From Eubacteriales bacterium (GTDB taxonomy: Bacteria > Bacillota > Clostridia > Lachnospirales > JAVBJY01), in NCBI GenBank assembly GCA_031546735.1, contig JAVBJY010000103.1, positions 1 to 58,813 on the forward strand: a stretch of 58,813 nucleotides of DNA, written 5' to 3'. Below, one piece after another: positions 1-58,813 of the stretch. The notes under the pieces were generated by a model, which did not search any database, was not told where the DNA came from, and was given only the letters and a program-made list of their open reading frames with translations. The position numbers and the translations under genes were made by a program. Every line of letters begins with the position of its first letter. The first letter of the stretch is position 1.

Positions 1-383
1 TCGCTGTACAGTTTATGAAACGCGTTCAGCAAGGTAAGCCCCAACCCTTTTATTGCCCCGTCTCTTACGCCCCAATTGGCAATCCATAAAAAATCCGAGT
101 CAGGTGCAATGTTCTCATCGTAAAGGCTATTGGGGATAAACCCCAAGACCCCCAACAACGAGCCCGAACTTGCACTTACGCCCTCATTTGTATCTCGAAT
201 ACACAAAAAATTGTAATTGTCATTTGTTTTGTCATAATACTGCCAGTCTAAAAATTTTCGTTCTCGCGCCAATATACTATCTGGCCCCAATGTGGCTTTG
301 TAAAATTCTAAAATGTCTGCAAGCTCTGAAACGTCACATGCCTTGATGACGCAATCGCCTTTTCTCTCATAGATGGGCCTCAT
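1..383 (-). CDS. GNAT-family N-acetyltransferase, 5' part only (gene runs off the left edge)
   Basis: Hand translation of the minus strand from the ATG at 383-381 gives 127 stop-free codons to the window edge (MRPIYERKGDCVIKACDVSELADILEFYK...WGVRDGAIKGLGLTLLNAFHKLYS). It has an acetyl-CoA-loop-like RDGAIKGLG. ATGA stop/start overlap with the upstream gene at 380-383. Absent from the ORF track because it has no stop inside the window. Confidence 0.5.
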   Translation of the reverse strand, partial: MRPIYERKGDCVIKACDVSELADILEFYKATLGPDSILARERKFLDWQYYDKTNDNYNFLCIRDTNEGVSASSGSLLGVLGFIPNSLYDENIAPDSDFLWIANWGVRDGAIKGLGLTLLNAFHKLYS

Positions 384-1384
384 AGCTGTAGTCTTTTTAA
401 CTCCTCTTTCAACTTTCTAACGTCCAACCATTCTTTGTTGGCACCGGACGTATATTCAAAGTCAGCCGCAACCGGTCTTGCCTCATTGCGTTCGCCCAAC
501 GATTTTTGTTCTATCTTTAAATTCGGATAAATGACAAAATATTTATCAAACTCATATGTTAAACGTGCATCATCTTTTGTAATCATCAGTTCATGAATCT
601 TTTCGCCTTCTCGTATGCCCACATCTTTAAACGTACAATCCGGTTTCATGGCCAGTGCCAAATCCGTCACCTTAAACGAGGGGATTTTAGAAATAAAAGT
701 CTCTCCACCTTGAGAATAGCCTAGCGCTTTATATACAAGATCAACCCCTTGGTCGAGGGTGATCCAAAATCGTGTCATATCCATATGGGTAATGGGCAGC
801 TCATTCGCACCGCTATCGATCAGTTCTTTAAAAAAAGGAATGACAGATCCACGACTTCCGGCCACATTCCCATACCGCACAACCGAAAAAACAGGCCCCT
901 TGCCACCCGAATATGTATTGGCCGCAATAAACAACCGATCCGACACAAGCTTCGTGCCACCGTATAAATTAATCGGGTTCACCGACTTGTCGGTCGACAG
1001 CGCAATGACCTTCGACACGTTTTTATCAATCGCCGCATCGATGACATTTTGGGCACCGTATATGTTGGTCTTCACCGCTTCAAACGGATTGTATTCGCAT
1101 GCCGGCACTTGCTTCATCGCCGCCGCGTGAATGACAAAATCGACACCGTCAAATGCCCGATACAGCCTGTCTCTGTCTCGCACATCGCCGATAAAAAACC
1201 GCATGACCCCTTTTACCTCTGGGTAGGCACGGTTGAGATAATTGCGCATGACGTCCTGTTTAAACTCATCCCGCGAATAGATAATCACTTTATTTGGTTT
1301 GAAGTTGGTCAGCAAGAAATCAACAAATGCCTTACCAAATGAACCGGTTCCGCCCGTAATCAAGATATTTTTATTATTTAGCAT
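380..1384 (-). CDS. pseB: UDP-N-acetylglucosamine 4,6-dehydratase (inverting), PseB/FlaA1/CapD-like short-chain dehydrogenase
   Basis: 334 aa. N-terminal Rossmann motif ITGGTGSFG, YSRDEFKQ motif typical of PseB/FlaA1, catalytic YGGTK (YxxxK). Overlaps the neighbouring genes at both ends, which suggests an operon. Confidence 0.75.
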   Translation of the reverse strand: MLNNKNILITGGTGSFGKAFVDFLLTNFKPNKVIIYSRDEFKQDVMRNYLNRAYPEVKGVMRFFIGDVRDRDRLYRAFDGVDFVIHAAAMKQVPACEYNPFEAVKTNIYGAQNVIDAAIDKNVSKVIALSTDKSVNPINLYGGTKLVSDRLFIAANTYSGGKGPVFSVVRYGNVAGSRGSVIPFFKELIDSGANELPITHMDMTRFWITLDQGVDLVYKALGYSQGGETFISKIPSFKVTDLALAMKPDCTFKDVGIREGEKIHELMITKDDARLTYEFDKYFVIYPNLKIEQKSLGERNEARPVAADFEYTSGANKEWLDVRKLKEELKRLQL

Positions 1385-3159
1385 CCCACTACTCCTTGTA
1401 CACTGATATATTTTGGTCTGTCTATTGGTTTTAATTTCGTGTCTTGTTTGCCCAAGACATATGCATATTGATAAACGGGGTCTGTGGCAATTTCATCAAA
1501 CCCCATACGCTTGTATAGATCTTTCACTGGCTTATTTTTTGCCGTTTCGATATAGTCGCCGATGATTGTTTTTATATTGTGTTTGGCGGCCGCCTCTGTG
1601 ATGTACCAAAGAAGTGCCTCCTCCACCGTACGCCCCATCACCCGACAACTTAACAAAAATGTATCTACCCGCCAACAGTCCTTCATCTGTGTATCGATGA
1701 TCATAAGCGAAATGATGCCGTAGTCGCCAAATTTATCGGCCAAGCTTGCGACGTACAGCTTATACCCCGCTTGCACCATGCCTGTGATTTCCTCTTCTGT
1801 ATACCGTCTTGTCGTCAGATTAAACTGGTTTGTCTTTTGGGTCAATTGCGCCATTCTTTTTTGAAATCGCCCTATATTGTGTTCCGTCACTTCTGTGACT
1901 GTCATGTGCATTTGAAGGGTTACATAGAACGACTGCAAATCGGAGCTGCTTTCTTTTAATTGTTCGGCTTGGTTTTTACGCCTGTACAACTGTGCCTTCT
2001 CTTGATCTTCTTCGGTTAAAACCAAATAGTCTAAACCCCACATACCCCGTAGCGCCACCACATATTTTGTCGCGTCATCTGGCAATGGCAAGACGTCTAC
2101 CTCTGGCAACATTTCTTCCACCATCTGGCACTCATACGGATTATCGTCAATAAACACCATACTATCAAGACCAATATTCAAATTTGTTGCTATTTTTTTC
2201 AAATTGGATACTTTGTCGTCCCAATTGATTTGAAGGGCTGAGAAATGTTCCTCTTTTAAAATCATGTCCTCGTGGTGCCGAATGACCGCCATGGCGTCGT
2301 CAACGTTGTTTTTGCTGTTAATGGCAAGCAATATCCCTGTTTGGTTTAAAAAGAGCAGTTGCCTTTGAAATTCTTTGTATATTTTGATGCCAGAAAATCC
2401 GTCTTCCCCGATGATGCCCTTCCATAAGGTGTTGTCCAAATCGAGGACGATGCATTTCTTTCGTTTGCCATGGATGGCTTCAATCGATTTGACGATTTGC
2501 CTAGCCGTATGTTCATAAAACTCAAATTTGTATGGATTTTTTGCAATCGTCCACATTTTGATATCGTGAACCGATTGCCCCATTGTAGCAATTGATTCTG
2601 CCACATCCAACAGGCATACCCGATCCATCTGCTCTGCTATCTCAATGAGGCCAAGGTTAAGCCGCCACATGATGGCCGAAATGCCTGTGCTGTTTTGACT
2701 TTCATAAAGCCCCGTCGGCGCAAAGTATGGCTTTGCAAATGTATTGAGCAGGATATTCACATCTGGTTGCCGCTTTTGTATTGTGGCAAGCAACATTTTG
2801 ATGTCGTCTAAAATCTTTTGCACATGGATGTCCACATTTCGGCGCTCCTGCGGTGTCTGTTCAAATAGCAAGGGATAAAAATCTTCGGGACGTACGAGCA
2901 ACACGACCATGTGCGGATGAAACGTATAGAGCGTGCTGGTTTCCTCCAGTATCTCTTGGTAAAATTGATTGAACCCGCCGATCTGTATAGCCGACTGGTA
3001 TCCGCGGGCATGCAACATACAGGTCAAAATCGGCTCTATCATATCACACGTATATGATTTCAACAGGCTGACTCTCAGTTTGCGTTCGTCATCATGTTGC
3101 TCTTTTCTGATTCGATTGCGAAGGCTTATATAATCTGCTAATTTTAAGTTGTTTTCCAC
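1378..3159 (-). CDS. FkbH-like HAD-IIIC phosphatase fused to a C-terminal GNAT-like domain
   Basis: 593 aa. HAD motif I LDLDNTLW, typical FkbH C-terminal FLLSCRVMGRTVEEALL. GTG start. 7-nt overlap with the pseB-like gene. Confidence 0.7.
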   Translation of the reverse strand: MENNLKLADYISLRNRIRKEQHDDERKLRVSLLKSYTCDMIEPILTCMLHARGYQSAIQIGGFNQFYQEILEETSTLYTFHPHMVVLLVRPEDFYPLLFEQTPQERRNVDIHVQKILDDIKMLLATIQKRQPDVNILLNTFAKPYFAPTGLYESQNSTGISAIMWRLNLGLIEIAEQMDRVCLLDVAESIATMGQSVHDIKMWTIAKNPYKFEFYEHTARQIVKSIEAIHGKRKKCIVLDLDNTLWKGIIGEDGFSGIKIYKEFQRQLLFLNQTGILLAINSKNNVDDAMAVIRHHEDMILKEEHFSALQINWDDKVSNLKKIATNLNIGLDSMVFIDDNPYECQMVEEMLPEVDVLPLPDDATKYVVALRGMWGLDYLVLTEEDQEKAQLYRRKNQAEQLKESSSDLQSFYVTLQMHMTVTEVTEHNIGRFQKRMAQLTQKTNQFNLTTRRYTEEEITGMVQAGYKLYVASLADKFGDYGIISLMIIDTQMKDCWRVDTFLLSCRVMGRTVEEALLWYITEAAAKHNIKTIIGDYIETAKNKPVKDLYKRMGFDEIATDPVYQYAYVLGKQDTKLKPIDRPKYISVQGVVGC

Positions 3160-3236
3160 ACGAACTCAACCCCATACCGATCTTTACTGCTTGCGGTTTT
3201 ATCAACCCCAAAGCAGTATAGGATAATTTTATCACA

Positions 3237-3265
3237 ATTATAGCGCTTATCCCACAACATGGCAA
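3237..3265 (-). promoter_or_regulatory. Sigma-A type promoter for the FkbH-like/pseB-like/GNAT operon
   Basis: On the minus strand: TTGCCA (3265-3260), 17 nt spacer, TATAAT (3242-3237). Lies about 80 nt upstream of the GTG start at 3159. Confidence 0.5.
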
Positions 3266-3310
3266 CAATATTCGATGTTTTTGTTTGGCGTACTCCTGAG
3301 ATATTCAGAG

Positions 3311-4327
3311 TCAACCTCTTTGTCGCTTCTGCTTTGCATATACAACATCCGAATACTTGAATTTTAATTTCATCTCGGCGTCCATTCCTGTTGCAAATGA
3401 ATAATTGCCAATGACATGCAAGAGATGGTCTTTTGTCATGTTGCCGTCGGCATAGTCGAATAGTGCCTCTACCATTGTGCAAGCACTGGCCACCGCCTCT
3501 GTAAACATCTCTGCAAACGATAACTGTGACACTTGCGCGTTGTCCCACGGCATACACCAGTTCGCTTTTTTGCTGTTCAAATAATCAATGTCATCTTCAA
3601 TATCCTGTAGGTGTATGAGCGCCGAAAACAATCGTTCGCCGAACGCGGCATCTTCGATGAATTCAAATATCCTTTTCCGCTTGCCTGTCTTAGATTGCAT
3701 CAACCTTGTAACATTTGTCGTATAAGAAATGGCTTGATACACTTGCTTATTCGAAATGGGCAGCTTGTATGCATTCTTTAATGCGCCACTGATGATGGTC
3801 GCCACAGGCAGTGCCTCTGCTTTTTTAATATGAATCCACTGCCACAACTTCTGATCCGATGGTCGCTCACTGCTGATCAGCCGCAACATCAGCACGTCGA
3901 TGGCTGTCTCAAAATTTCGATGATGCACGCTATGTCGAATCGCTTTTATTTTGTCTCCCTTTTTTCTGAATCCTGATTTATAATAGATGTAGGGATGCGT
4001 CTTACAATCCAAGCAGTAATGGGTCAAATAGCCAGCCAGATAACTAAGGGCACCGTCTCGTTCTCGTTTTGGCAGCGGTTCGATGTAGGTGAGCATCGTG
4101 TCCACAAACAGCCCGACGCTTTGGTTGTGCATGAGGCTTCCCACGTTGTGTAGTCCCTTGCGCATGAGCAGTGGCAAACAGTAAAAAAAGATGTCTGGCC
4201 CTTGGGTGCCGACGTTATAGATTTGTCTATTGGCTGTGATGATCTGTTGCCCCTTGCTTAGCTTTTGTAACGTAACATTTCCGCATATATAATGGGTAAT
4301 TAATCCGGGCATATCGTTGTCCTCCAA
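3311..4327 (-). CDS. Zinc-dependent phospholipase C family protein (function unknown)
   Basis: 338 aa. N-terminal GLITHY, GTQGPDIFFY and LAGYLTHYCLDCKTHPYI histidine-rich motifs recalled from the Zn-dependent PLC (PF00882-like) family. Confidence 0.55.
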   Translation of the reverse strand: MEDNDMPGLITHYICGNVTLQKLSKGQQIITANRQIYNVGTQGPDIFFYCLPLLMRKGLHNVGSLMHNQSVGLFVDTMLTYIEPLPKRERDGALSYLAGYLTHYCLDCKTHPYIYYKSGFRKKGDKIKAIRHSVHHRNFETAIDVLMLRLISSERPSDQKLWQWIHIKKAEALPVATIISGALKNAYKLPISNKQVYQAISYTTNVTRLMQSKTGKRKRIFEFIEDAAFGERLFSALIHLQDIEDDIDYLNSKKANWCMPWDNAQVSQLSFAEMFTEAVASACTMVEALFDYADGNMTKDHLLHVIGNYSFATGMDAEMKLKFKYSDVVYAKQKRQRG

Positions 4328-4366
4328 TTCGTCCGTCTTATAAAAGTAAAAGTAGGTGATTTTTAA

Positions 4367-5785
4367 ATGGGTTCTCCTTTATTTGATGCACTAACCGCAC
4401 TGGGCGCGCAAAAACAGTATCCGTTTCACATGCCCGGTCATAAGTTCAATCGTGATTTTTTTGTGGACGATTTGCTTTCGTATGACTTCACAGAAATCGA
4501 CGGCACCGACAACCTCCACGACCCCACCGGTGTCATTCTTGATGCCCAAGAAAAAACCAAGGCACTATTTGGCGCAGATCATAGCTTCTTCACGGTGAAC
4601 GGTTCGACTGGTGGCTTGCTCGCCTCCATTTTAACGGTATGTGCCCCCGGCGACAAAATCATCGTGGCAAGAAACTGTCACAAAAGTGTCTACAGCGGAT
4701 TGGTTTTGTCTGGTGCCGTGCCGATTTACGTCTATCCCGCTGTTACGCCCGAAGGGTTTTGCGGCGGCATCGATCCACTGGATATAGCGGCACAATTAGA
4801 ACAACATCAAGACGATGATAAACTAAAAGCAGTCATTGTGACAAGCCCCACGTATGAAGGATTTTGTTCCGATCTAAAACAAATTGCGCAAATTGTGCAC
4901 CGCCACCATAAAATTTTGATTGTGGACGAAGCACACGGTTCGCATTTTCGATTTCATGATGCGTTCCCTGTTCCTGCCCTTGACCACCATGCCGATATCG
5001 TCATTCAAAGTTGGCACAAAACATTGCCGGCACTTACGCAATCTTCCGTCTTGCACACAAAAGGCGGGCGGGTCAACCTTTCAAGGTTAAAACAAATGTT
5101 GGCCATTGTGCAAACATCTAGTCCATCGTATATATTGATGGCTACCATGGACAAGTTACGCCAAACCCTCGAAGAAAAGGGACATGATCTTTTTTCGTCG
5201 TACGTTCCCATGCTAAAACAAGTGCGAGAGGCAGTATCTGGCTACGATACGTTACAGCTTATGGGCACCTCTCTGCAACATCACCATGGCATCCACGACA
5301 TCGATATAACCAAGTTGGTTTTTTCTATTTACGCGGATGTAGATGGAAAATATGTTGAGCAAAAATTATTGAAGGAACACAGTTTCGCCATTGAATACAG
5401 CACTGCCCATGCCCTCGTAATGCTCACCTCTGTGGCCGACACTAAGGCGGGCTTTAATCGTTTGCAAGAAGGCATTGTATCCTGTGCGAGGCAGTTGCCC
5501 TATAGAAAACGCCCGCCCGATACTACAGCCCTTTGTCCCGTAAGCTCTGACAGTATTATATCCCTTCGAGACGCCATTTATAACGAAACGACAGAAATAT
5601 GTTTGGCAAAGAGTGTCGGGCACATTTGTGGCGAGTGGGTCATTCCCTACCCGCCAGGTATCCCCCTCGTTTTGCCCGGCGAGCGGATCACGGCAGAAAT
5701 AGTTGACCAAATCACATATCTGTTGTATCATCACGTGCGTGTCATGGGGATTTTCAACCAGACCATAAAAATTATCAACCAATGA
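4367..5785 (+). CDS. PLP-dependent Orn/Lys/Arg decarboxylase family protein (YaaO/SpeA-like)
   Basis: 472 aa. HMPGHK near the N-terminus, PLP-lysine context QSWHKTLPALTQSS, DEAHGSHF. Confidence 0.75.
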   Translation: MGSPLFDALTALGAQKQYPFHMPGHKFNRDFFVDDLLSYDFTEIDGTDNLHDPTGVILDAQEKTKALFGADHSFFTVNGSTGGLLASILTVCAPGDKIIVARNCHKSVYSGLVLSGAVPIYVYPAVTPEGFCGGIDPLDIAAQLEQHQDDDKLKAVIVTSPTYEGFCSDLKQIAQIVHRHHKILIVDEAHGSHFRFHDAFPVPALDHHADIVIQSWHKTLPALTQSSVLHTKGGRVNLSRLKQMLAIVQTSSPSYILMATMDKLRQTLEEKGHDLFSSYVPMLKQVREAVSGYDTLQLMGTSLQHHHGIHDIDITKLVFSIYADVDGKYVEQKLLKEHSFAIEYSTAHALVMLTSVADTKAGFNRLQEGIVSCARQLPYRKRPPDTTALCPVSSDSIISLRDAIYNETTEICLAKSVGHICGEWVIPYPPGIPLVLPGERITAEIVDQITYLLYHHVRVMGIFNQTIKIINQ

Positions 5786-5814
5786 CGGACGTACCCGTGT
5801 CAGACAAGAAAGAT

Positions 5815-5961
5815 AAGACCGTGGGCGCTGCCCACCCCCGCAAGCCCTTTAAAAAGGGCTTGACCCCAAACTTTATTATAGGCAACGGCTGGGTAATGCA
5901 TGAAAATTAAGGGTCAAGGGGCGAGCCCCTTGCGGGGTTTGGGGCAGCGCCCCAAGGTCTT
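5815..5961. repeat. GC-rich MITE-like palindromic element (two imperfect inverted arms of about 50 bp)
   Basis: Left arm 5815-5867 (aagaccgtgggcgctgcccacccccgcaagccc...gggcttgacccc) is an imperfect reverse complement of right arm 5911-5961 (gggtcaaggggcgagccccttgcggggtttggggcagcgccccaaggtctt). Each arm also contains its own small hairpin. The right arm recurs at 24222-24276. Confidence 0.7.
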
Positions 5962-6020
5962 ACTCTTTTTAACTTTTTCAGCACACAACCAAGAAACAAG
6001 AAACAGGAGGAACGGATTGT

Positions 6021-7295
6021 ATGAACAATTATTATTTTGATGGTCTGCTCTATCGCCTTTCGACCATCACCGTGTACAAAAATATCTTAGACGATGACAT
6101 TTTGAAGGCGATGTCTTCGATATGCACACACAACGGCGACAAGAAAAAATTTTTCGCCCACGTTGGACACCTATTTCACTTACTGATCGTGGTCTCCGAA
6201 AAACATAATTTCCGCGGAAATGTTTTGAAGCATCATATCATTCGCCTACTGGCAAACGATGAAAACCCGTTCTCGATTGCATGTGAAAATGGCGGCTCCG
6301 TCTTCGATGGCTCTTTGTTTGGCTTTGCAAGAAAAGACATACGCACCCTGCTTGATATCGGCGACAACTTTATCTTTGAGCTCAGCACATACTTTGAAGA
6401 AGGCCAATACGCATTCACCGATTTAACCCACTATCGGCCCATGGGCCGCGATGTGCACCCTCTTTCGGATACTGACGCCTTACCAGATAACGAGCAAGTG
6501 CTGTATCGCATCCTTTCTTACTATAAAGAGTATGGTTGCGGCATATTGGCACACCATAAAATGTTGCGCTACGACAGTGTGTCTGGGCTCGTTGCCATTG
6601 AAAACAGCGACCCCATCCGGTTTGCAGACATCATCGGCTATGACATCCAAAAAGAGCTTGTCATACACAACACGTCGGCGTTTCTGCATAACCAGCCCGG
6701 CAACAACTGCCTGTTGATCGGTTCGAGAGGCACGGGCAAATCGTCCTGTGTCAAGGCACTTGCCAACCAATTTTTTGCAGACGGTCTCCGCATCATCGAA
6801 CTGACAAAAGACCAACTGGAAGATATCCCGAAACTACTGGCGCTACTCAAAAACCGTGGACGAAAATTCATTATTTTTATTGACGACCTGTCTTTTGACG
6901 ATCACGAAATTGGATATAAACATCTGAAATCGTTAATGGAGGGTGGCACTGAAATCAAACCCTCCAACGTATTGTTCTATGCGACCAGCAATAGGCGGCA
7001 TCTGATTCAAGAAAAATGGTCTGACCGGGTTCAAAATCCCGACGATGACGAGGTGCACACAACCGATACGCAAAATGAAAAATTGGCCTTATCAGATCGG
7101 TTCGGCATCACCATCACCTTTCCAAAGCCGACCAAGCAACAATACTTGGAAATCGTGAAAGGTCTTGCACAGCAATATGGCGTAGAGATGGATGAACAGA
7201 AATTGGAAAGCGAAGCGATGAAACATGAATTAAACCAAAAAGGCATGTCTGGGCGCGGTGCCAAGCAGTTTATCCATGAGCTACTCTCTCAATAA
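6021..7295 (+). CDS. DUF815-family AAA-type ATPase
   Basis: 424 aa. Walker A GSRGTGKSS, Walker B FIIFIDDLSF, YATSNRRHL motif characteristic of DUF815. Confidence 0.7.
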   Translation: MNNYYFDGLLYRLSTITVYKNILDDDILKAMSSICTHNGDKKKFFAHVGHLFHLLIVVSEKHNFRGNVLKHHIIRLLANDENPFSIACENGGSVFDGSLFGFARKDIRTLLDIGDNFIFELSTYFEEGQYAFTDLTHYRPMGRDVHPLSDTDALPDNEQVLYRILSYYKEYGCGILAHHKMLRYDSVSGLVAIENSDPIRFADIIGYDIQKELVIHNTSAFLHNQPGNNCLLIGSRGTGKSSCVKALANQFFADGLRIIELTKDQLEDIPKLLALLKNRGRKFIIFIDDLSFDDHEIGYKHLKSLMEGGTEIKPSNVLFYATSNRRHLIQEKWSDRVQNPDDDEVHTTDTQNEKLALSDRFGITITFPKPTKQQYLEIVKGLAQQYGVEMDEQKLESEAMKHELNQKGMSGRGAKQFIHELLSQ

Positions 7296-7319
7296 GGTTG
7301 TGCCACAGCGCAAAAAATA

Positions 7320-7349
7320 TTGTACTCTTCTCAAAATGTATGTTACAAT
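7320..7349 (+). promoter_or_regulatory. Sigma-A type promoter with extended -10
   Basis: TTGTAC (7320-7325), 18 nt spacer, TGTTACAAT (TACAAT at 7344-7349). About 80 nt upstream of the GTG start at 7432. Confidence 0.5.
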
Positions 7350-7431
7350 TTAGGGGTACGGTGGTGTGTGTGTTTGATTTTTTTCAAGCGCACGCGTGCC
7401 CCTGTATATACTGCATAAAGGAGGGATTTAT

Positions 7432-7827
7432 GTGCTTGATTCTATTCAATTTACAACGTCTGAACTTTTATTTGCCGCTGTTGTTTCGTTTTTTTTAACA
7501 TGGTTTATCGTCAATATAACCGCATTTAGAAGATTACTGAGAAAAAACGTCGCCGAGTATGGCTATCTATCCAAAGACATTGGTCGCATCTTACAAAGAT
7601 GCTATGCGCTGTTTCCGGTAGACCGGTTGAGTTTTCGGGGCGAGACATACAAGCGGGGCGCTTCGATTCGCATTACGACTGCCCAACAAAGGATTTTTGA
7701 AGGCGAGCTCATTGGCCTTAACAATAAGCACATGGTTTGCATCATGACCAAAAAACATATCATTGCCCACGATCTTGAAAATATTGAAGACATTAAAATA
7801 ATCGATAAAATTGACGTTAGATTCTAG
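7432..7827 (+). CDS. Hypothetical membrane-anchored protein
   Basis: The track ORF begins at 7396, but AAGGAGG at 7419-7425 sits 6 nt before an in-frame GTG at 7432. There is an N-terminal hydrophobic helix (LLFAAVVSFFLTWFIVNI). No family recognised. Confidence 0.5.
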   Translation: MLDSIQFTTSELLFAAVVSFFLTWFIVNITAFRRLLRKNVAEYGYLSKDIGRILQRCYALFPVDRLSFRGETYKRGASIRITTAQQRIFEGELIGLNNKHMVCIMTKKHIIAHDLENIEDIKIIDKIDVRF

Positions 7828-7852
7828 CATAATAAAGATTGAGGTAGATATC

Positions 7853-8836
7853 ATGAAGACAAGACACACGATTTCTAAACTTTTTACCTCCGTCGTTTTT
7901 TTAGTATTGGTGCTGACATCTTGTGCGCCAGGTGTGAAAACTTGCCGACTCGCCGAGTCGATGCCCCTTGATCACTTGACAACAAAAGCCGATTTAAAAT
8001 TTGCAGAGCTAGTGAAGGCGAAATCAAACGGGAGAATCCAAATTCAAGTGTTTCCAAACGAGGAAATCGGCGAGGAAATAGACGCCTATCATATGGTCAA
8101 AGACGACACCCTTGAATTTGCCAGAACCAATATCGCAATCATGTCGGATATTTCAGAGTATTCCACGATTTTATTGTTCCCTTATCTATTTGAAAACAAA
8201 GACCATTTGTGGGCTACCCTAAACAGTCCCATTGGCGCTGCCTTTTACAATGACCTCCGAAGTGCAAATATTGAACCCCTCGCCTACCTTGACAATGGCG
8301 TACGTTGTATTTACACAACAACCCCTGTTACAAAAATTTCAGACATGGCTGGGTTAAAGTTTAGGGTGTTTAAGTCAAAGATTCTCGAAGATGCATTTTT
8401 TAAGATGGGTACAAATCCTGTGCCCTTGTCTTTTGGTGAAGTAAAGCGTGCACTAGAAGTCGGCACCATCGACGGCGCCGAGAATAATCTGACCAGTTTT
8501 TACACGTCAGGTCATTACAAAAACGCTAAATATTTTTTAAATGATCAACACATCATTATGCCCGATTTATTGTATATGAATAAAAAATTCTTTAATAGCC
8601 TAACCGACGAAGAACGCGGTTTCATTACGGATGCCGCCAAAGAAGCAAGCGAATACCAGCGCGCTGAATGGGCAAGCTATGAAGAACAAGTGTCTGAAAT
8701 TTTGCGGGCAGAAGGTTGCGTATTTTCACAGCCTGCCGACATAAATGAATTTAGGCGCATTGCAGACGAATTGTTGCAGGATGATTACCCGCAATACACA
8801 GAAATCATACAACAGATTAAAGAGATAAAGCATTGA
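7853..8836 (+). CDS. TRAP-transporter (DctP-family) solute-binding lipoprotein, orphan
   Basis: The ATG at 7853 follows GAGGT. Lipobox LVLTSC. Overall DctP-like pattern (KFAELVKAKSNGRIQIQVFPN...). No DctQ/DctM genes are adjacent. Confidence 0.65.
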   Translation: MKTRHTISKLFTSVVFLVLVLTSCAPGVKTCRLAESMPLDHLTTKADLKFAELVKAKSNGRIQIQVFPNEEIGEEIDAYHMVKDDTLEFARTNIAIMSDISEYSTILLFPYLFENKDHLWATLNSPIGAAFYNDLRSANIEPLAYLDNGVRCIYTTTPVTKISDMAGLKFRVFKSKILEDAFFKMGTNPVPLSFGEVKRALEVGTIDGAENNLTSFYTSGHYKNAKYFLNDQHIIMPDLLYMNKKFFNSLTDEERGFITDAAKEASEYQRAEWASYEEQVSEILRAEGCVFSQPADINEFRRIADELLQDDYPQYTEIIQQIKEIKH

Positions 8837-8840
8837 AGGA

Positions 8841-8876
8841 TACTGCGTCACGTGCAATCGGCGTGACGCAGTATTT
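8841..8876 (+). terminator. Rho-independent terminator
   Basis: 12-bp stem tactgcgtcacg / cgtgacgcagta followed by TTTAT. Confidence 0.65.
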
Positions 8877-9016
8877 ATGCTTTCAAACCGATATAGGCGG
8901 CAGTAATGATTGAACATACAAAATCATTACTGCCCTCCTATGAACAGAAGAAAATATTCGGCACTAAAGAATGACATGTGAAATGTTTCGTGCCGAATAT
9001 ATAGGAGATAAGAAAA

Positions 9017-10372
9017 GTGGATAAAGCGAAGCAACTAAAAGAAGAAAAGATATTGAAATTATTATTGGTGTATTCCTTGCCTGCGATGGTTGGCATGGTA
9101 ATCAACTCGATTTATAACATCGTAGACAGAATTTTTATTGGAAACAGCCCCGACTTGAGTGCATTAGGGCTTGCCGGCATCACCATTGCCTTTCCCATCG
9201 TCATCATCATGATGGCCGTGGCGATGCTCTTCGGTGTGGGGGGCTCTATTTTGTTCTCCATGCGGCTTGGACAAGGCAAACCTGAACAATCTGCCATTGC
9301 ATTAGGCAATACCACCACCCTTTTGATCATCAGTGGCATCAGCATCATGGTCATTTGCCTCATATTTTTACGGCCGCTTTTGATATTCTTTGGCGCAAGT
9401 GAAGAGGTGCTTCCCTATGCCATCGAATACATGCGGGTTATTTTGTTTGGTGCCTTGTTTCAAAACCTCAGCATGGGTCTAAACTGGTTTGCCCGCGCAG
9501 ATGGGCATCCAAAGACAGCCATGTTCACCATGTTGATTGGCTCCATTATCAACATTATCTTAAACCCGCTCTTTATTTATGTATTTAAGTGGGGAATGGC
9601 CGGTTCGGCACTGGCGACGATTATTGGTCAAACGTGTTCTGCCATATGGGTGCTGTCCCATTTTTTAGGTCAAAAATGTACCATCAAATTGTCTTTGCAT
9701 AACATGCTTTTGAAAGCTGAATATGTAAAGAAGATTATTCCCTTGGGCATATCGTCATTTTCGTTACAACTTGCGAGCTGTATCCTGACCATCGTCTTAA
9801 ACGTGACAGTCGCCGCATATGGTGGCGATATCGCCGTTTCTGTTTTTGGCATCCTCAATACACTGTCGCTGTTTATCATTTTGCCTGTCATTGGTGTAAA
9901 CCAGGGCATGCAGCCGATTATCGCCTTTAACTATGGCGCTGGCTCATACGCCCGGGTGAAGAAAACATTTTATGCCGCCATCCTACTCGCCACCGTCATT
10001 GTGATTTTCGGCTTCATTATGACGAGGTTGTTGCCACGGCAGATGATCTCTATTTTTAATGATGATCCCCAACTGATTGCACTCGGTGTACGTGGCATTC
10101 AAATATGGTTTTTATCCCTACCCATCGTTGGTTTGCAGATTATCGGCGCCAATTATTTTCAATCCGTGGGAAAGGTCAAAACGGCCATTTTGTTATCTAC
10201 CTCGCGCCAAATCTTATTTTTGATTCCTTTTGTTTTGATTCTGTCGAGATTTTTCGGCATGGACGGTGTCTTGTACGCCATCCCCATCTCAGACGCGCTG
10301 TCGTGTCTCATTACCTCCATATTTGCGTTTGTCGAAATGAGAAGGTATCGGAAGTTGGTTGATGTGGTGTAG
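9017..10372 (+). CDS. MATE-family efflux transporter
   Basis: 451 aa, about 12 predicted hydrophobic segments, MATE-like N-terminus (LLLVYSLPAMVGMVINSIYNIVDRIFIG). GTG start after AGGAG. Confidence 0.8.
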   Translation: MDKAKQLKEEKILKLLLVYSLPAMVGMVINSIYNIVDRIFIGNSPDLSALGLAGITIAFPIVIIMMAVAMLFGVGGSILFSMRLGQGKPEQSAIALGNTTTLLIISGISIMVICLIFLRPLLIFFGASEEVLPYAIEYMRVILFGALFQNLSMGLNWFARADGHPKTAMFTMLIGSIINIILNPLFIYVFKWGMAGSALATIIGQTCSAIWVLSHFLGQKCTIKLSLHNMLLKAEYVKKIIPLGISSFSLQLASCILTIVLNVTVAAYGGDIAVSVFGILNTLSLFIILPVIGVNQGMQPIIAFNYGAGSYARVKKTFYAAILLATVIVIFGFIMTRLLPRQMISIFNDDPQLIALGVRGIQIWFLSLPIVGLQIIGANYFQSVGKVKTAILLSTSRQILFLIPFVLILSRFFGMDGVLYAIPISDALSCLITSIFAFVEMRRYRKLVDVV

Positions 10373-10380
10373 AACGCCAA

Positions 10381-10435
10381 ATAGGGGCTATTGCAAAACT
10401 GAACATTTCAGTTTTGCAATAGCCCCTATTTTTTA
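10381..10435. terminator. Bidirectional rho-independent terminator
   Basis: Stem of about 23 bp, ataggggctattgcaaaactgaa / ttcagttttgcaatagcccctat, followed by TTTTTT. Lies between convergent genes. Confidence 0.8.
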
Positions 10436-10663
10436 GTTTACCATATAATCCTCTGTTAGAACAGTGGCACCAAACCCAGACAGCGTTGCGACACTTTGCA
10501 AATCATTTTTATTTAATAGATCATTAGTATACAGTACCGCTTTTTGTTCTGTAACCGAAATGCCTGCCGCCACGATACCCGATATATCATTAAATGCCGA
10601 GCTGAGCCTGCCTGCACTCTCGTCATTGTATACGCCTTCAATGCCCAGTGTAATTCTTTTCAT
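10433..10663 (-). CDS. Small HMA-like (ferredoxin-fold) protein lacking the CxxC metal site
   Basis: 76 aa. The spacing pattern ITLGIEG....A.RLSSAFNDISGIVAAGISVTEQKAVLY....L.SVATLSGFGATVL mimics heavy-metal-associated domains, but the MxCxxC position reads VYNDES. AGGAGGG RBS. Confidence 0.4.
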   Translation of the reverse strand: MKRITLGIEGVYNDESAGRLSSAFNDISGIVAAGISVTEQKAVLYTNDLLNKNDLQSVATLSGFGATVLTEDYMVN

Positions 10664-10777
10664 AAAAAATAGCCCTCCTTATGCGAATTCCATTTGTACC
10701 GGTTGCCATGGAAATCGCGTCAATAATAAGATTGATTCTATTATTATTGACAGAGGGCTATTGTTATATTCTTATAA

Positions 10778-12298
10778 TTATGATGTTTTAGACGCACCCA
10801 ACAAGTATGGTCTTTCAAATGTGAACAACAACATTTCATATGATTGTTCATTCGTTTTTAAATCAATTTCTGCCTTCAAAACGCCCACTCTTGCTTCTTT
10901 TGTGCTTAATAGGGTCACATTGCCCACTTCATAGTTGGACACAACGCTGTTATAGTCGTCCTGTGCTTTATGAAGTGCGGCTTCCAATGACTGGCGAGAT
11001 TGTTTTAAACGCCCGATGTCATTGTATGCTTTTCTCAAATTGGTTTCAAGTGTCGTTTTTGCATCTTCCAGTGCGCGCTTCGCCTTATTCGATTTGTTTT
11101 GCAAGTCAATCTTCGACTCATCCGAATAGACGACATTGGTTCTTAGATTGTATTCTGCCAACTCATAGTCAATTTGCTTTAACTTAATGGATATATCATT
11201 GTTCACGCTTTTAAACACATAACTTTCCAAATCAAAGTTGTCAAATGCCTTAATATCAGGGCTGTATTCAACATAAACATCCGTCTTTGCATCTAAGCCC
11301 ATCAATTTGTTTAGACTCACTTTGGCATCGGCATAGTTCAGCTTCAACTGCTCATAAGAAGCATCCAATGTCTTCAAGCTATTTTTTTGTGTATTCAAGT
11401 TATATTCGCTTTCATACCCCAAAGAATACTTGAGTTCCATATTTTTTATTTTCTCTTGTGCAATCGATATATTCTCTTGTAACTGCGCCAAACTCATTTC
11501 GTACGAATCAATTTGACATAATGATGAAATGAGGCTCAAGCTCAAACCGTCTTTTACGATTTGCTCATTCATGCTTACGGCTTCTTTTGACTTATCTGTG
11601 GATACAACGCTTCTCATAATATTGATCGTTGAGGTTAAGTTTTTATATTGTGTCATCTGTAGCGCATCTGTATCTGTGTAAGACGGTGTATCTGTCGCCG
11701 GAAACATGGAGGTGTAAGAACCCGAATCGGTTATGGCCTGTAGCGAGTCGTACAACTTGTCCTCTGTATCGTCCAGTAAATTAACTGTATCAGACAGTGA
11801 TTTTAAATCCGAATTTTTCTTCAATACTTTTTCATAGGCCTGGTCAAAAGTCAATACCGTGGTATCGGCTGATAGGTTGCGCTTCGTTTCTAACATTGTT
11901 GCACCTGTGCTAATGAGTACAGTAGATGTTTCGGCATCCCAATCTACTTTTGCGCCAAAGGTCTCGCTTACAAACCGAAGTGGAATCAGCACAGCACCAT
12001 CTACGATCTTACAGCTTACAGGCAATACGGATTTGGCGCCGTTGTGGTCTACTTGATTCGTATCTACATATAAAATTACTTTGTCGCTTCCTTTTCGGAT
12101 TGTGACACTGCGGAACGGCGTGCTCCACGTCACCTCTGCGCCAAGAAGATTTGCCATGTCACGTATCCCGACGAGGCTGTTGCCATCTTCAACAATATAC
12201 TTGACTGGTTCTAATAAGCCGTTTACTTTTACATTTGCCAATGCCGCCTGGCTCGAAATGGCAACCAACAACGACGTTACGATTAAAAACCTTTTCAT
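10778..12298 (-). CDS. TolC/OEP-like protein with N-terminal copper-amine-oxidase-N-like (stalk) domain
   Basis: Start moved to MKRF (12298) behind GGAGGAAACAGT. Signal peptide present. VLIPLRFVSETFGAKVDWD is the Cu_amine_oxidN1-type motif. The rest is two coiled-coil repeats with OEP-like hallmarks (LTFDQAYEKVLKKNSDLKSL; YEVGNVTLLSTKEARVGVLKAE). Confidence 0.6.
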   Translation of the reverse strand: MKRFLIVTSLLVAISSQAALANVKVNGLLEPVKYIVEDGNSLVGIRDMANLLGAEVTWSTPFRSVTIRKGSDKVILYVDTNQVDHNGAKSVLPVSCKIVDGAVLIPLRFVSETFGAKVDWDAETSTVLISTGATMLETKRNLSADTTVLTFDQAYEKVLKKNSDLKSLSDTVNLLDDTEDKLYDSLQAITDSGSYTSMFPATDTPSYTDTDALQMTQYKNLTSTINIMRSVVSTDKSKEAVSMNEQIVKDGLSLSLISSLCQIDSYEMSLAQLQENISIAQEKIKNMELKYSLGYESEYNLNTQKNSLKTLDASYEQLKLNYADAKVSLNKLMGLDAKTDVYVEYSPDIKAFDNFDLESYVFKSVNNDISIKLKQIDYELAEYNLRTNVVYSDESKIDLQNKSNKAKRALEDAKTTLETNLRKAYNDIGRLKQSRQSLEAALHKAQDDYNSVVSNYEVGNVTLLSTKEARVGVLKAEIDLKTNEQSYEMLLFTFERPYLLGASKTS

Positions 12299-12320
12299 AC
12301 TGTTTCCTCCTTCATTTAAT

Positions 12321-12353
12321 AAAAAAAACCCCACTAGCTTAGTGGGGTTTTTT
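12321..12353 (-). terminator. Rho-independent terminator after the S-layer-like gene
   Basis: Minus strand: aaccccact-aagct-agtggggtt followed by TTTTTTTT. It ends only about 12 nt before the RBS of the TolC-like gene. Confidence 0.75.
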
Positions 12354-12374
12354 ACTAGACTGAATTAGTCTTGA

Positions 12375-14837
12375 TTACTTTTGGTTGTAGATAGCTGTTC
12401 TTGTTGCATCATCCCAAGTAACTTTAACGCCTAAAGCATCGCCTAAAGCTCTGAAAGGAACGAACATTCTTGAATCAGTAACTTCAGCTTTTACTGGTTG
12501 GCCACTTGGGCTAGTCATAGGAATAACTGTTCCGCCAACTGACATTTTGCTGCTGTTAGCTGTAAATTGGATTGGCGTAATGCTTGTGCCAGCCGCATAG
12601 AAAATTGTTACTGTTTTTGTTGAAGGATCCCATTGGATTTTGCTTGATTCGTCAGCTGATTCAACACTGTCGATACCCAATGCTAAAGATACGAATCTCA
12701 AAGGAACCATTGTGCTACCACTTGCTGCTTGGATATAAGGAGCTACGTCCATTTCAGATGCTACGTCGTTGATAAGGCAAGAAGTAGAACCGATAGAAAC
12801 TTTAACAACTTGATCCAAAGTACCTGTTTCAGTTACAACTTTGATATAATCTTTGAATTTGTAGCCTTCGTTGTCATCAAAGATTGGCAAGTAGTCTAAT
12901 GTGTCTTTATCATCGTAGTTTGTTACAAATGAATCACCACAAACAAGGATATCATATGAACCAAATGGTACTGAACGAGTTGATCCCATTTTTACGTTTT
13001 TGAATGTGATTGAAGATGGAGCCGTTCTACTTTCTCTGTCGATTGTTACCATGATATAACCGTTTTTAACTTTGAAGTCTTTAACAGTTAATTCACCATC
13101 AATCGTGTAATCTAAGTTCTCATCAGCAAAACCTAAATCTTCTTTACCGTAAATACTATCAAGTTTAACATAAAGCACTTTGTCTTTAAGGAAAGTACCT
13201 GCTGCAGCTTCTGTAATTTTGATGTCAGCTGTATCAAGTTTTTGGTAACCTAAGTTTACATTTGTTGAAGCTGATTCGATTGTGATTGGAGGAGCGATTT
13301 TTGCGATAACAACTGAATCAACAACACCAGCTGCAATACCGCCGCCTTTTACATCCAAAGTTACATCGCCTGCAAAGTTCAATTCAGAACTCAAGTATAA
13401 TGTCATTTTGAATTCAGCTAAATCAGTTTTGCTTGGTACTGCACGTGAAATAGAAAGTGTTCTACCATCTTTACTGATGTCATAGTCATCTACGCTACCT
13501 GAACTAATATACTTTACATCGTCAAACTCTGCTCTTGCAATTTTAACGCCTTCTGGCACTGTAAATTCAAGTTTTCTCGTGTCTAACCAAGTACCCTTGA
13601 TTGTTTCAGCAAAACGAACTTGCGCTGCTTTTGTTTGATCAGAATCTATCTTTGTTTCTGTAACTACATCAACAGCTCCGGTTGTTTTTCTAGAAGTGTC
13701 AAATTTGTCTTCAACACGACCTGCCAATATTGTAGGCACGTCTTTTAAAGTTTTCAAGTCAAAACCATAGTCATGACGTTCGCCAACTTTAATTGTTTCT
13801 GTTGTGACATCTTGACCTTTAACTTTAATAGAGATATCACCATAATCTACATCTTCATCAATAGGAACGATTACAAGACCATCAGTGGTTGTACTTGTGC
13901 TTGTTCCTGTACCAATATATAATGTGTCTAGTTTGCCACCAGTTCCAGCTACATATCCAGCAGGTACTGTAAACGTAATTGTATCTTTAGAAAAAGTATA
14001 AGAATCTAGCACTTTATATCCAGGCGCTGCGATATTATAGTCTGATGAAATTCTAAGAGTTTGACCCGCTTTAAATTCAAAGTTACCATTGGTTTGAACT
14101 GTAATCGTTCTGCCTGGTTTAATTGTACCAGCAACAGTTTCTTTGATTGCAATCGGTTGAATTCTAACTTCATCTCTACCAGTTTCAATACTTGAAACTG
14201 TCGTTACGGTAGAACCTTTGCTTGAAGTACCTGTAGCAAAAAGCGTTGTGCTGTTAGAGATTGCAGTACTAAGCGCATCTACAGTTACTTTAACGTCGCC
14301 TTCGGCTGTAATTTTCGCGTTAAGAGGGATATTATAAGTTGCATCTTTACCGCCACCCATGCTATCACTTCTCTTAACAACATCAGCAGTAATAGGAGCA
14401 ATTGTAAGAATTGCTACTTTTTTGTCGCCTGACGAAACTTTAAGGCTCCAAGGAATTGTGTTAGAACTTACTGCAGACTTTAAAATTCTAATGTTGTCAG
14501 AAGTAGAGAAATCGGTTGTTTCATTTACTTGTGTTTTGTAGTCAGCCCAAGTGCCAGCAGCACCCTTCCATGAATCATCTCCTGCCCACTCTGCATTGGT
14601 TAATACAAGTCTGATCGAAGTTTCAGTAGAAATTGCATCACTTGGATCAATCGAAAGCACTGGTGCTGCTTTCGGGATTTTGTCACCCGTTACTGGGTTA
14701 ATATCATAATTCGTAAAAGCATCTTGTTGCACTGTAATCTGTTTGTCAACGCTGTTACTTGAGTTAGCGAAGACACTCATTGGCATTGTTGCTACAGCCA
14801 TCATAGCTGCCAATAATATAGCTATTTTTCTTTTCAT
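12375..14837 (-). CDS. Major cell-surface (S-layer-like) protein with two C-terminal copper-amine-oxidase-N-like domains
   Basis: 820 aa. Signal peptide MKRKIAILLAAMMAVATMPMSVFA. T/S/V/K-rich beta-type sequence. C-terminal MVPLRFVSLALGIDS and MFVPFRALGDALGVKVTWD motifs. Strongly biased A/T-ending codons, near-consensus promoter and strong terminator suggest high expression. Confidence 0.6.
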   Translation of the reverse strand: MKRKIAILLAAMMAVATMPMSVFANSSNSVDKQITVQQDAFTNYDINPVTGDKIPKAAPVLSIDPSDAISTETSIRLVLTNAEWAGDDSWKGAAGTWADYKTQVNETTDFSTSDNIRILKSAVSSNTIPWSLKVSSGDKKVAILTIAPITADVVKRSDSMGGGKDATYNIPLNAKITAEGDVKVTVDALSTAISNSTTLFATGTSSKGSTVTTVSSIETGRDEVRIQPIAIKETVAGTIKPGRTITVQTNGNFEFKAGQTLRISSDYNIAAPGYKVLDSYTFSKDTITFTVPAGYVAGTGGKLDTLYIGTGTSTSTTTDGLVIVPIDEDVDYGDISIKVKGQDVTTETIKVGERHDYGFDLKTLKDVPTILAGRVEDKFDTSRKTTGAVDVVTETKIDSDQTKAAQVRFAETIKGTWLDTRKLEFTVPEGVKIARAEFDDVKYISSGSVDDYDISKDGRTLSISRAVPSKTDLAEFKMTLYLSSELNFAGDVTLDVKGGGIAAGVVDSVVIAKIAPPITIESASTNVNLGYQKLDTADIKITEAAAGTFLKDKVLYVKLDSIYGKEDLGFADENLDYTIDGELTVKDFKVKNGYIMVTIDRESRTAPSSITFKNVKMGSTRSVPFGSYDILVCGDSFVTNYDDKDTLDYLPIFDDNEGYKFKDYIKVVTETGTLDQVVKVSIGSTSCLINDVASEMDVAPYIQAASGSTMVPLRFVSLALGIDSVESADESSKIQWDPSTKTVTIFYAAGTSITPIQFTANSSKMSVGGTVIPMTSPSGQPVKAEVTDSRMFVPFRALGDALGVKVTWDDATRTAIYNQK

Positions 14838-14908
14838 TTTTGTTCCTCCTTATAAAATTAAAATGTGTGTGTGTTGAGGCAACAGGTCTTTACCTCATTT
14901 ACAAAAGT

Positions 14909-14937
14909 ATTATAGCACTGCAATATTTTGTCGTCAA
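14909..14937 (-). promoter_or_regulatory. Near-consensus sigma-A promoter of the S-layer-like gene
   Basis: Minus strand: TTGACG (14937-14932), 17 nt spacer, TGCTATAAT (TATAAT at 14914-14909). Leader of about 60 nt, then AAGGAGGAAC RBS. Confidence 0.65.
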
Positions 14938-15139
14938 CAACCAATGGCAGAATGTAACAATATTGTAATATATATGAACATTGTTTTCGGTTCTCGGTTG
15001 CGTTTGACACATATTGCTTGCGACATGAGTAAATATATCATGCTTTCAAGCTAGTTTCAAGTGTTTTGTCTAAACTGTAACAGACACGTAATGCGCTTGT
15101 AACGTTAACGCTCAAACCGGCATATTCTCTGTTCTTTTG

Positions 15140-15457
15140 TTACATCATGCCTTCTATTTTTTCCAACAAAACATCTTTGGGCACGGCCCCTACAACCTGT
15201 TCTACGACTTCGCCTTGTTGAAAGAACATCAACGTGGGAACACTTCTGATGCCATATTTCACGACAACATCGGTCGCTTCGTCGATATCGACTTTTACAA
15301 CCTTCGCTTTTCCGTCGAGTTCTCCAGACAAATCGTCAATCATTTTTGCTATCATCTTACACGGGCCGCACCATGTGGCAAAAAAATCTACCAACACGGG
15401 TATTTCACTTTTTAACACTTCTTCTTCAAAGTCATTTCCTTTTACTACTAGAGCCAT
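15140..15457 (-). CDS. trxA: Thioredoxin
   Basis: 105 aa, active site WCGPCK. Confidence 0.9.
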   Translation of the reverse strand: MALVVKGNDFEEEVLKSEIPVLVDFFATWCGPCKMIAKMIDDLSGELDGKAKVVKVDIDEATDVVVKYGIRSVPTLMFFQQGEVVEQVVGAVPKDVLLEKIEGMM

Positions 15458-15585
15458 TTTATTTCCTCCTTGAACTTCGTAATCATCTGTAAGATTTGAT
15501 GGTTTGTATTATATGTTTTTTCCCGGCATAAGTCAATTGAGAATGTGGGTTCCAAATCTGTTCACGCAGATTGCCCTAGGTTGCC

Positions 15586-16407
15586 CTAGTCGTTTGCGAT
15601 ATCGATCTTCTCCGGCATATAATTTTCATTTAACAAGACACTGCAAATCTGCTCAAACTTTGAAGAATAATCACTTACGTAAAACTTATGATTACTTTGT
15701 TCTCTTTCCTTTGTCGTTGCCTCATTCAGCATGGCATTATCCGTTAGGAATCTTTTTATTTTCATTGCTGTTTCTATTGCTGGGTTTACAATCTCTATTT
15801 TGTCACCAATCGCGTTTTTTATACATGAATTTAAAAGTGGATAATGTGTGCAACCCAAAATGAGTGCATCTATGCCCTGTTCGACCAATTCATTCAAATA
15901 TTTTCTAGCGGTCAATGTCGCAATCTGGTTGTTTTCGTCGATGAAGCCCTCTTCTGCCAGCGGCACAAACAGCGGACAAGCTTTCTGGTGCACAATGATA
16001 TCTTTATTTTTTTGAAGTAACTTCTTTCTGTACGCATCACTTCTAATGGTTGCTTCTGTTCCGATGATGCCGACGATGCCGTTTTTTGTCACCTTTAAAC
16101 AGGCATCAACACCCGGCGAGATGACTTCTATAATGGGGATATCGAAGTGCTCGACCAGTGCATCATAACTATTCGAGCTGGCGGTGTTGCAGGCAATGAT
16201 AATCGCCTTCACATCTTTGCTTTTTAGAAAATGCACGATTTGCTTTGAAAATTTTGTGACGGTCTCTTTTGATTTAGAGCCGTAGGGCACCCTTGCCGTA
16301 TCGCCGAAATAAATGATGTCCTCTCCTGGCATATGCTTCATGACCTCTTTGACAACCGTCAATCCGCCTACGCCTGAATCAAAGATTCCGATTGGTCTCG
16401 TATCCAT
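15586..16407 (-). CDS. murI: Glutamate racemase
   Basis: 273 aa. DSGVGGLTV, ACNTAS and GCTHYP motifs. Confidence 0.9.
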   Translation of the reverse strand: MDTRPIGIFDSGVGGLTVVKEVMKHMPGEDIIYFGDTARVPYGSKSKETVTKFSKQIVHFLKSKDVKAIIIACNTASSNSYDALVEHFDIPIIEVISPGVDACLKVTKNGIVGIIGTEATIRSDAYRKKLLQKNKDIIVHQKACPLFVPLAEEGFIDENNQIATLTARKYLNELVEQGIDALILGCTHYPLLNSCIKNAIGDKIEIVNPAIETAMKIKRFLTDNAMLNEATTKEREQSNHKFYVSDYSSKFEQICSVLLNENYMPEKIDIAND

Positions 16408-16408
16408 T

Positions 16409-17476
16409 CTACGCCTCCTGTGCCAATTGAATCAGTCGATCAATCAACTCTGAAAGCGAAAGACCGGCCTCCTGCCACAGCATCGGGTACATGCTGATGC
16501 CTGTAAATCCTGGCATCGTATTGATTTCGTTAAAAACAACCTCGCCTGTCTCATGTTCGAGGAAGAAATCCACACGCGCCAATCCGCTTCCACCCAACGC
16601 CTGAAAAATTTGAATCGATTTTTGGCGAATGTCTTCACTGGTCTCGTAGGGAATTTCTGCCGGAACAATTGTCTTTGACCCTCTGTCGTTATATTTTGCA
16701 TCATAACTATAAAATTCATCCGCGGCAATAATTTCTCCTACCGGTGATGCTTCTATGGTTTGATTGCCAAGCACGCCGCATTCCACCTCGCGCCCCACAA
16801 TTGCTTTTTCGACAAGAATTTTGTCGCCGAACTGCGCCGCTTCTTTTATTGCCTCTTCTGCTTGCTGTCTGTCCAACGCTTTCGAGACGCCGACAGAGGA
16901 GCCAGTTGCCGACGGCTTTACAAAACATGGATACCCGATTTCATTCTCGATCGTCTGCAACACGGTGTCCAGTTCTTCTATTTGATGCCTATGTACGGTG
17001 TAATGCTTGGCCTGTCGTATACCAATGCCTTCCACGATTTTTTTTGTGTAGTATTTGTCCATACAAAGACCCGACGACAGGATGCCGCACCCCACGTAAG
17101 GGATGCCTGCCAGGGCAAATAGCCCCTGTATTGCCCCATCTTCGCCATATTCGCCATGCAGTGCCGAAAACGCAACGTCGATGTGAATGCATTTTACGCG
17201 TTCGCCTACAATTCGCAACAACCCATGGTGCGCTGTATCTGGGCTTATGACAGCCTTTACGGCATATTTTTCCCACTGACCGGTTAACATGTTGTCAATC
17301 TGTCCGTCATACAACAGCCACTCCCCGTCTTTTGTAATAAAGACAGGGATGACGTCGTACTGTTCTTCTGACATATGAGAAACAATCGTTTTTGCAGAAA
17401 TTTTTGATATTTCGTGTTCTGGCGATTTGCCGCCAAATATAACCGCAACTGTTCGTTTTTTATCCATTCTATTCAC
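16409..17476 (-). CDS. ddl: D-alanine--D-alanine ligase
   Basis: 355 aa. VIFGGKSPEHEIS N-terminus, ATP-grasp C-terminal half (ARVDFFL...FNEINTMPGFT). Confidence 0.9.
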   Translation of the reverse strand: MNRMDKKRTVAVIFGGKSPEHEISKISAKTIVSHMSEEQYDVIPVFITKDGEWLLYDGQIDNMLTGQWEKYAVKAVISPDTAHHGLLRIVGERVKCIHIDVAFSALHGEYGEDGAIQGLFALAGIPYVGCGILSSGLCMDKYYTKKIVEGIGIRQAKHYTVHRHQIEELDTVLQTIENEIGYPCFVKPSATGSSVGVSKALDRQQAEEAIKEAAQFGDKILVEKAIVGREVECGVLGNQTIEASPVGEIIAADEFYSYDAKYNDRGSKTIVPAEIPYETSEDIRQKSIQIFQALGGSGLARVDFFLEHETGEVVFNEINTMPGFTGISMYPMLWQEAGLSLSELIDRLIQLAQEA

Positions 17477-17493
17477 ATTCCTTTTTAATTATT

Positions 17494-19395
17494 TTATGAG
17501 TGTGTCGCGTGGGGTATGAACAAATCTACCGCACAGTCGCTCGCCATCTTCAAATCCCCTCGGGGTGACAGGCTGACAGATCCAACCTTTGGCCCGTCTG
17601 GCATGCAAGACCGCTTGTATTGCTGTGAAAAAAATCGCTTCATAAAAATGTTCAGCCACTTGGCAATGACCGCCGCTTCATAAACACCGTCAAACGCAAT
17701 GGTCGCCAAGTATAATATTTTATCCACCTGAAAGTTTTTTCTAACAAAATAGTAGAGAAAGAAATCATGCAACTCGTATGGCCCCACGATATCCTCTGTT
17801 ACTTGCTCGATTGCGCCGTTTGTGCCGGGCAAAAGTTCTGGTGAGACGGGTGTATCCAATATATCATACAAAATCTCCTGCAACCCATCATTTGCACAAT
17901 CTGCCACATACCGCACCAAATATCGCATCAGTGTTTTTGGCACAGACGCATTTACCCCATACATAGACATGTGGTCGCCATTGTATGTCGCAAAGCCAAG
18001 CGCCAGTTCAGACAAGTCTCCCGTTCCGACCACAAATCCGTTTAACTGGTTAGACATATCCATTAAAATTTGCGTCCGTTCTCTTGCCTGTGCATTTTCA
18101 AAGGTGACATCCTTCTGGTTGGGGTCTTGCCCGATATCCGCAAAATGTTTCAACACGGACTCTTTGATATTGATTTCATAAAACGTCGTACCCAACTGTT
18201 CTGCAAGCTTAATGGCATTTTGATACGTTCTATCTGATGTGCCGAAGCATGGCATCGTGACGGTATGAATCCCTTTGGGTGAAAGCCCCATCATTTTGAA
18301 CGTCTCCGCCGTAACCAACAGCGCATGGGTCGAATCCAATCCACCCGATATGCCAAGCACGACATTTTTGCAACCGATGTGCTCCATCCTTTTCCGAAGA
18401 CCCAATGCCTGCATTGTCATAATTTCATTGCACCGCTTTTCCTTCGATGCTTCATCGCACGGCACAAACGGGGTTTTAGAAATCAGACCAATCGGTTTTG
18501 TCTGTCTTTCTTCCATATTAAAGTACACACGTTGGTGATGTTCTGCATGGATGTGAAACATGGTTTGCTTTTGCCGCTCTCCTGCCAAAAAAGATGTGTC
18601 AAGGGTGCCATACAGGATGCCGTTTTGAAACCGCTTCGACTCGCTTCGTATGGTTCCATTTTCGCAAATCATGTTGTGCCCTGCAAACACCACGTCGGTT
18701 GTAGATTCGCCGTAGCCTGCACTCGCATAAATGTATCCGCCCAATAGCCTTGCCGATTGGGACGAAACCAGTTTTCGCCTGAAGCAATCCTTGCCCACCA
18801 TTTCGCTGTCTGCCGAAAGATTGGCGATTACCGTAGCGCCCGCCGCCGCATGACGACAGGACGGCGGTATCATTGACCATACATCGTGCCCAAGCTCTAC
18901 CCCTAGCACAAAATTCTCATTTTGACGAGAGCAAAACAGCAGATTTGTGCCAAACGGAACTTTTTGACCGCCGACCAAAACCTCTTGCGGGCACTCGTTT
19001 CCTTGTGCAAAATATCGTGTCTCATCGCCGTCTCTGCCGCCGGGTAAGCATGATTTGGGCACCATACCCAGTATTTCTCCCTTGTATAAAACAGCCGCCA
19101 CATTATAGAGTTTTCCAAAAACAGCAAACGGCAACCCGACGACGATAATCATATCCATCTCTTTTAATGCCGCCCCGATCGTGCATAGCTTTTTCCTGGC
19201 CTCGTCTAGCAGTTGGTTGTTAAAAAACAAGTCATTACAAGTGTAGCCTGTTATACAGAGTTCTGGAAAGACAACCACGTCTATCCCTCGCTTGTATGCT
19301 TCCTTTGCCTGTTTGATGATGTCGTCCGCGTTCTTCTCCGGGTTCGCAACCGTCACGGTCGGGGTTATGGCGGCGACATGTACAAAACCATACAT
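17494..19395 (-). CDS. nadE: Glutamine-dependent NAD+ synthetase (CN-hydrolase plus synthetase domains)
   Basis: 633 aa. N-terminal nitrilase-like domain (VVFPELCITGY), PP-loop LGISGGLDS. Confidence 0.85.
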   Translation of the reverse strand: MYGFVHVAAITPTVTVANPEKNADDIIKQAKEAYKRGIDVVVFPELCITGYTCNDLFFNNQLLDEARKKLCTIGAALKEMDMIIVVGLPFAVFGKLYNVAAVLYKGEILGMVPKSCLPGGRDGDETRYFAQGNECPQEVLVGGQKVPFGTNLLFCSRQNENFVLGVELGHDVWSMIPPSCRHAAAGATVIANLSADSEMVGKDCFRRKLVSSQSARLLGGYIYASAGYGESTTDVVFAGHNMICENGTIRSESKRFQNGILYGTLDTSFLAGERQKQTMFHIHAEHHQRVYFNMEERQTKPIGLISKTPFVPCDEASKEKRCNEIMTMQALGLRKRMEHIGCKNVVLGISGGLDSTHALLVTAETFKMMGLSPKGIHTVTMPCFGTSDRTYQNAIKLAEQLGTTFYEINIKESVLKHFADIGQDPNQKDVTFENAQARERTQILMDMSNQLNGFVVGTGDLSELALGFATYNGDHMSMYGVNASVPKTLMRYLVRYVADCANDGLQEILYDILDTPVSPELLPGTNGAIEQVTEDIVGPYELHDFFLYYFVRKNFQVDKILYLATIAFDGVYEAAVIAKWLNIFMKRFFSQQYKRSCMPDGPKVGSVSLSPRGDLKMASDCAVDLFIPHATHS

Positions 19396-19520
19396 AAAAA
19401 TTCACTCCTTTTAAACGTACTTCTGATATGAAAAAGAGGAAAACTTTTGAAAAAGTCCTCCTCTGTCTTTTACGCTGTATAGTGTTTCTCAACGCCAGAT
19501 AAAATATACCTCAGTTGCTT

Positions 19521-20903
19521 TTACTCGCTTACATCCACTGGATATTTGCCAGTAAAACAGCCATCACAAAAACCGCATGCCGAGTTTTCGCAAATTTTAT
19601 GTAAGTTTTCCATGCTGAGAAAATCCAAACTGTCTGCGCCAATCATCTTGCAAATCTCGTCTACCGAATGGTTTGTCGCGATCAGTTCGTCTGTGGATGG
19701 GATGTCTGTTCCGAAATAGCACGGATATAAAAACAACGGCGATGAAATTTTGACATGCACTTCTTTTACGCCAACATCACGCAACATTTTGATGATTTGA
19801 CCACATGTCGTGCCACGCACGATGCTGTCGTCTACCATGATCACCCGCTTACCATCGAGCAAACTCTTGAGGGGATTTAATTTCATCTTGACTGCAATTT
19901 CTCTGCTTTCTTGATCGGGCTTTATAAATGTTCTACCGATGTAACGGTTTTTGATGAACCCGTTTTCATATTTAATGCCAGACTGTTCTGCATAGCCAGC
20001 CGCCGCACCGATGCCCGAATCTGGAACGCCAATGACAACATCTGCCTCGACTGGACATTGCTGTGCCAACAGCATGCCTGATTTTTTACGTGCTTCGTAT
20101 ACGTTTTGACCTGCAATATTGCTATCAGGACGTGCAAAATAGATATGTTCAAATATACATAGGCTAGATGAATCGGTGCAGTGGTCACGGATGGAGGTGA
20201 TGGTACCTTTTTCGACAATGACGATTTCGCCCGGATCGATCTCTCGGATATACTCTGCATCGATAGAGTCAAATGCACAAGATTCGGAGGCAAAGACAAT
20301 GGCGTCGCCCTTTCGCCCCATACACAACGGTCGCAAGCCCCATGGGTCACGCGCCGCGATCAGTTTTTGCGGGCTCATGACAAGAAGACAGTACGCGCCT
20401 TTTAACACCTTCATCGCTTCTTTAACTGCGCCTTGAACGGAACCGGCTTCCAATCTTTTTTTGGCAATGGCATAGGCGATTAATTCTGTGTCGGTCGTCG
20501 TCTGAAAAATGGCACCGCTGCGCTCTAACTCTTTGCGCAACGAATCGGTTCCGACGAGGCTCCCATTATGGGCGATCGCCAAGTTGCCTTTTACATAGCG
20601 CAACACAAGAGGTTGCACGTTTTCTCGTATGTTGAATTTAGCGGACGCATTTCTTGTGGAATACCGAACATGCCCCACCGCCATCGTGCCTTTTAATTCC
20701 GCCAAACGCTCTGCATCAAACACTTCGTTTACAAGCCCTAAATCTTTATAATGGGTAATGTCTCCGTCGTTGTTCACTGCGATGCCACTGCCGTCTTGTC
20801 CTCTGTGCTGCAACGCCACAAGAGCATAGTACGTCAAATCTGCACATTTACCCTTTGGGTCATATATGCCAAATACGCCGCATTCTTCTCTTAATTCTGC
20901 CAT
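19521..20903 (-). CDS. purF: Amidophosphoribosyltransferase
   Basis: 460 aa. Ntn Cys in ECGVFGIY, PRPP motif VIMVDDSIVRGTT, C-terminal Cys cluster. Confidence 0.9.
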   Translation of the reverse strand: MAELREECGVFGIYDPKGKCADLTYYALVALQHRGQDGSGIAVNNDGDITHYKDLGLVNEVFDAERLAELKGTMAVGHVRYSTRNASAKFNIRENVQPLVLRYVKGNLAIAHNGSLVGTDSLRKELERSGAIFQTTTDTELIAYAIAKKRLEAGSVQGAVKEAMKVLKGAYCLLVMSPQKLIAARDPWGLRPLCMGRKGDAIVFASESCAFDSIDAEYIREIDPGEIVIVEKGTITSIRDHCTDSSSLCIFEHIYFARPDSNIAGQNVYEARKKSGMLLAQQCPVEADVVIGVPDSGIGAAAGYAEQSGIKYENGFIKNRYIGRTFIKPDQESREIAVKMKLNPLKSLLDGKRVIMVDDSIVRGTTCGQIIKMLRDVGVKEVHVKISSPLFLYPCYFGTDIPSTDELIATNHSVDEICKMIGADSLDFLSMENLHKICENSACGFCDGCFTGKYPVDVSE

Positions 20904-21086
20904 TTCTCATTGCCCCCTACATCTTTTTTTATGTTATCTCTACACGTATATGATGATTGATGCACTTTGAAACCGATAGCAGTATATACTGCTTCTACGC
21001 GAAAATTGTAAACCTAAAAATGAAAAATTGCAAGCATGAATCTGTACTTTTTCAGTCCATATATTTTCGGATCACTCTATATTGTT

Positions 21087-22697
21087 TTAGTTTTGGGGCA
21101 CTTGAAATGGCACTTGCATGTCTGGTGCATCAGTTGGCGACGCCGGAAGTTTTTCAAACGGCACATAGCTTGCCGAAGCGTCGATTGGCGCGATGGTCGG
21201 CACCACAACGGGCTTGATCGTTGGCACACCTCCTGTGTTCTGGTCGGCGTTTTGTGTGGTGTTCTGGTTGTTCGTGTTCTGGTTGTTTGTATTTGGTGCG
21301 GCGTTAAATGGCACGTCGTCTTTCGTTTGCAGTGTAATGTTATACGGTGGGCTCGTCTCACTGACCACAACGCCCAATGTAAAATCTTTATAGCCCGATT
21401 TTTTTAACACAATCACGTGGTCGCCCTGCACGACATCCTTTGTCACAGGGGTGACGCCGATATAGGCATTGTCTACATACAGGTCGGCGGCTGTCGGTTC
21501 AGACGTAATCGCCAATTTGCCCATGTTGACTACCTTTTTTAGCTCGATAGGGATTTCCAATTGTGGGCTGTTGATGTTGATTTTCTCTGCAAAGTCTACA
21601 AAGCCGTCCTTGCTTACGGCAACATCATACACACCATACTCTAAAATCATCGGTTCTCTTGACAATTCGACAACGCCATTGATTTTCAGCTCATAGTCTG
21701 GCTCACTAACCTTCCACACGACGACGCTAGATTTCGCTTGCACAAGTGTCACATCTAAGATCGACGTTTCGAGCGATGACACGACAACCTCTTTTACATA
21801 AGGCTCGATGTTATCCCCATCAATGACAACCTTCTGCACACCTTCAAGCACGGTCAATTCATCTGCATCTGCCAGTTGCATAAACGTCGCTTTACCAATT
21901 TCGAGCGTACCGTTCGTCACCTTATCTTGGTTAATGACCTTGATATAGCCATGACTTTGCTCTACATCGATCGACCAGATCGTGTCTTTGTAGCCCTTGA
22001 TTGTCACAACGTCTATATCCGTGATTTGTGTCAGGTCATACGGCTTGTTTTTATAGGTAACGACGATGCCATCGTTATACGTGTAGGTATCATTGTTGTG
22101 CTTTACCACTTTTTGCGTTGGGTCTACCGAAAGCTTGGTGATGGACTGGTATTCAAATCCCTCTGCGTTTTCTGTTAGCGCCTTGATTTCTTTGTCACTA
22201 TTATTAAAGGAAATGGTTACAATGTCGCCTACTTTAAATTCTGATAAGACAACACTTTGGCCATATTTATTTTTTAAATCTGTTGCATTTGTGATGACCA
22301 GGCGATATTCTTTTTGGTTTGTAATATCGAGCACATCGATTTGCTTTGCCTGTGCGTCGACACCGCGTAAAACGCCTATACAGGACGCCTCGTTCTTCTC
22401 TTCAATGGGTGGTACCACTTCCGCAAGTGGGGTACTGTCTGGCTCTTTTACCGATTTGTCGCCATGATCTGTGAAAGAATTGTAAACCACCGCGAACACC
22501 ACCATGCAAATGACAATCCCGCTTATAACCGTAATCAACATCAGTGTTTTGTACTGGGATTTGATCTGCACTTTTTTTGTCGGTTTTTTCTTGACGGTAT
22601 AATCGATTGTGTCATCATTCTTAGGGATACTGGGCGTATAAATGACGCCTTCTTTCTCGTAGCGATCCTTATTTTTTTTGTTATCATTCATATACAA
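21087..22697 (-). CDS. Membrane-anchored PEGA-domain protein with low-complexity N/Q/T tail
   Basis: 536 aa. One TM helix (LMLITVISGIVICMVVFAVV). PEGA-like GKLAITSEPTAADLYVDNAYIGVTPV. C-terminal NTNNQNTNNQNTTQNADQN. Confidence 0.6.
   Translation of the reverse strand: MYMNDNKKNKDRYEKEGVIYTPSIPKNDDTIDYTVKKKPTKKVQIKSQYKTLMLITVISGIVICMVVFAVVYNSFTDHGDKSVKEPDSTPLAEVVPPIEEKNEASCIGVLRGVDAQAKQIDVLDITNQKEYRLVITNATDLKNKYGQSVVLSEFKVGDIVTISFNNSDKEIKALTENAEGFEYQSITKLSVDPTQKVVKHNNDTYTYNDGIVVTYKNKPYDLTQITDIDVVTIKGYKDTIWSIDVEQSHGYIKVINQDKVTNGTLEIGKATFMQLADADELTVLEGVQKVVIDGDNIEPYVKEVVVSSLETSILDVTLVQAKSSVVVWKVSEPDYELKINGVVELSREPMILEYGVYDVAVSKDGFVDFAEKININSPQLEIPIELKKVVNMGKLAITSEPTAADLYVDNAYIGVTPVTKDVVQGDHVIVLKKSGYKDFTLGVVVSETSPPYNITLQTKDDVPFNAAPNTNNQNTNNQNTTQNADQNTGGVPTIKPVVVPTIAPIDASASYVPFEKLPASPTDAPDMQVPFQVPQN
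21259..21288. repeat. 15-bp tandem repeat (2 full units plus partial flanks) inside the PEGA gene
   Basis: gtgttctggttgttc / gtgttctggttgttt, encoding the NTNNQ repeats on the minus strand. Confidence 0.7.
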
Positions 22698-22750
22698 TCA
22701 CACCTCTTAGCGCTTGTTGTTGCCTGGCTATACGCCATGTGGCGTATAGT

Positions 22751-24190
22751 TTAATACGCTTTGCCCCAATACACCATTTGGCTTGCTTTTTGACCACAGC
22801 ATACACATGTATCGCTGATTGCTTCTTGTTCGAAGGGGATACATCTGGCCGTGGCCGTTGTCTTTTCTTTTATTTTTTCTTCGCATGCATTGTCGCCGCA
22901 CCACATCGCTTTTACGAAGCCGGGTGTCGTGGACAAAATTTGCTCGAATTGCTCCATCGTTTCGGCGGTATACGTCTTTGATTCGCGTAGTTCTCTTGCT
23001 TTTTCGAGCAAGTCTTTTTGCATGTGTTGCAATATTTCGGGGATCTTTGTTTCGAGTTCATCCAAGTTAATGATGACCTTTTCTCTTGTGTCGCGTCGTA
23101 CGAGCACGGCTTGGTTGTTTTCGATATCACGAGGGCCGATTTCAAGTCGCACCGGCACGCCTTTCATCTCATGTTCGCTGTACTTCCAACCCGGCGACTT
23201 GTCACTGCTGTCTACTTTTACGCGACAGATTGGTAACAACGTCTGTCTCAACGACTCTGCTTTTTCGAGAACGCCTTCTTTATGCTGTGCAACCGGTATA
23301 ATGACCACCTGCACAGGCGCTACATTTGGCGGCAACACAAGGCCATTGTTATCGCTATGCACCATAATCAGCCCACCGATCATCCGTGTCGACATGCCCC
23401 ACGATGTTTGGTGTACGTAATTTAATTCGTTGTTCTTGCCTGTATATTGTATACCGAACGCCTTTGCAAAGCCGTCTGAAAAATTATGAGACGTGCCTGT
23501 CTGCAACGCCTTGCCGTCATGCATCAAACTTTCGATTGTATAGGTAGCCGAAGCACCTGCAAATTTTTCGCTTTCTGTTTTTTGACCTTTCACCACCGGA
23601 ATGGCCAACACATTTTCACAAAATTCTGCGTATACGTTTAACATTTTGATTGTTTCTTCTTGCGCCTCTTCTGCCGTTGCATGCGCCGTATGGCCCTCTT
23701 GCCATAAAAATTCAAGCGTACGGAGAAACGGTCTCGTCGTTTTTTCCCATCGTACCACCGAACACCATTGGTTGTAGAGTTTTGGCAAATCGCGGTACGA
23801 CTGAATGATATTTTTATAATGCTCGCAGAATAACGTTTCGGAGGTTGGTCGAACGCACAACCGCTCTGTTAGTTTTTCGGTTCCGCCATGTGTAACCCAA
23901 GCCACCTCGGGCGCAAATCCTTCTACATGGTCTTTTTCTTTTTGCAAAAGACTCTCGGGGATAAACATTGGCATATACACGTTTTCATGATCGGTCTCTT
24001 TAAACCGATTGTCCAATTGTTTTTGAATCAGTTCCCATATGGCATACCCATAAGGGCGCAAAATCATGCAACCTCTCACAGAGGAATAGTCAATTAAATC
24101 TGCTTTTTTTACCACGTCGGTGTACCATTGTGCAAAATCGTCCTCCATAGACGTAATCGCTTCTACCATTTTTTCCTTCGCCAAAATCAT
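22751..24190 (-). CDS. proS: Proline--tRNA ligase (archaeal/eukaryote-like class II form, about 479 aa)
   Basis: Start placed at [25 protein letters not shown] (ATG 24190), with MVEAIT seven codons further downstream as an alternative. The 44 extra N-terminal codons in the track ORF (24191-24322) read through the GC-rich repeat. The 479 aa length fits this ProS class. Confidence 0.85.
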
Positions 24191-24221
24191 TCTCTCCCTT
24201 ATGATCGTCTTTAAGATTTGT

Positions 24222-24276
24222 ACCTTGGGGCGCTGCCCCAAACCCCGCAAGGGGCTCGCCCCTTGACCCTTAATTT
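24222..24276. repeat. Single arm of the GC-rich repeat family
   Basis: 55 nt identical to the reverse complement of 5904-5958 (aaattaagggtcaaggggcgagccccttgcggggtttggggcagcgccccaaggt). Confidence 0.85.
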
Positions 24277-24335
24277 GTACGCAACTGTAAAATGAACAAC
24301 CCCGCGGCGAACCGCGAGGCATGCAACCTATTTTC

Positions 24336-25892
24336 TTATACTTCCTGCTCTTCGATTGGTTCTGGTTCTATTGGTTCTTGTTCTATTTTCACTGTCTTCT
24401 CTATTTTTTCTTTTTTCTCTGCCTTTTTCGTCGGCTGTACAACCGGCGCATGCTCTACGCTTTTGTGGCAAATTTTTTCGTATAGTTCTATATATTCAAG
24501 GGCGGACTGATCCCATGAGAACCTTGTGTCAATGGCATTTTTAAACACATTGTACCAAAGATGTTTGTCGTGATAGGTTTTGAGTGCTTCGTTAATGGCC
24601 CACATCATACCCGTAGACATGTAGTCTTGGAACAAGAACCCGTTGCCTTCGTAGGTTTCGCTGTTAAAATGCTTCACGGTATCCACAAGGCCGCCTGTCG
24701 TGCGCACAATCGGCACGGTGCCATATGACATGGCAAATAGCTGACCAAGGCCGCAAGGCTCGAACAGCGACGGCATCAAAAACACATCTGATGATGCGTA
24801 AATTTTTTGCGCAAGCGTATCGTCAAACAAAATATGTGCGCTTACCTTGTCTGGACATTTATATGCGTAATGTCTGAATAAATGCTCATATCTTCCGTCA
24901 CCAGTACCGAGCACAACCAACTGGATATCTTTTTGTATTAATTCGTCCATGGCTTGTGCGATGAGCTCGATGCCCTTTTGATCGACCAATCTTGAAATCA
25001 GACCAATCATCATGGCGTCGCACACAGGTAGACCCAACTCTTTTTGTAGGGCGTGCTTGTTTGCCACCTTGCCTTCGTAGTCAAACACACTAAAGTTTTG
25101 ATATATTTTTTTGCTTGTTTCGGGCTTGTTGGCTTCGTAGTCGATGCCATTCACGATGCCGGTCAAATCACCCGCGCGCCGTCTTAACACACCATCTAAT
25201 CCATATCCATATTGCGGCGTTTGGATCTCGTAGGCGTAGGTTTTGCTCACGGTACTAACGGCGTCTGCAAACAACACGCCGCCTTTCATATAGGAAATAT
25301 TTCCATAAAATTCTAATTTATCGTCCGATGCATACCCGTCGTGCAAGCCCATCATAAACAGACTTTCCTTTGGGAAATTGCCTTGGTATTGCAAGTTGTG
25401 TATGGTAAACAGCGTCTTGACTTCTGAAAAATAAACAAACTTGCTGTAAATATCGCGCATGTAAACAGGGAGTGGCCCTGTCTGCCAGTCGTTACAATGC
25501 ACCACATCCGGCTTGAAATCGATTAAGCTTAAAAGCTCGATAGACGCCTTCGAGAAAAACGCAAAACGCTCGTTGTCATCGCCATAGCCATAAAACCCGT
25601 CACGATTGAAATAGAAGTCATTTTCGATCACGTATGTGGGCACATCTGCCGCCAACTGATACACAGACGCGCTCTGCGTGCGCCAGCCCAAATTGACAAC
25701 AAAAGAGCCTTTGTATTGCGCATGCTCTAAATGGCATGGATTGATGCCTTTGTATTTTGGTAGAACCACTCTTGCGTCTACGCCTGCGGCGATAAGCGCC
25801 TTCGGCAATGAACCCGAAACGTCGCCTAGCCCTCCACTTTTTGCATAGGGCGACACTTCCGAAGCCACAATCAATACTTTTAACCCCATCAT
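24336..25892 (-). CDS. glgA: Glycogen/starch synthase with an unusual K/E/P-rich C-terminal tail
   Basis: KSGGLGDV motif. Start taken at MMGLKV behind AGGAGG. About 45 extra C-terminal residues ([32 protein letters not shown]). Confidence 0.85.
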
Positions 25893-26131
25893 CTTTCCTC
25901 CTTTGTGCAAAAAAATTCTATTATGATGATCATACTATTATTTTTGTACAATATCAACCCTTCACAAACTTTTTTATTGAAATGTTTGTGAAGAACCAAG
26001 ACTGATCGCCGAAAATAATATAAACTTTTTGCAAATATATATGTTTATATTCCATTTTTTGTACTATACTATATATGGATGCATGGCGTATGCTGTGCCT
26101 ATCGATTGCGAACAGGAGAGGATCGTTTCTT

Positions 26132-27910
26132 ATGAGTGACAAACTGAAAACACGGGCAGAGATACCCGAAATATTTCATTGGCATATACACGACTTGTTT
26201 GCCACAGATGACGAGTGGCAACAACAATTTGATGATTTAAAAGAAGAATTAAAGGCGATGGATTCGTTTAACGGAAGCCTGACGATCGATACGGTTTTTG
26301 TATGTCTGGCGAAACGAGACGTGCTCGCCCAAAAACTAGACAAACTCTACGTTTATGCCAATCTACGCTTAAATGAAGACCAAACCAATCCGTTTTACCA
26401 AGGATTATCCGACAAAGCCGAGAGCTTGATCGTCTCTTACCAGTCTCAAACTTCTTTTATCGAGCCAGAAATCTTGGCGCTTGACGAGCAGGCACTTTGT
26501 GCGAAAGCATCTGATCACCTATACAAGCATTATATTGAAGATTTGCTGCGTAGCAAAAAGCATATCCTTTCGGCACCCGAAGAAAATATATTGGCGAAAG
26601 TATACGAACTTTCTGTCATCCCCGAAAATGTTTTTTCGATGATGAACAACGCCGACATGGAATTCCGCTCGGTTGCAGATGAGTCTGGTGCGTTGACGCC
26701 GCTGACCCACGGCAAATTTATCGCCATGCTTGAAAGCACAGACAGGCGTCTGCGTAAAGATGCCTTTGATGCCTATTATGATGCCTACTTTAAACAAAAA
26801 AATGCAATCGCCGCTACGTTTAACGCAAGCATCAAGAAAGACGTGTTTCTGTCGGGCGTACGGCGGTATGACAATTCTCTTGAAGCGTATTTATGCGGTC
26901 ACAATATCCCTACCACGGTCTACAAAAATTTAATTCAAACCATCAGTGAATACTTGCCACTCATGCATCAATATATCCGATTGCGGAAGCAAAAACTCGG
27001 CGTGGAATCGCTCCACATGTATGACCTGTATACGCCGATTGTATCGGACGCCAATATTTTTATCAACTACGACGACGCAAAGGCAAGCGTGACGGAGGCG
27101 TTAAAGCCGTTAGGCGATGCATACGGTCAAATTTTGACAGAAGGCTTGTCAGCAGGTTGGATCGACGTATACGAAAACAAGGGCAAACGAAGTGGCGCTT
27201 ACGCATGGGGCTGTCACGGCTGTCACCCTTACGTTTCGCTTAACTACAATGACACGATTAACAGCATGTTTACACTGGCGCATGAAATGGGGCACGCCAT
27301 CCATAGCCACTATTCGTGGGCAACACAACCGTATACGTACAGCAACTACACAATCTTTGTGGCAGAAGTGGCGTCCACCGTCAACGAGGCGTTGTTGATG
27401 CAACACTTGCTATCGGTGACGGAAGACAAGACGCAAAAACAATACCTATACAACTATTGGCTTGAGCAGTTCCGTGGCACTGTGTTTAGACAGACGATGT
27501 TTGCCGAATTTGAACTGCTTGTGCACGAGATGGTAGAAGCCGGCACGCCTCTCACCTTCGACACCCTTTGCGAGGTGTATAACGGGCTAAACGTAAAATA
27601 TTATGGCCCCGATATCGTATTGGATACACAAATCAGTTGGGAGTGGGCAAGAATCCCCCATTTTTACAACCCTTATTATGTGTACCAATATGCAACCGGT
27701 TATACCGCCGCCATTGCGCTGTCTGAGAACATCCTGCACAACAACGGCGGTGCCGCGTACCTCCAATTTTTAAAGAGCGGTTCTTCTGATTATTCGATTA
27801 ACCTGTTGAAACAGGCGGGCGTAGACATGACGACTCAAGAGCCAATCAAGCACGCCATGTCCGTGTTTAAAACCATATTAAAACAAATGGAGTGTGATCC
27901 CCATGCATGA
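26132..27910 (+). CDS. pepF: Oligoendopeptidase F (M3B)
   Basis: Start at MSDKLKTRAEIPE behind AGGAGAGG. Zinc motif HEMGHAIH. Confidence 0.85.
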   Translation: MSDKLKTRAEIPEIFHWHIHDLFATDDEWQQQFDDLKEELKAMDSFNGSLTIDTVFVCLAKRDVLAQKLDKLYVYANLRLNEDQTNPFYQGLSDKAESLIVSYQSQTSFIEPEILALDEQALCAKASDHLYKHYIEDLLRSKKHILSAPEENILAKVYELSVIPENVFSMMNNADMEFRSVADESGALTPLTHGKFIAMLESTDRRLRKDAFDAYYDAYFKQKNAIAATFNASIKKDVFLSGVRRYDNSLEAYLCGHNIPTTVYKNLIQTISEYLPLMHQYIRLRKQKLGVESLHMYDLYTPIVSDANIFINYDDAKASVTEALKPLGDAYGQILTEGLSAGWIDVYENKGKRSGAYAWGCHGCHPYVSLNYNDTINSMFTLAHEMGHAIHSHYSWATQPYTYSNYTIFVAEVASTVNEALLMQHLLSVTEDKTQKQYLYNYWLEQFRGTVFRQTMFAEFELLVHEMVEAGTPLTFDTLCEVYNGLNVKYYGPDIVLDTQISWEWARIPHFYNPYYVYQYATGYTAAIALSENILHNNGGAAYLQFLKSGSSDYSINLLKQAGVDMTTQEPIKHAMSVFKTILKQMECDPHA

Positions 27911-28310
27911 CCCCAACTGTATTTTTTGCAAAATCGCCTCCGGCGCAATCCCCGCCGGAAAGATTTATGAGGATGAAAACTTTGTGGCGATTTTGGATAT
28001 TTCGCCAGCAAGTGAGGGGCATACCCTCCTCATCCCCAAGGCACATGTGCAAGATGTGTACGACCTACCCGAAGCCGTGGGCAAAGAAATATACCCTGTG
28101 CTCACCAAGCTTTCCCATGCCCTCAAACGCAACTTCGCGTTTGACGGGCTGAATATTTTACAAAACAACGGGGAAGTAGCCGGGCAAACCGTTTTTCATT
28201 TTCATATACACCTCATCCCCCGCCATACAGGCGACACAGTGGCGGTCAAATGGGACGCTGTAAACGTTTCGCCCGAAAGAATGAAAGAGATACTAGACAA
28301 TTTTAAATAA
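27903..28310 (+). CDS. HIT-family (histidine triad) protein
   Basis: HFHIHLIP triad. CIFCKI N-terminus. Overlaps the pepF stop. Confidence 0.85.
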   Translation: MHDPNCIFCKIASGAIPAGKIYEDENFVAILDISPASEGHTLLIPKAHVQDVYDLPEAVGKEIYPVLTKLSHALKRNFAFDGLNILQNNGEVAGQTVFHFHIHLIPRHTGDTVAVKWDAVNVSPERMKEILDNFK

Positions 28311-28327
28311 CAAGGAGCGCGATTACA

Positions 28328-29431
28328 ATGAACAAATCCAAAGTATATTTTACAAACATGAAAACCTCCCTAGAGGAGAACCTTCCGATGAAATTTCAAC
28401 GGCTCATTAAAGAAGCCGGCATCCAAACCATTGACTTCGACAGAAAATTTGTTGCCATTAAAATTCACTTCGGCGAGCTTGGCAACATGGCCTATTTGCG
28501 TCCAAACTATGCGAAAGCATTGGTGGACGTTGTTAAATCCCTTGGGGGCAATCCATTTCTCACCGATTGTAGCACGTTATATGTAGGCTCACGAAAAAAT
28601 GCGCTTGACCATTTGGACACCGCCTATGTAAACGGCTTCTCGCCGTTTTCGACAGGCTGTCACGTGCTGATTGCCGATGGCTTAAAAGGTACGGACGATG
28701 TGCTTGTTCCGGTTGAAGGTGGCGAATACATAAAAGAAGCCAAAGTTGGACGTGCGATTATGGACGCAGACATTCTCATCTCGCTTTCCCATTTTAAAGG
28801 GCACGAAATGGCGGGTATCGGCGGCGCGGTCAAAAATATCGGCATGGGCTGTGGTTCGAGAGCCGGAAAAATGGAAATGCACGCTTCGGGCAAACCAGAG
28901 ATTTTTGCAGACAACTGTGTTGCCTGTCGCAAATGCCTGACCCAATGCGCCCATAGCGCCATTACCATCGTGGACAAAAAAGCAGTCATCGACCACGACC
29001 GTTGTGTCGGTTGCGGGCGATGCATTAGCGCCTGTATGTATGATGCGGTGTACGCCGATAACGACGAAGGCTCTGAAGTATTAAACAAAAAAATTGTCGA
29101 GTATACAACCGCAATTTTGAAAGACAGACCACACTTTCATGTTTCCCTCGCCATCGACATTTCGCCTTTCTGCGACTGTCATGCCGAAAACGATGTACCC
29201 ATTGCGCCAAACATCGGCATGTTCGCGTCCTTCGATCCCGTTGCCCTCGACGCGGCGTGTGCCAACGCCGTTAACGCGGCACCCGTCGGCGCAGGCAGTG
29301 TATTAGAAGGCAAAGCGGCAAGCGGCGACAAATTTCACGACACCCACCCCACGACCAACTGGCAACATGGCACCGACCACGCGGTGAAGATGGGGCTTGG
29401 CAACAAAGAATATGAATTGATCACGATATAG
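28328..29431 (+). CDS. DUF362-domain protein with an embedded 2x[4Fe-4S] ferredoxin domain
   Basis: 367 aa. CVACRKCLTQC and CVGCGRCISAC cluster motifs inside a DUF362-like frame. Confidence 0.6.
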   Translation: MNKSKVYFTNMKTSLEENLPMKFQRLIKEAGIQTIDFDRKFVAIKIHFGELGNMAYLRPNYAKALVDVVKSLGGNPFLTDCSTLYVGSRKNALDHLDTAYVNGFSPFSTGCHVLIADGLKGTDDVLVPVEGGEYIKEAKVGRAIMDADILISLSHFKGHEMAGIGGAVKNIGMGCGSRAGKMEMHASGKPEIFADNCVACRKCLTQCAHSAITIVDKKAVIDHDRCVGCGRCISACMYDAVYADNDEGSEVLNKKIVEYTTAILKDRPHFHVSLAIDISPFCDCHAENDVPIAPNIGMFASFDPVALDAACANAVNAAPVGAGSVLEGKAASGDKFHDTHPTTNWQHGTDHAVKMGLGNKEYELITI

Positions 29432-29443
29432 ATTTTTTTTAAG

Positions 29444-29504
29444 AAACGAAAGAGGCGGAGAGAAACTTTTTTTAACAAAAGTTTCTCTCCGCCTCTTTCG
29501 TTTC
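29444..29504. terminator. Bidirectional terminator (24-bp stem)
   Basis: gaaacgaaagaggcggagagaaac / gtttctctccgcctctttcgtttc with a T/A-rich loop and flanks. Lies between convergent genes. Confidence 0.8.
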
Positions 29505-29511
29505 GTTCTAG

Positions 29512-30210
29512 CTAGCCCTTCACAACCCCACGAATCCATCCATGCAACGGTTCCAACTGCCTGAATTGATCCGTCGCAAACGTAAGAAACTCCCGCGAGA
29601 AAATAGCAGACGTGTCGGTTATGATGTCGGCGTACAAGCCCGAATGCAGCAGCAACGCGCCCCGATTCTGTGGCACATCTTCATAGCCCTTCGGCATTCT
29701 CTTATATGTGCTTCCATGGTAGTGACCGTTTTGTATTTTTTCTACACCACGCAGAATCGACACCAATTTGGCACCCTTCTTATCATCTGCAACGGCGTCT
29801 CTGTATTGTACCAGTGCCTCTTTCGAAAACTCAAGTATGCCTGTGCCAAACATAAGCTCATGCGCAGACAGCCGAAAGATAAACCCAGAGCATTCAAAAC
29901 TCTTCGTCTCTCCGTCCCAAAACCACACATCCAGATGGGTTCTGTAGGGGCTTTTGTCCTTCGAAAAGCGAATGTCTCGGTTCATACGAGAGATCGATTT
30001 GCCCACGGTCGGAATCCCATTTGTCGTAGGTGACACCGCCTTTAACATCTGCGTGATCTCTGTCACAAATCGTCTAGCCGGTTCAATTAACTGGGCTTCA
30101 AATTCACTTTTGTGGCTGTGAAACCATTCTTTGTTGTTATTGTGTGCCAGTTCGACCAGCAACAAGATTGCATCTTTGCCAAAGCCTGAAAAATCGGCCC
30201 CTTCACACAC
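29512..30210 (-). CDS. DUF2461 (TIGR02453-like) family protein
   Basis: 232 aa. N-terminal F..L..NN.KEWF...K..FE pattern recalled for DUF2461. Confidence 0.55.
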   Translation of the reverse strand: MCEGADFSGFGKDAILLLVELAHNNNKEWFHSHKSEFEAQLIEPARRFVTEITQMLKAVSPTTNGIPTVGKSISRMNRDIRFSKDKSPYRTHLDVWFWDGETKSFECSGFIFRLSAHELMFGTGILEFSKEALVQYRDAVADDKKGAKLVSILRGVEKIQNGHYHGSTYKRMPKGYEDVPQNRGALLLHSGLYADIITDTSAIFSREFLTFATDQFRQLEPLHGWIRGVVKG

Positions 30211-30242
30211 CCGAAACCACCAACCCTCTCCATATCACTTGG

Positions 30243-30962
30243 CTACACCCCAAACAAATCGCCAATGTCTGCATCGTCTATGACGCGTCTCGTCTTCTGA
30301 CCCGAATTTTTTAGCATGCTGTTCATCTTTTCTTCGACCGACTTCTTTAACAGCATTTCAACGTTGATGCCGCGCAACTTAAAAAACAACGTCGGATCTT
30401 CGTCTAGTCTTGCGCCGATTCCGAACAACGCCGCCGCCACGTGCTTGCACATCGACGCCCAATCGGGGCACGAGCAGTCGAAGTGTATTTCCTTGGGGCT
30501 TGGAAATAGCCCATCCCGTTGTATCGTAAACAGTTCTTGTAGTTCTTTCGGAAATTTGCCCTCTGCCAGTTCTGCAATGCTTTCGATCTTGTGACCACAA
30601 GCCTGTATCATGTGGTTCCATTTTTTCTCTGGAAGCGCGTCAATGATGATTTGGATTTCGTAGGGCTTGCGTGAACCGCCCTGCACCAAAGCGTCTACCC
30701 TACCTTGTTCTATTTTTAAGTCTAACACACAGCCTTGCCGCAAGTAACTGCGCCCACGCCCGATGCGGTTGCTGTAATCGGAGTAGCTTTCTAAGTTTTT
30801 AGTCCATGCAATGCCCCACCACGTATTCGAAATTTTTGTGCCACGGATGATGACGGGTTGGATGGTTGTGTCTTTCTTTTTTAGCTTCTCTAGCGCCGTT
30901 TTTGCCTGTTCCTTTTTTTTGGCCACTGGTGTATATTCAAAGTATCCCCACATCTGTATCAC
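30243..30962 (-). CDS. SWIM zinc-finger protein
   Basis: 239 aa. SWIM signature CSCPDWASMCKHVAAAL. Starts 1 nt after the SNF2 gene stop. Confidence 0.75.
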   Translation of the reverse strand: MIQMWGYFEYTPVAKKKEQAKTALEKLKKKDTTIQPVIIRGTKISNTWWGIAWTKNLESYSDYSNRIGRGRSYLRQGCVLDLKIEQGRVDALVQGGSRKPYEIQIIIDALPEKKWNHMIQACGHKIESIAELAEGKFPKELQELFTIQRDGLFPSPKEIHFDCSCPDWASMCKHVAAALFGIGARLDEDPTLFFKLRGINVEMLLKKSVEEKMNSMLKNSGQKTRRVIDDADIGDLFGV

Positions 30963-30963
30963 C

Positions 30964-33600
30964 TCATCCTAGTGTAAAAAGAGACATAATTTCATTGTTG
31001 TCCAGTTCGGTTATCCAGTTTTCGCCGGATGTCGCCATAATGTCACCGGCCATTTTTTGCTTTTCTGCAATCATGCCATCGATCTTTTCTTCGATTGTGC
31101 CACTTGTGATAAATTTATGCACCAGTACATTTTTTTGCTGGCCGATACGAAAGGCACGGTCTGTCGCTTGGTTTTCGATGGCGGGGTTCCACCACCGATC
31201 GAAATGGATGACGTGATTGGCTGACGTCAAATTGAGCCCCACACCACCCGCTTTCAGCGACAAAATCATAAAGGGTATGTACGCTTCGCCACAAAATTTT
31301 TCTACAATCTCTGCTCTTTTTTTGATCGCCGTGCCGCCGTGCAACACAAGCCCTTCATGCCCAAAGATTGTTTCCAAGTGCTTGGCAATCGGTTGGGTCA
31401 TCTCTTTAAATTGGGTGAAGACGAGAACCCGCTCTCTTTTTTCGTAGATTGTCTCACATATTTCTGATAGCTTGTCAAACTTGCCGCTCTGGGTCGGTTC
31501 AAATTGTTTTTGCCCCAAATACTGGTCGGGGTGGTTGCAGATTTGTTTAAACTTCATGATGCTCGCCAATACCAACCCTTTTCGATTGATGCCCTCGGCG
31601 GTTTGAAGTGCCCGTTCCAACTCGTTCACCAACGATTTGTAAAGCACCGTCTGCTTCTTGGTAAGGGTCGTGTAGGCGTTCATCTCAATTTTATCTGGCA
31701 AATCTTCAATAATAGACTTGTCCGTTTTGAGCCGCCGCAAAATAAACGGGCTGACGACCGAACGCAACTTGGAATAGTTGTCTTTTTCCTTTAGTTCTTT
31801 TGCAAACGTGGTAAATTCTTTCGACGTGCCCAACAGCCCTTTGTTTAAAAAATCGAAGAGCGACCAGAGGTCTGTCAATCGATTTTCCACAGGTGTACCG
31901 GTCATGGCGATTTTTGAAGCCGCGTTTAGCTGTCTCACGACCTTCGATTGCTTTGTGTTTGGGTTTTTGATCGCCTGCGCTTCGTCCAGTATGATTAAAT
32001 CCCACCGGGCGGTCTGCAAGGCCTCTAAGCGCACCGTCATGCCGTACGTGGTGATGTACAGGTCGGTGTCGTCCTGCTCGTCTATGGCAAGCACTTCTTT
32101 TGAATTTGTGTGCAGTATCTTGTAGCACAACAGCGGCGCGAATTTTTCAATTTCCTTCTGCCAGTTGCCGATCAGTGAGGCAGGAATAATGAGCAAGGTT
32201 TTTGTTCGTTTGCCTTCCGACTGGTTTTGGCGTATGTAATCAAGCAACGCCAAAATCTGCACCGTTTTGCCAAGCCCCATGTCGTCGGCCAATAGCGCCC
32301 CAAACCCAAGTTGCTTCATAAAATGCAACCAATCAAACCCCAACTGCTGATACTGCCTAAGCGTCGCTTTAAATTCTGCCCCCACGACAAGATTGTCAAT
32401 CTCACCCGGGTTTATCAGCTTCCGTCGCACGCTACCGAGCCATTCTCCGTTGGTCACTTCGATAACGGCGTTTTCCTCATCGGCACCCAGACGGTCGTAG
32501 ACGTTTAGCTCCATCCGCATCGCTTCTGCTAGCGTCAGTTCGCCGCTTTGGGCTTTCTCAAAGGCTTTTTCATAGGCGTCGAGTGTCGCCTTTAGCTTTT
32601 CATGGTCTACTTCCACCCACTTGCCTTTGATAAACGACAAGCCGCTGGTTTGGGAAAGCAATTGCTCCAGTTCCTCTTTTGTGATTTGTTCGTCGCCAAA
32701 ATAGAGTTCGGGCTTAAACGCAAGCAACGCGTCCATGCCAACATGAGACGGAGCCGCATCGCCCACCGAGAGGGAGACCTTTGCCGAAGCAGTCTTCTTC
32801 CGCCACCAATCGGGGATGCGGCAGAGTACGCCGCTCTCTTCATAGAGCGGTATCTCTTTTAAGAACACATACGCTTCATCACTCGTAAACTTTAACGGCG
32901 AAAACAACTCACCGCTTTCGACCAGTTCGGAAATAAAGTCGCTCTGTTCTGTCACCTTGCTCACCGTCGCCAACAGCTTTAACAGCAAGTCGTTCTGGTC
33001 TTTGTATTCGAGCAGTGCATTTTTGAGTGGCATATGCGCCGCTTTTTTATCGTGACCATCTGCGGTGCTATAGGTCGATAAAAAGGCAAAGGGATAGTCT
33101 TCATCCTTATTCTCAACCAGATGAAAAAACACCTTCCCCGCTACGTTTAGCTTTGCATCTTGCTCTTTTAAAAATTCGGCGACACTGCCTGTATAACCCG
33201 CGATTTCTTCTATAAAAAACGTTTCGAGCTTCTGCCAGATCGCCTTGACCCACAGGGCGTTTACGTATTCAATGCCCACCACAAACGGTACGGCGTGCAG
33301 AATGTCCATCAACATATCGGTAGACATCGGCGCTGGGTTGCGCGTGATTTCGATGTCTGCGTCCATCGCAATCCACTGGATAAACCGTTTTGCAATGCCC
33401 TGCATAAACAAAAGGGAGGGCGACATCTCTGGGCGCTTGGCGCTAAATCCAAAATAAAAGAGCGTGCCAATCGGTTTGGTTTGCAACTGCTCATAAAGCG
33501 TTTGATCGAAAAAGGCGGCTTTGCCCGCCGCCCATTCCACGTCGACGACAAACCCGCCCTCTTTAAAGATGATAATGATTTCTTTGTTCCGCTCTTGCAT
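30964..33600 (-). CDS. SNF2-family helicase/ATPase with an N-terminal region of about 400 aa of unknown function
   Basis: 878 aa. Motif I ADDMGLGKT, motif II ILDEAQAIKN, MTGTPVENRLTDLW, C-terminal helicase lobe (HFDRWWNPAIENQATDRAFRIGQ). Confidence 0.85.
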   Translation of the reverse strand: MQERNKEIIIIFKEGGFVVDVEWAAGKAAFFDQTLYEQLQTKPIGTLFYFGFSAKRPEMSPSLLFMQGIAKRFIQWIAMDADIEITRNPAPMSTDMLMDILHAVPFVVGIEYVNALWVKAIWQKLETFFIEEIAGYTGSVAEFLKEQDAKLNVAGKVFFHLVENKDEDYPFAFLSTYSTADGHDKKAAHMPLKNALLEYKDQNDLLLKLLATVSKVTEQSDFISELVESGELFSPLKFTSDEAYVFLKEIPLYEESGVLCRIPDWWRKKTASAKVSLSVGDAAPSHVGMDALLAFKPELYFGDEQITKEELEQLLSQTSGLSFIKGKWVEVDHEKLKATLDAYEKAFEKAQSGELTLAEAMRMELNVYDRLGADEENAVIEVTNGEWLGSVRRKLINPGEIDNLVVGAEFKATLRQYQQLGFDWLHFMKQLGFGALLADDMGLGKTVQILALLDYIRQNQSEGKRTKTLLIIPASLIGNWQKEIEKFAPLLCYKILHTNSKEVLAIDEQDDTDLYITTYGMTVRLEALQTARWDLIILDEAQAIKNPNTKQSKVVRQLNAASKIAMTGTPVENRLTDLWSLFDFLNKGLLGTSKEFTTFAKELKEKDNYSKLRSVVSPFILRRLKTDKSIIEDLPDKIEMNAYTTLTKKQTVLYKSLVNELERALQTAEGINRKGLVLASIMKFKQICNHPDQYLGQKQFEPTQSGKFDKLSEICETIYEKRERVLVFTQFKEMTQPIAKHLETIFGHEGLVLHGGTAIKKRAEIVEKFCGEAYIPFMILSLKAGGVGLNLTSANHVIHFDRWWNPAIENQATDRAFRIGQQKNVLVHKFITSGTIEEKIDGMIAEKQKMAGDIMATSGENWITELDNNEIMSLFTLG

Positions 33601-33639
33601 ACGTGCACTGTCCTTTCCACATGCTGTTGGTTATTGTTT

Positions 33640-33683
33640 AAAAAAATAAGATCGTGGACGCTGCCCACGACCTTATCTTTTTA
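33640..33683. terminator. Bidirectional terminator after the hydrogenase operon
   Basis: A-run, then imperfect stem aagatcgtgg / ccacgacctt, then T-run. On the minus strand the stem is followed by TTTTTTT. Confidence 0.6.
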
Positions 33684-33699
33684 ATTTATATACACTCGC

Positions 33700-35451
33700 C
33701 TACTCGTGTCCGTAAACCGGTCGCTTTTCAAACGTCGTGTGAAGAAGCGCGTGTGCCTTCTCGCCGTATGGCTCGCCCAAAAATTCTTCGTAGAGCTTTT
33801 GGATCTCTTTGTTTTCATGCGAATACCGCACTTGCTTCTCTCTGTCTTCTGCGTAAATGGCACCCGTCCGACCTTTTAGAATATCGGGGTCATTGGCATG
33901 GTATGGCTGACCGCCGCCGCCAACGCAACCGCCAGGGCACGCCATAATTTCGATGGCGTGGTAGTGCACTTCTTTCTTTTGAATGGATTCTAAGAGCTGA
34001 CGCGCATTGCCAAGCCCGTGGGCAACGGCAATTTTGATCTCTTCGCCGTTGATTTGGTAGCTTGCTTCTTTTATGCCATCCATACCGCGAAGTGCGGTAA
34101 ACTCGACTTGCTCTGGCTTGCTGCCTGTCAACCATGTGTAGGCTGTTCGCACCGCCGCTTCAATAACGCCGCCTGTCGCGCCAAACAAAACAGAAGCACC
34201 GGACGATTCGCCCATAACACGGTCAAAATCTTCATCTGGCAACTCTTTAAACAAAATGCCCGCTTCACGGATCATGCTTGCAAACTCTCTCGTCGTCACA
34301 ACATAATCCACCGAAGGATCTTCGCCCGATTCAAGCTCTGGACGGTTTGCTTCGTACTTTTTGGCAAGACATGGCATCACCGAAACAACAACCATCTTCT
34401 TCGGATCTACGCCCAATTTTTCTGCCAGATAGGTTTTCGCAATGGCACCAAACATTTCGTGAGGCGACTTACAAGTGGACGGAATGTCTAACAAATCTGG
34501 AAATTGATGCTCGATAAATTTAACCCACGCCGGGCAACAGCTTGTAAGAATCGGCAACACGCCGCCGTGTTGTAGCCTGTGCACAAGCTCGGAGGCTTCT
34601 TCCATAATTGTTAAATCTGCCGCGAAATCTGTATCGTATACCCGATCGAATCCCATACGTCTGAGACTCGCTACCATCTTGCCCGTCACTCTCGTGCCGA
34701 CAGGCATGCCGAATTCTTCGCCTAACGCCACACGAACCGCTGGTGCCGTCTGCACAACGACAAATTTTTCTGGGTCGTTAATGGCGTCCCAAACAGCGCC
34801 TGTGTTGTCAACTTGTGTCAACGCACCTGTTGGACATACCGACACACATTGACCACAGAATGTACAGCATGTATCAATCATCTGGCTATCAAACGCCGTA
34901 CCGATTGTGCTGTCGAACCCACGGTGCACAGCCGAATATACGCCAACCGTCTGCACGGTGTTGCACATCGTCTCACAACGACGGCAAAGCACGCATTTGT
35001 TAGGATCACGAACGAGCGAGAAGCTTGATGTATCCTTTGGATAGTTTGACATACGGCCTGTGTAGCGCACTTCGTGTAGACCAAGTTCTGCCGCGAGGCC
35101 TTGAAGCTCACACTTTTGATTTTTTGCGCACACAAGACAATCTTTCGGGTGGTTAGACAAAAACAACTCCATCATTTTACGGCGTGACTTCACCGCGCGG
35201 GCTGTGTTTGTTTTAATCTTCATGCCTTCTGCCACATATGTGCTACAAGCGGGCGCTAAGTTTCGTCTGCCCTCTACTTCTACCATACATACACGACATG
35301 TCGCCACTTGGTTTACCATTTTTGTATCGTGAATATTCAAATGACAAAGAGTTGGGATATTGGCGCCAGCCGCTTTCGCGCATTCCAAAATCGTCATGTC
35401 TTGTTCGACTTCCATGTCCAAGTTGTTGATGTTTATTTTGACTAAGCTCAT
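33700..35451 (-). CDS. hydA: [FeFe]-hydrogenase catalytic subunit (group A, multimeric/bifurcating type)
   Basis: 583 aa. N-terminal 2Fe-2S and 4Fe-4S domains. H-cluster motifs TSCCPAW, MPCLAKK, EIMACPGGCVGGGGQP. Confidence 0.9.
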   Translation of the reverse strand: MSLVKININNLDMEVEQDMTILECAKAAGANIPTLCHLNIHDTKMVNQVATCRVCMVEVEGRRNLAPACSTYVAEGMKIKTNTARAVKSRRKMMELFLSNHPKDCLVCAKNQKCELQGLAAELGLHEVRYTGRMSNYPKDTSSFSLVRDPNKCVLCRRCETMCNTVQTVGVYSAVHRGFDSTIGTAFDSQMIDTCCTFCGQCVSVCPTGALTQVDNTGAVWDAINDPEKFVVVQTAPAVRVALGEEFGMPVGTRVTGKMVASLRRMGFDRVYDTDFAADLTIMEEASELVHRLQHGGVLPILTSCCPAWVKFIEHQFPDLLDIPSTCKSPHEMFGAIAKTYLAEKLGVDPKKMVVVSVMPCLAKKYEANRPELESGEDPSVDYVVTTREFASMIREAGILFKELPDEDFDRVMGESSGASVLFGATGGVIEAAVRTAYTWLTGSKPEQVEFTALRGMDGIKEASYQINGEEIKIAVAHGLGNARQLLESIQKKEVHYHAIEIMACPGGCVGGGGQPYHANDPDILKGRTGAIYAEDREKQVRYSHENKEIQKLYEEFLGEPYGEKAHALLHTTFEKRPVYGHE

Positions 35452-35470
35452 TTTACATTCCCTCCTCTTT

Positions 35471-37264
35471 TTATTGTTTTATAATTGCTTTTGTCGGACA
35501 TTTTGAAGCACAAACACCACACTTGATACAAATGTCTTGGTCGATGTGATGGATTTTTTTGCGCTCGCCTGATATACAAGACACAGGGCAATTTTTTGCA
35601 CAGACCGTACAGCCGATGCACTTGTCGTCTATAATAACGTACTGCAAAAGCGACGTACACGCACCCGCCGGGCAACGTTTATGTTCGATATGTTGGATAT
35701 ATTCATCGCGGAAGAATTTAATAGAAGACAACACAGGGTTCGGTGCCGATTGACCAAGACCACAAAGTGACGTATCCTTGATTAATTCTGCCAAATCTGC
35801 CAGCTCGTCTAAGTCGGACATTGTGCCTTTGCCTTCTGTTATTTTTTCTAAAATTTCATACATTCTGGTGTTTCCGATGCGGCATGGCGTACATTTTCCA
35901 CAGCTTTCCTCTACGGTAAACTCTAGGTAGAATTTTGCCATGTTTACCATACAATCGTCTTCGTCTAGCACGATCATACTGCCCGAACCCATCATCGAAC
36001 CAACAGAGGTAAGGGTGTCAAAGTCGATGGGAAGGTCTAACAATTCGGCCGGAATAAACCCGCCGGACGGACCACCTGTCTGCACCGCTTTAAATTCACG
36101 CTCGTTTCGGATGCCGCCGCCCACTTTGTAGATGATATCATGCAACGGCGTGCCCATCGGCACTTCCACCAATCCAACGTTGTTGATTTTACCCGCGAGG
36201 GCAAACACTTTCGCGCCTTTTGATTTTTCGGTGCCGATTTTTGAATACCAATCTGCGCCTTTTAAAATAATCTGACAGACATTGGCAAAGGTTTCAACGT
36301 TGTTGATGTTGGTCGGTTTTTGCCACAAGCCTTTTTGTGCTGGAAATGGTGGCTTCATACGTGGCTCGCCACGTCCGCCTTCAACAGAGTTTAACAACGC
36401 ACTCTCTTCGCCGCATACAAACGCGCCTGCGCCGAGGTTCATCGTGATTTTAAAGTTAAAATCTGTACCCAAAATGTTGTCGCCAAGCAAGCCATATTCT
36501 TCTGCTTGCCGAATCGCATTCTCTAACCGTTGCACCGCCAGTGGATATTCGGCACGTATATAAATCACGCCTTCGTCAGCACCGATTGCATAGCCGCAAA
36601 TGGCCATCGCTTCCAACACAGCGTGTGGGTCGCCCTCCAGAACAGAACGATCCATAAACGCACCCGGGTCGCCTTCATCGGCGTTACAGATGACGTATTT
36701 TTTATCACCTTCTGATTTCTTTGCCAGTTCCCACTTCAGACCCGTCGGGAAACCTGCACCACCACGTCCGCGAAGACCGCTCGCCTTGATGATGTCGATT
36801 ACGTCTTGTGGCGATTTTTCCGCGATGCATTGTCCAAGTGCTTCATAACCCATCACCGAGATATAATCGTCGATTTGGTCTGGATCGATAACGCCGCAAT
36901 TGCGAAGCGCAATACGCACTTGTGACTGATAAAACGGAATGTCGCTATATTCTTCTACGGCTTCGCCTTTTTGAGGGTCTGTGTAAAGCAAACGCTTGAC
37001 CATTCTTCCCTTCATCACATGCTCTGCCACGATTTCTTGTATATCGTCTGGTGACACCTTCACATAAAAAACATTGTCTGGGTATATTTTGACAATGGGG
37101 CCTTGCTCACAAAACCCGAAGCAACCTGTCTTTAACACTTGGATTTCATTTTTCAAGTCTTGGTCGTTAATTTCTTTGATCAAGTTTTTATAGAGCTGTT
37201 CGCTGTCCGAAGATATGCAACCCGTACCGCCGCATACCAATATATGCATCCTATACTTATTCAC
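35471..37264 (-). CDS. hydB: NuoF-like flavoprotein subunit of the hydrogenase
   Basis: 597 aa. GRGGAGFPTG FMN/NAD motif, C-terminal 2x[4Fe-4S] (CIGCTVCAKNC, CIKCGVCASKC). Confidence 0.85.
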   Translation of the reverse strand: MNKYRMHILVCGGTGCISSDSEQLYKNLIKEINDQDLKNEIQVLKTGCFGFCEQGPIVKIYPDNVFYVKVSPDDIQEIVAEHVMKGRMVKRLLYTDPQKGEAVEEYSDIPFYQSQVRIALRNCGVIDPDQIDDYISVMGYEALGQCIAEKSPQDVIDIIKASGLRGRGGAGFPTGLKWELAKKSEGDKKYVICNADEGDPGAFMDRSVLEGDPHAVLEAMAICGYAIGADEGVIYIRAEYPLAVQRLENAIRQAEEYGLLGDNILGTDFNFKITMNLGAGAFVCGEESALLNSVEGGRGEPRMKPPFPAQKGLWQKPTNINNVETFANVCQIILKGADWYSKIGTEKSKGAKVFALAGKINNVGLVEVPMGTPLHDIIYKVGGGIRNEREFKAVQTGGPSGGFIPAELLDLPIDFDTLTSVGSMMGSGSMIVLDEDDCMVNMAKFYLEFTVEESCGKCTPCRIGNTRMYEILEKITEGKGTMSDLDELADLAELIKDTSLCGLGQSAPNPVLSSIKFFRDEYIQHIEHKRCPAGACTSLLQYVIIDDKCIGCTVCAKNCPVSCISGERKKIHHIDQDICIKCGVCASKCPTKAIIKQ

Positions 37265-37661
37265 TCTTCGGCACCCCTTTCGTAAACAGATGTTCTTCTA
37301 AGAAGATGCCCTTACAAATATGTTGGTCTACGATTTCTTTTGCAAGGTGCTCGTCAACGTTTGCGTAGCGGATTGGCTCGCCGTCTGGCGTACGAATTTC
37401 AACCAACGGTTCGGCGTAACAAAAGCCAAGGCAACCTGTCGCCACAACTGACACATCTTTTACATCTTTGGCGCCTAGCTCATCGATGATCGCCGACATC
37501 ACTTTTCTTGCGCCTGCCGCAATGCCGCACGTCGACATACCGATTGCGATTACGGTTCGGTTTGCATTGTCACCTGTCGTTCTGATATCGGTGTTTGCCA
37601 ACGATTTTTCTCTTATTTTTTTAAGTTCGTCCAATGATTTTAATTTACTCATTTTCTGCAC
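37257..37661 (-). CDS. Thioredoxin-like [2Fe-2S] ferredoxin
   Basis: 134 aa. Cys pattern (STCGIAAG ... TGCLGFC). Overlaps both neighbours. Confidence 0.65.
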   Translation of the reverse strand: MQKMSKLKSLDELKKIREKSLANTDIRTTGDNANRTVIAIGMSTCGIAAGARKVMSAIIDELGAKDVKDVSVVATGCLGFCYAEPLVEIRTPDGEPIRYANVDEHLAKEIVDQHICKGIFLEEHLFTKGVPKSE

Positions 37662-38148
37662 CGCCCTCTGCTAAAGACTCTTCGACTATTTTTCTCACGT
37701 CTTCTTTTGTTACACGTCCGTACATTTTTCCGTTTACAGAAACGACCGGCGCAAGGCCGCAAGCGCCTACGCATCGGATGCCGTCAAGAGAAAATACGTT
37801 GTCGTCTGTCGACTGCCCAACATCGATAGACAATTCTTTTTTAAATTCGTCCATAATCTCGGCTGCGCCCCGCACAAAGCAAGCCGTTCCCAAACAAACA
37901 TTGACTTGGAACACGCCTTTTTTTCGCATGGTGAAAAACGAATAAAAGGTGACGACGCCATATACCTTTGCCGTGGGGATCTGTAGCTTGTGCGCCACAT
38001 GATTTTGCACTTCCATCGGCAAAAACCCGATCAAACCTTGTGCCTTATGAAGTACCGTGATCAACTTTCCTTCTTTTGTCGGCAAACTGTCGATGAACGT
38101 ATCTAGTTCTTGTATCTGCAAAGAATAATCCTTGCCCTCTAGTATCAT
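37645..38148 (-). CDS. hydC: NuoE-like [2Fe-2S] subunit of the hydrogenase
   Basis: 167 aa. CLGTAC ... CVGACGLAP motif. Confidence 0.8.
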   Translation of the reverse strand: MILEGKDYSLQIQELDTFIDSLPTKEGKLITVLHKAQGLIGFLPMEVQNHVAHKLQIPTAKVYGVVTFYSFFTMRKKGVFQVNVCLGTACFVRGAAEIMDEFKKELSIDVGQSTDDNVFSLDGIRCVGACGLAPVVSVNGKMYGRVTKEDVRKIVEESLAEGGAENE

Positions 38149-38212
38149 AGTAGTTCCTCCTTATATTTAGGCACCTCCAAGAAAATAGCAAGCCAATTTT
38201 CTTTACACTGCC

Positions 38213-39589
38213 TTAGAGTGTGTTGATATAATGTTGATTCGCTTGAATCAATTGCGTCGTATACTCTTTTGAAGGTCCGCCCGGAACGGAGCGCTTTTGC
38301 ACACACGCTTCTGGCGTAATCGCCTCATAGATGGTGTCGTCGAATGCGTCTGATACCGCTTTGTATTCGTCGATTGTCAAGTCTTCTAGCGCTTTTTCCT
38401 GTTGAATGCAATACAAAACGAGTTTCCCGATGATTTCGTGTGCATCACGAAATGCAACGCCCTTTGTTACCAGAAAATCTGCCGCATCGGTCGCGTTCAT
38501 AAATCCTTTTTTGGCGGCAGCGTACATGTTTGTTTTGTTTATCTTAGCGGTGTCAAGCATCGCCGTAAACACCGGCAAACACATCTGGATCGTATCAATG
38601 GCGTCAAACACACATTCTTTGTCTTCTTGCATATCTTTATTATACGCAAGGGGAATGCCCTTCATCACGGTCAACAATGTAAACAAATCACCATAGATTC
38701 TGCCCGTCTTTCCCCGAATTAATTCAGCCATATCGGGATTTTTCTTTTGCGGCATAATCGAACTGCCGGTGCTGTAGGCGTCGTCAAGCTCGATAAATAA
38801 AAATTGCTGGCTAGACCAAAGAATAATTTCTTCACAAAACCGACTCAAATGCATCATGACAATCGACAGGTCAGACAGAAGCTCGATACAAAAATCTCGG
38901 TCGGATACGCCGTCCATGCTATTTTTTGTGATTTGCGCAAAGCCCAGTGCGTCCGCCACCATCTGCCTGTCGAGGGGGTATGTCGTCGCCGCAAGGGCAC
39001 CCGAGCCGAGCGGCATGACGTTTGTCCGTTTGAAGCAGTCGGCTAACCGCTCATAATCACGCGAGAACATCTCGAAATAAGCCAGTACATGGTGGGCAAA
39101 CGTGACGGGTTGGGCATTTTGCAGGTGCGTATATCCCGGCATAATGGTGTCTGTATGTTCGGCGGCGATTTTGTTTAACGTCGTCAATAGCGCTTTCAAG
39201 TTTTTTTGTATTTGGATGATTTCTTTTTTTACATACAGGCGCATATCAAGACAGACTTGGTCGTTTCGACTTCTGCCTGTGTGCAGTTTCTTGCCCACGT
39301 CTCCGATTCGATGGATCAAGATTGTTTCGATATTCATGTGGATATCTTCTGCTTTTTCATCAAATGCGATGGTGCCGGCTTCGATGTCTAAAAAGATTTC
39401 AAGCAGTGTCTTGTGGATCAGGTGTGCATCTTCTTCGGGGATAATCCCTTGTTGGGCCAGCATATCCACATGGGCAACGCTGCCAAAAATATCTTCTTTA
39501 TACATCCGTTTGTCAAAGGAGATCGACGAATGAAAGTGGTCGACAAAACTGTCTGTTGATTTTGTAAATCTTCCGCCCCAAAGCTTCAT
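38213..39589 (-). CDS. argH: Argininosuccinate lyase
   Basis: Start moved to MKLWGGRF (39589), 1 nt after the argG stop. Signature GSSIMPQKKNPD. Confidence 0.9.
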   Translation of the reverse strand: MKLWGGRFTKSTDSFVDHFHSSISFDKRMYKEDIFGSVAHVDMLAQQGIIPEEDAHLIHKTLLEIFLDIEAGTIAFDEKAEDIHMNIETILIHRIGDVGKKLHTGRSRNDQVCLDMRLYVKKEIIQIQKNLKALLTTLNKIAAEHTDTIMPGYTHLQNAQPVTFAHHVLAYFEMFSRDYERLADCFKRTNVMPLGSGALAATTYPLDRQMVADALGFAQITKNSMDGVSDRDFCIELLSDLSIVMMHLSRFCEEIILWSSQQFLFIELDDAYSTGSSIMPQKKNPDMAELIRGKTGRIYGDLFTLLTVMKGIPLAYNKDMQEDKECVFDAIDTIQMCLPVFTAMLDTAKINKTNMYAAAKKGFMNATDAADFLVTKGVAFRDAHEIIGKLVLYCIQQEKALEDLTIDEYKAVSDAFDDTIYEAITPEACVQKRSVPGGPSKEYTTQLIQANQHYINTL

Positions 39590-39590
39590 G

Positions 39591-40802
39591 CTAGTTCCCG
39601 CTTTCTTTCTGTTTTGCCACAAGCGCACGCACTTTGAGTGGAAGCCCAAACAAGTTGATAAAGCCTTCGGCATCGTGGTGGTCGTAGAGTTCGCCTGTCG
39701 TAAAGCTCGCCAACGCTTCGCTGTAAAGAGAGTTCGGCGATGTAACGCCCGCCGACGTAATGTTGCCTTTGTATAATTTCAATTTGACCGTTCCCGTCAC
39801 ATTCTCTTGTGTTTTATCCACAAATGCCGACAGCGCCTCACGCAATGGCGTATACCACTCGCCCGAATACACAAGCTCTGCAAATTTAATGCCGATCATT
39901 TCTTTGTAGGCGGTTGTCTGTTTGTCATGACACAAAAACTCTAAGTCACGGTGTGCAAAATATAAAATCGTGCCGCCCGGTGTTTCGTATACGCCACGGG
40001 ATTTCATGCCCACTACTCTGTTTTCAACCAAATCGACAATGCCGACGCCGTTCTTGCCGCCCAGTTCGTTTAACGTATCCATCAGTTCAATCGGCGTTAC
40101 TTTTTTTCCATCTAAGGAAACAGGGATGCCGCGTTCGAACCCGATCTCAATATACGTAGGGGTATCTGGCGCTTTTTCTGGCGTGACAGACAATTGGAGC
40201 AGTTTATCAAAGTTTGGTTCTTTTGATGGGTCTTCCAATTCTAGCCCTTCGTGGCTGATGTGCCATAGGTTTCTGTCACGGCTATAGCTTTCTTCTTTTT
40301 TCATCGGCACTTCTATGCCGCGTTTTTGTAAATATTCGATTTCCTCTTCGCGAGAAGAGATATCCCATGTGCGCCAAGGCGCGATAATTTTAAGATGGGG
40401 TGCCAACGCTTTCATCGTTAATTCGAAGCGAATCTGGTCGTTGCCTTTACCGGTTGCGCCGTGGCAGATGGCTTCGGCACCTTCGCGAAGCGCGATCTCT
40501 ACGAGACGCTTTGCGATGAGTGGCCTTGCGATAGACGTGCCCAGCAAATATTTATTTTCGTATACGGCGTGGGCTTTCACCATTGGATAGACGAAGTCTG
40601 TAATAAATTCATCTCGTACGTCTTCGATAAAGATTTTATCTGCGCCCATGCGAATTGCCTTTTCTTCCATGCCGTCGGTTTCGTTGCCTTGCCCTACGTC
40701 CACGCACACTGCGATGATTTCACAATTTTCGTGTGTTTCTTTTAACCATGGAATGATGACAGACGTATCCAGTCCGCCCGAGTATGCCAACACAATTTTC
40801 AT
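39591..40802 (-). CDS. argG: Argininosuccinate synthase
   Basis: 403 aa. [11 protein letters not shown]-loop. Confidence 0.9.
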
Positions 40803-40842
40803 TTTGAAGCCCTCCCAATATTAAATGGTAATATTTTCTTTG

Positions 40843-40871
40843 ATTATACATGTTCTAGTGGTATTATTCAA
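40843..40871 (-). promoter_or_regulatory. argGH promoter with an overlapping ARG-box-like half-site
   Basis: Minus strand: TTGAAT (40871-40866), 17 nt spacer, TATAAT (40848-40843). TGAATAATA overlaps the -35. Confidence 0.5.
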
Positions 40872-41006
40872 TAAGAAAGTTCGCTTTACGAACTTTCAAC
40901 CACAATTTATGAAGCACCGCGACTGGTCGCGGCTAGGAATCGTGCGAAGCACTTTCCTAGGCATATAAAGAAATGCAATTTGCTATAAAAGAAGTTAAAA
41001 TACAAG

Positions 41007-41035
41007 TTGCATATTATTCACCTGTCATGTATAAT
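41007..41035 (+). promoter_or_regulatory. argCJB(D) promoter with an overlapping ARG-box-like half-site
   Basis: TTGCAT (41007-41012), 17 nt spacer, TATAAT (41030-41035). TATTATTCA (reverse complement TGAATAATA) lies in the spacer at 41012-41020. Confidence 0.5.
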
Positions 41036-41082
41036 TATAAGTCTTTAAGAGCATTGTAACCATCAAGAAGGAGGGACTTCAA

Positions 41083-42126
41083 TTGATTCAAGTCGGAATT
41101 ATCGGTGGCACAGGGTATGCGGGCACAGAGTTACTTCGTCTGTTAAGCGCCCATCCCGATGCCAATATTGTATCCGTTACGTCACAATCTTATGCCGGCA
41201 AGCCATACGGCGAGATTTTTGAAAACTATAGACACATAGAAAACCTCATCTGCGAGGAAGAAAACCTAGCCGAGCTGGCCAACCGTTGTGACGTCATCTT
41301 TATGGCGTTGCCACATGGCGTCGCCGGAAAAAAGATCACCGCAGACCTTTTGGCGAAGACAAAGGTCATCGATCTCGGTGCTGACTTTCGCCTGAAAGAT
41401 GCAAATATTTATGAGGCGTGGTATGACACGGCCCATGAGAACAAATCATTGTTAGAAGAAGCCGTATACGGCTTGTGCGAAATCAATCGCGACGACATCG
41501 TCGGCAAACGATTAATCGCCAATCCCGGATGCTACACCACCTGTAGCATCCTCTCCTTATATCCCCTCGTCAAGGAAGGTTTAATCGACAACACCTCCAT
41601 TATCATCGACGCAAAATCAGGCGTCACCGGTGCGGGACGCGGAGCAAACCTCGGCGTACATTTTAACGAGACAAACGAATCGATAAAGGCGTATAAAATT
41701 GCCAGCCACAGACACACACCCGAAATTGAAGAACAACTTTCATACGGGGCGGGCGAAGCCATCACCCTCTCGTTCACACCACACCTGATCCCCATGAACC
41801 GGGGCATCTTGGCGACGTGTTATGCAAACCTCAAAAAAACAGCGACCGACGAAACCATTCGTGATGTATATGCCAGCCATTACGGCGACGAGTTTTTTAT
41901 CAGATTAACAAAGCAAGGCGTCTTCCCCGAAACGAAGTGGGTGAAGGGTTCGAATTTTTGCGACATCGGCTTTGCCATCGATGAGCGGACGAATCGCATC
42001 GTCGTCGTAGGTGCCATTGACAATTTGGTAAAAGGAGCCGCCGGGCAAGCAATCCAAAACATGAATCTATTATTTGGGCTAGACGAGAAAAAAGGGCTTG
42101 ACTACATCCCTTATTTTCCTATATAA
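41083..42126 (+). CDS. argC: N-acetyl-gamma-glutamyl-phosphate reductase
   Basis: 347 aa. TTG start behind AGGAGGG. Active-site NPGCYTT. Confidence 0.9.
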   Translation: MIQVGIIGGTGYAGTELLRLLSAHPDANIVSVTSQSYAGKPYGEIFENYRHIENLICEEENLAELANRCDVIFMALPHGVAGKKITADLLAKTKVIDLGADFRLKDANIYEAWYDTAHENKSLLEEAVYGLCEINRDDIVGKRLIANPGCYTTCSILSLYPLVKEGLIDNTSIIIDAKSGVTGAGRGANLGVHFNETNESIKAYKIASHRHTPEIEEQLSYGAGEAITLSFTPHLIPMNRGILATCYANLKKTATDETIRDVYASHYGDEFFIRLTKQGVFPETKWVKGSNFCDIGFAIDERTNRIVVVGAIDNLVKGAAGQAIQNMNLLFGLDEKKGLDYIPYFPI

Positions 42127-42166
42127 AGGATAGAAAAGAGAGAGTAAAAGAGAGGATCGTACATAC

Positions 42167-43381
42167 ATGAAAACAATTGAAGGAAGCATTGCATCGCCCC
42201 GGGGCTTTCAAGCGACCGGCGCACATATCGGGCTAAAAAAAGCATCAAAAGATTTATGCCTCATCGTCAGTGACGTGAAGGCAGTCGCCGCAGGCTGTTT
42301 TACGACCAACATCGTAAAGGCCGCGCCTGTCATGTGGGACATGAACGTCATCGGAAATGACATCAAGGGCATCGTGGTCAACAGTGGCAACGCCAACGCC
42401 TGCACAGGCGACCAAGGCATGAAAGATACGGAGACAATGGCCGATACCTTTGCCCAATTGATCGGGTGCAACAAAGAAGAAGTTTTGGTTTGTTCCACAG
42501 GGGTCATTGGCGTCAATCTTCCCATGGAAAAATTGACAGCCGGTATGGCGTCTACGTTTCCGTCGTTAGGCTCTACCCTTGACGATGGGCTAAACGCGGC
42601 AAGAGCGATTATGACGACCGACACATTTATGAAAAACATCTGCGTACAGACCGAAATCGGCGGCAAAACCGTGACGATTGCCTCAATGGCAAAAGGCTCT
42701 GGCATGATTCATCCGAACATGGCGACGATGTTAAGCTTTGTGACAACAGACGTTTCCATCGACCGCTCGTTGTTACAAAAGGCATTAAAAGACGTCGTGT
42801 CGGTTACATATAACATGATTTCTGTAGACGGCGACATGAGCACCAACGATACCATCTTGGCATTGGCCAACGGCATGGCAGACAACGCGACGATTACAGA
42901 AGAAAACGACGACTATAAAACATTTGTGGACGCGCTTTTGTTTGTAACCAGAACACTGGCAAAAGAAGTGGCGCGAGACGGCGAGGGCGCGACGAAACTG
43001 CTCGAAGTTTGCGTGAACGGTGCCAAAACGTATGCAGACGCGGCTACCATCAGCAAGTCGGTTGTCTCCTCTAACCTATTTAAGGCGGCGTTGTTTGGCG
43101 AAGATGCCAACTGGGGTCGGGTGCTTTGCGCCATGGGCTATTCAGGGGCAAGCTTTGACCCGTCACAGGTGACCATCGCCTTTAGAAGCGAAGCCGGAAC
43201 CATCGCCTTGATGGAAAAAGGCACACCGATTGCCTTTGACGAGGCAAAAGCGTCCGAAATTTTAGCGCTAAAAGAAATTTTTGTCGACATACAATTGGCA
43301 GAAGGGAGTGAATCCGCGGTCGCATGGGGTTGTGATTTGACATATGACTATGTTAAAATTAACGGCGACTACAGATCGTAA
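42167..43381 (+). CDS. argJ: Bifunctional ornithine acetyltransferase / N-acetylglutamate synthase
   Basis: 404 aa. Autoprocessing site context PNMATMLSFVTTD. Confidence 0.9.
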   Translation: MKTIEGSIASPRGFQATGAHIGLKKASKDLCLIVSDVKAVAAGCFTTNIVKAAPVMWDMNVIGNDIKGIVVNSGNANACTGDQGMKDTETMADTFAQLIGCNKEEVLVCSTGVIGVNLPMEKLTAGMASTFPSLGSTLDDGLNAARAIMTTDTFMKNICVQTEIGGKTVTIASMAKGSGMIHPNMATMLSFVTTDVSIDRSLLQKALKDVVSVTYNMISVDGDMSTNDTILALANGMADNATITEENDDYKTFVDALLFVTRTLAKEVARDGEGATKLLEVCVNGAKTYADAATISKSVVSSNLFKAALFGEDANWGRVLCAMGYSGASFDPSQVTIAFRSEAGTIALMEKGTPIAFDEAKASEILALKEIFVDIQLAEGSESAVAWGCDLTYDYVKINGDYRS

Positions 43382-43400
43382 ACAGATGATGGGTGAGAAT

Positions 43401-44261
43401 ATGCAAGAATACATTCAAAAAGCAGAAACGTTGGTTGAGGCGTTGCCATACATTAACGCCTTCAAAGGCATTACCGTTGTGATCAAATATGGCGGCAGTG
43501 CCCTCATCAATGAAGAAGTAAAAAGCACCTTAATGAAGGACATCGCCCTGATGAAATTTGTCGGGTTTAAGCCAGTTGTCGTGCACGGCGGCGGCAAAGA
43601 CATCTCCAACATGTTGGCGCGTTTAAACATACAATCTGAATTTAAAGACGGCTTGCGTGTGACAGACGCCGAAACGATGGAAGTGGTCGAGATGGTGTTG
43701 GCGGGCAAGTTAAACAAAGCCATCGCCACCGAATTGTGCCTGCACGGCATCAATGCCGTCGGCATCAGTGGCAAGGACGCAAGGCTTTTGCAAGTCGAAA
43801 AAATTTGCCCCAATGGTGAGGATATCGGGCTCGTGGGTGAAGTCAAATACACCGACACTACCTTAATCAAGACACTGCTTGATAACGATTTTGTGCCCGT
43901 CATTTCTCCGATTGGGGTTGACGAGTTTGGCACCAGCTATAACGTCAACGCAGACTATGCGGCTGTGGCTGTCGCCGGTGCCCTTGAAGCCGGAAAGCTT
44001 GTCTTTATCACAGACGTGGCGGGTGTGCTAGAAGACGTAAACGACCCCGCGAGCGTCATCTCTGTGATGAAGGTGGCAGACGTGAAGCGGATGATCGACG
44101 AGGGCACGATTACCGGCGGCATGATTCCGAAGGTCGAATGTTGTGTCGCAGGCGTAGACGCAGGCGTTCGAAACGTCCATATCTTGGACGGACGCATTGA
44201 GCACTGCTTAATTTTAGAAATCTTTACCCAAAAAGGAATCGGGACATTAATCGAGAGGTGA
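43401..44261 (+). CDS. argB: Acetylglutamate kinase
   Basis: Start taken at MQEYIQKAETLVEALPYI. VVIKYGGSA motif. Confidence 0.85.
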   Translation: MQEYIQKAETLVEALPYINAFKGITVVIKYGGSALINEEVKSTLMKDIALMKFVGFKPVVVHGGGKDISNMLARLNIQSEFKDGLRVTDAETMEVVEMVLAGKLNKAIATELCLHGINAVGISGKDARLLQVEKICPNGEDIGLVGEVKYTDTTLIKTLLDNDFVPVISPIGVDEFGTSYNVNADYAAVAVAGALEAGKLVFITDVAGVLEDVNDPASVISVMKVADVKRMIDEGTITGGMIPKVECCVAGVDAGVRNVHILDGRIEHCLILEIFTQKGIGTLIER

Positions 44262-44349
44262 TTAACAGTTGATAAAAAGTTATAAAAAGCTACATGATAC
44301 TGTTGAATAAATTATATTTTTTATATAGAATAAAATCGAGGTGAAAACC

Positions 44350-44623
44350 ATGAGATATTATTCTATACACGAGTTTTGCAAGCTAATAAACCGAACGCCA
44401 CAAACATTAAGAACATGGGATAAGAACAGAAAACTAAAACCCGACCATTTAGGCAGAATTATATGATTGCAAAATTGAGATCGCTGATCATACCGAAAAA
44501 ACAGAAGAGCAAGAGTTAGTGAAGGATTTAGTTCAAATCATAACAGTTTTTAGTTGTAAACTACAAGGCAAACGAGCCAACAAGGCTAAAAAGATGATTA
44601 AGGAGTTGACCTCCAATGATTAA
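44350..44623 (+). pseudogene. tnpA: IS607-type serine recombinase (tnpA) remnant: HTH and C-terminal tail only, catalytic domain deleted, frameshifted
   Basis: 44350-44466 encodes MRYYSIHEFCKLINRTPQTLRTWDKNRKLKPDHLGRII*, a MerR-like HTH typical of IS607 TnpA. A +1 frame (44453-44623) encodes ...CKIEIADHTEKTEEQELVKDLVQIITVFSCKLQGKRANKAKKMIKELTSND*, the typical C-terminal tail. About 150 aa of resolvase core are missing. The stop overlaps the tnpB ATG (ATGATTAA). Confidence 0.7.
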
Positions 44624-45854
44624 ATCGATAAAGATAAAGCTACACCCAAATCATAAGCAACAAACACAAATGTTTAGAACACTAAATTGCTCTCGCTATG
44701 CTTATAATTGGGCTATCGCCACTCAAATGCAGAATTTCAAAGATGGCAATAAGTTTATCGGTGAGTTTGAACTTCGGCGGATGTTCACAGAACATAAAAA
44801 AGAAAACGAATGGCTCTACGCAGTAAGTAACGATGCCTTAAAACAATCAATCAAAGACGCCTGTACGGCATATAAAAACTTTTTTGATAAGCAAAAGAAA
44901 AAAGGATATGAGAAATACACAGACAGACAAAAGCAACATGCAAAAGAAACGGGCAAACTATTAACAGTTTATAACATGCAAGGACATCCAAAATTCAAGA
45001 AAAAACAAGAAAACAAAGTAAAGTATTACATGGATACAGACAAAATAGAAGTTACGAGTAGCCATGTGAAGCCAGAAAAAATAGCGGATAGCAAACGCAG
45101 GAACAGGTTAAAAGCGAATTTTGTAAAGCTTGCAGAGAGCGACAGAATACCAGTTAACACGAAGTATATAAATCCACGTATTGGTTTTGATGGGATAAGC
45201 TTTTGGTTGAGTTTAGTCATTGAAACAGAGAGTAAAATAGAACCGCCAGCAACCGAAGAAGGCATAGGAATTGATATAGGCGTGAAAGAACTAGCCATAT
45301 GTTCAAATGGTTCGGTTTATAAAAATATTAACAAAACTAAAATCATAAAGAAGTTAAAGAAAAAACAGCGTAGATTGCAACGCCGAGTATCAAGAAAATA
45401 CTTGAAAAATAAAAAAGGAGAGAGTTACTGCAAAACAAGCAATATTATAAAGAGTGAAAAACAACTTTTAAAAATAAATCAACGACTAACGAATATTCGT
45501 CATAACCACTTACACCAAACAACGAGCGAGATCGTGAAAACCAAGCCATCTTACATCGTTGTTGAAGATCTAAACGTGAAAGGTATGATGAGCAACAGAC
45601 ATTTAGCAAAAGTGATACAGGAACAATGTTTTTATGAATTTTACAGACAGATGGAATACAAAACAAAATGGAACAATATAAAATTCATCGAAGCACCTCG
45701 CTTTTATCCTTCAAGCAAAACATGCTCACAATGCGGTAAAATTAAATTGGATTTGAAGTTAAAAGACCGAATTTACAAATGTGACTGTGGCCTTGAAATA
45801 GATAGAGATTTAAACGCCAGTATCAATTTGTGCAGCTACGGATTAGCAATATAG
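44616..45854 (+). CDS. tnpB: TnpB (OrfB) RNA-guided endonuclease, apparently intact
   Basis: 412 aa. RuvC-I GIDIGVKELA, RuvC-II VVEDLNVKGM, zinc ribbon CSQCG...CDCG, RuvC-III IDRDLNASINL. Confidence 0.85.
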   Translation: MIKSIKIKLHPNHKQQTQMFRTLNCSRYAYNWAIATQMQNFKDGNKFIGEFELRRMFTEHKKENEWLYAVSNDALKQSIKDACTAYKNFFDKQKKKGYEKYTDRQKQHAKETGKLLTVYNMQGHPKFKKKQENKVKYYMDTDKIEVTSSHVKPEKIADSKRRNRLKANFVKLAESDRIPVNTKYINPRIGFDGISFWLSLVIETESKIEPPATEEGIGIDIGVKELAICSNGSVYKNINKTKIIKKLKKKQRRLQRRVSRKYLKNKKGESYCKTSNIIKSEKQLLKINQRLTNIRHNHLHQTTSEIVKTKPSYIVVEDLNVKGMMSNRHLAKVIQEQCFYEFYRQMEYKTKWNNIKFIEAPRFYPSSKTCSQCGKIKLDLKLKDRIYKCDCGLEIDRDLNASINLCSYGLAI

Positions 45855-45991
45855 CCAAAACAAGTATTGTTAATGTGTACCGATACGTTAGTCGGGAATT
45901 TAAGCCTTCGGAGTGTTATAGCAAACGAGAGTAGCGTTAGCAAAATCGGACACGATGAAAAAGGAATGAAACATAAAGGTTGTTATAACTT
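45700..45991 (+). ncRNA. Predicted TnpB omegaRNA (scaffold overlapping the tnpB 3' end, plus guide); boundaries inferred
   Basis: The position is the one established for TnpB omegaRNAs (3' part of tnpB through the right end). Small hairpins are present (ccga-tacgttag-tcgg at about 45888-45903). The sequence GGAATGAAAC (45962-45971) resembles, from memory, the 3' end of Cas12f crRNA repeats (GGAAUGCAAC). No covariance model was run. Confidence 0.35.
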
Positions 45992-46020
45992 TTTATAAGT
46001 TTTCAGTAACGGTGATTGAG

Positions 46021-47181
46021 ATGGATACATTTGAAAGAGGATTAAACGTCGTCATGAACACATACAACAGGTTTCCCATCGTGCTGGAAAAAGGATGCGG
46101 CATGTATGTGTATGACGAGAACGGAAAAGAATATTTAGATTTTGTGGCTGGCATTGCTGTTAATTCGTTGGGGCATGGCCACGAGAAATTATGCAACGTC
46201 ATCGCCGAGCAGGCAAAAAACATGATCCACTGCTCCAACCTATACTGGACGAAGCCCCAAATCGAATTTGCCGAAAAGCTAGTGGCAGACACTTGTTTTG
46301 AGAAGGTGTTCTTTTGCAACAGTGGTGCCGAGGCCATCGAAGGGGCGCTGAAGCTCTCTCGAAAATATCGGAAAGAGGGCAAAAAAGAAATCATCACCAT
46401 GTTAAACTCGTTTCATGGCAGAACCTACGGTGCCATTACGGCCACAGGGCAAGCCCACTACCAAGAAGGGTTAGACCCACTACTCCCTAACATATCGTAC
46501 GTGCCGTTTAACGATTTTGACGCACTGGCCGCCGCCGTTACGTCCGATACATGCGCAATCTTTATCGAGCCCATACAAGGCGAAGGCGGCATACGCCCCG
46601 CCAACAAAGAATACTTGCAAAAGGTGCGTGCCCTTTGCGACGAGAAAGACATTTTGCTTGTATTTGACGAGATCCAATGCGGGTTCGGCCGCACAGGCTA
46701 TTTATTTGCGTACCAATATTACGACGTGGCACCCGACGTCTTGACCATTGCCAAAGGCACCGCGGGCGGCGTTCCAATCGGCGTATTGCTCGCCAACAAA
46801 AAAACCGCCTCTGTGTTCAAGCCGGGTGACCACGCGTCAACCTTCGGCGGCAATCCATTGGCGACAGCCGCGGCGAACTGCGTCATCGATGAGTTAAAAG
46901 GCGGGCTACTTGAAAATGTAAAAGTGCAAGGGCAATATTTGACCACCAAGCTTCAAGAGCTGATGGCGAAGCATGAACAGATCATCGACGTCAGAGGATG
47001 CGGTTTGATGCAAGGCATCGAGTTGACCGTGCCGGTTGCTCCTATTATCGCCAAGTGCATCGACAATGGCTTGCTTCTTTTAAATTCCGGCGCGAAGATT
47101 CTAAGATTTGTCCCTTCGTTTATCGTGTCGAAGGAAGATATCGATAAGGCGATGGGGATTTTGGATGAGGCGTTGGCGTAA
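46021..47181 (+). CDS. argD: Acetylornithine aminotransferase
   Basis: ATG at 46021 behind GGTGA; GTG at 46012 is the track start. Class III aminotransferase with PLP-lysine context DVLTIAKGTAGG. Confidence 0.85.
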   Translation: MDTFERGLNVVMNTYNRFPIVLEKGCGMYVYDENGKEYLDFVAGIAVNSLGHGHEKLCNVIAEQAKNMIHCSNLYWTKPQIEFAEKLVADTCFEKVFFCNSGAEAIEGALKLSRKYRKEGKKEIITMLNSFHGRTYGAITATGQAHYQEGLDPLLPNISYVPFNDFDALAAAVTSDTCAIFIEPIQGEGGIRPANKEYLQKVRALCDEKDILLVFDEIQCGFGRTGYLFAYQYYDVAPDVLTIAKGTAGGVPIGVLLANKKTASVFKPGDHASTFGGNPLATAAANCVIDELKGGLLENVKVQGQYLTTKLQELMAKHEQIIDVRGCGLMQGIELTVPVAPIIAKCIDNGLLLLNSGAKILRFVPSFIVSKEDIDKAMGILDEALA

Positions 47182-47201
47182 GGTTTTTGATCTAGTGGTT
47201 T

Positions 47202-47247
47202 AGAGAAGGGCGGCTTCCCTGTGAATGGAAAGCCGCCCTTCTCTTTA
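47202..47247 (+). terminator. argD terminator; member of the GGGCGGCTTCCC hairpin family
   Basis: 15-bp stem agagaagggcggctt / aagccgcccttctct (47202-47216 / 47230-47244) followed by TTT. Confidence 0.75.
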
Positions 47248-47283
47248 CGTGCCGCGGTAAGAATGCACGACTGATTTTTTTTG

Positions 47284-47432
47284 TTACGATAACTGATCCA
47301 AAAATTCTTCCAAAGATAGTCCAGCTTGCTGCAAAATAGATTTTAAAGTTCCTTTTGCTATTTCATCATGTAAGGAGATAATCACGATCCTTGTTGGAGA
47401 ATTATTTTCTTCATTAACATATTTTGAACCCT
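47284..47432 (-). pseudogene. hicA: HicA-like toxin remnant (C-terminal two-thirds, no start codon)
   Basis: Hand translation: KGSKYVNEENNSPTRIVIISLHDEIAKGTLKSILQQAGLSLEEFLDQLS*. This resembles the HicA core (..KGSH......HP.KE...GTLRSILKQAGL). The N-terminal dsRBD-like helix and an initiator codon are absent, and the frame overlaps the hicB stop. Confidence 0.45.
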
Positions 47433-47639
47433 TTATATTGCAATCTCCATTGTCGTAATAAATGTTTTCTTGGTCATTGGAGCGTCAATACAGTCCTCAA
47501 AATAAAGCGCCAGCGCCTCTTTTAAATTGGCCATTGCCTCATCCAATGTCTTGCCTTGAGATGCAACATCATTTTCCAAGCATTTCGAAACATACCAATC
47601 ATCTTCTTGCTGAATTACAGCCGTTATATGATAACTCAT
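47433..47639 (-). CDS. hicB: HicB-family antitoxin-like protein
   Basis: 68 aa. YHITAVIQQEDDWYVSKCLENDVASQGKTLDEAMANLKEALALYFED is the typical HicB N-terminal (RNase H-like partial) fold pattern. Confidence 0.65.
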   Translation of the reverse strand: MSYHITAVIQQEDDWYVSKCLENDVASQGKTLDEAMANLKEALALYFEDCIDAPMTKKTFITTMEIAI

Positions 47640-47683
47640 AAATGTACCGCCTTTCTTTTCTAAATCTTTATCTAAGAACCTGT

Positions 47684-47872
47684 TTAATATCTCGCTTTTA
47701 ATGGATTTTGGAGCAAATTTTTTGTTGTGTAAGAAAGCGGCGACCTGATCAAATAATCTTTTGTAAAATCCATATGCAATATGAACATTATGCGGCTATA
47801 AATATCTCTAGCAAGTCTTTGCCATTCTCCTTCACCATATTCATTATAAAAATCTTTTGCTTCACTGTCTAT
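47684..47872 (-). pseudogene. N-terminal stub of a class I SAM-dependent methyltransferase (no ATG, truncated)
   Basis: Hand translation: (I)DSEAKDFYNEYGEGEWQRLARDIYSRIMFILHMDFTKDYLIRSP...*. The FY.EY.E.EW.RL....EF..T pattern is recalled from the N-termini of a methyltransferase family. The SAM-binding GxGxG part is missing. Confidence 0.3.
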
Positions 47873-47923
47873 ATAATACCTCTAAATATGGCGATTTGCC
47901 TTAACTGCCTATTGTGCTCTTAG

Positions 47924-47989
47924 AAATTAACTGAGGTCGGCTAAAAAAATAGCACGTACTGAATGATACATGCCGACCTTAGTTAATTT
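47924..47989. repeat. Long perfect-type hairpin (18-bp stem, 30-nt loop)
   Basis: aaattaactgaggtcggc (47924-47941) pairs with gccgaccttagttaattt (47972-47989), with one G-T pair. It is followed by a second nested structure closed by cagaacga (47991-47998) / tcgttctg (48083-48090). Confidence 0.6.
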
Positions 47990-48180
47990 TCAGAACGAGA
48001 GCTCGGGTTCCTATGGGGAATCAATTATTTTTCCCTTAAAATAGGGATTTGTGGCAAATTTTTTTACCACCGCGTAGTGGTTTCGTTCTGCTTATAACGG
48101 AAAGCTATATCGAGCCAATCTGACCATTCAGTATATAGATAATGACTATAGTGTTAAATTTACACCATGCCCGAAAATGC

Positions 48181-48741
48181 TTATTCGTTACCATAAAGAG
48201 ATTTAGCACGAACGAGGTTTATTGAGTTATTTGAAGGTATCTCTAAAAAATATTCTAGTTGCCATATTTGAGTTTTTTTAGCTTGATAGCTTGTAGGTTT
48301 GTCCCATGGTGGATAAACACGAATTGCTCGTTTTCCATCTTCGCCATTATTTGATACTATACCTTGATGAAACAAAACTGTTTTTGGAAATATAAATTGC
48401 CCAAATTCATTACCTTTTCGGGTACTTATAACAAATAAATCAGCTGGGTTTGATATATCATATGGTTGAATCGCCTCACCATTGATTCTTTCCCACAAAG
48501 TCACAAATTGCCCGACCTTGGTAGGAGTTATTTTGGCAACACGAAATCTAACATAACTGGAGTTTAAGTAAAATATATATGCTCCATACTCAGCATTCTG
48601 TTCTTCAAGTATTGGTTGTGAGCATAAAAATTTACAAGGAGTATAAACAAGCTCATTACTTGCAAGTAGGTCGCTATGAATTGTGTCGGTGGAAGTCCAT
48701 AAATTTTGGTTAATAACGTTTCTTATTTCTTTTTCATCCAT
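48181..48741 (-). CDS. MepB-family protein (function unknown)
   Basis: 186 aa. AKITPTKVGQFVTLWER motif recalled from the MepB family. Confidence 0.55.
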   Translation of the reverse strand: MDEKEIRNVINQNLWTSTDTIHSDLLASNELVYTPCKFLCSQPILEEQNAEYGAYIFYLNSSYVRFRVAKITPTKVGQFVTLWERINGEAIQPYDISNPADLFVISTRKGNEFGQFIFPKTVLFHQGIVSNNGEDGKRAIRVYPPWDKPTSYQAKKTQIWQLEYFLEIPSNNSINLVRAKSLYGNE

Positions 48742-48997
48742 CTACTTTTTCATCCTTTATTACATATATATTTAAAGTTCTATAAGATTAACATAATAAA
48801 TTAAACAACAGTGTGCCATATTATAAAATATAAATTTTGTGCCATGCCAACATTTTTTTATCATTTTACATTATCACCATAACGTTGGTAGTCTCTATTT
48901 TCTGTTGCTTCCCATTATATAAACAATCATTTTTTTCTTATAAACGTGAAAAGCGTTTCATTTAATTGTAGAGCAGCTCCAACTGAAGTTTGAACTT

Positions 48998-50128
48998 CTA
49001 AAAGATTGTTTGCAATAGCCAATATAAGGCTAGCAAAATTAGTAGAAAACCAATATTATAAATTGTAAATTTTTTAAAGTATAGACCAACTTGTTTTTTA
49101 TACACATTGGCAAACAGTTTATAGGAGATGACACTAGCCATAGAAGCAATGAGCGTTCCCACCCCTCCAATGTTGACTCCAACCAGCAGCCGACTGGCGT
49201 CATTTGTAAATTTGGAAAGCAAAATAGCGGCGGGCACATTGCTAATAAGTTGACTGGATATTACGGAGGTCAGCACCGCATTTCTGCCCATCAGTTGTTG
49301 TAACAAGTTTTCAACAACTGATATACCTGACAAATTACCTACAAAAATGAAAATAACAAAGAAAGTAAATAACAAGGGAAAATCTATTTTTGTTAACAAT
49401 TTTTTATCTACTATTAAAGTGACCAGCACTATAATTATTGTGGTTACAGTATAGGAAATTATTGAGAATACGGTCATGACAGACAGAATAAACAGAACAC
49501 CATAAAGTGCAATTTTATTTTTACTAAGGTCTTGCTTTGCTAACTCATTTATTGGCGGCAGATAACTATTTTTCACAAAAAAACAACAGATGACCAAACA
49601 TATTGCGCCAGTTAATACATAAGGAAGTATTGTGAACACAAAAACGCCTAGACTCATGTTATAATGGGAGAAAATATATAAATTCTGAGGATTCCCCACA
49701 GGCGTAAGGCTAGACCCAATATTGGCAGCTATTGTTTGTAAGACAACAACATACGCTGTCCACTGCTCCTGTTGGCACATAAAAAGTACCGATATAGCAA
49801 TAGGCACTAGGGCAATTAATGCCACATCATTTGTCATAAACATGGATGTTAAAAATGCACCAAATACAAGAAAAAAAACGAGAGAACGAGTGCTTCGCAA
49901 ATGAGATAGTGCTACCCTTGAAACTGTATCCAATAAGCCCTCTCGTTCCATTCCCTTAATGGAAACCATCAAACAAAACAGGCAAGCTAGCGTTTTCCAA
50001 TCTATATACTGTATATAATTACCCGACGGTGGCACCATAAATATGGATACCACAGCACAGATGGTTGCTATAATTAACACAGGTTCTTTTTCAAACCAGA
50101 AAACAAAATACTTTTGAATAAGCTTCAA
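48998..50128 (-). CDS. ArsB/NhaD-superfamily (citrate-transporter-like) anion permease
   Basis: Polytopic membrane protein. Start moved to a TTG (50128) 6 nt after GGAGG. Substrate unknown. Confidence 0.5.
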   Translation of the reverse strand: MKLIQKYFVFWFEKEPVLIIATICAVVSIFMVPPSGNYIQYIDWKTLACLFCLMVSIKGMEREGLLDTVSRVALSHLRSTRSLVFFLVFGAFLTSMFMTNDVALIALVPIAISVLFMCQQEQWTAYVVVLQTIAANIGSSLTPVGNPQNLYIFSHYNMSLGVFVFTILPYVLTGAICLVICCFFVKNSYLPPINELAKQDLSKNKIALYGVLFILSVMTVFSIISYTVTTIIIVLVTLIVDKKLLTKIDFPLLFTFFVIFIFVGNLSGISVVENLLQQLMGRNAVLTSVISSQLISNVPAAILLSKFTNDASRLLVGVNIGGVGTLIASMASVISYKLFANVYKKQVGLYFKKFTIYNIGFLLILLALYWLLQTIF

Positions 50129-50324
50129 ATCTATACCTCCGGTGGCAATTGCGGTAACTCTATTTAAAATGCAGTTATCTTGAAATCTGTACACAATGGT
50201 AGAAAAGTCAAATCCCCATTATATCAATAATGAGAAGTTCCTTTTCTTTGAAATAACAAACCCACAGCAGTGACTTTTTACAAAGTGCTCAAAGTGGGTT
50301 ACGAACCATCAATACACCTATCGT

Positions 50325-50543
50325 TTACTCATTGTGAACAACCATAAAAGGCTTACTGCCCTCGGCTTCCACCACATCATTGGCATACACTTTTTTTCGT
50401 GTTTCATGCGCAGTTACGCCATTTACTTTTACTTGTCCCATCGATATTAATATTTTGGCATCCGAACCCTGTCCCACAATGCAAGATAATTTTAATACTT
50501 GATTTAATTTGATATAGTCTGTATTGATTGTAATTTTATCCAT
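50325..50543 (-). CDS. S4-domain RNA-binding protein (YaaA-like)
   Basis: 72 aa. IKLNQVLKLSCIVGQGSDAKILISMGQVKVNG is the S4 alpha-L motif. Confidence 0.7.
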   Translation of the reverse strand: MDKITINTDYIKLNQVLKLSCIVGQGSDAKILISMGQVKVNGVTAHETRKKVYANDVVEAEGSKPFMVVHNE

Positions 50544-50608
50544 TTTTTCTCCTCTACGCGAAAAACTTCGCTATTCATTTGTTCCGCTAACTTACAGCAT
50601 TCAATTTT

Positions 50609-51268
50609 TCATTTCCCTATCAGTCTTGCTTTCAAAAATTTCTTATACGTCTGCTCTACCGTTTCATGGTGCACATTGGTGGCATCAAACTTTAGCAGTC
50701 TGAACGTAATCTGTACACAAAATCCCACGGCAAACACAGAAACAACCGTCCCCACACCAACCATACCGCCGAGCATCCATCCAATCACCACCACAAATAG
50801 CTCGATACTCGTACGGCAAACACCAATTGGCAGCTTTGTTTTCCGGGTAATGGCAACCATCAGGCTATCTCTAGGGCCTGCTCCAAACGCAGACCCTATA
50901 TAAAAATAAGAACCCAACGCAATAATAAATAGCCCTATGATCAACATGGCAAGCCCAAGCACAAAGTTGGTTGCCGTTGGTATGATATGTAACCAAATAA
51001 TAAAATCCAAACTTACCCCAATGAATATCATATTTGCAATCGTCCCGATTCCAATTTTTTCTTTAAAGAGGAGCGCGACCAAAACGATTACGAGCCCCGC
51101 TAAAATGGATGCCATTCCGATGCTGATTCCCGTGACAGATGCGATGCCTACATGAAAAACTTCCCACGGCGCGTATCCGATATTGGCATTCAGTGTAAAT
51201 ACGATTCCAAGCGCATATAGAAAAAGCCCCCCAAACAATCTTAATAAACGAATTGCGTACCCCTTCAT
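50609..51268 (-). CDS. YczE/YitT-like integral membrane protein
   Basis: Start moved to MKGYAIRL behind AAGGTGG. Conserved GYAPWEVFHVG-type motif. Confidence 0.55.
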   Translation of the reverse strand: MKGYAIRLLRLFGGLFLYALGIVFTLNANIGYAPWEVFHVGIASVTGISIGMASILAGLVIVLVALLFKEKIGIGTIANMIFIGVSLDFIIWLHIIPTATNFVLGLAMLIIGLFIIALGSYFYIGSAFGAGPRDSLMVAITRKTKLPIGVCRTSIELFVVVIGWMLGGMVGVGTVVSVFAVGFCVQITFRLLKFDATNVHHETVEQTYKKFLKARLIGK

Positions 51269-51398
51269 ACTAAAAAACCACCTTATCTCATTATTATTAA
51301 TCTTTAGAAAGTAATGGCTCATAACGTCCATTACATATTTTTGTCTCTGCCTGTTGTCTGAGTAATAGAATAAGAAATGGGCAGTCATCAAACTAGAA

Positions 51399-52661
51399 TT
51401 ATGCCTGTTTTATATATCGTATCAAATCTTTAAACTTCGGTGTATTGCCATATAACATACAGCACACGCGGTAGATTTTGGTGCAGACATAGCCCACCCC
51501 TAGCAGATAAAGGATATTGAGCAAAATCCCAATCAGCATTTCCCACGTCGGAATATCCGTTACACACACCCGCATGAACAAAACAAGCGGCGAAAAGAAC
51601 GGCACAAATGACAATACCTTAATGTACGTGGCGTCTGCATTCGCCATGCCGGTTATGGCGACCATGAACGAAGCAAGAATAAACATGACCGGAATCGTTG
51701 CCACAACATTTGCATCCTCCATGCGGCTGACGGTTGAGCCACATGCAGCATAAAGAAAAGCGAATGTAAAGAAGCCAAGCAGAAAAAAGACAATCGCATA
51801 TAGAAACATACCAGACGACAACGACATCTTGATAACAGTGCCCACCACGGGAGACAACGTCATCCATGATGCCTCATTTCCCTTCAGCAAGAGGAATGTA
51901 AACACGATAAACAGCCCAAACTGCGTCAGCCCTGCGCACCCTGTCCCGATTACTTTGCCGAAGATAAGCTGAAGAGGTTTTGCCGATGTGGTCAAAAGCT
52001 CCATTGTTTTGGTGGATTTTTCGGTAACGACCGAAGCCATTACGTATTGCCCATAAATGATAATCGTGAAGTAAAGCAAAAACAACATGCTATACCCGAG
52101 CCAGAAAAATTGTGATATATCTTTTCCGACCGAAATAATGTCTCCTTTGGGTTGCGCTTCCTGTATCGCGCTGACTTGCGTAGGCGAAAGCCCCGCCTTA
52201 CCCAAAACGTCCGCTTGATAGCCAGATCGGATCATGTCGTCTATTCTTCTGCCCGAACTCTTTATAAATTGGGTTCCCTTTTGATATAGCTGATACGAGA
52301 GCCCATTGATCGAAAGCACCATGTCGAGATCGCCGCTTTTTACTTTGTTTTCTGCCCCTTCATCCGAGTCAAGCCTTATCCATTCATATTGCGGTAGGCT
52401 TACGGCCAGTATTTCATTTGAATACATACCAGAAGGGTCGAAAATGCCGGCTTTTTCCTTCTTATCTCCTGATTTGGGGGCGGAATCCCCCTTGACAAAT
52501 ACACTGGTCATGGACGAAAATCCATTTTTCAGCGCCGGGAAGCTTCCGAAGATTCCGGCACTCAGCAACATGATGACCGTCATAATGATAAACGGCTTGC
52601 TTTTTATATAATTTGTGTACTCGAATTTGAATACCGTTCTAAACTGTCTCATGCTCTCCAC
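51399..52661 (-). CDS. ABC-2 type exporter permease (NatB-like)
   Basis: 420 aa. N-terminal TM helix, large extracytoplasmic loop, then five C-terminal TM helices. Overlaps the stop of the ATPase gene. Confidence 0.7.
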   Translation of the reverse strand: MESMRQFRTVFKFEYTNYIKSKPFIIMTVIMLLSAGIFGSFPALKNGFSSMTSVFVKGDSAPKSGDKKEKAGIFDPSGMYSNEILAVSLPQYEWIRLDSDEGAENKVKSGDLDMVLSINGLSYQLYQKGTQFIKSSGRRIDDMIRSGYQADVLGKAGLSPTQVSAIQEAQPKGDIISVGKDISQFFWLGYSMLFLLYFTIIIYGQYVMASVVTEKSTKTMELLTTSAKPLQLIFGKVIGTGCAGLTQFGLFIVFTFLLLKGNEASWMTLSPVVGTVIKMSLSSGMFLYAIVFFLLGFFTFAFLYAACGSTVSRMEDANVVATIPVMFILASFMVAITGMANADATYIKVLSFVPFFSPLVLFMRVCVTDIPTWEMLIGILLNILYLLGVGYVCTKIYRVCCMLYGNTPKFKDLIRYIKQA

Positions 52662-53571
52662 CTGCCTTTTCTACAAAAATTTCTTCAAGCGTGGGTTCGC
52701 ACACCCGCAAGGAATCAATACCGAGGTCGGCTTTTGCTATGCTGTGAAAGAAACGGTTTTTGTCGTTCTCGTTTTTAAGCGTAATAATGCAGCCGGGGCC
52801 TTCTACCAAAGAATTGGTTACGAATGAGCGAAACTCCGCGTCCGCGTCGAGTTTCTTTTTAAGCCCGACGGGGTCGTCATTTTCGGGAATCATCAGAATC
52901 CGATCTCTCGGATATGATTTTTTAATCTTACGCAAATTTCCATCCAGAACGATTTTGCCCTCGTTAATAATGCAAATATCGTCACAAAATTCCTCCACAT
53001 AGCCCATTTGATGGCTTGAAAAAACAACCATCCTGTTCTCTTTGACCAGTTCCAACACCATGTCTTTTAAAATCTTTGCGTTTACTGGGTCGAGACCAGA
53101 AAAAGGCTCGTCCAAAATAACGATCTCTGGATCGTTGATGAGTGCGATCGCAAGCTGAATTTTTTGTTGATTGCCCTTCGAGAGAGTGGACAGTCTCTTT
53201 TTGTAGTGTTCACCCGCGTCGAGCTTCTCGAGCAACAGCTTCCCGCGCGCTTTGGCGTCGGCAGGCTTCATGCCGCGAAGCTCACCTATGTATGACATTT
53301 GCTCGGATATAATGCGTTTGGGGTAAAGCCCGCGCTCCTCTGGCAGATAACCAATCTTGTTTAAAAATTGTTTACTCGGTTTTCCGTCTATCCTAGCGGT
53401 TCCGCTGTCGGCAGGGAACAAATCCATAATCACGCGGATTGTTGTTGTTTTTCCAGAGCCATTACGCCCTAGAAGCCCCATCGATACCCCACTTTTCGCT
53501 GTAAAAGAAACATCTTTCAGTACATGGTGTGATCCAAAGCTTTTGTTGACATTTTCGAGTTCCAGTAGCAA
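52639..53571 (-). CDS. ABC transporter ATP-binding protein (NatA-like)
   Basis: TTG start (53571) 6 nt after AAAGGAGGG. Walker A GRNGSGKTT, signature LSKGNQQK, Walker B IVILDEP. Confidence 0.85.
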   Translation of the reverse strand: MLLELENVNKSFGSHHVLKDVSFTAKSGVSMGLLGRNGSGKTTTIRVIMDLFPADSGTARIDGKPSKQFLNKIGYLPEERGLYPKRIISEQMSYIGELRGMKPADAKARGKLLLEKLDAGEHYKKRLSTLSKGNQQKIQLAIALINDPEIVILDEPFSGLDPVNAKILKDMVLELVKENRMVVFSSHQMGYVEEFCDDICIINEGKIVLDGNLRKIKKSYPRDRILMIPENDDPVGLKKKLDADAEFRSFVTNSLVEGPGCIITLKNENDKNRFFHSIAKADLGIDSLRVCEPTLEEIFVEKAGGEHETV

Positions 53572-53620
53572 GATAATCCCTCCTTTTGATCTTCCACAAA
53601 CATGCCTTAAATACAAACTG

Positions 53621-53649
53621 ATAATACCAGAAAATATAAATGGATGCAA
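53621..53649 (-). promoter_or_regulatory. Promoter of the ABC-2 exporter operon
   Basis: Minus strand: TTGCAT (53649-53644), 17 nt spacer, TGGTATTAT (TATTAT at 53626-53621). Confidence 0.5.
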
Positions 53650-53726
53650 TTTTTAAATGCCCAAGATCGCTCGTGACAAAAACAATAGGCTTCGAATGAC
53701 CCGTACAAAGGTTGCCTGCTACAGCA

Positions 53727-53763
53727 AAAGGGCGGCTCCCTCATGGATGAGAAGCCGCCCTTT
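53727..53763. repeat. Third copy of the GGGCGGCT(T)CCC...AAGCCGCCC hairpin family
   Basis: aaagggcggct / agccgcccttt, an 11-bp stem with loop ccctcatggatgaga. Compare loop ccctgtgaatgga at 47217-47229. Confidence 0.65.
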
Positions 53764-54022
53764 CGTATATGTTCTTTCTTACACATTTTATTACAATATT
53801 ACAACTCTACACTTGTCAAACCTGTCCAAAAGAATTATACTACACATAACGCGATATGTTGATTGCGTTATAAACTTTTCATGAATGAAAGCAACAGCCC
53901 AATGGGTGACACAAACACCCAAAGCCATATACCATTATAAAAGAAGAGCCTGTTATGGACGAGTTTGCGTTCATCTTTCTTTCATTCCACGTTTTTTTAA
54001 CCTAAGGAGTGATAGAAAAGGC

Positions 54023-54325
54023 ATGAACGAGCAAGAAAAAGAGCCAGAGCGACATGTTTATAGCCACCGCAAGTGCTCCAACTGTGGTCACACGGAGGAG
54101 CTAACCCCGGCGGCGGCGCACCGATACCAGTTAGAGCTATTGTTAATGATAACAGCAGACTGCGCCATGATGAAAGAACGGATGCGCACGCCGCTTGTGC
54201 GCATGTACCAACAAGGCCATGAAACAGAAAAATATGATTTATGCTTGTGTATAATAGACACCAACGTGAACACGATGATTCGGTACATCCACTCCGATTT
54301 ACATCGTTTAGGCGTTATAAAATGA
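54023..54325 (+). CDS. Hypothetical small protein with a CxxC pair
   Basis: 100 aa from the ATG at 54023 (MNEQEKEPERHVYSHRKCSNCGH...). AAGGAG lies 13 nt upstream, which is long spacing, and the track start at 53885 has no RBS. No family recognised. Confidence 0.35.
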   Translation: MNEQEKEPERHVYSHRKCSNCGHTEELTPAAAHRYQLELLLMITADCAMMKERMRTPLVRMYQQGHETEKYDLCLCIIDTNVNTMIRYIHSDLHRLGVIK

Positions 54326-54333
54326 AAGCATGA

Positions 54334-54367
54334 AATAGCCCACACCTATAAAAAGGTGCGGGCTATT
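54334..54367. terminator. Bidirectional terminator between convergent genes
   Basis: aatagcccacacc / ggtgcgggctatt (13 bp, one mismatch) with an A/T loop. Confidence 0.65.
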
Positions 54368-54450
54368 CTAATTTAAAAAGAAATCTATACTGCTTAAAGG
54401 ATCAAAGTTGGTGTGCCAAAAGGAAGAATATCTTCATGCTGTACATTCTT

Positions 54451-57400
54451 TTACTGCTTCAAATAATTGATATCGATTGATTTTTCATACGTTTCATCTT
54501 CAAAGTTTGTGACGATTAGCGTGATTGCATTATGTCCACCTTTTAGTTCTAGCTTTCCAGAATCAAAATCATATCGAGTTTGTTTATCATACTCCTCGCC
54601 AGAATACAATACTTCGTCAAAGATAACGCCATTGTTCTCATTCTGAATCTTATAAGCGATACTCTGGATGCCTCTTCTGTCAACAACCGTGCCCGCCAAA
54701 GAAAAATAAGGTGAAGACGTTTCGGTATCATAGTCATCCAAAACAATCTCTGGTATCTGGCGGCCATCACGCCCTAACTCATATATAGTTTTATCACCCA
54801 TAAGTGCAATCTGTGAACTATATCCTGCCGATATTTCTTGTACCGTGCCAATGTCAATTTTTTTGCCTACATACTTCATCTGAATGGCACTTGAAGGATC
54901 CGGATTGCCAAACCCATAAAGTTCGCCGCGGCTATCCACCAGACATGTATAGTAAGCGCCAGCGTCTATTTTTTTGGCTTTAATTGGCATCGTATACCCC
55001 ATCTTCGGCAAGGATATAGGGACAAGCCTTGTCTGAGATGTCGTGTATGCCGCGCCTAATTGACCATCATCAGCCTTGCCACATCCACGCAACAAATCTT
55101 CACTCGCCATTACAATCGTATGATAGCCACCCGCCGATACGTAGGCATCGCGTCCGATGTTCTCGATAGACACAGGTTTTCTGACTGTCGCGGTGCTTCC
55201 GTTTCCGAGTTGGCCATATGTGTTGTCGCCCCATGTATATAGTGTACCATCTGTCTTCAAAAGTACACTATGATCTATGCCAGCTGATACCTGCTTGATA
55301 GAGGTGAGATTGGCAATTCTTATTGGTATATTGCGATTTGATTTCGCCGCATCACTCTCGTTTGTGCCGAGTTGGTTTTTATCATTTGCGCCCCATATCC
55401 ATGCTTCATTGTCTTGTGTCAAGGCCATAACATGTCGATCGCCGGCCGATATACTTTTTATTCTTGCCGTATACGGTAGCGCTACCCGTACGGGTTCGGT
55501 GTTGTCTACCCATGTTCCATCGCCTAACTGCCCATAACCGTTGCTTCCCCATGCCCACACTGCCCCAAATTCATCCACGGCCATGCTATAGTTGGTTCCG
55601 GCTGCTATGTCCACAATATAACTGACTGGCACTTCGCATGGGGTTTGCCTGTCATTTTTGTCGCCTAGCCCCAGTTGCCCGTTGCTATTGTTCCCCCATG
55701 TCCAGACTGTGCCGTCTGCTTTTAACAGCATATGATGGTTCTTACCTTCAGATACTTTTACGGTTCTAGATATCGCTTTGCCGACTTTTGCCCATTCGTA
55801 TACGACGTCACGACTTCCTACACCCACTTGGCCATAAAAGTTAAACCCTATGCCCCACATTGTACCGTCATTTTTTGAATAGAGAAAATCATCTTTTGCA
55901 GCCGAAACGCTTGTCACACCTGTTATTGATTGAAATGTTTCTGGATAAGGCGCAAATCCAGGATCACCTACAAGCGTAAGTTTACCATCCGTCCCTAAGC
56001 AAGTTGCATATTCTAAAGAACAATCCAAACTTTTTACATCTGTACCTTCTGGGCACAAGCGCTTAGACACAGGTACAAACGTGTGATAATATGGTTTTAT
56101 ATTGCCCCATGCATCATAATTGTCATATAGATACCACCCAAGCGTCACTTCGTAATCTGTGTCGCCACATCCATATACGGCGCCAGAACTTGTCACAACA
56201 AAATTGGTGTAGTTGCTGGCAAAGATGTCTTTGCACTCACCGCTATTATTGTCACTAAATTTGATCATCCGTGGAACATTCGACTTTAATACCTGTTCGC
56301 CTTGCCCCAATCCATAGCCAGATCCCCAACTCCATACTTTATGGGTAACCCTTTCAAGAGCAAAGCTCACGCCATCCCCGGCCGACAGTTTATCAATGTA
56401 TACATGCGGTGGAAAACTTATTTCTACAGGATATGCTTTATAACTGGTCGTTGACGTGCCGATTCCAAGTGTGCTATAATCCGCCCCATTATACCCCCAT
56501 GAATAAATATGTCCATCAACGTTATTCACAGCCAAAACGTGGTTACGACCTGCCGATATATATTCTATATTGTTTAGTCCCGGTATTTGCATTGGAATAT
56601 TTCTGTTTGAAGTTGTATTGATTCCGAGCTGCCCATAATTTGAACGGCCGCAAGACCAAACTCGCCCGCCCCCTTGGCGCATTATGCTAAAGCCATCACC
56701 CGCAGATACGTCTCTAATGCTGTCGACGCCCATCATTTGTCTTGGTATCAGATCATCCTCATATGTTCCGTTTCCAAGTTGTCCATATGTATTATTGCCC
56801 CATGCCCAAACGGTTCCGTCTGACTTTAAGGCAAGCGTATGCGTATTGGAAGAGCTGATTTTGATTGTCTTAGTTGCATTAAACAGGGTCATTTCTTTGC
56901 TCACATCTTGGTTGGTGTTTGGTGTGAACTCATCTTTTGCATTGACGTTGGCAATATCATTTTTAATCTCACCATTTAATGAATCTGCTATGTTTAATTT
57001 GCTCGACTGGTTCACATACTGGCTAAGTGGTGATATTTTATCTGAACCTTGTACCAATGCTGATTTTATTTCATTTGCGTCAAAACTTTTGTTGTTTGAT
57101 TTAATTAAAGCGGCGGCGCCTGTGACAACTGCGGCCGACATAGATGTACCTGTGATGGTTCCTCTTTCGTTATTGGGGAAAGTACTCTCTATCTCTTTCC
57201 CACAAGCTGCTATATCTACACTATTTTGTCCAAAGTTTGAAAAATAGGACAATCCACCATCAACATTTGCGCTCGTAACACTGATTACATTTGGCAAGTC
57301 GTATGCCGCCGGATAGATTGGAGTTTCGTCAAGGTTAACCCGCCCATTTCCTGCTGCACAGACAAAGAGAATCTCAGGTGCATTTTCTATTGCTTCTTTA

Positions 57401-58515
57401 AGTGCAATATTATTTTCTCCGCTACCAAAGCTACAGTTTATAACGCTTACATTCATTTTTTTTGCATATTCAATCGCCTCTATAATCTTACTGGTAGATG
57501 CTTTGCCTTCTGAAAAAACGCGAAGAGGCATTATCTTTATGTTATTTTCGTTTAAGCGTAGTAGAGGATCTGCGCTACTTTTTCCCGCTATAATACCAGC
57601 TATATGTGTACCATGCGCTCGATCTATTCCCCATTGTGGGTTATTCACTATTCCATTTTTATCGATAAAATTGTAGCCGTGTATGTCGCCTACGAACGAA
57701 TTCGCATCCGCATCATTTCCATCTTCCAATTCATTTGGGTTTGTCCAAATACTGGGGGCAAGTTCGCTGTTCGTGATATCGATCCCTGTATCAATAACGG
57801 CCACAATAATTTCGTTGGATTCTGTCAAATTCTTTTGTTCATCAGGTACGGTGGTTTCGTCTGGCGCGAGGGTTTCATCAGGTAGAATGGTTTCGTCTGG
57901 ATGACCAATTGGGTTCGCTTCATCTGTTGGTTCTGGTTGGTTTATGTCTGTCGATGGCTCTACTGCCACAGAGGTTTCTGTTGCTTCTACTCCATCTGCA
58001 GGGGATACATTATCTGGCGCTATGTTGTCTAGGGGATTTTCGGCTTCATGGTTTGATGTGTTATCTTGTAGATTATCAAAGCCCACGTCTGAAGAGTTAC
58101 CCTCATTTGATGGTTCGTATTCTGATAGTTCGAATTCATAATCTGGCATGATATATTCTATATCGCCATCTTTAAGTTGCGAAACGGCATCTTCCGGAAG
58201 AACACTGTTGTCGAGTGTGACGACTTCAAAGTTCTTCAAAGTACCCAGGTGTGACCTATTTCTTATTTTATTTCGACCTCTGGATTTGCTTTTTCCTACT
58301 TCACTTTCGTCTTTGTAGCGTATGATGTAAGAGTCTGTCTTAAACTTTATGGCATCTTGATCCACTGTCTTTGCGCGTGCCTTGCGCTCCTCCATGTTTG
58401 TTTGTGACTTGGCATCGGGGACAAAGCTTGTACTGTTTGTTTCTGAAAATGCAGGTACACTTTGCACTAACATTGAGACAACGAGCCCCATACTGAGTAG
58501 TTGCTTTAGCTTCAT
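54451..58515 (-). CDS. Secreted subtilisin-like (S8) serine protease fused to a long array of RCC1-type beta-propeller repeats
   Basis: 1354 aa. Signal peptide, I9-like propeptide, acidic P/D/E/T linker (PDETILPDETLAPDETTVPDEQ). Catalytic D (VAVIDTGID), H (HGTHIAGII), N (NCSFGS), S (GTSMSAAVVTG). At least 11 repeats of the type W.WG.N.YGQLG.G, then a C-terminal beta domain of about 130 aa. Confidence 0.85.
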   Translation of the reverse strand: MKLKQLLSMGLVVSMLVQSVPAFSETNSTSFVPDAKSQTNMEERKARAKTVDQDAIKFKTDSYIIRYKDESEVGKSKSRGRNKIRNRSHLGTLKNFEVVTLDNSVLPEDAVSQLKDGDIEYIMPDYEFELSEYEPSNEGNSSDVGFDNLQDNTSNHEAENPLDNIAPDNVSPADGVEATETSVAVEPSTDINQPEPTDEANPIGHPDETILPDETLAPDETTVPDEQKNLTESNEIIVAVIDTGIDITNSELAPSIWTNPNELEDGNDADANSFVGDIHGYNFIDKNGIVNNPQWGIDRAHGTHIAGIIAGKSSADPLLRLNENNIKIMPLRVFSEGKASTSKIIEAIEYAKKMNVSVINCSFGSGENNIALKEAIENAPEILFVCAAGNGRVNLDETPIYPAAYDLPNVISVTSANVDGGLSYFSNFGQNSVDIAACGKEIESTFPNNERGTITGTSMSAAVVTGAAALIKSNNKSFDANEIKSALVQGSDKISPLSQYVNQSSKLNIADSLNGEIKNDIANVNAKDEFTPNTNQDVSKEMTLFNATKTIKISSSNTHTLALKSDGTVWAWGNNTYGQLGNGTYEDDLIPRQMMGVDSIRDVSAGDGFSIMRQGGGRVWSCGRSNYGQLGINTTSNRNIPMQIPGLNNIEYISAGRNHVLAVNNVDGHIYSWGYNGADYSTLGIGTSTTSYKAYPVEISFPPHVYIDKLSAGDGVSFALERVTHKVWSWGSGYGLGQGEQVLKSNVPRMIKFSDNNSGECKDIFASNYTNFVVTSSGAVYGCGDTDYEVTLGWYLYDNYDAWGNIKPYYHTFVPVSKRLCPEGTDVKSLDCSLEYATCLGTDGKLTLVGDPGFAPYPETFQSITGVTSVSAAKDDFLYSKNDGTMWGIGFNFYGQVGVGSRDVVYEWAKVGKAISRTVKVSEGKNHHMLLKADGTVWTWGNNSNGQLGLGDKNDRQTPCEVPVSYIVDIAAGTNYSMAVDEFGAVWAWGSNGYGQLGDGTWVDNTEPVRVALPYTARIKSISAGDRHVMALTQDNEAWIWGANDKNQLGTNESDAAKSNRNIPIRIANLTSIKQVSAGIDHSVLLKTDGTLYTWGDNTYGQLGNGSTATVRKPVSIENIGRDAYVSAGGYHTIVMASEDLLRGCGKADDGQLGAAYTTSQTRLVPISLPKMGYTMPIKAKKIDAGAYYTCLVDSRGELYGFGNPDPSSAIQMKYVGKKIDIGTVQEISAGYSSQIALMGDKTIYELGRDGRQIPEIVLDDYDTETSSPYFSLAGTVVDRRGIQSIAYKIQNENNGVIFDEVLYSGEEYDKQTRYDFDSGKLELKGGHNAITLIVTNFEDETYEKSIDINYLKQ

Positions 58516-58561
58516 AAACGTACTCCCTCCTATGTGTAAACAAAACGACAGTTACATTTTG

Positions 58562-58590
58562 ATTGTATACATAATCTCGAAATATGTCAA
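58562..58590 (-). promoter_or_regulatory. Consensus-like promoter of the S8-RCC1 gene
   Basis: Minus strand: TTGACA (58590-58585), 17 nt spacer, TACAAT (58567-58562). AGGAGGGAG RBS before the ATG at 58515. Confidence 0.6.
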
Positions 58591-58702
58591 CTTAATTTTC
58601 TAATTTTTCCTTCTTAAAGTATTGCATATTTTTTTATGATAGTATGGGCAATTTTAAGCCTAAATGAAGAATACGCATGTTGCATTTATTTCATGTCCAC
58701 GT

Positions 58703-58813
58703 ATGCGGCTCCATTGCATCGACCAGACCATGGATGTTGAAGACGAGGCGTTTGCGCAATGTTTTGGGATTCGATACACAGAGAAGGGCGGCTTCCCCGT
58801 GAATGGGAAGCCG
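58703..58813 (+). pseudogene. Relic resembling the 3' end of a class III aminotransferase (argD-like) plus its terminator hairpin
   Basis: 58718-58759 aligns by eye to 47140-47181 (29/42 identical; CIDQTMDVEDEAFA versus DIDKAMGILDEALA) with the stop TAA changed to CAA. 58780-58813 is near-identical (2 mismatches) to the argD terminator at 47202-47235. There is no upstream aminotransferase body. Confidence 0.4.

Follow-up and report, generated by a model that had tools for sequence, protein, structure and literature searches.

IS607-family elements such as ISFba1 and its relatives encode a TnpB that is guided by a reRNA derived from RAGATH-18 RNA (Ren et al. 2024, Cell Res, PMC11061315); 30% of the TnpAs in that survey are pseudogenes, 20% of the loci are without the two-ORF arrangement, and the published TAMs of the family are AGGAG and GAGGG. 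Work on CboIStron and IS607 (Zedaveinyte et al. 2024, bioRxiv 10.1101/2023.11.20.567912) identified GG as the core dinucleotide for IS607 TnpA and a scaffold ending in ...CGG, and minimal IS607 derivatives without tnpA were excised in E. coli by TnpA supplied in trans. A third group consists of solo or non-autonomous tnpB elements (IS1341-type, and tnpA-less members of IS200/IS605/IS607), which keep tnpB, guide RNA and ends without a working transposase. TldRs have lost their transposon ends, their guides match promoters of the host, and they are conserved together with partner genes. They are described as TnpB derivatives with a dead nuclease that serve as RNA-guided transcription factors (Wiegand et al. 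2024, PMC10705468).

We analysed a tnpB-containing segment that lies between argB and argD in a 58.8-kb window, the window being the whole stretch of DNA under study. We interpret it, with a probability of roughly 0.8, as a lone, stranded member of the IS607 family (RAGATH-18 reRNA/TnpB type), an ordinary selfish element of a kind already described. The features of the locus are as follows.

43344–44261, + strand: argB, acetylglutamate kinase (Pfam AA_kinase, E = 3.8e-47)
44254–44258, + strand: AGAGG, predicted target or TAM-like motif at the left end (left flanks of relatives, published TAMs)
44259–44340, + strand: left end (LE) of the element (alignment with relatives L001 and L002 and more than 20 others, inverted repeats, promoter scan)
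44341–44466, + strand: N-terminal tnpA remnant, residues 1–38 of a MerR-like HTH followed by a frameshifted stop
44453–44623, + strand: C-terminal tnpA remnant, approximately residues 150–204, in a different frame (alignment with intact TnpA)
44616–45854, + strand: tnpB, RNA-guided endonuclease of 412 aa (Pfam domains, similarity to 8IAZ, alignment)
45868–46012, + strand: reRNA/omegaRNA scaffold (Rfam RF03064; layout as in ISFba1)
46013–46032, + strand: predicted guide segment TGATTGAGATGGATACATTT (position from family architecture, with the guide directly after the scaffold end ...CGG)
46021–47181, + strand: argD, acetylornithine aminotransferase, intact (Pfam Aminotran_3, E = 5.7e-120, covering 5–403 of 403 profile positions)

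[quoted passage not shown] An initial annotation of this DNA had correctly recognised a foreign segment here, but its limits (44262–46011) are superseded by these borders. GGTGATT is present at both junctions, which leaves an uncertainty of a few nucleotides in the border. The GG at both junctions is the core dinucleotide, whereas the additional shared TGATT is found in this copy only; because the LEs of L001 and L002 start with other bases, it appears to be a coincidence or local homology rather than a target-site duplication generated by transposition. The serine-recombinase type of TnpA, GG at both junctions, the lack of a target-site duplication, and a TAM equal to the transposase target motif are all shared with CboIStron/IS607. 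The GC content of the element is about 33% (0.32–0.36), compared with 0.45–0.53 in the arg genes, and there is a sharp step at both borders.

The LE contains a conserved AACAGTT motif and sub-terminal repeats (TTATAAAAAG, 44272–44296) that are inverted relative to those in the RE (45972–45996). It also contains the TTGAAT-17-TAGAAT promoter reported by the initial annotation, located at 44303–44331; promoter scanning and alignment show that its position is conserved in relatives and identify it as the tnpA promoter. The RE is likewise conserved (...TTTCAGTAACGG) and has the same GTAACGG terminus as more than 30 relatives. The two ends, the GG at each junction and the sub-terminal TTATAA repeats are all intact. 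Two other readings of the borders were considered and rejected: a left border at TTGAT (44269–44273), the ISDra2 TAM, since the border in relatives directly follows GG without TTGAT, and an origin of the 14–25 nt inverted repeat at the borders in a native intergenic hairpin that the insertion had divided, because relatives at unrelated sites have these repeats within their own conserved LE and RE.

The element does not encode an intact serine-recombinase TnpA with a MerR-like HTH and a catalytic resolvase core. As the initial annotation noted, an HTH-containing ORF stops after 38 codons and a piece in another frame encodes the C-terminal tail of an IS607 recombinase. The first of these remnants has 27 of 38 residues (71%) identical to the intact TnpA of L002 (tblastn, E = 8e-14), and its match to Pfam MerR_1 (E = 6e-4) is below the family cut-off. 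The second has a tail, ELVKDLVQIITVFSCKLQGKRANKAKKMIKELTSND, that scarcely differs from the tails of intact TnpAs, and overlaps the start of tnpB by 8 nt, as in intact elements. Between them an internal deletion of about 0.33 kb has removed TnpA residues ~40–150 of ~204, including the catalytic serine in its GYCRVSSxKQ motif. Loss of the catalytic region had been recognised before, but at ~109 codons it is smaller than the ~150 aa then proposed. With tnpA deleted in this way the copy is unable to excise or transpose by itself, in agreement with the earlier view that it can no longer move on its own. We regard the element as a defective member of the IS607 family rather than a non-member, because its tnpA remnants indicate descent from such a gene. 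These remnants also make the two-gene IS607 origin directly visible, which distinguishes the copy from solo tnpB elements, and the internal deletion differs from the frameshifted tnpA of ISFba1-type systems and from CboIStron, where tnpA is not dead.

In contrast to tnpA, tnpB is complete. All three Pfam TnpB domains (HTH_OrfB_IS605, OrfB_IS605 and Cas12f1-like_TNB) were found, the closest solved structure is ISFba1 TnpB (8IAZ, E = 1.1e-67), indicating the same TnpB fold family, and the protein is full length in comparison with 29 relatives. The RuvC residues D220, E317 and D398 and the zinc-binding residues C370, C373, C389 and C391 occupy invariant columns in the alignment of 30 homologues, so that the description of a 412-aa TnpB with every catalytic and zinc residue in place is borne out, and the alignment reveals neither substitution of catalytic residues nor truncation of the ORF. 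It carries an insertion of ~28 aa around residues 93–122 that is present in only part of the clade and is absent from the ISFba1-like TnpBs (386–387 aa). The protein departs from the consensus at 8 of 141 strongly conserved columns, and we asked whether these departures are signs of decay; this was rejected, since the count is inside the family range (0–14 in relatives, 11 in the closest relative) and because positions 146, 169 and 201 also deviate, with other residues, in the closest relative P0002. The apparent lack of decay in TnpB is equally compatible with a recent deletion and with continued selection. The nearest TnpB among 5.8 billion clusters is only 72% identical, and neither the window's TnpB nor P0019 has an exact match in the contig index.

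Downstream of tnpB lies the reRNA scaffold, which consists of a 5′ flank (45868–45904), the RAGATH-18 core (45905–45966) and a 3′ flank (45967–46012) that ends in ...UUUCAGUAACGG, the last part doubling as the RE of the element. The core matches the full RF03064 model (1–71) with 71.9 bits, compared with a gathering score of 44.9 (E = 1.4e-13); it is the only Rfam match, and no intron family was matched. It begins exactly 50 nt after the tnpB stop, corresponding to the 13 + 37 nt layout of ISFba1 (PMC11061315). The minimum free energy fold of the region has z = -0.65, and evidence for the RNA comes from the covariance-model match. The RAGATH-18 RNA was not among the features listed in the initial annotation. 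The position of the core, a conserved 3′ flank (GGAATGAAAC...GTAACGG) reaching the RE, a Shine-Dalgarno-like motif to the left of the element (AGAGG here, AGGAG or GAGGG in the published cases), gut Firmicutes hosts, and the frequent pseudogenisation of tnpA reported in the family are all common to ISFba1-type systems, whereas the 3′ flank is shorter here, at 46 nt compared with 64 nt. The scaffold ends in ...CGG as in CboIStron/IS607, but there is no group I intron here and the TAM is different.

The TAM of this TnpB can be predicted from the flanks of relatives and the published TAMs of its cousins, and the predicted guide runs from the argD spacer through the start codon into the first codons, with one match in the window and no second target found within its 58.8 kb. 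The self site and the TAM differ at position -3, with ACGG and GAGG here and TCGG and TGGG in CboIStron/IS607. Cleavage by the TnpB-reRNA complex is predicted to be RNA-guided and dependent on the TAM in dsDNA, and cleavage of the empty donor joint, a property of the CboIStron/IS607 TnpB, would be expected here as well.

The junctions with the arg genes show where the element landed. The last sense codon of argB, AGG (44256–44258), ends in the GG crossover dinucleotide, and the element begins with the 3 nt that now form the argB TGA stop (44259–44261); the true start of argB is probably near 43401. On the other side, argD starts with the ATG at 46021, 8 nt after the element, the GTG at 46012 falling inside it, and the ArgD N-terminus (MDTFERG) resembles that of the related MAG L005 (MNTFEKG). 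Excision of the element in silico yields ...GAGAGG joined to TGATTGAGATG..., which places the argB stop 5 nt ahead of the argD ATG, the spacing seen in L005. The reconstructed empty site, ATCGAGAGG joined to TGATTGAGATGGATACATTTGAA (the modelled junction can also be written ATCGAGAGG joined to TGATTGAGATGG), parallels the L005 sequence attgaaaggTGAtagcATGaacacatttgaa. AGAGG appears to be the original Shine-Dalgarno sequence of argD.

We compared this junction with 80 arg loci, among which ~70 related genomes have both genes; none of the ~70 has tnpB between argB and argD, and in most the gap is 4–70 nt. A check for an empty junction in relatives, as initially proposed, therefore finds no tnpB at that position. 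The ArgB is 73–74% identical to the ArgBs of uncultured Clostridia MAGs, the best genome matches. No genome of the same species was found in the collections, and ArgB, ArgC, ArgJ and ArgG all form singleton clusters at 90% identity. The sharp GC steps and an organism with no sequenced close relative are what might be seen if the contig were a chimera joining a low-GC mobile element to an arg operon. This seems extremely improbable, because each junction coincides exactly with a conserved element terminus and has GG, and because without the element the two arg genes meet just as they do in related genomes, to the nucleotide, which is not expected of a chimera at both ends. The empty-site reconstruction, the tnpB-free junctions in ~70 genomes and the GC contrast together argue for a true insertion.

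The same type of site is used by relatives of the element. The left flanks of more than 20 of them end in the Shine-Dalgarno-like sequences RGAGG, GGAGG or GAAGG, and a start codon is located 4–11 nt after the RE at 22 of 34 distinct sites, compared with backgrounds of 14.7% for random positions and 21.7% for positions after any RRAGG. Insertion downstream of a Shine-Dalgarno-like motif and ahead of a start codon, in the same orientation as the gene, thus appears to be a habit of the clade. Loss of tnpA is also recurrent: a working tnpA is missing in about a third of relatives, and deletion derivatives of 1433–1722 bp that retain LE, tnpB, reRNA and RE (intact elements are 2010–2170 bp) are found repeatedly. 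Relatives L087, L105, L110, L118 and L106/L109/L112 have tnpB, guide RNA and ends but no working transposase. The shortened derivatives differ in breakpoints and size from one relative to the next, which suggests independent in-situ deletions rather than the spread of a deleted lineage.

This bears on whether the copy is still mobile, that is, mobilised by TnpA that an intact cognate IS607 element elsewhere in the genome provides in trans, with TnpB-reRNA homing as normal. Such an arrangement would be consistent with the intact LE, RE, GG dinucleotides and TTATAA repeats, with the excision in E. coli of minimal derivatives by TnpA in trans, with the recurrence of shortened derivatives in relatives, and with a TnpB free of decay. 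We consider it unlikely nonetheless: the window contains no second copy of the element, spare RE or tnpA, the nearest TnpB in the clusters searched is as distant as 72% identity, and the differing breakpoints and sizes of relatives' derivatives point to deletions in situ. A BLAST search of plasmids and phages with the element returned only family-level relatives (66–75% identity) and no near-identical donor.

A different proposal is domestication, in which TnpB-reRNA would now serve the host, for instance by regulating argD under RNA guidance or by processing its message, and so gate argD translation through the fused scaffold; the initial annotation had raised a retained or domesticated RNA-guided protein wired into the operon. 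It draws on the coincidence of the guide segment with the argD translation start, on a copy that cannot leave alone and yet has an open tnpB and an intact argD, and on the reported processing by TnpB of its own transcript into omegaRNA (PMC10278001). A TnpB-derived protein and guide RNA beside a host gene are also seen with TldRs. We find this highly improbable. Unlike in the nuclease-dead TldR repressors, the RuvC triad is intact, both ends are present, the guide is ordinary flanking DNA, like that of all mobile copies, and has one match in the window, and the locus is not conserved, the insertion being in none of the ~70 related arg operons with both genes. The position is accounted for by the target preference of the family (22 of 34 sites) and loss of tnpA with retention of tnpB is common, so that the arrangement is the clade default and no special explanation is needed. 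In the orthologous tnpA-deleted copies L106, L109 and L112 the tnpB differences are mostly non-synonymous, a hint of relaxed constraint from tiny counts.

We therefore favour the stranded selfish copy, and propose the following history. A serine-recombinase TnpA would have inserted the element at the GG within AGAGG, the putative argD Shine-Dalgarno sequence, overlapping the last sense codon of argB; this would be a normal target of the clade, with a Shine-Dalgarno-like motif on one side, a start codon on the other and the element in the orientation of the gene. The internal tnpA deletion followed. The suggestion of a recent decay intermediate fits, as each tnpA remnant has kept its own reading frame open and remains similar to intact relatives, and the element GC has not shifted towards that of the host. 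With tnpB, scaffold and both ends present, the cell probably still forms a TnpB-reRNA complex, whose guide (46013–46032) would match only the empty argB–argD junction beside AGAGG. In the occupied chromosome AACGG stands in place of AGAGG next to the guide sequence; the target is therefore missing, and no cut would be expected unless the cell generates or acquires an empty allele. There is no sign of a host function, and the copy would be expected to decay.

Expression of argD would be by read-through from the arg operon promoter together with the element's own promoter, as the co-orientation had already suggested, and no + strand terminator was found within the element in a simple scan. Translation may use a weakened but still usable Shine-Dalgarno sequence, GGTGAT, formed from the terminal GG of the element and the flanking TGAT. 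Its predicted pairing with the anti-Shine-Dalgarno sequence is -9.9 kcal/mol, compared with -14.0 kcal/mol in the empty-site model and -10.1 kcal/mol for the Shine-Dalgarno sequence of tnpB itself. The locus shows an operon tolerating a 1.75-kb insertion 8 nt ahead of a start codon. Landing between a Shine-Dalgarno sequence and a start would fuse the reRNA scaffold, in every read-through transcript, to the translation start of the host gene, and it is conceivable, if quite improbable, that in a stranded copy TnpB binding or processing could set ArgD output; if so, this would be an early step towards co-option of an RNA-guided protein as a post-transcriptional regulator.

Most of the copies examined follow the Shine-Dalgarno sequence of a housekeeping gene and precede its start codon, in the same orientation as the gene, and we found no mention of family-wide targeting of this kind in the searchable literature. 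If it holds over the thousands of known loci, it would account for the presence of these elements inside operons and would raise the question of how the downstream genes are translated. It would also predict that the translation-start regions matched by the guides are highly conserved, a property that would promote homing into naive alleles.

The argB and argD genes are separated by a 1.75-kb low-GC segment (GC 0.32–0.36, against 0.45–0.53 in the arg genes) with the following features.

44259–44261, argB stop codon TGA
44303–44331, tnpA promoter-like sequence TTGAAT-17-TAGAAT (promoter scan)
44341–44466, 41-codon ORF, a tnpA N-terminal remnant with a weak MerR-type HTH match (Pfam, E = 6e-4)
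44519–44623, short ORF inside a longer match, in frame 2, to the C-terminal part of TnpA (44453–44623)
44616–45854, tnpB, a 412-aa ORF with three Pfam TnpB domains
45905–45966, RAGATH-18 RNA motif (Rfam, 71.9 bits against a gathering score of 44.9, E = 1.4e-13)
46021, argD start codon ATG

The Pfam, GC and promoter analyses confirm the initial annotation of a foreign segment carrying a promoter-like sequence, an HTH ORF and TnpB. The RAGATH-18 motif, the sole Rfam match across the whole window, was not visible to that first reading.

An internal deletion has inactivated the recombinase. A retrieved contig, L002, encodes a TnpB 62% identical to that of the window, preceded by an intact MerR-plus-Resolvase TnpA; window positions 44341–44454 correspond to residues 1–38 of this TnpA (27/38 identical), and 44453–44527, in a different frame, to residues 148–172. 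When aligned with ten full-length TnpAs (203–222 aa), the remnants represent residues 1–39 and about 150–204, and the missing stretch of ~109 residues includes the GYCRVSSxKQ catalytic serine motif. The resolvase core is therefore absent, as had been proposed, and the earlier estimate of its size (~150 aa) was too high. Because neither remnant has lost its reading frame and both remain close to their intact counterparts, we see no secondary decay.

Intact relatives of the element are 2010–2170 bp long, and derivatives of 1722, 1685, 1643, 1598 and 1433 bp retain the left end, tnpB, the reRNA and the right end and have lost tnpA partly or wholly; one of these, at locus L120, has a similar internal deletion. 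Ren et al. (PMC11061315) report that 80% of loci carry both genes and that 30% of the TnpAs at those loci are pseudogenes. Three contigs (L106, L109 and L112) carry one 1722-bp tnpA-deleted element in an identical position; the right flank of this site is shared by L107 and L123, and the defective copy persists there across several metagenome samples. The three tnpB copies differ mostly non-synonymously (5:3, 7:3 and 6:1), and between mobile lineages synonymous changes predominate (e.g. 3 non-synonymous to 24 synonymous); these counts, too small to lean on, hint at relaxed constraint on tnpB after loss of tnpA.

The tnpB gene encodes an intact nuclease, as first annotated: the protein can be aligned over its whole length with 29 homologues, and the RuvC residues D220, E317 and D398 and four zinc cysteines all fall in invariant columns. 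Its best solved relative is ISFba1 TnpB (8IAZ, E = 1.1e-67), whose catalytic residues D194, E290 and D371 (PMC11061315) correspond to these three; the deposited chain has alanine at the D371 position, and we read it as a D371A mutant. Of 141 strongly conserved columns, 8 differ from consensus in the window protein, within the range of 0–14 seen among relatives, and three of the eight positions deviate in the nearest relative too. The nearest TnpB is 72% identical, and the element is a new sequence member of the IS607/RAGATH-18 TnpB family. The RAGATH-18 core begins exactly 50 nt past the tnpB stop, as in the ISFba1 reRNA, for which a 13 + 37 nt arrangement has been measured (PMC11061315), and the 3' flank of the reRNA, GGAATGAAAC...TTTCAGTAACGG, ends at 46012 and is kept in more than 30 relatives, with divergence directly beyond.

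An insertion of ~28 aa in TnpB (residues about 93–122, window 44892–44981; KKKGYEKYTDRQKQHAKETGKLLTVYNMQG) is common only to a subset of related proteins (P0002–P0019, P0111 and P0118); the ISFba1-like proteins of 386–390 aa are without it. Plasmids of the Bacillus cereus group and phages of Staphylococcus also carry related tnpB genes. Enterocloster phage CB457P1 (L163, OP172753.1 88930–93438), which infects a gut Clostridia host, has a two-gene relative (221-aa and 391-aa ORFs, both annotated hypothetical) with 74.5% DNA identity over half of the query, and it could plausibly carry such elements from one gut Firmicute to another.

Judged from relatives, the element begins right behind a GG, and its right end finishes with GG; experiments on IS607 have likewise shown a GG core dinucleotide and a scaffold ending in ...CGG (bioRxiv 10.1101/2023.11.20.567912). 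From these borders and the GG at both ends we define the element as 44259–46012 (1754 bp), with an uncertainty of a few nt, GGTGATT being present at both junctions (44257–44263 and 46011–46017). The argB stop is thereby restored exactly by the first bases of the element, TGA, and a partial Shine-Dalgarno (SD) sequence for argD survives where the terminal GG meets the adjacent TGAT. The 5 nt past GG in the shared GGTGATT are absent from relatives; they may be coincidental, or may reflect that an insertion sparing both genes was the one to survive.

Removal of the element in silico joins ATCGAGAGG to TGATTGAGATGGATACATTTGAA, placing the argB stop 5 nt ahead of the argD ATG, and a related MAG (L005) reads attgaaaggTGAtagcATGaacacatttgaa at this junction. 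The argB–argD gap is mostly 4–70 nt in about 70 related genomes, none of which has tnpB there. We conclude that the insertion is genuine and specific to this lineage; the empty site can be reconstructed to the exact nucleotide, which in practice excludes an assembly chimera. Longer spacings, of 5.3 kb in a Candidatus Epulonipiscium MAG (L013/L014) and about 1 kb at loci L053 and L081, do not involve tnpB. The host belongs to an uncultured gut-type Clostridia lineage; no genome match has an ArgB more than 74% identical to its own, and its proteins form single-member clusters at the 90% identity level. Downstream of argD, a block of 29–40% GC (33–36% over most of 47200–50000) holds a HicB-like/DUF7387 antitoxin ORF (47433–47639, - strand), an adjacent 33-aa remnant (47284–47385, - strand) matching only the C-terminal half of HicA toxin, and a MepB-like gene. 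The HicB-like ORF and HicA remnant resemble a decayed toxin-antitoxin pair lying in another apparently foreign block.

TnpB and its reRNA would still be made, with a guide at 46013 to about 46032 (TGATTGAGATGGATACATTT) whose sole target would be the empty argB–argD junction with AGAGG. The occupied site would escape cleavage because AACGG replaces AGAGG, much as CboTnpB has been shown to discriminate at position -3 (bioRxiv 10.1101/2023.11.20.567912). A simple scan found no + strand terminator in the element, so argD is presumably transcribed by read-through, and it would be translated from GGTGAT, formed by the terminal GG and the flank. Anti-SD pairing of GGTGAT is -9.9 kcal/mol, compared with -14.0 for the empty-site model and -10.1 for the site of tnpB itself.

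The proposal that TnpB has been domesticated within the arginine operon fails every test run: TnpB keeps its RuvC site, the element keeps both ends, the guide is simply flanking sequence, and relatives do not share the insertion at this locus. A tnpA elsewhere in the genome may mobilise the element in trans, given its intact ends and that only 58.8 kb is visible, although the window has no other copy. The initial interpretation is thus supported in part: we regard this as an ordinary and probably recent copy, now stranded, of an IS607/RAGATH-18 TnpB element of a kind already described.

The left flank AGAGG (44254–44258) was the SD sequence of argD, and the left flanks of relatives end in RGAGG, GGAGG or GAAGG, agreeing with the AGGAG and GAGGG target motifs (TAMs) published for the RAGATH-18/TnpB family (PMC11061315). 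At 22 of 34 distinct sites (loci L083–L162, L001 and L002) the right end is followed after 4–11 nt by a start codon that begins an ORF of 50 aa or longer; the corresponding rates are 14.7% for random positions in host sequence and 21.7% for positions that follow any RRAGG. It is therefore normal for this clade to sit within an operon immediately before a start codon, co-oriented with the gene, and the guide is the translation start of the host gene. Several downstream ORFs begin with what look like true N-termini of housekeeping enzymes. Genes downstream of these insertions lose most of their SD sequence. The literature searched gives the TAMs themselves with no tie to ribosome-binding sites, and the apparent targeting of such sites by this clade is the one lead worth following.
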